Assembly (NCBI RefSeq): GCF_009914755.1
Contig: NC_060926.1
Length of the DNA: 64,000 nt
Reading direction: 5' to 3' (one strand)
Source: the human T2T-CHM13v2.0 reference genome, Homo sapiens
The notes below the pieces were generated by a model. The model saw only the letters and a list, made by a program, of their open reading frames with translations. It was not told where the DNA came from and did no database searches. A program made the position numbers and the translations under genes. Shown here piece by piece: positions 1-64,000 of the stretch (its first letter is position 1; each line of letters begins with the position of its first letter).

Positions 1-1848
1 AAAGCTGAGACTTTTTCCTTTCAGGTCAAATTTATCTTCATGATGCTCTCTCATTAATTGTTTTCTGAACAGCCCAGATGTCTTTATTCAGGGTCTCTGG
101 ATAGTAATCTTTTCCAGAGCTAAGGGCACTTTGTGTAAAAACAACAAAAAAAGTTTATTTGGTGCTTAGCAAGATTTTATTATCAACCATAGTGTCACCC
201 TAGGGATAAAAGCATCCAAAAACGTCATCCAATGAACCTTCCTCTTTTCAAATAACACTGTTTATACATTGAATATGAACTCCTTTTTTGTCAATTATAT
301 CATTATAATCTTATGGTGATTACTAAAATTACCCACTTTTAGGGGTTCATAGCATTGGCAAGATGTGTTCAAAAATAGTGAAATTCGTCTAGTAAAAAAA
401 AAAGCAATTAAGTCAATATTGCATATAGTATGTACTCAACAAAGTCATTTCCTAATATGGGGATGTGATCATTTCTCACTGAACTTTTAAAATTAATTAT
501 CCATTATATGTTTAGACAGTACAAAGATTTAAAAAAATGAACAAGAGATGTTTTTTAAACACTGAAGTCTAAAGAGTGCAGTAGGAGGAAAACAATCGGA
601 AGCTTTTGCATTGTGCTTCTTTTCCCATTTGTAGAATTTGCTCTTTAATGAATTTTTTTTTTTTTAGCACCACGATATCTGGGTTGTTAAAAGGAGGATT
701 GCTCTATTGCTGTAGGTAGAATTGGCTAACCTATGGGACCTGAAACCAATTCTGTCATTCAGCAGGGAATTCCAGGTCACACAGTTAGAAATAGAGAGGA
801 TTTCAAAATTGATTATTGAATACCTACATTACTCGGTCTGTGTCATGTGCCAACCCTGACCTTATGCTCCAGTCTTATATCTAGGGATGAGCTCTGTTCT
901 TTAGAAGCAATCTCTCTGGGTGTTGAAATTAAAACCAAAATGATCACTTGTAAAATTCACAATATCCTTAAAGAATAAACAAGTAAGATCTTCAGCAGGA
1001 ACAAGAAATAGCCCAATTTTTGACATTTAGAAAAAAGAGAAAATTTCCACAAGGGTTTTGGTAAAAGTGTATATGATTTAACTGAGTGAAAATTATCTTC
1101 AGTAAACAAGGCAAAAAATATTTATAGAGCTGCTTCTCTAAGACATCATGCCAAAGTAAAATTCAGTTTAAGTAATTATAGTTGGAGCCAGAATTAAGTG
1201 ATTGGTGTAGTTTTCTGTTGCAATTTTCTCATGATGTAGACTAATCCATGGTTGGGTATTAGAATTAAAAGAATCTCAAATAGCAGCCTTCCTGTTTTTT
1301 TCATGTCTTTTTAAAATATTATTGAGGAGAGGGGAGTAGATGAGAGACAAGGGCAGTGAGAGTTCTTGGATATTTTAGAATTTAATGAAAATTGCGGATG
1401 CTCTCCTCAGATTATATATCTATATATACACACATATATATCCATATATAATATAATACACATATTATATACTATATCTGTACACACAACTCAATTTTTT
1501 TAAATATAATCTCAGGAAATTTAACTTCAGGAGGCCGAATAATGTCTGAAAAGCCTCCATGAAACCTCAAGGAAGCCACAAACTCAAATAGATGAACGCA
1601 AAGAATATTCCTCTGGTAATTTTATATATACCTATATTACTGTCTATCAGTTGTGACTTTTGAAGTTATGGTTTTCAGTGAGTGCCAGATTACTGTCACA
1701 AATATCTAATTTATCATGAACTCTTAATATTGTCTATTTTGGGTCACAGTCTGAATGTGAATGTGCAACCTCATGCATCAGCAGCTAACTAAGGCTGTGG
1801 GAGGCTCTAATGAAAAGAAGAAACTCCCTTTTTGGCATTACAGTTGAA

Positions 1849-1850
<2 letters not shown>

Positions 1851-1890
<40 letters not shown>
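1851..1890. repeat. (AC)20 microsatellite
   Basis: Perfect AC dinucleotide run read directly. Confidence 0.97.
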
Positions 1891-1893
<3 letters not shown>

Positions 1894-2188
1894 CCGCAAC
1901 TTATGATGGAGTTACATCCTGATAAACTCATCATAAGTTGAAAATACATTTAATACATCTATTGTAGTAGGCATCATACTTAGAGCCTAGCCTACCTTAA
2001 ACATGACCTATGGTTTCGACCTATAGTTGAATATCTCATGAAATTTTTATATACTGTAATGAACGTAAAAAAACAGAATGATTGTATGGGCACTTGAAGT
2101 ATGGTTTCTACTAAATGTGTATCACTTTCGCACCATTGTCAATAAAAAAAATTGTTAGGTTGAACCCTCTAAGTCAAGGTCTCTCTCT
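1891..2188 (+). mobile_element. MER47A-like Tigger (TcMar) DNA transposon
   Basis: GCTCCGCAACTTATGATGGAGTTACATCCTGATAAAC...GCCTAGCCTACCTTAAACATG...GGTTTCTACTAAATGTGTATCACTTTCGCACCATTG resembles the recalled MER47A consensus; a related copy lies at 46970-47247. Confidence 0.8.
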
Positions 2189-2439
2189 ATATATAGACTA
2201 TATATATATATATGAATACACACACATACATACATATATATGGAAAGAGAGAGAGAAAAAGAGACTATATATAGACTTATTGGTAATGTTTCTTATCCCT
2301 TACACATTTGAGAGAATGTCAAAGTCTTTTCACTTGCTGAGATATGCCAACTATTTATATTCAGTCTCCTCAGATTGTGGTCTACGGATATGCTTTTCTC
2401 TTTAGTAGGCTGGGAATTAGCCGGGGGTACGTAAACAGC

Positions 2440-2585
2440 CTGCAGATTAAAATCATCTAAAAAACTTTAACTAATGGGTTCTGCTCCTGGACAACCTGAT
2501 ATGATTTGTCTGGAGTGGACCCTAGACATGGGAATTGGTAAAATTCCCTAGGTGCTTTAATGTACAGCCATAGTTAACTGTCACT
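2440..2585. mobile_element. MER5-like hAT-Charlie fragment
   Basis: GATTTGTCTGGAGTGGACCCTAGACATGGGAATT...CCCTAGGTGCTTTAATGTACAGCCA resembles the MER5A/B terminal motif. Confidence 0.55.
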
Positions 2586-2789
2586 CTTATTGTCTCAAGG
2601 GTATGCCTTAACCAAAGAGGCATATAGAATCTCAAGGTTAATTTCATTAATATTAACAGTCTCCCTCAGTTTTGTTAGAATATAAAGCAGATCTTTGGTC
2701 TAAAATGTATTATTGTTGTAGGCAAATAATTTATAATGTATTTCCAGAGCCCAATCCCTAGAGATAAGAATAAAAATTGTGATATATAA

Positions 2790-3157
<368 letters not shown>

Positions 3158-3363
3158 AGCCCTCTTTAATTTTAAAACTGAAATAGGGAAGATTAAGATA
3201 AAGTTACAATTTATTAATTTGCATATATTAGTAAATTTCTTGGTCCTAATGAGCATAATAATCCAAAATTACAAAATTATTTTCAGTTAAAAGTTTCAAG
3301 AGATCTTAAATAATAGCATCAACAATTACTGAGTATTTTTTATTCAACAGAAAGTTAATGTTC

Positions 3364-3439
3364 TTTTTTTTGAGACGGAGTCTCGCTCTGTCACCCAGGC
3401 TGGAGTGCAGTGGCATGATCTCGGTTCACCGCAACCTCT
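3364..3439 (-). mobile_element. 5'-truncated Alu (3' ~75 bp)
   Basis: TTTTTTTTGAGACGGAGTCTCGCTCTGTCACCCAGGCTGGAGTGCAGTGG; flanked by direct repeat AGAAAGTTAA at 3349-3358 and 3443-3452. Confidence 0.92.
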
Positions 3440-3504
3440 AGGAGAAAGTTAAGTTGTTGTTCTAGTCAAATTGAGGGATGCCTAGTACTTTGTTGTTTCT
3501 ATAC

Positions 3505-3806
3505 CAGCCACAGCCCACAGAACACCTCTGACCTGACCCAATCTCTGTTTTAGTATGGCCCATGAACTAGGATTTTTACATTTTTAAAATGTAAAATCAA
3601 AAGAATAATATTTGATTATACACCAAAGCTATGGGAAAATCAAATCCCAATGTCTGTAAATAAAGTTTTACAGGAGCGCAGTCACGCTCACGCATTTTGC
3701 ATGACTGCTTTCACACTATGTGGTACTTGCCATAAAGAACACATGGCCCACGAAGCCTAAAGTATTTTTATTATCTGGCTCTTTACAGAAAAAGTTTGCA
3801 GATCCT
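3505..3806 (+). mobile_element. MER58B-like hAT-Charlie element
   Basis: TGTAAATAAAGTTTTA...CATGGCCCACGAAGCCTAAAGTATTTTTATTATCTGGCTCTTTACAGAAAAAGTTTGC is the MER58 3' end. Confidence 0.8.
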
Positions 3807-4756
3807 CTTATATATCCATCTTTGTTTATTCATTTCCATTTGCCAGAAATTGTTTTTATTTGCCATGGCCCTCAAATAAGTTTTGCTGAAGAATTATTTC
3901 TCTATTTTCCTTATCTTCCTTTTCTCTTCTCATTTCCTTCCCTTCACTCTTTTTGTTTGTTTCAGGAGTTGAATACTGCAGACACTAAGTATGTTAATTA
4001 TGTACCTTATTCAAAAGACAATCACGCTAATGTTTGATGTCTACCCTTTACATGTGTTCTTGGAAAATGTATATTGTTGATTACATTTTTATATTTATGT
4101 AAATGATAATTTATGGCAATGAGTTTCCCTTGGCAGTATGTTTTAAAACCCACTCTTGGTTTATTATTTCCATCTAAAAGATCATTGTTCATAATTTCTT
4201 CATAGTTCTCTCATATAAGGGATTTTTATCAATTCCGTCTCACACTGACAACCCAGATTGCTTCCAGCTCTCAGCTACATAAATAGTACTACAAGGAAAA
4301 TCCTTATACATGGTCTTTATGGATTAAAGTAAAAATGTATTTAGCTTATGTCCTTGAAGCAGATATTCTATTAATGTAGAACATATTTATACTAAATTTA
4401 TTCAGGTACCACCAAATTAGTCTCAGTAATGATAATACTCCCACTAGCAATGCATGAAAACCCATTAAGTATTTACTCTCTAGAGCTAACATGAAGAATA
4501 AGCTACATTGTTTTGTGTTGAGGTACAGTTGTATTATTTGATGGATATCTCACTTTATAGCTTTCACAAAAGTGCTGTTTTTATATATTTTTATTTCAGT
4601 CAGTGTGTGCACAGTCTATTCATTACGTGAATAAATTATCAAAATCAAACCTTCCCAATATATAAATTGAAATTGTGCTTCATTGTTTATTTTATTTTAT
4701 TCTAATTTTTATTTTTTAGGTCTTGTGCATTTATCATTACATAGTCTATTCCTGTT

Positions 4757-4893
4757 TTAAAAATAATTTTAACTTTTATTTTAAATTCAGGGGATACATG
4801 TGCAAGTTTGTTATATGGCTATATTGTGTGATGCTGAAGTTTGGGGTAGGAATGATCCCATCATCCAGGTGGTGAGCATATTATTACCCAATA
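4757..4893 (-). mobile_element. L1PA13-16-type 3' end fragment
   Basis: AACTTTTATTTTAAATTCAGGGGATACATGTGCAAGTTTGTTATATGG...GATCCCATCATCCAGGTGGTGAGCATA. Confidence 0.8.
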
Positions 4894-4924
4894 TTACCTA
4901 AGAGTTTTAAAGCTTGATAAACAA

Positions 4925-5305
4925 TGTGGCCTGCAGAGTAACGGCACCCAAAGATGTCCATGTCTTAATCCCAGGTACCTATAAACACATTATGCAACAT
5001 AGTAAAAGAAAATTAAGGTTGCAGACAAAATTAAGGTTGTTAGCTGAGTTTAAGCTACAGGTGTTAACATGGATAATCTGGATGGGCTCAATGTAGTCAC
5101 AAGCATCCTTAAATGTAGACAACGAAGCCAGAATAATTAACTTTAAAAAAGAAAATGTGACCATGGAATTGGTGTCAGAGTGTTGCGATTTAAGAAAGAT
5201 TCAATCAGCCATTGCTTGTTTTGAAGATGAAGATAGAACATCTACAAACCCAGAAATAAAATCACACCCTAAAGCTGGAAAAGGCAAGAAAATATATTAC
5301 TCCTT
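4925..5305 (+). mobile_element. MaLR LTR (MLT1E-like), 3'-truncated
   Basis: CCCAAAGATGTCCATGTCTTAATCCC...AATTAAGGTTGCAGACAAAATTAAGGTTG...AAGCTGGAAAAGGCAAG. Confidence 0.7.
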
Positions 5306-5309
5306 TCAC

Positions 5310-6263
5310 ATTTAGGAAAGACCTTGGAGGAGCCTCTTGACTAATAGAATGAATCCCTGTAACATACACAGAAGATCCATAATGGTTTGATAATGTTATG
5401 CCAGCAGAAATACTGACAACTTGTACTGAAAGGATCAGAGAAAAGATGAAATGAGAGAAGACTGCTGACTCCCAAAATTCTGTAGGCAGAAAATAAGATT
5501 AATAAAACTATTCTGCGGCAAACATGCATTACCCTTCATAACAAAAGAAGGATTTCTCAGACAACAGAGTAATGGGCCCAGAGGACAGAACCTTCGGCCC
5601 AGAAAGAGTTTTGAGTCATAGATGTTTTTTTGTTTTTGTTTTTTTAATTTTATTATTGTTATACTTTAAGTTTTAGGGTACATGAGCACAATGTGCAGGT
5701 TTGTTACATATGTATACATGTGCCATGTTGGTGTGCTGCACCCATTAACTCATCATTTAGCATTAGGTATATCTCCTAATGCTATCCCTCCCCCCTCCCC
5801 CCACCCCACAACAGTCCCCGGAGTGTGATGTTCCCCTTCCTATGTCCATATGTCATAGATGTTTTATCTAGGCTTTGAAAATCTTACAAAGTTTGCAATG
5901 CTGGATTTTAAAAATTGCTTGGGATGGTGACTTTCCTTACAGTTTCTCTGTTTTGAATAAGAATGTCTATATTCTGGTATCCAATGACAGTTACAACATT
6001 GTATTTTGGGTAGGATAAGTTATTTTCTAGTTTCACAGGTCCACAGATGGAGAGAGCTTTTTTCCCAGGATGAATCATACCAAGACTCTCATCTATACCT
6101 GATTTAGATTATTTAGATGAGGAAACTTGGGCCTTTTGAACTGATGATATTAAGATGAGATTCTGGACATAGAGTTGGTGCTATAAGGAGCGGAGATTTC
6201 TGGGATGTGGTAATTAATTTTGCATGTGAGATGAATATAAATCTTTGTCACCAGACGGCATAC
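5310..6263 (+). mobile_element. MLT1 internal (MaLR-int) remnant, interrupted by an L1PA fragment
   Basis: GATGAATCATACCAAGACTCTCATCTATACCTGATTTAGAT...TTTTGCATGTGAGATGAATATAAATCTTTG directly precedes an MLT1 LTR, as expected for the MLT1-int 3' end. Confidence 0.6.
5629..5851 (-). mobile_element. Short 5'-truncated L1PA3-like insertion with 14-bp TSD
   Basis: L1 3'UTR in reverse (TATACTTTAAGTTTTAGGGTACATG...CATTTAGCATTAGGTATATCTCC); perfect TSD GTCATAGATGTTTT at 5615-5628 and 5852-5865. Confidence 0.95.
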
Positions 6264-6755
6264 TATGATAGGCTGAATAATGGCCACCCAAAGTTTCCTT
6301 ATCCTAATTTCCAGAATCTGTGAATACATTATCTTACAAGGTAAAAGGACCTTTGCAGATATGATTAAGTTAAGGACCTTGAGATAGAAGATTATCCTGG
6401 ATTAACAGGGTTGGCCTAAGATAATCAAAAGGGTTTTTGTATGAGGGAGACAGGAGGCTCGGAGTAATAACAGGAAATGTGATGATGGAAGTAGGAGGCT
6501 GAAGTAAATTGAAGAAGGGACCATGAACCAAAGAATGCAAGTGACCTCTAGAAACTGAAAAGGGCAAGGAAATTGATTCTTTCTTCAGATCTTGAAGAAA
6601 ACAAAACAAAAGATCTCTGCTGATATCTTTATTTAAGCCCACTGAGACCTATTTTGAACTTACAACCTACAGAATTATAAAATGATGAATTGATATTTTA
6701 TATTTTTAAATTGGTGGTATTTTGTTACAGCAGTAATAGCAAACAAAAATAAACC
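6264..6755 (+). mobile_element. MaLR LTR (MLT1D-like), full length
   Basis: AGGCTGAATAATGGCC...GACCTTTGCAGATATGATTAAGTTAAGGACCTTGAGAT...TTTGTTACAGCAGTAATAGCAAAC. Confidence 0.85.
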
Positions 6756-7159
6756 AATGAAGGGGTTTGTGATTGTTTCTTTTTGGTGCTGTAAAAACTC
6801 AGATTTCCCAGAACCTCTGAATGAACAGTTAAAAATGGGTGATTATTTTGGGATATATTTATTTTTCATTGAAAAGGATTTCTAGGGTAAAATCAAATCC
6901 AAGTTCAGCTACTATAGAGCTTGTGAGTCGATATATGTTTCCAACACTTTGCTGTAAAAAGTAAGTGAAAGCTGGCAGAAATACTTTAGCATCTGGGAAA
7001 TGCTAACAATTGTGATAATCTGATAAAAGGTATAGATAGTAAATTTCTGAAGAAATGCAAACATAATTTTATCATCTTAAGAGTTCAACATCTAAAAGTG
7101 TTCCTGGCAACTGGTGGTCAAAAATATTATGGGATAAATGTGTGATTGAATCACCTGCT

Positions 7160-7535
7160 CTTTCCAGAAACATCAGCTGTTTCTAATCTTCAGGCACTTG
7201 CTCATCTTTTATTCTCTGGCAGAAAGGGCCTCCTTTCTCTACTCAACTCCTGCCTCTCCATCTTTTCACCAACCAACTTACAAACATCCTTGATATCATC
7301 TTAAATGTCATCTCTCTGGAGTCCTATTCCCTTGTGTAAACAATATTTGGTGTGTATCTTTTGTAATAATAGCAATAGTTATTGTTACTATTAACTATTC
7401 CCAGTTTATTTTCTCCAACACAAGATGATCTCCTCCCAATGAGTAAACCGCCATATTCAGGTCTGTTTCTCTAGCATCTATGCACAATGTGTGGAACTCA
7501 GAGTTAATTGAGTGCAGAGATGAATTAATAAATTA
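7160..7535 (+). mobile_element. Degraded L2 3' region
   Basis: Pyrimidine-rich L2-like body ending CTAGCATCTATGCACAATGTGTGGAACTCAGAG...GATGAATTAATA. Confidence 0.45.
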
Positions 7536-8176
7536 ATATGTGAAAGTGTGCATGAATAAACATATTAATACTTGCATCTAAGAGGGAAGCTTCTTTCTAG
7601 GTTCTTCTCCTAATTATTGTATTTCTCTGTTTACTGTCATAGCTACTTAGACGACCTAAGGACCTATTCTCCTTTGAATGTAGAATGGACTCAGATAAAA
7701 AAAAGTTAGTTCCAATACTTCCTTTGGAAAAGCTCACCTTGACTATTAAGTTATATTTTCTGATCTTAAAAAAAAAAAATAAAACCAGGTTTAGATGGGA
7801 TAATGTTTACATGCTCTTTTAGAGGTTATGTTCAAATTCTTGGTTTCTTTAAGTTGAGGCCCCTAGAACTAATCCTAGAATCATGGTTACACGTAACCTT
7901 GATGATTGGAGCTTAAACTGTTAAGTGTTCAGCACTGACACACTTAACAGAAAAGCTATCCAGTGCTGCTACCGTTTCTTGATAATACGCACTAGAAACC
8001 CCAAACTCAGATGTCTAGTAAGATTTATGTGAAATAAGACCATGATTCCTCAGCATACATCTCCTGCACTACAGTGTAATGACTCCATTCTCTGTCACAC
8101 TGTCTTTAGAGCATATAGAGTCAGAAATGCCACAAATACACCTGGATGGCCATTATTCCATTTCTAGACCCTCAGA

Positions 8177-8236
8177 TTTTCTCTTTTTCATATATCCAAG
8201 TCCCTTCTTTCTCTTTTTAATATATCCAAGTCCCTT
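8177..8236. repeat. 30-bp tandem duplication
   Basis: TTTCTCTTTTT(C/A)ATATATCCAAGTCCCTT occurs twice with a 30-bp period. Confidence 0.9.
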
Positions 8237-9259
8237 ATACTCTATTATAGATAACTGGCTCATCACATTATTATTTTGTTTAAATGCTGATATCTTACCA
8301 AAATGTATTTTAGAGCAAAATGTTATTTGTTTCTTCTGCATTTTGTTGAAAAATGAGTATTAATTTAGGAAATGTTACAATAATTTCTCAAATTATTGGG
8401 ATGATATTTTGAACTTGATAAAATATTCAAATTCTGTATTTCATATTTTTGTTCAAGCACAAAAGAAACAAAAAGATCCAGCACCTTTTGTTCATCACCA
8501 GCTTCAGGTTTAGACATTCTGGAAGATTATATGCTGTCAGTTTTTGAAATCCTGCAGCATTTAAGATAGACTGGTTACGTTTCATATATTGTTAGTTATT
8601 CTTGTTGTTGTTATTATGATCGTTCTGATGCTGAAAACACTTCAATGCACTAACACATTACTTTCACAACAATCAAATAAGGTAGGAATTTCCAATAATG
8701 TTATTTAAACACTGGTAAACACACAGCATCCACAGATTAATAATGGCCAGGTCACTGGGAGTAGTTGATAGCCAACATACTCACTGGCACATCTCAGCCG
8801 AGCATCAGCCCTGAAATACGTTTTTATTGCATGTATGAGGAAAGGAAGAAGAGCAGAAGTATTATGACTCACAGCTCCCAGTGGGGCTCTTGTTCTCCTG
8901 ATCAAAGTCCACTGCTCTTTCTACTAAATACAGCCATATAAAAATATTTGCCTTTTAAAATAAAATAATACATACTTTAAAAAAGATCAGATTTAAAAGT
9001 GTATATATGTATGTATGTATGTATAGATCATACATATATATGTGTAGTATGCATAGAGATCCATAATAAAAATGATAAAAAACAGAAAAGTTTAATGAAG
9101 TATTTTATTTAAAATTTAGAGAAAACTGATGTATTCAAATTTTATATCACTTTTAATCTTTTTATCAATTTCTACAATTGTTTACTTTTAAAATGTGAGT
9201 CAGTTTACATTTTCGTGCATTGTAATTTATGCTTATGCTTCCCTATTACTTGTTTATTA

Positions 9260-9571
9260 TGCAATAGAAATATAGTTCAAACTACAAATGTGAGCCACAT
9301 ATGTAATTGGAGAAGTTTTCCCAGCCATATATATAAAGTAAAAAGAAATTGGTAAAATCAATCTTAATAATACATTTTCTTTCATTCAATATATAAAAAT
9401 ACAATTTCCATCTAATTTATAAATTATTAAAATACTTTACATTGTTTCATCTTAGTAGGTCTTCAAAATCAAGAAGCTATGTTATACTTACATCACATCT
9501 TAATTTACACTTGCCTCATTTCAGCTGCTCAATAGCCACATGTAGCTCACGGCTACCTATTGGCAATCACA
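9260..9571. mobile_element. MER33-like hAT-Charlie element
   Basis: CAATAGAAATATA...TGTGAGCCACATATGTAATT...CATTTCAGCTGCTCAATAGCCACATGTAGCTCACGGCTACCTATTGG. Confidence 0.8.
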
Positions 9572-10096
9572 ATTACAGATGTTTAAATATTGTAATCTCA
9601 AAGATCATTGCCCCTTTGTTGTTTTTTTCTTATAGGGTTTATCATGTTAAAACACTTAGAAAACATTAAAAACATGTGTGCACTTGTCTAGAAACCTGAG
9701 ATTCTTTGGGTGAGTGACTGTTTTCATCCTGGCGCTCACATGAATTGATTTCAGAGGCAAACCTTAGACTCAAAAGCCATCTCTGGAAACTATGCACTGA
9801 TTAGAGACTCAGAGGTGTTAATCCCCAAGCTATCCATAAAAATAGACTCTTGTACTTTTTTCCTCTGAACTCACAAACAAACTAGATTGAATCATATGAT
9901 TGAAAAGTAAAACTATACTTACAAAGTAGAAAAGATCAGAATGATCAATGATGACTGTAGAGAAAAAAAATTATTAAAATCAAGAATAATACTAGAAATC
10001 AGAAATATGAATATTGGAGGCATAAAAGCTAAAAAGCACCTTATTTCTATAGGTTGAATTACAATATAGTAATGTAGAAAAAATATAATAGCTATT

Positions 10097-10996
10097 TAAT
10101 TTTTTTTATAATTTCGACTTTTATTTTAGATACAGAGTGTACATGTGCAGGTTTGTTACATGGGTATATTGTATCCAGTTCACCACTGATGGGCACCTAG
10201 GTTAAATCCACGTCTTTGCTATTGGAATAGTGCTGCAATAAATATATGAGTGCATGTGTCTTTTGGTAGAATAATTTTTTTCTTTTGAATATATACCTAG
10301 TAATGAGACTGCCGGGTCGAATAGTAGCTCTGTTTTAAGTTCTTTGAAAAATTTCCATACTGTTTTCCACAGTGGCTAAACTAATTTACATTCCCATCAA
10401 CAGTGTATAAGTGTTCTTTTTTCTCCACAACCTCACCAGCTTATGTTAATAATTGATTTTTTTAACAATAGCTATTCTGACTGGTGTGAGACGGTATCTC
10501 ATTGAGGTTTTGATTTGCATTTCTCTTATGATTAATGACGCTGAGCATTTTTTCACGGTTGTGGCAGCTTTATGTCTTCTTTTGAGGTGTCTCTTCATGT
10601 CCTTTGCCCATTTTTTAATGAGGTTATTTGTTTTTTGGTTGGTGATTTGTTTAATTCCTTATAGATTCTGGATATTAGACTTATGTCATAAGCATAGTTT
10701 GCAAATAGTTTCTCCCATTCTGTAAGTTGGTTGTTTGCTCTATTGATTATTTATTTGGTGTGCCAAAGCTCTCTAGTCTAATCAGGTCCCATTTGACAAT
10801 TTTTGTTTTTATTGCAATTGCTTTTGAAGACATAGTCAAAAATTCTTAGCCATGCCTGATGTCAAGAAGGGTATCTCCTAGATTTTCTTCTAGGACTTTT
10901 ATAGTTTGAGGTCTTACATTTCAATCTTTGATTTATGTTGAGTTAATTTTTGTATACGGTGAAAGGTAGGAGTCCAGTTTCATTCTTCCACATATG
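10097..10996 (-). mobile_element. L1PA15/16-type fragment (ORF2 3' end plus 3'UTR) with internal deletion
   Basis: T-tail, then TTTTATTTTAGATACAGAGTGTACATGTGCAGGTTTGTTACATGGGTATATTG; at ~10172 it jumps to TATCCAGTTCACCACTGATGGGCACCTAGG and continues as reverse ORF2 to TCCAGTTTCATTCTTCCACATATG. Confidence 0.88.
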
Positions 10997-12129
10997 ACAT
11001 AACAGCATGTGATTAATCTGCTTATAGTAATATCTGTTTAAGGAAAAATTTGCAAGAAATCAAAAAGAAAAAGCAGTGTCCTTTTAATGTCATAAGGAGC
11101 ATTGCTAACTAGTTCTTTCAAAGGATATTTTACCTATCTAATGAATATTCCAGAATTAATATTACATGTTAACTAACAGATTTTTCATGTTACAGATGCA
11201 AATTATCTATGTATAGTAAAATATGATAACCCTAAATATTACGGTTTTGTTCCCTGTAGGTTACTAGCAAATTTTATATATAACTCAGCAATTTTTCCTA
11301 CATTATTTATACACTTTTCAATACCTCAAATGCCCTATGGAGGAGTCTTTCCATTTTATTCATCCCTTCAAATAATAAGTATAATAAAATATTTAACATA
11401 TATTTATTTTATATTTGTATGAGGGCCAATTTTTAATTTTTCAAAAATTATACTTTAGCAAAGGCAGTGTAGTGTGTCCTACATTAAGATATGTTTTCAT
11501 CAAAATATTTAGTAGCTGAAGTGAATTTGTTATGGCTTCAAAATCTTGAAAATACATTTTACTTCTGTGGTTTCTAGTGTTTTCATTTATAGAATGAAGA
11601 GGCTGGCTTCAAAAATTAGGGGTCTCTTGTGATTTTAAGATGCCATGGCTCAGTAATTTTTGAATTCTGGACCATCCTGTACAACTAGTAGTATCTGTTT
11701 TAAGATGCTTTCTTAAAATATCATGTCTCAAAATTTGGCTGTAATAAACGCCAGTTAAGAAGGAGTCCACAGAAATAGACAGATTTGTTGTATAAAGGCC
11801 CTGCTTTGTGAAACTTGAGTTTCTAATGTTGTGGTAGAACATTTGGATGCTCTACAGCACTCTACCCACAGGCTGGAGCCCACTAATTTGCTGTTGCATG
11901 CAAAATGTCTAGCCAGATCTGGTGTTGTCTGGAAGGGGACAGGAAGATTATAAGTAGTTAAATTCCAAATAAGATAAACAATAGCATCTTCATTATAAAC
12001 ATCTGGAAAACCTGCAACCCTGTTTGTATTTTTATAACAACATATGGGAAATTTCAGAGAAAGTATTGCAGGAAAGAAATAAGATTTCAAGTCTTAAGAA
12101 ATTCAAGCTACTGATAGACTGAATACATA

Positions 12130-14056
12130 AATGAAAGATGTGCAGACCACAAATGACCACAAAACTCTAATCTACAACTGAACATCAGCCTACAAACTCT
12201 ATAGCAACCAGCCCAGAGGACAAACAACAACCTCTGCTACAATTGACCAGAGCAGTCAGGCTTTGGTCAGTGACTGGCAGCTTCTCTCTTTTGTTCCCAC
12301 TTTCAGCTCAGAGTCAACCAGAGAAAGTCAAATATGATCTCCAAATCAATCATATAAGATGAACCACCTGTTGTTAGCATGACTCCAAGTCCTCCATGGC
12401 AACAATCTCTAAAGACAGCATACTTAAAACCTTCCTTTTTTAATCACTATACAGCTTTCCCACTTATTTGCCTGCCTTTGAATTCCTGAAAAAAATGCAG
12501 TGGTAGTGGCTCTCCTGCTACAGCAACCTGTGACAAAACTGCCTTTGTTTGCTACTTTTTGGGTAATCTTTCTTTTATGTGGAAATGCCATAGTTGTTCT
12601 GTATGTCCAATCAAGACTTGGTCATTACAACAGCCCTAGATTTTGAGAGAACTCTTTAACTTGGATGTTTGTGGCTTGTGAAGCTTGGACTACTGTGCTA
12701 AGTCCATGCTGAGTCTGAATCCTGCTGCCTAGAGTTTCTCAAATTTAGTCTTAATTTGATACTCAGATTTTGTTTTAGGTTACTATTTGATTGTCATCCT
12801 GGTGGATCACACCATTTCTTTGAATCGTATTTTGCTCTCTAAACCTGTTGCTCAAGCCTGCCCTTCAGACCAGCAAGTTTGAGGTTCTCATCAGACAAGC
12901 ATCTGTTTGAACAAACTTTGCTATGTGTCATAAATTAAGTGGGATGAGGTTCTCCTTGTGTTTCAATGTTTTGTCATAGGAACATGACTTTTACCCAGAT
13001 AGAGCATTGTCTTTGGTTTTCTGCCTGTACAGGGCCCAGATTATTGTGTCTGCTTTTGGAGGTGGCTAACCATCAGGTTAACAGCTTAAGTCACGAAGTG
13101 CACAGGCTTCACTTTCAACAAAATATTACCTTCTCTTATAGAGCGGCCTAAGTATAAATCTTCTCTTCCAGGAAAAACTCTTGATTCATATATGTACTCT
13201 CACTCTAACACTGATTCTTGTGTTTATCTCTCCAAACAGCATTACTTTATCAAGAGCAATTTGGACTTCAATAGCCAGTCTGAAGAACATTTGACTTGAA
13301 CAAAATTATTCGAGAGGAATTTAAAAAAAAAGGATTAATATTTTTAGACATAATGGACATTTGTTATTGCTATGCAGAATCCTCCAAACAAAATTCTGAA
13401 TCAAAATTTGCTTCACTAACAGATTTGTTTTCCAAAGCTAATGAACAATTTGATGAAATTAAGTAACAACAAACTTGACTCATCAACCTTGGAAATCCTT
13501 CCTTTCCTTGTCCTCCAGTTACCTTCCTATATCACGTTCTCTCTCTTCTTCTCATCTTTCTGATTTCTTTCCTTCTGTATTTCTTTATATTTCTCCTTTT
13601 CCCTTTTTATCAGCCTCCCTATCTTTATTGGATGATTCTCCTAAAACCCCCAAATGCAAGTTGACTCTAAATATTCGTATTTCATATGAGTTGGGTATAC
13701 TGAGCAGCTGTAAAATTTAAACCTTGAACCTGACCTGAAATAAGAGCTGTACTTCATGAATTCCATAAACCTAGATAAAATCTAGCATGGAAGGGTTTAG
13801 AATTCTTTTGAATGCATATGACCCAAGGATACCCTTCCTATTTCAACTTATACCCATATTTGGTTGGAACCTCAAATACTAAATCCTGGGTGAGCTGGGA
13901 CTTCTATTCTCCATAAAGCTTTGTCACTCTGCTGCCTGCCTTTGAGCCTCTGTTAAAGGTAAGTGATGTTGGCTTACTTTTTTACTGAAGCAAACTCTGA
14001 TTAAATAGTTTCTGTCTGTACTCATTCATTTAGGTGGTCTTTGCTTATTTCCACAA
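12130..14056 (+). mobile_element. Internally deleted ERV (class I-like) provirus: 5' LTR ~12130-12580, leader/gag remnant, 3' half of second LTR ~13905-14056
   Basis: The two LTR ends share AGCTTT..CACT....GCCTGCCTTTGA and the second ends ...TTATTTCCACA. Gag-like translation GLQ*PV*RTFDLNKI (13263-13307) and FKP*T*PEIRAVLHEFHKPR...FRILLNAYDP (~13716-13826). Exact family not identified. Confidence 0.7.
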
Positions 14057-14529
14057 TACTGAAGGGGAAATAGGTGGAAAGCCATTCTTAATGAGAAGTT
14101 ATAATCAGAAACTTAGTTTACAACCTGGTAAAAAATAACTGGGAGAAAGACACACTCTTTCTGCTAGCCCAGATGCTTAGACAGAATTGTATAAAGAGCC
14201 AATATCATCGAGTCCTAAGGATTTTCTATGAAAAAAACAAGGAGCTGACATAAGGAATATTCAGGAACAAAGTGAAAGAAAATCTTCTTTTAAAGCGATG
14301 GCTATATACTTAAGGAGCTCATCAAAAATATACTTTTATATTTAAATAGCTTATGTAAGCTCAACAGTGTCCAAGTTAAAACGGGGAAAATTGTTTTGTC
14401 CCTTATTCTTAAGGTAGATACCAAGGAGAAATGTCACACGATGCATTAAGTATTCTAGTGCAGTTGGAATACTTCTAGAACTTAACATGGAATGAATGAG
14501 CTGTGGTTCTCTCATAATTTCTATGGTTT

Positions 14530-14625
14530 TGCACAGTCACTTCCCTTCTGTGGGCACAGATTTCTTATTTGTAAAATGAGAAAGTCAACTAGATTGCTAG
14601 GAGCACTTTCTACATATGAAAATTT
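14530..14625 (+). mobile_element. MIR fragment
   Basis: MIR core GTCACTTCCCTTCTGTGGGCACAGATTTCTTATTTGTAAAATGAG. Confidence 0.6.
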
Positions 14626-14715
14626 TGAATAAAATGTGAATGATATTCTGTTTCTCCAAACTAGTAAAAACCCATTATATGACATATGATGAGTTCCAAG
14701 AGTTTGTGTAGACAC

Positions 14716-15308
14716 TGTAAACCAAAAATAAAATTGGAAGGCCCCCCCACAACCATCTGAATGGACTCCCTCCTGGGCCAGGGAACTCAAAAATTTAACC
14801 AGAAAGACTGGTTCAGGCCATGATGGAAAATGGAGATCTGACATGCTTCCTTATACCTTTCCAGGATAAATATCAACACAGACCTTAAGTCTAATAAGAA
14901 ACATTTACAGTCTATTTTTTCTGAAACCTTCTATTTGGAGGCTTCAGCTGCAAGATAAAATCTTGGTCTCCAAAACCCCTTTTCTTAACTCAGACATTCC
15001 TTTCTACTGATAACAACTCTTTCAACCAATTGCCAATCAGAATATGTTTAAATCTATCTATGACCTGGAAGATACCCACCCCCACCCCCCGAGTTGTCCC
15101 ACCCTTTCAGATCAAACTAATGTAAATTTGACATGTACTGATTGATGTCTCATGTCTGCCTAAAATGTGTAAAAGCAAGTTGTGCACCTACCACCTTGGG
15201 CACACGTCCTCAGGAACTTCTGAGGCTGTGTCTTGGGCACGTTCTTAATCACGGCAAAATAAAATTTCTAAATTGACTAACACCTATCTCTGATATTTTG
15301 AGTTCACA
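14716..15308 (+). mobile_element. MER4A-like solo LTR (ERV1)
   Basis: Begins TGTAAACCAAAAATAAAATT...CAACCATCTGAATGGAC; AATAAA near 15258; ends ...GAGTTCACA; flanks ACAC/ATAC fit a decayed 4-bp TSD. Confidence 0.88.
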
Positions 15309-16482
15309 ATACTGATCTTTAAGGATATATTTATGACCTTAAATGAAGTCAGTCTGAAACAACCATATTTTGTTTTAAATAATGCACATAGCAGGAAAAA
15401 AAACAATTTTTATATTGCTCCTTTCTAACTCAGAAAAGTATTTGGCAATTCAATTATGTTAATATTAAAAGTTTCAGTGGCATACAAAACCTCACTAGAC
15501 TTTCTCAACTCTTGGAAGCTCAATTTCATTCCCTTGGCCTTATTCCGATGGCTTAGCAATGAGTATTCTTTTATTATTCTTATTATTTGTTATTTTCTTT
15601 GCTGAATTCTCTATTCAAATGATAAGTACGGCAATCAAGTAAGATAATGCACTGAGAATACAGTCTTATAGAATCTAGTACTCCCTAAATATAAAGCTGC
15701 ATACTGATAATGCTGCCTAGAAGTGCAGTATAGGAAACATAAATTTGTTAGATACGTTTACATTTTCAAAGATAACTCACATCCTGGGCTCTTCAGTGTA
15801 GGAGTTTGTGCACTCAGATCCTTCTTTACAGGACCATTTAAATAAAGTGCCATTTTCTTCAGTTCCATATGGAAATATTACACAATAGATTTAGAAGAAG
15901 TGGTTTGGTTTGGTTTATTTTTTATTAGTAACATATTGCAAAACTGATGATCTTCAATTTGGAATGCAGATTTCCCTTCTATCCAAATTCAGGACCATAG
16001 GATGAGCACAGGCCAGACATTTTTTTTTTTTTCTAACAGCAAAGAAAACGTTTAATCTCTCTGAATGTTAATGTGCAGCTCTGGACTTTCTAATTTGATT
16101 TTATTTCTTTGCTCTTCTCTTTTAGTTCCCTCAGGCTCAGCCTTAAAATTGTTTACCAACTGCTGTTTACAATCACAATTACTGTATATTCTAATAACAT
16201 AATGAGGAAATGGAATAGACAGTCCCCAAGGTTTGTATTTCTGTCAAAATGTGCCAGAAGGTCCAGGTTGCGGTGGGATTCAGTGGAAGGATTCAGTTCT
16301 TTAATTGTTTCACTGTTCTTTATCTTTTTTTTCGAACATGTCTTAAGTCAGACTAATGAATGCCACATGCAGAAACCTGCTTAGGTTCTTACGTGGAGTG
16401 TCAGGTCGAGCCGTTTATGCCATGCCAACAGGAACCGGAGGAAAAACGTTACCTGGTCAGAATCAAATCCAGCACAGTCTTC

Positions 16483-16620
16483 TTTCATTCAACAAATACG
16501 TATTGTGAAATTCACATGAGTCAGGCACTCTAGATCTCAAACGTGCTAGTGGTGAGCACTAATAATATCCCTGCCTTCAGGAAGTTTAGAGTCTAGTGCA
16601 GGAAAGAGACATCAAACATT
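16483..16620 (-). mobile_element. L2 3' end
   Basis: TCATTCAACAAATACGTATTG...GTCAGGCACT...CCCTGCCTTCAGGAAGTTTAGAGTCTAGT. Confidence 0.7.
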
Positions 16621-16769
16621 TTCCATCCAACTCCATGTAAACACACTTTAATGTCTCTGTAGATTGTAGTGAATCATCACGCATTAATTTACTCCAGTTT
16701 ACTACAAAATTATGTGAAGGATTCATTGATACCCTCATGTTCATTTCTTATTCTTCCCATCTAGTTGAA

Positions 16770-17930
16770 TTCCTATGGCTAACACTTCTGAATGCTCTTA
16801 TCAATTTTACCAATGACTTCTAAATTGCAAATCCAATAATTTTTTTTTCAGTTTTCACCTTATTGAACTTATTTAACTGCATATGACCAATTCTTTTCTC
16901 ATTTTTTATTTAAATGTGGTTTTTATTTGAACACCAAAGATCTACCTACCTACATATCTATGTATGTTTGTCTATCTAGTTATTATCTATCTAGTTAGCT
17001 GTCATCGATCATCCATCACCTATCCTCCATTTTTCCCTCTCCCCTCATCATTCTTTTCAGTCAAAGATGTCCGAATATTCTTCTTCAGTCCTCTTTGCTC
17101 CTTCTTCCTCACATGCCAGACCTCTCTAACTGCTGGAGTATCCGGACTCAGTTCTTGATTCTATGCTCACTTCCCATGAGATCTCATCCAGCTTCATTGA
17201 TAAATACTATGCACAAAGGTTACATAAAATTTTGGATTCACATTTGACCAGTCTTCTAGAGTAGCATTAATAAATACCTCAAACATGTTTATATCCAAAC
17301 TGTTGAATTCTATTTCCCATATCCAAGCCTTTAAAAAATGGTAAGAATAATAAAAAAAATACAGCTATTTCTTGTCTTCTTCAGCCCAACAAATCCAATG
17401 GCACTCACCTGGTTATTTGTGGCACATATCAAACCCTTTGAGAGCATCCTGCCAATGCTGCTCTAGTATAAATCCAGAATCTGAGCCCTTCCTCTCTATC
17501 ACTCTTCTTTATTCCAGCCTGTTATGTTTGTTCTCCTAAATAGTCTCCTCGGTTGTGCTCTTTACCCCACCATCTATTTTCTATATGGGAATAAAAGTAA
17601 CTGTCTAAAACTTAAAACCCTGTCACTCTAATGGCTCCCAACCTCCCTCAGAGGTAAAAACGAAGCCTTAATAGTCTTTGTTATCTTTTGTGTTCTGGCT
17701 TCAGACTAGCTCCTTTACCTTGTTCTCTATCCCTCCCTCCCAGGGGTCCTTCTCTCTGGCCACACTGGCCTGCTTTTCACTCTTTGAAACACCAAATGTA
17801 ACTCTGCACTGGGAAATATGTTCTTGACATTCTTTTTGCCTGAAAAAATACTCATGTGGTTCCCTTCCTGACTCCTTTCAAGTCATAACTCGTATGTGGT
17901 CTTCTCCGGGAGACCCTCGTTCACAGCGTA
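16770..17930 (+). mobile_element. Degraded L2 body
   Basis: L2 ORF2/3' motifs ACCAATGACTTCTAAATTGCAAATCCAAT, GATCTCATCCAGCTTCATTG, CTCTAATGGCTCCCA, CTCTGGCCACACTGGCC. Confidence 0.65.
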
Positions 17931-20309
17931 AGTGACATCTTGTGACAAGGGAGTACTGTCATCAACCATTACTCTTTACCATTTTCTACTTATTCTTCTT
18001 CTGAATAAATTACTGAGAGACACGATGCAGGGTAGCTTCAATCAAAAGCACATTCATGATACTTGAATCCTCTCCTTTTCTAAAATCCTTCCTAAATTGT
18101 ATTCTGGTGATATGATCTTGGGAGAAAAGAAACAAAGAATCTTCTTTTCGTTATTTTAGTTGGTTATTTTCAGTCCAGAGGTAACACTAATCAGGTTCTC
18201 ACTCCCTTTCCCTGGCTCAGGCTTTCCCCCTTCCCAGCTGTCTAGTGCTGAGAAAAGAAAGACAATTAAAAGACATCTCTAAGCTTATTATTGTAGGCCT
18301 CAGAGACAGAAGGGAAGAGAATAAATAAAGGGTAATTTTACAATTTCTTCACTTCTCTCAAAATCTGGTTCTATAGTGACTCTAATATTGGCTCTAATAT
18401 GTCATTAATGATTTGAAGAATCCATCCTGGAGTATGTTAGCATGAGGGGCAGAGGGAACTTCAAATGCATCACAGGTATTTTTTGACTATCTTTAGAGGT
18501 TTTGTGATAGAGAGAAAAAACATGTTAAAAATAGAGTATCCCACCCATCACATCATGTTGTAACCCTCAGATATATAAAATAGAATTTATTTTAAAAAAT
18601 AGAAATAAATGCAATGTATTTAAAAGCAATGTATATCCATTCCCAAGACCTTCCAACTACACTTCACAGGATGGTCCTCTGCTCATTTATTTCTATAACT
18701 ATAACATGCATGGACAGATTAAATCTGTTTATTTAAGTTGACAACAAATGTTTAAAAGGTAAATGGATTGTTCAACTGCACTTACTTAATACAATTATTT
18801 TACATGGTTTTCATTGTAGATTAGGAGAAGAACTCTCAGAATCTGACAAAGCATTTAGCTATAGAATTGGAAGAATCTTAAAGACCATCCAATCCAACTA
18901 TTGGAATCTTATCATTGAAGATTTTATACTATTTTCTTTAAATATATTTTTTCATAATGTGATTATCTGCTGGTTAAATGCCTGCAATTGATATTAGGGA
19001 AGAAAGGCAAAGACACACACACTCACTATATAATGGCCACTTTTTAGATTAGTGGTTATACAATTTTATATTCTTCATTTGTATCCAAATGTTTGAACAC
19101 ATTGAAAATATTACTGGTGCTAAACTTACTTTCAGTGCTCCAAACCTGACAGCTTTTGATAGTTATCTTTAATGCTTTAAGCAGTGATAGATTAGGATAC
19201 AAAAGAAAGAACTGAAATTAATAGAATTAACTGAGTCTATAGTTCAGAATAAATTTATAGATAAAGTCATTGTAAAAAGTAGAAACTGCCAACCTAGCAA
19301 GAGATGGTTAACAAATATTTGTTGATCGGTTGACTAAATTTTACTGTAAAGTTTTTCTTTTCTTTCTTCCATTTTTATACACATAAAGAACAAATTCCCC
19401 AGTCTGTTCATTCTGGTATAGGTGTTTTTATTTCCTTTTCAGCTTCTTATTTTAAAATTAAAACTGTTCTTTCAGTAAGCAAGAGCATCTAATTAAGGCT
19501 TCCAAATGTTATACAGCTTTATGATTCAAGAAATCAACAGGGGCATGAGTAATAGGTTATATGCAACCTGGGATTTTAGTTTAATGGAAACATATGTAAG
19601 ACAGGGACAAGGGAGATGCAGATCACTCAGTTGGACTCTGCAGCAGTTAGCATGGAACATATGTCCAAAGCCGACTTATCTGTTCATTTCATTGTCATTT
19701 GAACATCCAAATATTTGAACACATAATACAAAAAATTATTTGGCCCGAATTTTATTTCAGGGTTCTAACTGTAATAGTTTGATAGTTTTCCTTAAAAACT
19801 TTTAAGCAGTAAAAGATGAGGACGTACAAGTATTTCAATCAATGGGGCCAATTAAAGTTGTTGTTCACAATGAATTTACAAAGTCATTGTCAAGAGTAAT
19901 TTAATAATGTGTGCACTATTGTGGAAGATACAGAGGAAGTTTATCTAAATAATGATTGCCATAAAATCTTACATATTTTTCATTGAAAAGTCGTAAGTCT
20001 CCTTAAAGGAGAGCATCTTCTTCTTTAACGGTTGTATTCTAAACCTACCATCAGTTAATGTATATGCTTTGATTAGCTTTTTAAGTGGAAATAGTAAACT
20101 TGCAATTTATAACATTGATTTTTTTGATAATAACATAAAAATATATTGAGGGTTTTCACAACCCTCAAAAATGTCTTAGGATCCATTCTGAATGCTAAAA
20201 AAAATCTTAGAAGGGTAGAAACTTACATTTGAAAAGGAATTATATCCCATAGGAAGAACAGTTTTTGAAATCTAGCAACTCTAGATTCATGTATCTGCTG
20301 TTGCCAGGG

Positions 20310-20450
20310 AAACATTATTTACCTACTGTGAGACTTAATTTGTTTCACAATTAAAGGAGGAATTAGAATAGCTGCTTTAAACAGTTATGATGAGGTATAA
20401 ATATAATCTTGTATGGAAAGTTCCTAGCACATTGCCTTTTACAAAGCAAA
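20310..20450 (+). mobile_element. MIR fragment
   Basis: TTACCTACTGTGAGACTT...GTTATGATGAGGTATAAATATAATCTTGTATGGAAAGTTCCTAGCACATTGCC. Confidence 0.55.
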
Positions 20451-22140
20451 CACTTTAAACTTGAGTTTGGGTTGTTCATGTTGTTGCTATTGTTCTTTAT
20501 TTTCTTTCCATTTCCCTTTCCTGAAAAGGGCCTCAACTATTATGTAAGACAGACATTCAGCTAGTCATCTCTGCTACATCCCACCGAATGGTCCTGAGCA
20601 TCTGATCAATGTTGCCCCTGTGAGCGAATTGTATTGAAATAGAAGATAGAAAACAATTATTTCTACATGGGCCAAAATACATATTTATCTAAGCCAGAGC
20701 ATACAGAATTATCTGAAAATGTGCCAGCATGTCGTGACTTTTGGCAATAGTGCACTTCACATTATTAGAAATGGGCAGTGTAAGACAAGTTGGCTTTGGG
20801 AGGAAGTCCTCTGCATCAAAGCGAGTTTATAAAATACTGTGAGCAGGAGTATTTCTTTGTTCATATATCAGGGAATAGTAAAAATAACAAAGTGGCCCAT
20901 ATGCAAATATAACAACATGCACTTTGTCCTACATTATGACTGACCATTGCCTCCCAAATAGAAAATAAATGGCTTTTGGACCAACTCCAGTATTCTCACT
21001 TTACAATTAGAGTATGTACATTTCTCTTTTTTTACTGACAATTTCTCAAAAGTTCAGAGTAGAGATATTGACTTTCACTGGATGGAGTGCTAATCATTAC
21101 CACTTTTTGGAGTGAATCCAAGACAATAAATTTGAGCAGGCTATAAGCTATGGTTGACTTGTAATGCTGAGCTGGGAGATTAAAAACCAACATGCAAAAA
21201 TAACCTTGAATCTATTGGATAGGAAATAACTTGAACACCGAATGAATTAGGTTTCAGGTGTAAAGCCTGATTAAGAAAGTGATAAAGAGATGGCTAATGA
21301 AAGAAAAGCAGGGATCTTGATAAAAAATGTACTGGAAAGCAATTTAATCAAATTGTTATTTTTCATTTATTTCTAAAATATTTAGCATGTGTCCTGGGCA
21401 ATATATACATAAGTAGATGAAACTAACATACTGCCATTTTTTCAAAGAAAATAAAGTTACTAAGGGAAACACATAGACGAGCAAATATTAATCTGAAATA
21501 AATTACTGCTATAAATTACACATGAGCAAGATACCACACGAAGTAACACTACATAATTAAATCAGTTATGGTTTTGCGAATGATAAGACATTAAAAGTGC
21601 ATATTAAAATGTAAGTCATATATGAATCATGGAAGAAGTCACTCCAAAGTGAGAGAAGGGTATGTGCAAGTATTTAATGTAATGCTCAGTGAGCAATTTT
21701 TATGACGAGGGTACAAGGCACTTGTAAAATGAGGTAACATGGGCAGAAAAGGAGGCTGGACAAGTGGGTTGGAACAGGATTGGGAACATTGTCATATTTA
21801 ATGATACACCAGTTGCAAGTCGAACACTGAATAAAAGTGAAATAAATCAGGATATGTTTGGAAACGTTAAAAAGTGATGGCAGACTGCCTTGATGTTGGG
21901 AGTCCTATCTAGTCTTTCCTACTTGATGGTATGCTACTTGTCAATAGGTAAATGGACAGATAAATAAATAAATTAGAAAGACCCAGTCAACCATAAAAAC
22001 AAGGAATGGGTATCTCCAGGTGGCATAAATATTTTTTAAAATCCGTAACTTAAAAGTGGGCGTGTCGGTGACCTCGTGGGACATGAGTAAAGGCTGTAGA
22101 TGAAAGCTTGGAACTTGACACCCTGTATAAAGCTAGGATG

Positions 22141-22375
<235 letters not shown>

Positions 22376-22859
22376 TTAGGTTTACTTTAAAAATGTGTAT
22401 GGCAGCATGTTGGAGTCACATGGGACAATGGGGTATAGGATGGGGCAGAGTGGGACATCAAGTCAAGAATTTATTCTTAGTATATAACACAAAAAATTGT
22501 GTACCCCAAACTAAACCAGAAATTCTTACAGATTGTTATTAAACAGTAAAGTATAAACTGCTCCCGTAACAATGAATACCATAGAGCCCAGAAAAGTCAG
22601 AAACTGAGTACTACCATGTCAATATCCCTTTGGTTAACTCTACAACCCAGGGTCTCCATGGGACTTCTGATGGAGGCTGTTTGTGTAAGTAAATAAACAA
22701 ATAAATATCAGAGAAAAACCGCAACGTACTCATGTGTGTCCAACACCATAAAAATAAGTCAGCAATAAACTTTGTAAGCTATAGCCCAAGAATTAAGGTA
22801 TTAATAAATTAACATAAAATGGAGCCAAAAAGTTTTAAAATCCTAAATATAAAGGAAAA

Positions 22860-23520
22860 CTATGATTAAAAAACACTTGATATAAGAAGAAATGGAAACT
22901 CTGAATTATCCTAAACTACTAAAGTTTATACATTTTATAAAACTCTTCCTTCAAAATAGATATGAGATCCAGAAAGTCTTAGAGTCAAGTTATATAAAGA
23001 CTTTATGTAATGGATAAATAGCAACCTTATACAATTCAGAGAAATTTTAAAAGAAGTAACACCACCCAACTCACTCTAAGACTACTCTAATTGTTATAGC
23101 AAAATAGAAATGAGATAGTAAGGCTGGGCACAGTGGCTCACACCTGTAATCCCAGCACTTTGGGAGGCCGAGGCGGGCAGATCATGAGGTCAAGAGATCG
23201 AGACCATCCCGGCCAACATGATGAAACTCTGCGTCTACTAAAAAATACAAAAAAAAAAAAAAAAAATTAGCCAGGCATGGTGGTGCATGCCTGCTGTCCC
23301 AGCTACTCGGGACGCTGAGGCAGGAGAATCACTTGAACCCGGGAGGCCTACATCGCTCACTTGGAAATGAGAAGAAATGAGACAGTGAAAGAAAAGTTAA
23401 ATAAAGGCTAATCTCACAAATGCAAAGGCATATGTGCAAAATTATATGTAAAATATTAACTTTACCTATAAGTACATTAAAAAGCATCACAAATATGGTT
23501 TATTTCAGAAATACATAAAG
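22860..23520 (+). mobile_element. Old L1M ORF2 remnant (host of the AluSc)
   Basis: GAAGAAATGGAAACTCTGAAT...CCAACTCACTCTAAGACTACTCTAA...ATGGTTTATTTCAGAAATACA resemble L1 ORF2. Confidence 0.55.
23122..23347 (+). mobile_element. AluSc lacking its 3' end and A-tail
   Basis: AluSc diagnostic GAGGTCAAGAGATCGAGACCATCC; stops at GAACCCGGGAGGC; TSD-like AGAAATGAGA(T/C)AGT at 23106 and 23373. Confidence 0.92.
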
Positions 23521-24010
23521 ATGTAGAGAACATAGAATCTTGTGGAAAAGACAAACAGAAAACAAGTACATGATGACACCGAGACCAGAACCAGACATAC
23601 ACGTTTGCGAAAAACTTTTCCAAATCTATAAAGCTGTGTTTATATTTTACTCCATCATCTTTCAATTATATATCTAGGTAAATATTTATTTGTGTTACCC
23701 TTGTTTACATATGTAAGATTGTTAATTTCACTATTGTTTATAACAATAAAAAATCTAAAGTTCTGTTTCTAAGAAAAAATAAAAATACATTGTGATAATT
23801 CACATTGCAGAAGATCTTAGAACAGTTAAAATCAGTGAACTTAAAATACATTGATAAATTTTAAAAATACATTTACAAGTAAAATACCAAGTTGCAGAGT
23901 CATACATATAGTATTTTAACTGTTATTACTTCTCAATTTCCAAGACCATACTATTTTTATAATGTTACATATATGTATTACATGGATAATCATACATATT
24001 AATCATCTAT

Positions 24011-24085
24011 TATAGATTTAAATTACATTTAAATTATAGATGTAAATTATAGACATAAATTATAGATTTAATCATATAGATTAAA
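24011..24085. repeat. Degenerate ~13-bp AT-rich tandem repeat (TATAGATTTAAAT)
   Basis: Several imperfect TATAGA..TAAAT units. Confidence 0.7.
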
Positions 24086-24699
24086 ACTATATGCAAAATA
24101 TCCATATATGTTTTCTGTGTATAGAGGAATGGAAAAAGCATAGGAGAGATTTATAAAAAGGAATTCAACCTTAACAATCTTTATTTCTTCATAAAACTGA
24201 TGCGTGAACAATAAAACAATCTAATTCTGGACAGTAGGTATCCAACCATTCACTATAGTTTTGTTTGTGTATTTTTTAGCTCAATTTTTAAAAATTGAAA
24301 TAAAATAAGAAGCAATAAAATGAATGCAGGTAGAAATTAGCGTTAAGGACTCCATGTTGGAGGTGATAGCAGTGATCTAGGTGAGGACTCAAGCTAACCA
24401 AATGGTTTACAACGTAGAGGTCCAGAAAGGAATGAAGCAATTGGACAGACAGTGAGAAAATTGAAGAAAGGTTAAGCCAAGTCCTATTATTCCACACTGG
24501 TCATATGTCATCTTTGGACCTAAATTACAATATGCTACAGTCTTAGAGTAGAAGAGAGCCTCAGGAAAGAACTATCCCAAGTCCTATGGGATGAACACAT
24601 GATAGAAAAATCCAATAATATAGATGGGATGCAAGAAGAGGAGCAGCAGGTATATGGGAGAAAGCCATGCACTAATGTGGAAAATCTAATGAGCGTGTG

Positions 24700-25055
24700 T
24701 GTATGTTTTTAAGTATATGTGTTGATAAATATCTAACATTTTTAATAGAGATGTTGAACAATGTTGTGCAATCATCACCTCTATCAAGTTTTGACATTTA
24801 ATCACCCTAAAAAAAAAAACACTCACATACCCAATAGAATCGCTACCCACTCCCCAGTCCCCATCCTCTGGAAACCACCAATATGCTTTCTGATTCTATG
24901 TGTTTATCTGATCTGGATATTTTACATAAATGGAATGGTAAAATATATCACTTTATATGTCTGGCTTATTTCACTTAACGTAAGATTTTTGAGCTTCACC
25001 CAACTTGGTGCATGCATCAGTACTTCATTTCTTTTTATGGCTGAAAAATATATTA
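24700..25055 (-). mobile_element. L1MB-type 3' end
   Basis: GTTGTGCAATCATCACCTCTATC...CTGGATATTTTACATAAATGGAAT...GTACTTCATTTCTTTTTATGGCTGAA. Confidence 0.8.
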
Positions 25056-26235
25056 GTGAAGATCTCTGAAACCAATTTTTTAGTTCCTGAATTTATGCTT
25101 GCTAATTGTTTTGGTTTGGTTTGGTTTTCCTAGCAATCATATAAACAAGCTTCAGTATTGCTTAATGCATATCTAATGTAGTAGCTCTTATATGTCTAAA
25201 CTACTTTTGCTTTGCATGGAAATTTCTTTAATTCTCTGAATTTCACAGTTTAGTACTGCTCTCTCCCCTAGAATTCTAAAAAGTACTAATGAGATACCCA
25301 AAAGCAGCCTGCCCCACACACGTCCACACAATAACTATCTTGGGTCTTAGCTTGTCCATGTACTGGGAGAAAGACTGAAAATATTAATGATTACCTACCT
25401 AGTGAAATTGGATTAATTCCACCAAAATGTTCCCAATGGTTTCCAAACATGATTTTAATATTTGATGGGCAAATGATGCCAAATTTTAACTTTATTAATT
25501 TATTTCTTTAGGTTTTTGTATATCATCTTGCCCCCTTTGGAAATACACCATATTTGTGACAATGATAGCACATTACCTCTTTATAGGATATTACTTCTCT
25601 AAAAGGTGCAGAGTAATGCTAATTTTTCTGGAAGGAAAAGATACATATGCCTACATAATCAGTATTTCCTAGGAACAGCAGAAGCAAAATAATGGTGACG
25701 CTGGACATCCAGGCACTCCATTAGGCACTGAATGCCTAGGTAAGGTAGTAAGTGGAGTGACCTGGTAAAGAAGAGTGGGAACAGGACGGTAAACACAAAT
25801 AATGCTCAAAGAAATATTAAGATTGCAAATTCTTATCAGCCCTACTTCTGATTTGAAGGAGCCTATTGATTTGTCAATCACAGAACTTGGTTATTACATC
25901 AACCAAGAGTAGAAAACCTATTCGAATTGGGCCTAATGGTCTACTTATCTAAATCTTTATAAGATGGCGAGTGCTATGCTTCATTTTTTATTCCCTTTTA
26001 AAAAGAGACCACCAATATCATATGGTATTTAAAACGCAATAAACTTACTGAGATGGATAAGGTTACATCCTGTTCTGTTTAGCAAACAGAGTTGGGAGTA
26101 CAATTGTAAAAATACAAAAAAACACATAAAGGCAAAAAATAAGAGAGAGACAGTGAGAGCACAATAACTTGAAAGTCAGCATAATGGTTGTCATTAGGAA
26201 GGAGCAGGTGGGAGGATTGGAAAGGATGGACCTCT

Positions 26236-26517
26236 TTTTTTTTTTTTTAGATGGAGTCTCGCTCTTTCGCCCAGGCTGGAGTGCAGTGGCACAATCTCGG
26301 CTCACTACAACCTCTGCCTCCTGGGTTCAAGTGATTCTCCTGCTCAGCCCCCTGAGGAGCTGGGACTACAGGTGTCCACCACCACGCCCGGCTAGTTTCT
26401 GTATTTTTAGTACAGGCAGGATTTCACCATGTTGGCCAGGCTGGTCTTGAACTCATGACCTCAAAGGATCCACCCATCTCAGCCTCCCAAAGTGCTGGGA
26501 TTATAGGCACCCCACCT
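26236..26517 (-). mobile_element. AluS (Sx/Sz-like)
   Basis: Poly-T and both arms in reverse orientation; TSD AGGATGGAC(C/T)TCT at 26223-26235 and 26518-26530. Confidence 0.95.
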
Positions 26518-27481
26518 AGGATGGACTTCTGAGATGCCAACGAGAACACTTTTGAAAAGACATTGGGCATACAATTATTACTTTTAATAAGTGCATACAT
26601 ATGTTTAACTCATTTTCTATATAATTTATTTCACAATTCAAAAATTATCACATTCAACATGCTAATTTGCCATAGATTCGAATGCTGTCCTTCCATTGCC
26701 ACAGTTGGTCTTGGACTCAACATACACTGTGTACGGATGGCCTAGTTAGCATTCATGGGCCCAGATGTTATCAATCAGATTATTTCTGGAATAAGATGTA
26801 GCTCTCTCTTCTTGCCACCACTTCATACCTCTCATGTCATATTTTCCTTTATCTCATTAATTCTTACTTTTATTAGCATTGTTTATTTGAGCTATTTGGA
26901 GGACATATGTGATTTAGATATCTGTTTTATCTCTTTTTATAACATTTGCACATATATAAATATGGCTAAAGCACAGAATCTGATTTTGGAGCCCATTGTT
27001 TAGATTTCCCAAGTATCTTAGTTCAGCATTTGGAAACAGCCTTGCCCGTTTCTTTGGACTAGGTATGCCCCAGGTTTCTTAAACAATTATGTGAATGATA
27101 GATCTTAGGAAGGAGATGATGATTGGGGAAAATAAGTTCAAGCAACTGACCAGTGATACACTCCCTTTATTCAGGGTGGGGGTGGGAAATGCCCCCAGGT
27201 AAAGAAGGGAAGGCAAGTAGCCTATTCTTATATTTTAACTTCCAGGGAAATCAGTTAATGATATCTGTTAAGAGAAACATACTGTATTGGATTTCCTTGG
27301 CATCATGTCTTGGCTAAGGAATTACTTGCAATAAATTAACCCAGAATCAATGAATGCTCATTGAAACAAGAGCTAGAGTTTAGACTTCTTTCTTCAGGTT
27401 GGGTTTTGAAATATGCAAACTGTTTATCGATTTTTCATGACTGTTTAACAAAGTTGAAGGTCTGGTCAGTCCCTGCATTTT

Positions 27482-27509
27482 TCTCTGTCTCTGTCTCTCG
27501 CTTTCTCTT

Positions 27510-27558
<49 letters not shown>

Positions 27559-27568
27559 CACACACACA
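27482..27568. repeat. Compound (TC)-rich/(CA)n microsatellite
   Basis: TC/TG-rich stretch followed by an AC run with one CG interruption. Confidence 0.95.
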
Positions 27569-28757
27569 GGTACCCTCTTATTTTTTTGCCTAAGCTATAG
27601 GGTCTATACATCTACTCAAATGACTAAGGCTTCATTTCCAAAACAAAGGATATGATTAAAAGAGAAACTCTGTTTGCCTTACCTGAAATCTCAGGCAAGT
27701 TATCTCACTATCTTATTTAATTTTTGCCTATGAGATGCCTCATAATATTTCTAATGGCTGTAAATACCCCCTTAGTATAAGTACCTCTGAAGGTGATGTG
27801 AATATGTGTCATTATTTTATTGCTTTCATTATAAGGTGGCAAAATATTATTTGAATATGATAAATACCGAATAATGATTTGTTAGATTATAATGGTTTTC
27901 TAAACAATAACTCAGTATAATCAACTCAAAACTGACACCATTTCTCAATAATAAAAATCTTCAAAGTAAAACCTCAACTTTGCCACCAATTTTGACCTCA
28001 TTTACTGCTAGGGCATCTTAAAATAGGACTAGTAAAAAAAAAAAGAGTAAAGTAAGACTTTTATTTCTGTAGAAGGCAGAAGGCAACTCATGTCAACAAA
28101 GAATGTATAATAGCATTTCATGGTCTCTGTCTTGCCCTGCCTTACTTGTGTAACTTTTACTGTGGACATAGAATCCCATTCTTTCTCAGTGCCTTGCTTG
28201 AAGTAAATTGATTTCTGCATTTTCTGATCCAGTTGTGAAAACCCTCAATTTTCTCATTTTTCATTCAAGAACAGTGATATTTATCAAAATAATATTTTCA
28301 CACAAAAAAGTAAAGGAAGGAAGAAAGATATCACATTCAGAGTGGATGCTTTTAAGGATAATGGGTATTGCAGATTTGGCAGGCTCAAGAAATCAAGTGC
28401 ACAATATCAAGGTTGTTCCTTTTCCTAATTTAACATTCTCTATAGTAGAAAATTTATACACACTTTTTGAGATGTTCTGATTGTAATTATTTCTTAACCA
28501 ACTGGGGACTCATTTACTCCAATATGCTTCCAGGTTTGTTATATCCTTGTCAGCTTGGAAATCGCTACCTAGAAGAGGTCTCTCCTTGCAGTTTCTTCTG
28601 ACAGTTGCTGAATCACTGACATGCTAAGGTGACATTTCTTTTTCAGTCAATTTCTTTCTGGACTTCCATTCGCTCTGATCTTATTTTTTAATACATTTCT
28701 TGGTGATCTGTCTGCATACAGGAGCTTACTTATTTTCACCTTTTTATTTTACCTACT

Positions 28758-28852
28758 GTAGATAGATGATAGAAAGGTAAATAGATTAGATAGATAGGTA
28801 GATAAATAGATAATTGATAGATAAATGGATAGATAGATAAAGAAATACATAG
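28758..28852. repeat. Degenerate (GATA)n
   Basis: Many imperfect TAGA units. Confidence 0.8.
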
Positions 28853-29103
28853 ACTGTCATTATATTGTTAACTCTCCAAAGACACTTAAAATTCTCCCTT
28901 CAACATGCACAAATACATTCCCCCTCTGTATTCCATCTTCTTCCTGTGTAGAATTAGTGAATCTGTTCCCTATTCCTTTTAACTTGACTTAGATCCAGCT
29001 ATGCAACGTTGCTGCTGTTGAATTTACCTCTCATTATTTCTTCTACCTCTTCTATAATCTTGATAAATGGTGACTCTATTTCTGTTTAGGGGGCATGTCA
29101 GTT

Positions 29104-30133
29104 GCAGGGAGTCCTCACTTTTATTAAGTGGGATTGTAAAGTTGTCTATGTCAACCAAAGTCATGCAAAGCAATTATGATTGTTCGATGACCTTTAAAAG
29201 TTTTTGTCAAAATATTTAAAACCCTCTACTATTAGCTATAAATGTATAGGGGATTCAAAATTTAGTAAAACTAATATTTAGTAAGCCATAATTTAAAACA
29301 TTAGAAACATTGCTTATTAAAATATTTTCTTTCTTTGTAAAAAAAAGTGTATTGAGTAGTGTAAAGAGTGGTTGCATTCTTCTTGCATTCCAAGTTTCTG
29401 TAGTGTCACTTAAGATGAGGAGAGTAGTTTTGCTATGTCTTGATGAGTTGTCATATTACGAGTTGTCATATTACTTGCTATGTTTGGATCAGCTTCCATC
29501 ATTTTATCCTTCACACTTTTAATTTTGAGAGTTTCCTTAATGAGAAATTTTTGGTTGTATCATTTCATCTGTGATGGCTTCATCCTGCCTGTCACTAACA
29601 CTTTCTTTATTTACATTGATAACTTTACCTTCACTGGGCTTCTTTGGCTGCATTTCTAGAATCTTTCCACTGGCAGCTGTGCCGGCATTCCCGAGATAAT
29701 TTTTTTTAACCCCATTTATGTTCAATTTGAATTTTACCTCTAACGTTATCACTTTTTGTTTCTTTGCTGACTGTTATTTTTGTTGGCAAATCCTTTTTAT
29801 TACCCACCAACATTTTGTAAAATGTCATGTGGGTTTCTCACTGAAAGACAAGAAGTTAACAGAAATACATACTTTGCATGAATTGAAAAACATATGTGTG
29901 GTGACTACTAATGGATGTGACTGGTGAATGATCACGATATACATGTGTCATTTACACTGTCATTTGTGCACTTAAGAGCTAGCATTAAAGTTTGTGTTTT
30001 TCACAATTATTCATAATTAATATACCATGGTAACTAAAATTTGAGCCATGTGTTGGGGGATTGGTGTTATTTCACAAAATCATAGTAATGTAAACTTGTA
30101 TGTATACAAACCATGTACAGAGAGGATGAACTG
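29104..30133 (-). mobile_element. Non-autonomous Tigger (Tigger6-like) DNA transposon
   Basis: Ends CAGGGAGTCCTCACTTT / AGAGAGGATGAACTG followed by TA. The minus-strand ORF 29537-29752 (ITLEVK...LEMQPKKPSEGKVINVNKES) resembles Tigger transposase N- and C-terminal motifs fused by internal deletion. Confidence 0.72.
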
Positions 30134-32109
30134 TATATATTTATTGGGTAAAGCAACTAATAATTTAGATGAGAGACTACACTGGTTAACTCAATCAAAT
30201 TAGGATGCCCCTTAAGAGCTGGTTTCTTGGTCCCTAACCTTATTGCTGCTACACATCCTCAAAAAGGGCTGCAGAGGATGACCCTAACCACTATGCTCTT
30301 TTAATTCCTGATTGTGAGGTCCTTGGAAAGCCAAAAAGCTTAGACAGTTAATATGTCAAAAACCAGTAACAATTTGTACATTAAAGAACTTGAAATTTGT
30401 GATGTATGTCAAAATGATCACCAATGAATTAGAAACAACAAATTAAATGCTCATTAGGATTATGAAGAATTATCTAGGTATGTCATCAATTCTACTATAA
30501 CATCTTTGCTTTAAATTCTGCTGTGCTTTGCCTGCCATCTCTTTCTACTTCCTCTAGGATTTTTATGATATCTATCATTTGTGGCTGCCCACAGTTTCCT
30601 GAATCTCTCTCTACATTTTGAAAATGCCCAACATTGTCAATCTGCTTTCCCAACACACTCACACACTCTCTCTTGCAACTGGAATGCTGACCTGTGACAT
30701 GACAATCATTTGCATGGTATATGTGGAGGCAGAGGAAGCTTAGTTTGGAGACTGGTAGAGGGTGGTCTGAGTTTTACATCAGCACATTTTTGGGCATGAT
30801 AGATCTGCTATGGTTTGGGAATGCTTGGAAGCAGCTGCTCTCATATCTGGCTAGTTTTACAGGGAGTTTCTGGGAATTGTTTTTACAATTTCAGACATAA
30901 GTGGTTTCTCCATTACTCCAAGTGAATATTTGGGTTTAGTTTCTTTATGCCAAAAGAGCTAGTGCTAACTCTGTCTTCTGAAATTAAATACTCAGATGTG
31001 TATTATAGTGCTTCATTTCTTAATGTTTTCTTAGATATTCAGTCTCTACTCCTGCCCTAACTCTTTGAGCTAGATTTGATATATATTTAAGTCATTCTAA
31101 AGCCTGATGCTCCTTTTTATGTTATAAACTCCCCCCTTATTAAAATGTTGCTGTATTTTATCATTTATTTCCACTGCACAATTTTTCATTCATTGTCTCC
31201 ACTTCTGAAGCTACTCTGGAAACAAACAAACAAAACACCCATGATATACTAATGATTAACTTAATTCCTTTAAAAAAATGTCTTAGCTTACCAATCCAAC
31301 TTGTCTCCCCTTCCTCATCTATGACTTTTTCTCTTTTGCCTCTTCTTTTCTATTAAGTGTTTTTTATTCTGTCTATTAAGTGTTCTTATTTCAAAAACCC
31401 TTTCCCTGTGCCTAGATGGTTGATCTTGTGTTAAGTGCACTCTAGTTCCTTTAACACTATCATATTTATACATTGAGAGGTTATGGTAAAGTTTGGGAGT
31501 CTTGATTATCATTCATCTGGTACATTCATGTAACACATGCTCAGTAAGCAACAGATATATAAGATTTCAAACTCTTCCTTTCTTATTTCCACTAATGTTC
31601 TAAAATAAAAAAGAGTATTTAACTTTGTTCTTAAATACTAACAGCATTTTATGTTAGTATTAAATTGGTTTTTGTTTTGTATTAAGTTGGTTGCCATGAC
31701 TTAAAGTAACAAAAGTTCAATTTAAACATGTTTAACAGTAATAAAGCTTATATTTGCATTTACATAATTGGAAATGAAGGGGTACACTAGGTTTCAAGTC
31801 ACTGGTTCCATATCTTTGCAGCTTTTCTCTGTGTCTTGGTGCTACCCATGGTTTCTCTCATGGTTATAAGATGACTGCTAATAGACATAACGTCAGTGTT
31901 TCCTTGGTCATGTCTGGGTCATATTTTGTGTGGAGAAGGAAAAAAAATAGGCAAATTTCTCAAACTGCTCAGAACGAAGTATACTCACATACTGACATAC
32001 CTAATAATCTTTTTTCTCCCCAGCATAATAATGATGATGATGATAATGGACTGGAAAAATTAAACATTTCACCTTCATTTCTCCCCTCATTTTCATCTGT
32101 CGTTCAGTA

Positions 32110-32113
32110 CACA

Positions 32114-32153
<40 letters not shown>
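32110..32153. repeat. (CA)n microsatellite
   Basis: AC run with one interruption. Confidence 0.95.
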
Positions 32154-32154
<1 letters not shown>

Positions 32155-32791
32155 CCCATTCTTGCTGCTATGCGTTAAGCTTAGGAACACAATACAATGT
32201 CTTGCTATTCTTGAGTTAAAGAAATTGTAATTTCTGAACCTTTCAGAAGAATGAAGTCACTAAAAATTATAAAGAGAGAATTTCTTTTCTGTTTTGATTC
32301 ATGTTAAATCTAATCAAACTATTATAATTATCCAGAAGGGGACACATCTATTTGTTCAGCGCTTGTTGCAACTTTCATTCATTTCCTCTTCATCTTTCTT
32401 CTCTTGTTTAAACACAAGTTTTGGGCTTTTATTTGTGATAATAAAATCAATTTGTATCAACAATAAGTCAAAGAAAACTTAAATATTTTAAAAGAGGTTA
32501 CTCTAAAATAACACTCAGAAAACAATTCCTTGCCCATTGTAATTTCTTGCTTGGCTGCCCAACAATTTTCTGCCAGCAACTAAACTCATGAGAGAGCTAA
32601 AATATTTCTGATGTAGATCATACACCTAAATTTCTTTTTTTTTAAAGTCACTTTTATATTATCTGTGGAATTGTTATTTTCCTTTCCTGGTAGGTATTCT
32701 TTCTTGACATTTTACTTTCTCTGTGTAGTAAATTAAATAAATGCACAAAGTAGAAAGAAGTTTACATAAATTTTTCATTTAAAAATATTTA

Positions 32792-33185
<394 letters not shown>

Positions 33186-36100
33186 ATACTTAATCTCCCA
33201 TCTAGAGAAATGAGTTAATAATACTTATTAATTTATAAAATATTATAATAACCTGAACATGCGAGATATATTCTGGGTTTATTTTATTTTATGTATATTC
33301 TCCTGCCCAGTCCCATAGGACTCCCACCTGATAAACACCCATTCTAATATATTTGATTATTCCTTTGTTCCTTCTTTACTTCTTACACACAATATGATTT
33401 ATTTTCTGATCTGAAAATGTATCTAGTTCCTGGCTTCTATGTGCTCTAGAGCATTCCATGAAACACATCAGCTCATCTTCTAGCCATTGCCCCCTCATAA
33501 TGGAAACATAGGCTGCCCTCTCCTCTGTACTTCCACAATCAATGTCACATGGACAGCTTCTTAATGATCTATGTGGAAATACATGTGAGATCCCTGGGTA
33601 TATGTCTTAACATCTTTAATTTCACTAAGTGTAGCCAAATTGCTTTCCAGAATTTCTGTCCCAGTGTGCACTAAAACCCAAGCCTCTTTCACCCAACATT
33701 TGTTACTTACTTTCTCATATACTTCTCTAATTTTGGCTTTTTTGGCAAATGCAAAATAGAGAAACACGCACTGTTTAAGTGCTGCTTTAAACATAGCTAA
33801 TAATAGCATCATATGATGAATTCCCTACTGACTTTCAATGGTGTGTGTCCATGCTTGCAATCATCTGACACTGAGATGAATTCACAAAGAAAAAGAAAAG
33901 CAGAGAGACTTAGACTGAGATTTCAAAAGGACAAAAGAGAAGGATTCTGTGAAAGAAAAAATGCTATAAATACATTCATTGCCTTTGTCTCTCCCAATTA
34001 TTTGATACCGAAATAGGCAATTTTAAAAAAAATGCCATGAACGCCTAGAAGCTGATATTAATGGCCACAGCCAAAGATGCTGAAGAGGCTAATGTTGATG
34101 CTGTCATCCATAGCACCTCTACCAATGCTTCTGGCAGGAACATGACTTTTGAATACAAACCAGTGCTTTTACTAGCACAGCTGACATTATTGCTAACATG
34201 GACAATCGTGCCACAGTAACAACTGAACTCACCCCCAGTGTTCTTGCTGTGGTCAGCACCATCACTGGCACCAACAGCACTGCCAATGCCGGTTAGTACC
34301 TGTGTAATCTCTGCCTCGGCTGCCACTGGCAATGATGTCCTCATTACCTTTTATCACCTTTACAACCTAATGCTCTCCAGAAATCATAGCAATAGTTTTA
34401 ATTTCATTTTTAATTTTTAATTTATGCTTTAATTATATATGCTAAGCTACAGGACTATCTGTGTAGTAGATCTGTAATGTATTCAAAATTATTTGGTCCT
34501 GAAAAAACTTGCTTTCCAAGTTCCTTTGTCCCATAGAATAAGATAGCTCCCTTCAGGCTCCCTATTTTGTCATATTACTATTCCTGAAATTGATAAAGGC
34601 CAGGTAGGCCTAGTTAACAGAATATACAAAACTATTTTACAGGCCGGAGCCTGTGCTATGGAAGGTGGTAGAAATTAATAAGTACTATAGAAGAGATCCA
34701 GACACAATTTTTCTTCTCCAGAATGCAGTTTTTTATAAGTATTTTTTCCATTATTTGAAAGCATCAAAAATTTTAATATTTCATAGTTAAGGTTAAAAAA
34801 GTAGTAAATTTTATAAGAAGTATTAATAATAATATGGCAAATAAGTCACAAAACTTTAAAGTAATGTGACTGAAGTTATATTTTTATTTAGAATATTAGC
34901 TGAGAGATGAAATAGAAATAAAAAAATTACAATAATATAATTACATAAAACATGGTAGACAGAAACTTTCAGCTACACTCTTGCCCAGCAATCTCTAGCA
35001 GGAAATGTATCAGGTCTTTCAGAGTTAAAACCCTGCTTTTTTATTCTATTAAAACATTTGGCTTTAGAAATAAATATGTTGGTCTAGGACACTGTTTCTT
35101 TAATTTTAATTAATACATAAAGCCATATTAAAAGGGAAAAGAAGTCTCAATCTCTCAATGTTGAATTAAATTATTTTGATTATAACGTTACTTAAATCTG
35201 TACAAATATAAATCAAAGTATAAACTCCTATTGTTATAACTTTTATATAACCACAAAACTAAAATATATGTATATATTAAATAAAAGAAAAACTACAAAA
35301 CCAATAAAATTTAAATTAACAACATTTATTAAAAGTGTCAGTTGAGGGTATTTCTAAGCTAAATTGCCACTTGCCATAGGAATAGGCGATTGACTGCCAT
35401 GGTACAGATTCTTTTGAGTCAGCACTTATCTACTTTTCTGTGCCCTTTGAGGACTTAATTTCCCACCACATTTCTCTACTCAAAGGACTGTGGAAACTTT
35501 ATTTGTAAAGCATGCTGTGAATCAATTGGCTTTCACTTGGCACAAAGTCATCTTTTACTTACTAAGTTTGCTTCTTTTCTCATTACCCTAAGACAATTAA
35601 AGTCATATTTTGGGTGCCAGAACAATTGTAAAGTCAAAGAAAAATGCTGATTCTGAAAGAGTGTAGAGTTACTGAATATAAGTTGGTAGTCATCTAAATA
35701 ATCTGAATATTCTTAGATACTAACATTGAAATAAACACACACACACACATACTTAGTTAAATCTCAAGACTACTGCATTTTGATTTGGGTTAAAGGCAGA
35801 AGGATATGCAACATTTTAATATGCACAAAAAGTTAGAGCTCTAGCGTTAAATGAACATATGGGAGAGAAAGTATTCTTATTTTAATGTAGAAACCTGGAA
35901 AATTGTGTTAATGGAATGCCATCATTTTTGTTCATTACAAAAAAATCTTTACTGAGGATCTATCCTTTATAGAATACAGTTCTAGAGAAACCGGCATGAA
36001 GATGAATAATTCATGGTATGTACATTCAAAGGGATGAAAACCTAAGGTTAGATGATTGCACAAAATAATGATTATCATATAAAGTGGTGATGACCCTAAT

Positions 36101-37101
36101 CATGGTATGTATAAGCTACATTCAGACATTAAAATAGAGTCCTTGGTAAATTATATTTGATATATGATTTACCAAAATATATCTCTAACTGATTGAATTG
36201 AGTATCTGGGAAGAGGTGTTAAGCCTACACACTAATTTTACACTTGAAACAGCAAGGGAGAATTTGAAAAGCATCTCATCCTCCAACATTTCATTAGTCT
36301 ATTGCACTCAGAAGTATTTTTAACACCATGTTGATTAGAATTCTTGGATACAATGGAAACTAACCCTAGATAATGTTAGCAAAAATTAATTGATATGGAG
36401 GATACAAGGTGTCCATAAAATCAGAGACACAAGAGAAAAATTCAGCCATCACACTGCAGAAAAATCAAAGTATTTCTGATTACATAGAGCGAAGGAATAA
36501 AGAGTCCCTAAGTCCAGCCAGCTACAGTGATTTCTGTCCTTGTTTTCTTACTCAACATTCATATTACTTAGACAATAAGTCCAAATGTCCTAACTGGAAT
36601 CTTAAGACTTCTTCATCTGAGGTTAGGTTACAACATAATAAACGACTTATCTACTTAGTGTGTGAATTCCACATTAAAATTTAAGTGCAATGAGGGAAGA
36701 ATCATTAGTGTTGGGTTTACTACTGGATCTCCAGCGGCTGTATCAGTGTCTAAAACATAGTATCAGTTTAATAGGGATTGGTGAATAAACTACAAAATAA
36801 ATGTGCCATGCCCTTGGCTAGAGGAAGCATGCCTTGGTTCATTGTCTCACAAACACTGAGCACAATGGGAGGACAGTTCTCCATGGGAAAATCAGTGGGC
36901 CCGATACTAGAGATAGAGGAAATTGATACTGGAAAGACAACAACAGAAGGGGAGTGAACCTAGGTGTCCATTAAAAACAACTACTGATTGATGTCTAGGT
37001 AAAGGGGACCTTTTTGAGACTACTCCTGTCTCATGAGTAGTTTATAAGCAATTGTTTTATCAGCATTAAAGCTAATATTACAACAAAAAGAAAGATATTA
37101 A

Positions 37102-39465
<2,364 letters not shown>

Positions 39466-40254
39466 AAATAGAAGAAAGGAAATTAAAAAAGAGTGTCCAT
39501 AAAAGAAATCAATGTAAATAAAATCTGGTTAATTAAAAAGACCAAATAATTGGATAAATTCCTGTCTATATTGATGTAGAATAACAGACAACACCAAATT
39601 CGTAATATTATGAATAAGATGGAAGATAATACCACAGATATTTCTGGCATTTAAAGAAAGAAAAGGAATACTATGAATAGATTTATGACAATAAAGTCAA
39701 GAATATATATTAAAATCTGCAAATCCTTCAAAGATAAGAACTAACAAACCTCCCTCAAGATAGAGATAAGGGAAATAGTTTATGAAAGAAATTTAATTTG
39801 TAATTAAATTCTTTCAATAAGAAAATGGCAAGCCCATGTAGCTTAAAAAGTACATTCTTCCCAATATCTAAGTAAAAATAAATATCAATTCTACACAAAA
39901 CTGAAGACAACAATTCCCAACTCATTTCATAAAGTTAGTTTCTCTGATCTCAAAACCAGACACTGACGTTATAAGAAAATTGTGGACCAATATCCCTCAT
40001 GAATATACACAAAAACATCATCTGCAAAACAATACCAAATTGAGTTCATTAAATATAGAAAGTATTATAAATCATAACCAAGGAAGGTTTATCCCAAGGA
40101 TATGAGATTGACTCCATATCTACAAATGAATCCTTGATATTTATATCTATATATTCATATATATAATCATATAATCATCTCCATATAGGCAGGGAAATAG
40201 TTTGATAACATTAACATATATTCATAATAAATAATAAAAATTAGAAATTAAAGC

Positions 40255-40447
40255 AAGAATAAGCATCTTTTTCCCTGTAAAGTGCTAGATTATCAATACT
40301 TAAGGCTTTATGGGTTACAGCTGTCTCTTGCAGATTATCTTCTTCTCCTTAAAAAATAAAAGACCTTTAGAAATATAGCTTGCAGATCATATACACACAA
40401 TACATGAATCAGATTTGGCTTGCAGGTTTTAGTTTGCCAACATCTGC
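40255..40447. mobile_element. MER58-like hAT element
   Basis: TTTTTCCCTGTAAAGTGCTAGAT...AGGCTTTATGGG...CAGATTTGGCTTGCAGGTTTTAGTTTGCCAACATCTG. Confidence 0.65.
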
Positions 40448-40932
40448 ATTAAAGGAAATTTCCATCTGACAAAGGGCATCTATGCTATGCCTCAAAATAG
40501 CATAATGCTTAATAATAAAATACCAGATACCTTCCACTTAAATATGCGAGAAAGCTAATAATATTCATTCCAGCTACTCATATTTAACTTTGTACTGGAG
40601 TATCCAGTACAAAGGATAAAAGGATAAAAAGGACAATTACAAAAATAAAAGAAATTAAAGAAAGAAAAGAAGAATCCTTGACGATACTATATTCTATGTA
40701 GAAAATCTCAAACATATAATAAAATATTAGAACAAATTAATATGTTTAAAATGGAAGCAAGATACAAGCTCAAAGTACAAAGATAAATTTTAATTCCATT
40801 TTAATTATTAATTGAAAATGTAAATGTAAGGCTAGTTTTTGCAATAGTGTTGAAAAACATACAGCATTTACATATTAATTTAACAAAATGCATACAAGAT
40901 TAATAGCCTGAAAACTTAAAAAAATTAATGGG

Positions 40933-41227
40933 GGCCGGGCGTGGTGGCTCATGCCTGTAATCCCAGTACTTTGGGAGGCTGAGGTGGGTGGATCACGAGG
41001 TCAGGAGATCGAGACTATCCTGGCTAACACAGTGAAACCCCGTCTCTACTAAAAAATACAAAAAAATTAGCTGGGCGTGGTGGCAGGCACCTGTAGTCCC
41101 ATCTACTCAGGAGGCTGAGGCAGGAGAATGGCAGGAACCTGGGAGGCAGAGCTTGCAGTGAGCCGAGATCGCACCACAGCACTCCACCCTGGGTGACAGA
41201 GTGAGACTCCGTCTCAAAAAAAAAAAA
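40933..41227 (+). mobile_element. Full-length AluY
   Basis: AluY diagnostics GGATCACGAGGTCAGGAGATCGAGACTATCCTGGCTAACAC; TSD AAAAAAATTAATGGG at 40918-40932 and 41221-41235. Confidence 0.96.
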
Positions 41228-44200
41228 TTAATGGGGTAAATAAAAGACCAAAATACATGGAGAGATATACTGTGTTTATGTATAGAAGAATTCATATTGT
41301 TGAGTTTTCTAATTCCTTTCAAAATGACATATAGATTCACTGCAGTCCCAGATGCAATTTAGTAATTTATTTTGTAGAAACTGGCAGGCTCATTCTAAAA
41401 TGTATACATAAAGATAATGATCTGTAATAATCACAATTAATTTCAAACAACAAAAATTAAGTTGGAAAGTTCATGCTACCTAATTTCAAGATTTATCATA
41501 AAAATACTAATCAAGTCAATAAAATCAACCAAGACCTAGTTATATGGTGTCTATAAGAAACTCACATTAAATATAAGGAAACAGATAGATTAATATGTGG
41601 ATATTTAGAATTATATACCATGCTAACACAAATCAAAATAAAGTTGAAATAGTAGCTGTATTAATTCCAGTCCAAGCAGACTTTAGAACAAGAAAAATTA
41701 GCATGGCCAAAAGGGACAATGCATAGCAAAAAGGCAGTTAATTATCAAAGAAAATGTAACAATTCTAAATATGCACGCATCTAACTACAATACATCAAAT
41801 ACAGGAGGGAAAACCTTACAGGCGTCCAAAGAAATACACAGACAAATTATTTTAGTTGGTGATTTCATCACATCTCTTTTGGTGACTGACATATAAATCA
41901 AAAAGAAAATGAATAAAAATTACTTGAACTAAGGAGCACCATCAGTCAAAACTATTTAATTGACATTTATAAAATTGTTCATCCAACAATAGCATAATAC
42001 ACATTATTCTGAAGCTTACAAATAACATTTACTAAAATAGGCCACATTCTGACAATTAAACATTCTTTAAGAAATGTATAAGAAATTATACAAAGTTTGC
42101 TCTCATAAAACAGTAAATAAAATAGAAATCAGTAACAAAAAGGTAGCTTAAAAATAACAAATAAAGCATATGTGGAGATTAAGCCACAAACATGTACATA
42201 ATATATAGGTCAAATAAGAAGTCTCAAGAAAAATTTTTAAAAGTATTTTGAAATAAATGAAAATTAAAAAAGAATTTATCAAAATCTGTGGTATGCAGCA
42301 GTAGCAGTGTTTTTAGGGGCAAATGTATCACATGGAATTTGTATGTTAAACTAGAAAACATAAAATCAATCATGTAAACTTCCAGACTAGGAAGCTAGAA
42401 AAAGAAAGGCAGTATAAGCTTAAATCTAGCAGAAAAATACATAAAAATTTGAGCAGAAATCAATTAAATTGAAAACAGAAAAAAAACCACAGAAAATCAA
42501 TGAAACCAAAAGCTAGCTCTTTGAAAGCGTCAATAAAATTGATAAACCTCTAGCCATGCTAAACATGAAAATAAAAAAGATACAAATTACCAAGATCAAA
42601 AAAAGGAAGGGGTTATCATACTGAACCCATAGGCATTAAAGGATAATAAATGAATATTATGAACAACTCTATTCTCACAAATTGAAAACACACATGAAAT
42701 CAAACAACTTGAAAGAAAAAAATTACAAAACTCATACAATGTAGATAGGTAATCTGACTAAGCCTATCTACATCTAAGAAATTGAATTAATAATTGATCA
42801 CCTCCCACAACAGACAGTACCAGGTTCAGATGGTTTCACTGGGGAATTCTACCAAACACTTAAGAAAGAAATAACACCAATTCATTACAATCTATTTCAA
42901 AAACTATAAGGAGAAGACTGCTTCCTAACTCATTCTATGAGACCAATGTTATCCTAATCCCAAAGCCAAAGAAATTACAGAAAAGGAAAATGAAAGACCA
43001 TTATCTTTCATGAACACAGATGCAAAACTCCTGTACAAATTATTAGCAAATTAAATCTGAAAATGTAAAAAGAGAATTACATTATGAACAAGTGCAATTT
43101 ATTTCATATATGCAAAGCTGATTCAACATTTGAAAATAAATTAACATGATCCATTACATCAAAAGACTAAAGAAGAAAAACCATATAATCATATTAATAG
43201 ATGGAGAAAAAACATCTGACAAACTCCAACATCCATTCATCTTAAAAACTCTAAGCAACTTAGGAATAAAGAGGAATAGCCTCAACTTACAAAAGAACAT
43301 CAGCAAAAACTTAACACCAACTTATACCTAATGGCGACTAACTAAATGCTTTCAATCTAAGATTAGCAACAACACAAGAGTGTCTCTTCTTCATTCCTAT
43401 TCAACATTGTACTGAGAGTCACGGCTAAAGCAATAAGATGTGGAAAATAAAGAAAAGGTACACAGATTGAGAGGGAAGTAAAAAACTCTGTCATTCATAG
43501 ATGATATGATTGTCAACATAGAAAATGTAGAATCAACAGCAAGAGCATAAAAATTAAAAGTACTGGAAGAAATGTACAAGTACAGCAAGGTTTGAGGATA
43601 AAAGGGTGATATAGAAAAATCAATCGCTTTCTTATATACCAGGAATGAATACTTGGAAATACAAATTGAAAACACAATATTATTTATATTAACACCAAAG
43701 AAATTATATCATTAGGTTTAAGCGTAGCAAAGTATATAAAAGATCTATATGAGATAAGCTACAGAAACCCAATGATATAAATCAAATAAGATCTAAATAA
43801 ACAGATATCCCATGGTTATGAATAGATATTGTTAAGATAACCTTTATTTTCCACTTGATCTATAGATTCAATATAATACCAATCAAAATCCAAGCAAATT
43901 ATTTTGTGGATATTGAAAGCTAATTCTAATAATTATGAAGATTAGTAAAAAGACTCAGAATAGCCAACTGAATTCTGAAGAAGAACAAAGTTGAAAAACT
44001 GACACTACCCAACTTTAACCTATTACTATGGATTACAAGTAAATCTATAGTAATCAAGACAGTCTGGTATTGGTGAAAGAATATACAAATAATTCAGTGG
44101 AACCAAATTGATGCCCAGGAATAGACCAACAAAAATACAGTCAATTGATCTTTGACACAAAGCAAAGGCAATTAAATGAAGAAAGAAGTCTTTTCAGTAA

Positions 44201-44279
44201 ATGGTGCTGCAACAATCACATATCCAAGTACCAAAAAAATAAATTTTGGCACAGAACTTATGTCCTAAAAATTAAATCA

Positions 44280-45278
44280 TGGTGTATATGTGCCACATTT
44301 TCTTAATCCAGTCTATCATTGTTGGACATTTGGGTTGGTTCCAAGTCTTTGCTAATTGTGAGTAGTGCTGCAATAAAAATACATGTGCATGTGTCTTTAT
44401 AGCAGCATGATTTGTATTCCTTTTGGCACAATTACACCATGGAATACTATGCAACCATAAAACATAATGAGTTCATGCCCTTTGTAGGGACATGGATGAA
44501 GCTGGAAACCATCATTCTCAGCAAACTATAGCAAGGACAAAAAACCAAACACCGCATGTTCTCACTCATAGGTGGGAATTGAACAATGAGAACACTTGGA
44601 CACAGGAAGGGGAACATCACATGCCGGAACCTGTTGTAGGGTGGGAGGAGGAGGGAGGGATAGCATTAGGAGATATACCTAATGTAAATGATGAGTTAAT
44701 GGGTGCAGCACACCAACATGGCACATGTATACATATGTAACAAACCTGCACGTTGTGCACAAGTACCCTAGAACCTAAAGTATAATTTGAAAATATATAT
44801 ATATATTTTATATATATATTATATATATATTTTATATATATATTATATATATATTTTATATATATATTATATATATATTTTATATATATATTATATATAT
44901 ATTTTATATATATATTATATATATATTTTATATATATATTATATATATATATATATATAATATATATATATATATATAGAATTTAGGTCCCCTAACTCCA
45001 AAAAATAAAAATAAAAACAAAAAAATAGAGAATAAACAGAACAAAAAAGTGACTACACATTACCCATAAATGTCAGGAAGGGACTACGCTTAAGAAGAGA
45101 AAGGAAGCTGTGGATGGGGATGGGCATGGAGGTAGGGGTGCTTCTGAGCCCTACCAATATTCTACTTCTTGACCTTGATTGGTGATTATACAGTGTTCCT
45201 ATTATAGTAATTCATTAAACTGCATACTTATGTTTTTATGCAATTATTATGTGTTTTTTCTTAAAAAGTAAAATATTA
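44280..45278 (+). mobile_element. Short L1PA4-like insertion: inverted 5' piece, forward 3' end, TA tail, extra ~300-bp segment
   Basis: Reverse L1 44280-44430, forward L1 44433-44790, TA array, non-L1PA segment 44980-45278; TSD AAAAATTAAATCA at 44267-44279 and 45279-45291. Confidence 0.9.
44791..44978. repeat. Pure A/T minisatellite: 6 x ATATATATATTTTATATATATATT plus (TA)n
   Basis: 24-bp unit repeated perfectly across 44797-44940. Confidence 0.95.
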
Positions 45279-45358
45279 AAAAATTAAATCAAAATAGATC
45301 TTAAAGCTAAATGTAAAATAAATTTTAAGACTTTTGCAAGATAATACAGATGCTTCTT

Positions 45359-47247
<1,889 letters not shown>

Positions 47248-50165
47248 TATAGAAGAAAATGTAGGTGATGATTTGTTTGGTATTGAGTTTTTACATATGA
47301 TACCAAAAGCATGTTTTATGAAAGTAAAAAAAAAAAAAAAAGCTGATATTTACTTAAATTAAAAACTTCTGCCCTGAAAAAAACAACAGCAAAGAAAAAA
47401 AATAATAAAATAAAAAACAAGCCCTAGAGAGGGATAAAACATTTGCATAATAAAAAGAACTCTTAAAACTCGTTAATAGGAAAACAAACAACCTGATTTA
47501 AAATGGATATGATAGTCATTAAAAATGACTTAAAATAACAAATAAACATATAAAATATGTTCAACATCGTATTTTATTAAATTTCAAATTAAAACAATAA
47601 TGAGATACCACTATACACATATTACAATGGCCCAAATCCAAAACTCTGAGAACACCAAATTCTGGTGATGATGTAGAGCTAAATGTCCTCTTATTTGCTA
47701 ATGGTGAGAATGAAAAGTGGTACAGCCACTTTGGAAGACTGTTTGCCAGTCCATTAGAAAGCTAAATACAGTCTCAGCATACTGTCCAGCAAGTGCGCTC
47801 CTAGGTATTTAACAAAAGGCTGAAGATTATGTCCACACAAAAACCTGTACACAAATGTTTTAACAGCTTTATATGTTACTTCCCAAATTTGAAGCAACCT
47901 AGATGTCCTCCAGTAGGTGAATGGGCAATCCATATAACATTCTGCAGTAAAAAGAAATGAGCTATCAAATCACAAAAGACATTAAGGAAACAAATTGATA
48001 TTGCTAAGTGAAATAAACGAGTTTGAAAGGCTACAGACTCCATGATTACAAATCTGTGACAAAAACTACAAGAAAAGACGAAACTCTGGAGACAGTAAAA
48101 AGTTCAGTAGTATCCAGTGGTTTGAGGAGTGGGGTAGAGATAAAGAAGTGAAGCACAGGATGTTTTTAGGGCAGTCAAACTATTCTACATGATACTATAA
48201 TGGTATGTAAATGACAGTATACTTTTGTCAAAACCCAGGGAACTGTACAACACAGAGTGAACCCAAATGTAAACTACAGACTGTAGTTAATAATAATGTG
48301 TTAATATCAGTCTGTCAGTTGCAACGAATGAACAATACTAAAGCAAGATGTTAATAATTGAATAAACTGTGTGGGAGAAAGGCAAGGCATATTGGAACTC
48401 TATACTTTGCTCAATTTTTCTGGAAACTAAGGTGTTTTTAAAAACAAGATGTATTATCTAGAAAATCAATATGTGATTGTTCTTCACGAAGAAAGACTAA
48501 ATTTGAGAAATAACAAATGATACTTGCTTAGATGCATTAATTTTAATGCTTCAGTATGAACTACAATATTTGTTGAATATCACTGTGCTATTAATTTTGG
48601 AATTTCATATGAAATCTTTGTCTACTTAAAATTATGTGTTGACAATTTCATTCTCTTTAGTAATTATATTCTTTAAAAGAAATGACAGAAAAGTTTAGGA
48701 TATCTGACTTTATCCAATATTCTTCTCACATTGCCTCTTTCATTTAACAGATTTCATGCAGCAATCCACTTCAATAAAATATATATAATCATCTGTCTTT
48801 AAAAATTTATTAGTATAGTTGAGCTTCCTTTATTAGTAGAATCTTGTCAAGACTTGAAATTCCATGATGGGTTAATTAAGAAAAATTATTCTGAGAGATA
48901 CATTATCAAGCTTGATAAGATCACCCATCTAATTACAGAGGACTCCCTTGTGGCTTACCTACATTGGTACTTTAATTACTTCAAGAAAAGATAATCCCCT
49001 GTTCTATTTCTTACAGACCCATTAATGGTATGTTACAACAGAATCAGGTGTCTATTAAGAGTCTAGTAGTAAAAAAAAAAAAACAAAAAAACTGATTCCT
49101 TGTCATTTTTAAACAATAAACCTGATGCCATGCACTCTCTTTGTTGAAGATAATTTCTCACATAAATTTTCTACTCAACTTTATGTAAAGAAGAAAGTTT
49201 GTCATAAATAAAAAATCATAACCCCTGCCTCACTAACCATATCCCAGCATTCACTTTAATATAATCACCTAAATGCTCATATTGTGATAAGCATCACAGA
49301 TCATCATCGTATGGGTGACTAATAACACATTGAGGTTGCCATCATTTGGTCTCAGGTTAAAGTTTCTTTAATGTCTCTTGTGGGTCAAGCAATTGTCAAA
49401 CTGAGGATAATGTCTCTCTCTCTCTCTCTTTCACTCTCTCTCTCTCTTTCATTCTCAGAATGCTTCCACACATTTTTAGCAAGCTCCTTAACTTTTATCA
49501 GCTTAAGAATTTTCCTATTCACTTAATTAGTCATTGAAAATTAGTCAGGGGACCATATTTCTTGGGTACTCAAGTTTGTTTTAGCATTATATATTGAAGA
49601 ATATATAAAAGAGCAAATATAATCCTCTGTATAACTGATTACATTTCTATAAAACTTCAGTGCAAGAATTCAATATGAACTCAAGCCCAATACTAGGTAT
49701 ATTTCTTTCTATATTTGCATATCATCATCAATAGTAATAAAGCCATTATATTAAATTAAGAAACAGACACAAATCCCTTAATGAATTTTCTCTGGGTCTT
49801 CATTGCTTTGAAGTAAAGTGAAAATGGGTTGCGAGAAAACAGGGGAATCAGTTCAGGAGTAATAAAGTATTTCAAGATTGTAATCATCTTCAGAGTATTT
49901 TATTTTCCCACAGTCACAAAAATCAATGAAGCCTCTCTCAGGGTTTGGAACCTACTAGTTATTGCTATTCTTGGCAGTAGATAATAAGCTTATAATCTGT
50001 AGGCATTGCAAGTGATCCAAGACATTTGAGAAGAGGAACAACCCCTTATCTTCCATTTTTCATGAGTGGACAATAGCAAGAGAAACAGAAGTTATTAGAA
50101 AAATAGAAAGCAAGACAGAGAAGACATAATTTGACTTTATAACTTATTAGAAAACTCCTTAAATT

Positions 50166-50304
50166 CACAGTGGCTCACACCTGTAATCCCAGCACTTTCG
50201 GAAGCTGAGGCAGGCAGATCACCTGAGGTCAGGAGTTTCAGACCAGCCTAGCCAACATGGTGAAACTCCGTCTCTACTAAAAAAACAAAAAAGAAAAAGA
50301 AAAA
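50166..50304 (+). mobile_element. Alu left monomer only (AluS-type) with A-tail and 19-bp TSD
   Basis: CAGTGGCTCACACCTGTAATCCCAGC...CTCTACTAAAA followed by an A-rich tail; TSD AGAAAAC(T/C)CCTTAAATTCA at 50149-50167 and 50305-50323. Confidence 0.92.
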
Positions 50305-50334
50305 AGAAAACCCCTTAAATTCAAGACCACCTAC

Positions 50335-50340
50335 TCTCTC

Positions 50341-50378
<38 letters not shown>

Positions 50379-50697
50379 ATATATGCACAAGTATATATAC
50401 ACACATACACACCATATGTCCATCACAAGGCAAGACACATATATGTGTGTGTGTATATATATGTATGTATGTGTATATATATACCTATATATGTATATAT
50501 GGTTATATATCTTACATATCTATATATAGTATATATATCTTACCTTGAGATGGACATATGGTGGCATATATATACACACACGAAGGTATGTCAGTATGTG
50601 CATATATACCCAAATATATGTGAGGATATTTATGTATGTGTGTGTTTGTGTATGTGTGTGTATATATGGGGTGTGTGTGTGTTTGTGCAGGTGTGTA
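50335..50697. repeat. Alternating purine-pyrimidine low-complexity block (CA/TA/TG)
   Basis: (CA)n at 50344-50376 followed by degenerate TA/TG repeats. Confidence 0.9.
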
Positions 50698-50964
50698 AAA
50701 GACACAGTGCTGGTCCCCAGGGGATGAAGAGTGAAAAATGATATAAGCCTTGTTTTCAAGGAGGCAAGACTTTATTAAGGAACATACACAATAAAAATGC
50801 CTAATAGAAGTCCTTGTGACTATGTTGAAAAATAGCGCAGAGTTGATGGATTCTACCCAGGGTCAAGGAAAACGTCATCTTCAAAGGAGACATAAATATT
50901 GGGTGGAATATGAATGCGAGTTCTTAAATGGAGTACAGTATGTAGTGAGGACAAGTGTGTTGTG

Positions 50965-51210
50965 TGAAGAAAGCTCTGTGAGTACTTCTAGAGAATTATC
51001 CAACTTGAGGGGCATTATGAAAAACCCCTAGATTTGTACCCAGTTGGTCCAAAATGTGAATAATCAAGGGATCCCCCACTTGGTGGATGGCACTTGAGTG
51101 GGGACAGTGTTGTTGAGGACCATTCCCTTAAACCTGTGGAATCTAATGCTACCTCAAAGTGGCTAGTGTCAGATTTACATTCTATCATGGTGTGACAGTT
51201 GTAGTCAGAA
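50965..51210 (+). mobile_element. MER21C/MER77-like LTR 3' fragment
   Basis: CTGTGAGTACTTCTAGAGAATTATCCAACTTGAGGG...CCCTTAAACCTGTGGAATCTAATGCTAC...TAGTGTCAGA. Confidence 0.6.
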
Positions 51211-54200
51211 AATAGATTCTCTTTTACTTAATGGTATGTTGTGATGATTTGTGAATAAGTCTGACTGAACTCCAAGGTGTCAGGAACACTGGTGGCTGAT
51301 ACAGTGTGTTGGAGTTTAATTTTTTACTTGTCATCAAATTGGGCATTTTTTGACTTTACCTACAATTGGTTCTCCTTCAAAACAATAGAAAGTATCAATT
51401 AATATGGTCTTGATATTCAAGAAAATGAAAAAGCATGAGACAAAAAAAAAAACACCTAGTAGCTGAATCTAGTTATGAAGATAAACTACATGGTAGTAGA
51501 AATGTTTGTCAGATAAAAATAATCATTAGAATACAAGATTTAAATAAGAGCATAAACTGGATGGAAGCTAAAACCTGGCACCCTTTTCTTTAGCACATTA
51601 GAAAAATGAAAACTTGCAAGATTTTTTGATCCATAGCCAATAAAACTTAACAATGAAAAAAAACTACATCACTTTAGAAAGGACCATCAAACAGATTTAA
51701 GATTACTCCAGAGTCAAACTGTGTCTGAAAAGTTTTTGGCAATTGTTTAAGGACACATAACTGTGGGCAATCAGAATGTCTCCTGGTAAAGGAAAAATAA
51801 AGTCGCTGTATTTTTGAGAAACAGAAAAATGGAAGTTTTGAAAATAACGGCTTGTCAAAAATTAAAAATTTCTAATTTCCTACAACACTTGAAAAAAAAA
51901 AGGAAGCGTAATTTTAATATCTAGAAAACAATTTTTTCCCTCCGGTGAAATCTCAGATGACACTGGCCTATTGTTGGCTTAGTTTCACCTGCAACTATCC
52001 ATTTGTGATCCATGACAGCGTTTGCTCTGCACTCCTGTTCCACCAACCCAGCTTTTCCAATTACATTAGCATTCAGTTTAATCCTCTCTGTTTTCTACTT
52101 GCCTAAGGATAAAATCCTAGCTTGGAATCTCTTCTTGGAATCCAAACCTCACAACATTCTGGCAGATCTCAAACTCTCGGAGCCACTCCCCTTAATAGCT
52201 AAGGTTTATTCTCTTAATTAACTTGACTTTTCACCATTCCACAAACATGCCATACTCTATGACTCCACTTTGGCCCAAGTTATTCTTTTTGAAATTAAAG
52301 ATGTGTACTTTGTCCTTTGTCTAATAATCTCTTATTCCATGTAAATTTCCATTTACTTGTCACATTTCCTATAAACACACTGAACCTGTAGTCATATATA
52401 GAAAAAAAATGCTTATTGCATAAAAAGCAAATGACAATAAAAACATCTAAATTAAATATATAAAATGCTTTAAATTCATGATTGCAAGTATATAGATGCT
52501 TATTGCGATATGCTATGTTTTCTTGTACAGTTGATTTTTTTTAGTTTAAAACCAAGAAAAAATCAATAGTAAAAGTCCATAATAATACTGATTGCCTCAA
52601 GTAATCATTGATAACAGTTCTGGTATTTTTTTCCCATTCAGTTTATTTAAAGTATTTGTCGTTTTTATAAAATTGATCCTAGTAGCTCTAATGTTTTTTT
52701 CTACTATTGCCATTAATCATACTCAAAAAAAACTTGTGCAAAAAAACTTGTTTTATACTTTTTGTCTAGAAAATCTTTAAAAATTAAGTGTTTAAGAAAC
52801 AATCTAACTCTTAAAATGCAAAAATATGCTCAACATGACCAATGCAGGTACTTAAAAGAGAAATGTGTATATGTCTTTGAAATTATATATCAAAAGCTCT
52901 CTGATTAGTGTTTGATTGATGGGTACAAATTTACATATTGATCATTATCTCCATTCTGTGACTTTCAAAGTAATAGACAATTGTGTGCTTATCTCTAAAT
53001 GTGTTCCTTAATCATATAAGTACATAACTGAAGAGTTAGAGGGGATCCTTGGGAATTTCAGTGACTTTTGTTGTATAAATAACTTTGCATTATTAATATT
53101 ATTTTCAAATGCAGAATGAAATTATTTAAATTATATATTCTCCAAAAGCACATTGTAAATGGATTTGGAGTGATCATATTTTTGTCCACTAGAGGAAGTG
53201 TCTATAAAGGCAATGGGGAGGGACTACAAGAAAATGAATGATCACAAGCATAAATATAAAAGATGTTGCCCTGTATTTTAAAATTGTAATTCTGCATATT
53301 AGCACTACTTGCCACACAGCCGTTAACACCGAGGAGACTAATTATGTCTATTAATACATATGGAACACACGTGGATTTTGTTTTTCAGTTTGCTATTGCA
53401 TTGTGCTGTCACACTTACATATGAAAGTTTAAATAGCTGGTTTTCTAGCTAAAATTTCATAAACTCTGCTATCACAATGTTTTGCCATTAGGTAGCTCAA
53501 TAGATTCTGCTTCCAGTACAAATGGTTTTTGCAAATTAAAATTACAGAAATCAATCATCTACTATTTCCTTGCTCAATTACAGTCTTTGCTAAGACAATA
53601 TGATTTATAAAATTAGTTATTATATGATTGTAATATGCTTTGGAAATTTTACATTAATTCAAAATAGAAATCAGGTGTAATAAGTACCAATATTTGATAG
53701 CCTCATTTATATTAATTATTTCAGCTCTCTTCAGTATTTGCTAAGCTAAAATTCAAAACTCAGCTGGGATTTTGCTTGATGACTTGTCAGTTAACTAACA
53801 ATTCTCAGTAAAAAATGATACAATCCAATATATCATTATAAGTTAATTGCCACACATTTCACTGGACAGTGATCAGACCTCCTGGTACATTTTTTAGTAA
53901 ATCCGGTCCCAGCTCTGGAAAGCCCCATCTCCCCACCCTCTGTTAAAACCAAGCTTATGGTCTTGCCTAACAATTTAGTGGTAAAATGGGGGCAAACACA
54001 TAAAATTCATCTTTTGGTTTTATTATGCCCACCAATCTGCCTTATCTGTAATCATGTTTTCTCATTTGTTTTGTATGAACAGAAACATCTGTATCCATCA
54101 GAATTTGATCAGAGAAGCAGCACAACTACAAATGATGAAGCAGGAGAGGTTTACAACAGAGATTAGTGGAGCTGATGGAGAAGTCGAGGCAGGACTATCG

Positions 54201-55410
54201 TCTTGTGTCTGGTATTGTGCGTAAAGTCACAACAGGTCTGCCAGACCAGCTGTTGGGAAAGGGAAGCCTAATATAGCAAGAACAAGGACAATTAGAACAG
54301 GTGGGGAGTACTGGGACCCACAAAGACAAACCCTAACTCTTAAGTGACTCTCACCAACTCCCAACCCAGTGCTATGAGAGGTTTTCAGGAGAAGCTGCGG
54401 TCCTTTGGAGCTGGACACGCAGGACTCAGTGAAGCTGATTCAGGAGATCTTGTCAGAACCGTTTCAATCAACCTTCTATCTAAATGCTCAGTAAAAAAAT
54501 TAAAATGTTAGCTTTAATTCACGTCTTCTTTTTGTCTAAACATATTCTTCTTCAAGTCCTGTTATTACTGCTACAATGGAATGTGAAGCTGCCCATTTCT
54601 CTCCAGATAAGCAATTACTATCTGGTTCCAAGTTGTGAGCATGTTTCAACCATGAACGTAACTTTCATAGTCCCAGTTTTGAGCCATCCCACCTCAAAAA
54701 CATAGACTCCACACAGTGGCCTTGCCCTAGCCCCAAATTCATCAATGATTTTCCTTGACATAGTGAAATCTGAAGTCCTTCCCTGAGCTCCAAATCTCAA
54801 CGCCACTCCCTTAATCTAAAAATGTATCCATTCAGCCTCACCCCCTTCCACTTTTTTTGACTTTATTTCACCCCTGCCACCTTAGCTTCCTTTATATTTT
54901 GAAATAATTCTGTGTTCTTTATCATCATAACTCAGTTGTTTTACCTTAAGCCAGCAGCTCTTCTGTCTGCATGATTCTTTATCTTTCAAGTTTCATTTCA
55001 ATATAATCTGCTTGCAAATTAATTTTCTAATTACCATGTTTTTGGTAAACATTCCCCATCTCTTATTCTTCTACACACAGACACATACACATACACTTAC
55101 TCCCTTCTCTATCTTCTTCCTCGGCCTTATAATAATGTAACTTATGTTTTCATAAACAAACCTTAAAAACAGAACCTGACAGAAAACAGTCAATATATAT
55201 TTGTAGAAAGACAAAATTATCGCTTTTATTTGTATTCATTTTATTAATTATAATGCTTTAAGTCATTTCACATATTCATTTGCAGTTGGTAAGTCTTCTG
55301 TATGTTGACAGCTGAATTAGCCCATTTGTTTCTTTCTTGTGTTCTTTGTTTTCTTTAAAGTGCCTTACTTATTTGTGAAGGCTAAGAATACCTTAAAATA
55401 TTTATCTTTA

Positions 55411-55703
55411 GGCCGGGTGCGATGGCTCACGTCTGTAATCCCAGCACTTTGGGAGGCCGAGACGGGTGGATCACTTGAAGTCAGGAGTTCGAGAACAGCC
55501 TGGCCAACATGGTGAAACCCCATCTCTACTAAAAATACAAAAATTAGCCTGCCATGGTGGTGGATGCCTGTATTCTCAGCTACTCGGGAGGCAGGAGAAT
55601 CGCTTGAACCTGAGAGGCGGAGGTTGCAGTGAGCCAAGATCTCACCACTGCACTGCAGCCTGGGCCAAACAGCCAGACTCCGTCTCAAAAAAAAAAAAAA
55701 AAA
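55411..55703 (+). mobile_element. Full-length AluS (Sx/Sz-like)
   Basis: GGCCGGGTGCGATGGCTCAC...CGTCTC plus A-tail; TSD core TTATCTTTA on both sides. Confidence 0.95.
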
Positions 55704-58700
55704 TTATCTTTAATCTCTCAAACATGTAACATATTTTTCATCATTTAAAAATATTTTATAGTTTTGTCATAGATATTTTACATCTTCTAAATCAAATTTA
55801 TCTTATACTTTGACTTTTCTGACATATTTCCTATGAAGTTATTTTTCACCACAGTAATATAAAGACCTTGACTAAAATTATCTAGTCATCACACAATTTT
55901 ATAATTTAAATTTGTATCATTAACACGTGTGACATATTTTGCTATATGATATGTGATGGAGCGCCAGCATTTTTTAAATTTATCTATATTTGTTGCCAAT
56001 GATCTAAATAAACTTTTTGTTTTATTGATCTGTCTTATGTGAGAATCTTAAAGTTTTAGTAAGTATATCTTCAAATTCATCTCCGGCATCTTACACTTTT
56101 TTCCAGAACTTTCCCGATTACTATCATATATACTCTTCCAAATGAAATTAAAACAATTTGAAATAACTTTAGAAGTGTATAATTATGTTTCTAAGTATTG
56201 ATGAATTACTTAGATATTTGTTTCTGTCTTTTTGTTGTTGTTTGCTATGGTTTACAAAATAAATTATCCTTTTGTTAGATTTTGAAACATTGGAGTTTTT
56301 CTATCATCTGTATAAAACTGTCTTTCTTAAATGAAATCTTTGTAAATAACTCTTTATATACTTTCCTTAAAACGACAATATGGGAAAAGTGTGTCACCTA
56401 AGCTATTTTCACATTTGTCTAAATTCAGATTCATATTTTTATTTCCAAGAGAAGGTGCTTATCATAAACTCAGGGAAGGACTGAAATAAACTTAAAATTA
56501 AAAACAGCCATATAAATTTAGGCTTAATTTTTAAAAATAATTTAAATATAACATAGAGTATATAACACCTAATCACAATACCAAGTAGCATTTTTATTAT
56601 AGCTGTCCTCTCATTTACAGCATTATAAGACATAAGTCAAATAATTAATTGTACACGTAACATCTGTGTCTTCCATTACACTAACCATTACTAGAGATTA
56701 AGAACCTACTGGGGTTCCTTTGTATCATTTAATACTACCTTCAGAGTACAGACCACAGATCCAGACACACAGGCTCTTCAATAAATATTTGTTCAAAATG
56801 TGAAAAAGTTAATGAATAAACCTATAAATTCATGCTTAGGTTGAAATGATTCTGAATAAAAATTAAGTACTCCAGGAGCTTCTTGCAAATGTGGTTTAAT
56901 GTTTGTCAAAGGGATTTTTTTCTAGAAACTAAAGATATCTTTAAATTATCACACAAAGGAATTTTCATAGAAAAATACAAAGATATTAAAACACATTTAT
57001 ATATGATTTATGTTTATCTGGAACATGTTATAACTTCTTCCATGTGAGTATAAAATAAACAGGAGTGTGAAATTCACTTGGAAATATATTCTTAAGTAAA
57101 AATTGGTGGAAAAGAGAAAGCATCAAAAATTACCTCTTTTCTACTTCTTTTTCTTAGCCACTGACATTCTGAATTTTGAAACTGAAGGCAAATCAATTTA
57201 ATAAATATTTGTCATATCTTGACCTTAACAAAGATAGTACCATAATTCTTGCAAGTTATGAAACTCTGCGCACACAGATGTTTTGAAATGCATTTGAGGG
57301 AATATGCAAACATAAAATCAATGAATTAATATGGTAATTATCCTGGAGGCTGTGCAAGTCTATGGTTGCAGACCATTATCCAAAACAGCCCTATTCTATT
57401 TCTAAGCTCCTCTTTCTTCTACAAAGATACAATTCAGTTTGTAGACAAGGTTAGTATTTAGTGATGAAGCATCTTTGCCAGTAACTTATCAACCATTTAT
57501 CTGAATATTTGGTTCACTTTGGCATTATAGCAGTTACACTAACAGGATGAAATAGCAGCCTGTCTCAAATAGTTCTGCAGTGGTCAAATAAAACAAATTT
57601 AATAAATAAGGATTTTTGAGAGTCATTTTTCCTAGTCTTTTTTTTTTCAGTAACAGAATAAGCCATTATAATTGAATTCAACTTTATTATCCTCTTCCTT
57701 GATTTTCTCTTTTTTTGATCAGTATTTAGCTGAATCACCTTTGTGGTTCCAGCAATATCTTTTGGACCAATTTATTAATAATAGTTTAATAAAGGTTCAA
57801 CAATTTACAAAAGTCCTGTTGTTTAGGATTTTATTTTACATTTTAATTCTAAACTATTACGTTAGGGGGTAGATATTTATTAGTTTAGTGGAGGCTAGAG
57901 TAGAATAATTCTTTTCTAACCTCTCTGGCTGAGAAGAGTATTATGAGGCTTAGAAAATGTAATTCCTGCCCCAGTTGAATTTGGGCTTTTCTCGATTCAT
58001 GATTTCAAATGGCTTACCTTGCCTTTTGATTTCTTTCTCCCCTGAGCTAGCTAATCAAATCTCTTCATCCCAGCCCTCAAATCCTCTGGCTGGTGTTCAT
58101 CACACTTCATTCTCTTCTATTGCTTTGTCTTTTTGAAAGTCCTCTTGCTATTTCTTTCTTTACTTTGCAGTAGCACTTCAAAGTTTTGCCCATATCCCCT
58201 CTACAGGAAAACATCATCTCAGTTTAATTATTTAGTAAAAAAGACTAACAGAAAAGGAGTTCAAACACTACAGATTCAGGAATGCATATTCCATTTAAAC
58301 AATCATACTGCCTCTGTCTCTGAGGGGAAATGCTCTCTCAGACGTTCAGTTTCCTTTCTGTGTAGTGAGAATGCAGGTAACTTTTCCCCAGCTTCCCAGA
58401 TTCACAGGAGAAAAGGTGGCATAAAGCACGCAAAAACCATTAGGCTTTGGAACCAGAAAAACCAGTTTTCAAATGTCTGTTTTATTGTTTATAAATCAAT
58501 TTTCTTGGGGGAAAAAGATTTTCTAAAAAGGTGAAATCATGTAGATTAAAATAAATAGATTTTTAAAATTTTATTCTTTTCATTAATGAGAGAACCAGGC
58601 GAATATCATAATGTGTTCAAAAGATAATCCAATGACATGTCAATGTAGATTGTATAGATATGTGGTTTGTGTATATGCACACATTATACCTATTTATACA

Positions 58701-59391
58701 TACTAACATACACATACATAAGGAGATAAATATATATGTATATATGTGTACATATACCCACATATCCACACACATCAAGAGTATTGGAATTTGGGTTTCT
58801 GCATATCCAATTCAGATTTGCCATTATTGAAATTAATTTTTGACATTTTTGAGAATACTTTCAGACCCTAAGGTGAATGGATTTCATTTTTAATTACTGA
58901 ATTTGAATATAGATAATAAACTTAGGAGTGAAATACTACTGAATACATTTCCAATTTTCCTGCACAGTGTTTCATCAATATTATAGTGTTGTCTTTGCTG
59001 TTTTAATAGCAATATATCATTTCCTTTGGTCTATATTCTCAGAGGATGCTTTGAAAATTCCCAGTTTTATCTACTTATATTAATAATTGTCCTTGAGAAT
59101 AACATGCCTGGCTGCGGATTTTTAGCAGATCCTTTACAATGTAGAAAATTATCAAGGTGATGTTTAAGAAGAGAAATAGTTGTACCAATTTCAATATTCT
59201 GATTAATTAATACATCACTGGAAATATTAAATACCATTTATATTTGTTATGAAAGCTCCATGGGCAACAAATATATGCAGTATTAAGGCAAATGCTGATC
59301 TTGTTATCTACAATTTGACAACATTCCTCCAAAGACCACATGTACTTGTTAGAAAAAATGCCATTTTCTGAGATGTAGATGTGGAGACTCA

Positions 59392-60021
59392 TGAATATAA
59401 TAAATCTGAAAATGTTGAACTTTGCAGGAGCCCTATGACTCTAGAAAACAGTCAAGGTGAGGAATTTGCTCTGTTCTTCTGTGCTCTGGAAAAGGCATAA
59501 ACCAAAGGAACAGCCCTCCCCATAAGACTTAGATCAAAGATGTGGGGCCTTCTTTGTTTAACCTACTACAAGTTCAGACGCATAACCTTCAAACTCCCAT
59601 TCTTTGTTTCATAAACGATGAACTAAACTTCTTGTCCCCACTGATCAATAAAAACAAAATGCTTGATAATCAAACTTCAGTTAAGTTTCTCTTCTTCAAG
59701 GTCCCTGAACTTTAACCCACCCTCAGCCTAAGCCATACAACTGTCCCTCTTGAGAACAGGCTGGCATCAGAATAAAACATCCTCTGATCAACTGTTTGAT
59801 AATACTATGCTTTCATCCCACTTCCACACACCTGGTTCTTTTTAGCCTTATTTACTCCTCCCTATAAAAGAAAATCCCTTTTTGTCTAATTCTTGAGATA
59901 CTTGTAGATCTTATCATGAGAGAATTTTTTCCTATTGCAATAGTCTGTTCAACCCTCTTTGCAAAAATTCTTTTGAATAAAGTCTCTACTTATGAAATCC
60001 CGATTTGATTTTTGTTTGATA
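59392..60021 (+). mobile_element. ERV1 solo LTR (MER67/MER31-like)
   Basis: TGTCCCCACTGATCAAT...GGTCCCTGAACTTT..CCCACCCTCAGCCT, TATA-like CCTATAAAAG, CCTATTGCAATAGTC, poly-A signal GAATAAAGTCTCT. Confidence 0.65.
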
Positions 60022-60164
60022 TCTCATAGACTGTTAAATATTTGGGCATTTTGATTTGGAATAGTTTCTGAATATCATAATGGCCCTATTATTATTAAAG
60101 CCTGGTATAAAAAGGTTCTTGAAGAGGAGCTGGAATAAAGTAGACACCCACTAAAACGGTAGCT

Positions 60165-60195
60165 ATGATGATGAAGATGTTGATGTTGTTGATAT

Positions 60196-60231
<36 letters not shown>
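60165..60231. repeat. Compound trinucleotide repeat with (TGC)7 core
   Basis: GAT/GTT/GCT triplets; pure (TGC)7 at 60202-60222. Confidence 0.9.
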
Positions 60232-61414
60232 AGGAGGGAGTATCCTCTTGGATCTAAATTTAGAGCTCAGAAGTCAGGTCTGCATGCGATATTTGAAAGA
60301 CAAATTAGGAAAGAAAAGAAAAACTCAACTGCCACTTGAGACCTCCAGTGCATGAGTAAAAGATCAATGATTCACTATTGCCTAATAATTGCCTGCCCAT
60401 TATAAACTGTTACTAGTGTGCTCAAAAATGGCTCCCCAGAGGAAGCCCATGGTCCAATGTGCATGTTTGATTCTTTTTGGACAATTATACACACATAGTT
60501 ATATATAGATAGGTAGATAGATAGATAGATATAGATATATGTAAAGTCATTACGTGTGTGTGTGTGCATGCACATGTGCATAAAGTCATTCCACTTCTTA
60601 GTGACCTAGGCATGGTACTGGCATTTATCCAGGCACATGACTGATACTTATTTAACTTTCAGAAACTCTGTTAACTAATTAAATAATTAAAAATATCACT
60701 TTATTCACAGAAATATGACTCTTATTTTAACTCTTTCTAGGAAATCTATAGGTTTCACAAGTATATTTTTATGAAAACTTAAACAGATTAAGTGGGGAGG
60801 AATTCTCTACTAAATTAGGCAATTTCAGGTGTCCCTAGAGAGCTGATAACTGGGCAACACGTGAGGATTCTCTTACAAACTGTAAAATGATCTAAATGTA
60901 TTCTGTTTTTGAATATAATAACTTACAAATGCATATTTACTATGTTCTATAAAAATAAATGCAAGTAACTGCCAGATCTAACAGAGCATTGTATGTGTCT
61001 CTACCAAAGTCAAAAGCATGTTGATTAAGCACAGTGCTTGACAAAAAGGCAAGGTTAACTCATTTCTGGGGTGTAAAGAAGAATACCCATAACCAATTTA
61101 TTTTTCCCCACAGACCATGCTTGATAGGCTAATAGTATTACAAAGCTGCCACACCATTCACTACACTTTAACTCACATCCAAATCATTTTCAGAGAACCC
61201 ACATAGAAATGTGAGTAAAGTAAAGGGCTATACTCTAAATGCAGAATAATACATAGTTTTTTATTTAACTATGTACTCTTGGGTTGTGTCATAATAAATG
61301 GAGATGGAGAGACAAAATGATATATTCATATTGTTGTATAGTGTGTAAGTGGAGAACACAAGAACACTGACTAATACACTATACCACATTATTAATGAAA
61401 ATAAGAGATTGGTT

Positions 61415-61441
61415 AATCTATCATCTATCTATCTATAGATC

Positions 61442-61486
<45 letters not shown>

Positions 61487-61956
61487 ATCTATCAAGAGAC
61501 AGATACAGAGACAAAGACAGAAAGAGGAGGGAGATTTACTATGAAGAAGCAGCTCACACAATTATGGAAGTCAAGAAGTCCCACAATCTGCCATCTGCAA
61601 GCTGAAGACGCAAAAGATCCAGGGTTCTAATTTCAGTCCAAGTGCAAAGACCTGACAAGCAGGTGAGCCAATGGTGTAAATCCCAGTCCGAGGGCAGGAG
61701 AAGACTAATATCCCAGCTCAAAGCCAGGTAGAAAGAAAAAGGGATAAATCCCTCTTTGCTATGCCTTTTAGTTCTATTCAGGGCCTCAAAAGATGTTATA
61801 ATGTCCACTCACATTGGGGAGAGAAATCGGCTTTACTGAGTTCATGATTCTAATACTAATTTCTTCCAAAAACATCTTCATAAACACAGAGAGAAATATG
61901 TTTAATCTCGGCACCCTGTGCAGGAGTAAAGTTAACATATAAAATTAACCATCACA
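61415..61956 (-). mobile_element. MLT2B-like ERVL LTR
   Basis: GCTCACACAATTATGGAAGTCAAGAAGTCCCACAATCTGCCATCTGCAAGCTG...ATAAAATTAACCATCACA. Confidence 0.88.
61443..61486. repeat. (TATC)11 tetranucleotide STR
   Basis: Perfect run with degenerate TCTA flanks, lying at the usual STR position of an MLT2 LTR. Confidence 0.96.
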
Positions 61957-62069
61957 GTTAGCTACAAGAGCTAAGCTTAACAGTCACATTGCAATCACTG
62001 TCTTTCATGTATGTGAGCACTATATACATGTCTCTTTAGTGTAAGCCATTGTGGAAGTGTCAGCAGACT

Positions 62070-62241
62070 TTACTCATTTTCTTTCTTCTTTTACTCTCTC
62101 AATTTTTTTCCTTCTCCTTTCATTTTGCCTTTCTTTTCTTTCCTCCACTTATTGCCTTTTTCTTCTCTCCCTTTTTTCATCCTTTTTTCTTGGTTTTTCT
62201 TATTTTTCTGTTTATTTCCCTTTTTTTTTTTTTGCTTTCTT
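62070..62241. repeat. T-rich polypyrimidine low-complexity tract
   Basis: ~170 bp composed mostly of T and C. Confidence 0.85.
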
Positions 62242-62912
62242 GATATTTACCCAAAGGAGTTGAAAACTTGTATCTACACAAAAACCTGCACATGGTTGCT
62301 TATAGCAGCTTCATTTATAATTGCCAAAACTTGGAAGCAACTAAGATGTTCTTCAATAGGTGAAAGGATAAACAGACTGTGGTACAGCCAGACAATGAAA
62401 TATTATTCAGTGCTAAAAAGAGATAAAACCATGGCAGAAACTTAAATGCATGTTTCTAAGTGAAATAAGTCAATCTGAAAAGGCTACATACTGTATGATT
62501 CCAATCATATTACATTCCAGGAAAGGCAAAAATACAAAGAGAGTAAAAATATTGGTAGTTGCTAAAGGTTAGAGGCGAGGGAGGGACAAACAGGCAGAGA
62601 ACAGATGATTTTTAGGGCAGTAAAACTATTCTGTGTGGTACTATAATGGTGGATCATTTCATTCATTATACATTGTTCAAACCGATAGAATGTACACCAC
62701 CAAGAGTGAATTCTAATGTAAACAACGGACTGTGGCGATTTTGAGATTTCAATGTAAGCTGAATTTCAAAAAATGTACCACTCCAGTGTGGATGTTGATA
62801 ATGGGGGAGGCTATGCATGTGTGGGGACAAGGAGTATTATGGGATATCTCTGTACTTTCCTCTCAATTTTGCTGTGAACCTAAAACAGCTCTGAAAGATA
62901 ATGTCTTATATA
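62242..62912 (+). mobile_element. L1MC1-like 3' end
   Basis: ATTTACCCAAAGGAGTTGAAAACTTG...GATGTTGATAATGGGGGAGGCTATGCATGTGTGGGG...TTTTGCTGTGAACCTAAAAC. Confidence 0.85.
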
Positions 62913-62914
62913 TA

Positions 62915-63232
62915 AACCAAGCCCAGACACAAAAGGACAAATATGTGATTCCACTTATATATGCGATATCTCAAACGGGCAAATTTACAGAGACGGAAAA
63001 ACATTAGAAGTTACTAGGATCCAAGAGAAATGGGGGATAAAATAATATTGCCTTATGGGTACAGTTTCTGTTTGGGGTAATGAAAAATTTTGGGTAGACA
63101 GTGGTCAAAGTTGCAAAACTTTGTAAATATGATTAATGCCACTGTATTGTACATTTAAAAATGGTTAAAATGGCAAATTTTATGGTGCACATAACCACAA
63201 TAAATAAAAAAAATCAAAAAGCAAGAAAAAAT
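62915..63232 (+). mobile_element. L1MB-type 3' end
   Basis: CCAGACACAAAAGGACAAATATG...ATTAATGCCACTGTATTGTACATTTAAAAATGGTTAAAATGG plus A-rich tail. Confidence 0.8.
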
Positions 63233-63759
63233 AATTTTAACGTACCAAACGACATTTTACTGACAAGTATTTCATAAACAGTTAAGAAGGATGAAGCCAA
63301 TAATCAATGCCTAACAGCTCACTGACCTTGGAAACAGAACTCCCCACCTGCTTTACTATGCCTTTTGAAAATCTTTGCACTGTAGTCCTTTGGCCATATT
63401 TGGAGTGACATTATATGCATCACACTCTTGAAGTAGATATTACTAAAACATTCTGTGTGCTCATCCTCTACCTTGATCATTGCTGCTACTCTAGTGTTGT
63501 GTGACCAAAATGCTGAATTCACTGCATTTGTTAATCCAAAGGCAGGTGTGGAATTCTTCCTTGGCAAGGAAACATCTATGTATAGGTCTGTCTCCTGGTT
63601 AGATGGGTATTTCTGTGAAATTTGACAGGTGAAGCTCTTCACTAATAGGTTCTTTACATCCTTCCACAAACAAATACCTTTGATCCATTCTTTGTTTCAG
63701 TACACATTTAGACACTGTGCTAATGTGTTTGGAATAGGATCATTACTTAGAAATTGAGA

Positions 63760-63860
63760 GATAAGAATTCTAGTTTGGGCTTTGGTACAAGGTAAGTGAC
63801 CTTGGTAAAAACATATGTTTCTCTTGGCCTTAATAGCCCTTTTGCTAAATGAGGGTTTGG
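63760..63860 (+). mobile_element. MIR fragment
   Basis: GAATTCTAGTTTGG...GTGACCTTGGTAAA...TTCTCTTGGCCTTAATAGCCCTTTTGCTAAATGAGGG. Confidence 0.5.
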
Positions 63861-64000
63861 CTTAGCTTAGTAATTGACAAACGTGTTAGCAGCAAAAAAT
63901 CCTTGCACGCATATACAAACAAGTGAATCTGTTCTGTTTGACATTTCCCCATTCCCTTTCTTCACCTATGAAGCACCAGAGCAAAAGCATTGGACTCAAC

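What the first reader, a model, noticed from the sequence alone, without database searches (positions are those of the whole stretch)
44267..45291. Single L1 insertion with both a twin-priming 5' inversion and a probable ~300-bp 3' transduction
Seen: the 13-bp direct repeat AAAAATTAAATCA (44267-44279, 45279-45291) brackets four parts: reverse L1 (44280-44430), forward L1 3' end starting TACACCATGG (overlapping the inverted piece by ~9 bp), the TA array, and 44980-45278, which is not L1PA and ends in a short A-rich stretch with ATTAAA near 45215. Removing the insert restores the host L1 (AAAAATTAAATCAAAATAGATC). Established: twin priming yields 5' inversions, and read-through of the weak L1 poly-A signal yields 3' transductions. 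Inference: the extra segment was carried from the flank of the source L1 and should identify its locus. Part of it resembles an ancient L1M 3' end.
Basis: partly seen in the sequence, partly recalled or inferred. Interest (0 to 1): 0.7.

Follow-up and report, generated by a model that had tools for sequence, protein, structure and literature searches.

The report
Parentless L1 transduction with 5' inversion
An old jumping-gene (L1) insertion on chromosome 2 carries a roughly 275-base copy of chromosome 5 DNA, likely dragged along from a parent L1 that is missing from that chromosome 5 site in this genome; this is a known kind of event.

Summary
The structure is real. An exact 13-bp target-site duplication (44267-44279 / 45279-45291) at a canonical L1 nick site brackets: an inverted L1 piece, a forward L1 3' end (16-18-bp overlap, not ~9), a TA array, a 21-nt linker of unsettled origin, and 45002-45276. 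That last piece has one close paralogue, G000:C5:109226592-109226885. C5 is the native site. The copy starts at the first base of an old Alu monomer's A-tail and ends 24 nt after the poly-A signal of an old L1. But no L1PA lies within the 19 kb read around it, so the source element is absent. Best reading (0.72): one twin-primed insertion with a 'parentless' 3' transduction whose source L1 was never fixed. Both features and the missing parent are described in print. Against it: no poly-A tail is left, the tail is less diverged from C5 than same-age L1 copies are from each other (12 of 326 windows as low), and the linker resembles the host flank (post hoc, 5-6 of 3000 controls). These keep a two-event reading alive (~0.13). 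Ape orthologues decide. Interest 0.25.

The parts
43912..44266 (+). Host: old L1 ORF2 remnant, left flank (extends further left, not delimited)
   Evidence: Collinear alignment with the neighbouring L1 read in sense
44267..44279 (+). 5' target-site duplication; the bottom strand reads TTTTT/AG at 44266|44267, a canonical L1 endonuclease site
   Evidence: site consensus TTTT/AA as used in PMC13009371
44280..44423 (-). Inverted L1 piece, positions -130 to +17 relative to the forward start; 2-nt microhomology with the TSD end (44278-44279)
44424..44786 (+). Forward L1 3' end (L1PA5-like by recalled diagnostic bases, not tested against a library); first 16-18 bp duplicated in the inverted piece; no AATAAA at its end
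44787..44978 (+). Internal tail: TA array, 24-bp period, 7.5 copies, 97% matches; likely the decayed and expanded tail of the source L1
   Evidence: 8 of 29 relatives have TA runs in their tails (read by eye)
44979..44999 (+). 21-nt linker of unsettled origin; candidates are a short earlier transduction (best hit C23:22762721, 1 mismatch) or a degraded copy of the host flank 44253-44268
45000..45276 (+). Copy of G000:C5:109226592-109226885 (+): Alu-monomer A-tail, then old L1 3' end; 7 substitutions in 255 aligned sites, a 2-nt insertion, deletions of 3 and 19 nt (the latter removes the AATAAA)
45277..45278 (+). Two untemplated or residual-tail bases; no poly-A tail
45279..45291 (+). 3' target-site duplication
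45292..45344 (+). Host old L1 resumes

Best explanation
The 1,012 bp between two exact 13-bp repeats hold an inverted and a forward L1 piece plus a copy of chromosome 5 DNA, and likely came from one L1 insertion whose parent L1 likely sat in an Alu tail on chromosome 5 and was likely never fixed. Inferred steps: (1) an L1PA5-like element inserted at the TTTT/A site at the start of the Alu-monomer A-tail at C5:109226592; (2) its transcript, lacking a poly-A signal at the L1 end, ran through the tail, the linker and the Alu tail and was cleaved 24 nt after the AATAAA of the old L1 downstream; (3) L1 endonuclease nicked chr2 at 44266|44267 and reverse transcription began at the RNA 3' end; (4) the second DNA end primed internally on 2 nt of complementarity, giving the 144-bp inversion with a 16-18-bp duplication; (5) the parent allele was lost by drift, leaving the empty C5 site; (6) the terminal tail and 22 nt near the 3' end were lost during or after insertion. 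The linker is most likely a short transduction that the parent already carried.
For: One exact TSD brackets everything, at a canonical nick site. One close paralogue in the genome, same strand as the L1. C5 is native: the old L1 is continuous on both sides of the Alu and collinear with an independent C13 copy, which also has the AATAAA. The copy begins at the first base of the Alu tail and keeps all four A-run units, and CT|AAAA there is a canonical nick site. The end point lies 24 nt after AATAAA; 3.2% of positions in the 19 kb and 6.6% in the local 2.1 kb meet that by chance, while 274 of 349 transduction ends do (PMC13009371). The chr2 L1 end has no AATAAA, unlike 19 of 29 relatives (by eye). 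Precedents: inversions in about 30% of partnered transductions, termination at a downstream truncated L1's signal, two-generation tags, absent sources; internal duplication in 283 of 1,703 inversions, median 22 bp.
Against: The source L1 is not seen (19 kb read, more flank not available). No terminal poly-A. Tail versus C5 differs at 7 of 255 sites, against a mean of 14.0 for same-age L1 pairs; 12 of 326 windows are as low, 5 of 326 without CpG sites (windows not independent). The L1 pieces differ at 20 of 496 non-CpG sites from their relatives' majority base; the rate test gives p 0.002-0.08 by how sites are counted. The linker's first 17 nt resemble the host flank just 5' of the TSD (5 and 6 of 3000 controls; with the Alu end added, 1 and 1 of 3000; post hoc). 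No sibling L1 shares the private substitutions and no second copy of the C5 flank was found (40 of 1747 candidates scored).
Confidence: 0.72

Rival explanations
1. Two events. First a twin-primed L1 inserted with a ~27-bp TSD (44253-44279). Later the C5 segment, from 4 nt inside the Alu end to the poly-A site, was dropped into the 3' TSD copy as an L1-mobilised non-L1 RNA or a break-repair patch, splitting it into the linker and the apparent 13-bp TSD. No L1 ever sat on C5.
For: Linker versus host flank: 13 of 15 matches with a 2-nt gap, anchored at the TSD. The last 4 linker bases match the Alu end at 3 of 4. It explains the missing source, the low tail divergence and the lack of poly-A. Templated sequence insertions of both classes are described (PMC5110952).
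Against: It needs a 27-bp TSD (most are 10-20 bp, PMC12350158), a nick with two departures from the consensus, 2 substitutions plus a 2-nt indel in 15 nt while the other 13 nt stayed exact, and a second rare event inside ~30 bp. The 13-bp reading has a canonical nick site. The resemblance was noticed after about 8 comparisons. The linker also has a 1-mismatch genomic match on C23.
Confidence: 0.13
2. One event with a template switch: reverse transcription began on a polyadenylated C5 RNA, reached the Alu A-tail, and jumped by A-tract pairing to the tail of an L1 RNA. No L1 on C5.
For: The junction falls at an A-rich tract; single TSD; end point after AATAAA; no source L1.
Against: Catalogued L1 chimeras place the non-L1 RNA 5' of the L1, the opposite polarity (PMC13174262 passages). 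The copy keeps the whole Alu tail up to the body. No + strand promoter for a C5 RNA was identified (transcription not testable). The linker stays unexplained.
Confidence: 0.08
3. As the best explanation, but the parent L1 was fixed on C5, mobilised late, and was then removed precisely by recombination between its A-rich TSDs.
For: It would explain an L1 piece that looks older than the tail.
Against: Precise deletions are very rare: 12 among 54,037 primate Alus as quoted in PMC10531181. The age gap is mild.
Confidence: 0.04

Closest known systems
Twin-priming L1 insertion with 5' inversion and internal duplication (10.1101/2024.08.27.596794; passages and part of section 4 read)
   Same: Inverted 5' piece, forward 3' piece, short duplication at the junction (16-18 bp; reported median 22 bp, 17% of inversions), TSD, nick site
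   Different: Old germline copy; junction microhomology is 0 nt read strictly, 3 nt if one T was added later
'Proxy elements' and atypical transductions (PMC13009371; section 10 read whole, other passages)
   Same: Truncated reference L1 with a transduced tag whose source is absent from the reference; end at the signal of a downstream truncated L1; possible two-generation tag
   Different: Those sources are human-specific and still segregate; this one is an older subfamily, presumably extinct, and has no terminal poly-A
'Parentless' 3' transductions of dog LINE-1 (PMC13141329; passages read)
   Same: Donor flank found with no adjacent L1 (24 of 27 there)
   Different: Dimorphic dog insertions; here an old primate insertion
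Templated sequence insertion polymorphisms, classes 1 and 2 (PMC5110952; passages read)
   Same: Distant DNA copied with the donor intact; end 10-30 nt after AATAAA (class 1); no poly-A (class 2)
   Different: The segment has no TSD of its own and follows an L1 3' end inside one TSD; it mixes features of both classes

Membership tests
Twin-primed 5'-inverted L1 | 5' piece inverted, 3' piece forward, from adjoining L1 positions | tested here: met
Twin-primed 5'-inverted L1 | One TSD and an L1 nick site | tested here: met
Twin-primed 5'-inverted L1 | Short deletion or duplication at the junction | tested here: met
   16-18-bp duplication
Twin-primed 5'-inverted L1 | Microcomplementarity at the second priming site and junction | tested here: inconclusive
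   2 nt at the TSD end; 0-3 nt at the junction; too short to exceed chance
Partnered 3' transduction with source in the reference | Source L1 directly upstream of the donor flank | tested here: not met
   no L1PA match in C5:109217000-109235999; not filed here
Parentless (proxy-type) 3' transduction | L1 3' end, internal tail, then non-L1PA sequence, inside one TSD | tested here: met
Parentless (proxy-type) 3' transduction | Donor locus elsewhere, same sense, native there, no adjacent L1 | tested here: met
Parentless (proxy-type) 3' transduction | Poly-A signal 10-30 nt before the end point | tested here: met
   24 nt, on the donor; deleted in the copy
Parentless (proxy-type) 3' transduction | Terminal poly-A tail | tested here: not met
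   2 nt only; may have decayed, so the claim is 'works like', membership likely but not shown
Parentless (proxy-type) 3' transduction | Source L1 seen at the donor in another haplotype or species | not testable with these tools
   no related genomes held
Parentless (proxy-type) 3' transduction | L1 and tag arrive together in primate phylogeny | not testable with these tools
   no outgroup genomes
L1PA5 subfamily | Diagnostic 3' UTR bases | tested here: inconclusive
   variant shared with most close relatives; subfamily name recalled, no repeat library held
Class 2 templated insertion (rival) | No TSD, no poly-A signal, no poly-A tail | tested here: not met
   end point follows AATAAA on the donor; only the tail is absent

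The most novel reading that the evidence does not exclude
The apparent single insertion is a fossil of two: a C5 RNA or DNA fragment with no L1 of its own was captured into the 3' target-site duplication of an older twin-primed L1, forging a structure that passes as a 3' transduction. Some 'parentless' transductions would then never have had a parent.
Probability: 0.13. Interest if true: 0.5.

Novelty: new member of a known kind. Interest (0 to 1): 0.25.

Why it matters
Modestly. It marks the exact base on chromosome 5 where a vanished active L1 likely stood in an ape ancestor, which other primate genomes can test at once. It also shows a dead L1's poly-A signal likely ending a younger L1's read-through. 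No gene is annotated in the window and no function is implied. If the two-event reading held, it would warn that parentless transductions can be mimicked.

Tried and rejected
Source L1 near the donor: none in 19 kb; flank beyond that was not read. More daughters of the donor: only chr2. Origin of the linker: 10 other hits at up to 2 mismatches against 44 for the reversed control; none has the L1PA 3' end within 1.5 kb; a 28-mer at up to 3 mismatches hits only itself. The best hit (C23, 1 mismatch; 0.08 expected by base composition) has a nick-like site before it but is not established. Five of 45 pairs of hit flanks are related (z>3), so several hits are one old repeat (MIR-like by recall). 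Linker as decayed Alu end alone: p 0.02-0.03, rejected as a whole-linker origin because the rest of the copy is 97% identical. Sibling L1s with the same private changes: none sharing more than 2 of 4. Old-L1 relatives did not match the last 175 nt (0 of 19 at z>5); the single C13 copy did. APOBEC editing to explain the older-looking L1 piece: G-to-A excess is shared with the neighbouring L1 and sits in the G-tract, rejected. Reverse direction (chr2 to C5) rejected. Bacterial promoter scan on C5 is not informative. TSD lengths of relatives were too noisy to use.

Full report
Observation. The 13-mer at 44267-44279 recurs exactly at 45279-45291 and nowhere else in the window on either strand. The bottom strand at 44266|44267 reads TTTTT/AG, a canonical L1 nick site. 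With the insert removed, the flanks align collinearly with L1 ORF2 of the neighbouring element; the right flank alone is weak (16 of 300 shuffles reach its score) but lands at the adjoining position.

The L1 part. 44280-44423 is L1 in reverse and 44424-44786 is the L1 3' end in forward sense. In 25 of the 26 relatives with upstream L1 (29 fetched) the inverted piece runs to +17 of the forward start, in one to +13. The overlap is therefore 16 bp, or 18 with the 2 nt shared with the TSD. This is twin priming with internal duplication, seen in 283 of 1,703 somatic inversions with a median of 22 bp (10.1101/2024.08.27.596794, passages). Nearest relatives are 94-95% identical (40 of 3021 candidates scored). 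The subfamily is L1PA5-like by recalled diagnostic bases only. A TA array follows; TA-containing tails occur in 8 of 29 relatives (by eye).

The foreign segment. A search with 44980-45278 gave one close paralogue, G000:C5:109226592-109226867 at 93%, E 5.6e-111, plus two weak 45-57-nt hits. A global alignment extends it to 109226885 = 45276, with 7 substitutions in 255 sites, a 2-nt insertion and deletions of 3 and 19 nt on chr2; an end-point scan peaks there, though a longer end scores nearly as well. On C5 the stretch begins at the first base of the A-tail of an old Alu monomer set in an old L1. Sequence before the Alu matches old L1 copies (6 of 19 at z>5), and a C13 copy is collinear with C5 on both sides of the Alu and shares the terminal AATAAA. 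C5 is thus the donor and the deletions are derived on chr2.

The missing parent. No L1PA-like match lies in C5:109217000-109235999; the best L1 hits are 36-123-nt pieces at 67-81%. The Alu body abuts the copied tail, so a source would have sat exactly there, at a canonical nick site. The copy ends 24 nt after the C5 AATAAA; chance is 3.2% over the 19 kb or 6.6% locally, and 274 of 349 somatic transduction ends show a signal in this window (PMC13009371). The chr2 L1 end has no AATAAA. The transcript would also have passed four AATAAA in and just after the Alu tail; bypass of nearer signals is reported. That paper's section 10 (read whole) describes absent sources, termination in a downstream truncated L1 and two-generation tags. 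In dogs 24 of 27 mapped tags lacked an adjacent L1 (PMC13141329, passages). In 1,019 human genomes 466 of 5,311 L1 insertions carry a transduction (PMC12350158, passages). That a source active in a large ancestral population is often lost by drift is my inference.

Results against. (a) No terminal poly-A: 2 nt separate the C5 match from the TSD. (b) Age: the L1 pieces differ from their relatives' majority base at 15 of 352 and 5 of 144 non-CpG sites, like the neighbouring L1 (18 of 351, 5 of 144). The tail differs from C5 at only 5 of 251, over two branches. Rate tests give p 0.002-0.08. In regions not used to select relatives, 14 same-age copies differ by a mean of 14.0 per 255 sites, and 12 of 326 windows are at 7 or fewer (14 of 29 relatives were long enough; windows not independent). 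The gap is mild and unresolved; the 95% interval for the tail is 1.1-5.7%. (c) The 21-nt linker has no sure origin. Its first 17 nt align to the host flank ending at 44268; 5 of 3000 shuffles and 6 of 3000 random 21-mers do as well, and 1 and 1 of 3000 when its last 4 nt are scored against the Alu end. This was noticed after about 8 comparisons. A competing origin is a 1-mismatch site on C23 with a nick-like sequence before it, itself not far beyond chance.

Weighing. One event needs a lost parent (common), a short inherited tag (71% of somatic tags are under 100 bp), a lost tail and a low draw in divergence. Two events need an unusually long TSD, a poor nick site, heavy decay of half of one TSD copy and a second rare insertion within ~30 bp. 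A template switch has the opposite polarity to catalogued chimeras (PMC13174262, passages; its supplements concern 5' chimeras and were listed, not read). I put 0.72 on one event, 0.13 on two, 0.08 on a switch, 0.04 on precise excision of a fixed parent.

Novelty. Each feature and their combination are in print. I found no paper on this locus: one search returned 0 papers, one search listed four canine papers, and none of the 10 listed names the nearest lncRNA. The classic genome surveys (Szak 2003, Pickeral 2000) and Ostertag and Kazazian 2001 were not held and are recalled only; their tables could list it. Verdict: a real, well-preserved new member of a known kind, with a testable lost parent. 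Interest 0.25.

Noticed in passing
window 45359-46967 (-): A second L1PA of similar age, 1.6 kb, with a 14-bp TSD (45345-45358 / 46968-46981) and a TA tail, 67 bp from the insert. The two 3' ends form a ~380-bp, 90% inverted repeat 573-778 nt apart; 329 of 364 identical, so not parent and daughter.
   Followed up: partly
window 44796-44977: The TA array has a 24-bp higher-order unit at 97% identity, suggesting recent expansion; possibly length-variable among people.
   Followed up: no
G000:C5:109230000-109231000 (L006): CpG island (GC 0.59, 60 CpG per kb) about 3.1 kb downstream of the donor site; gene not identified.
   Followed up: no
L008:1501-1521 (G000:C23:22762721): Best match to the 21-nt linker (1 mismatch), in an old repeat, with a nick-like site just before it and no L1PA 3' end within 1.5 kb; a possible earlier donor.
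   Followed up: partly
window 45345-45358 and 46968-47250: The sequence into which the second L1 inserted resembles a MER2-type DNA transposon (recalled, not tested), itself inside the old host L1: three nested layers.
   Followed up: no
window 46657-46681: A 9-bp unit repeated 2.8 times inside the neighbouring L1.
   Followed up: no
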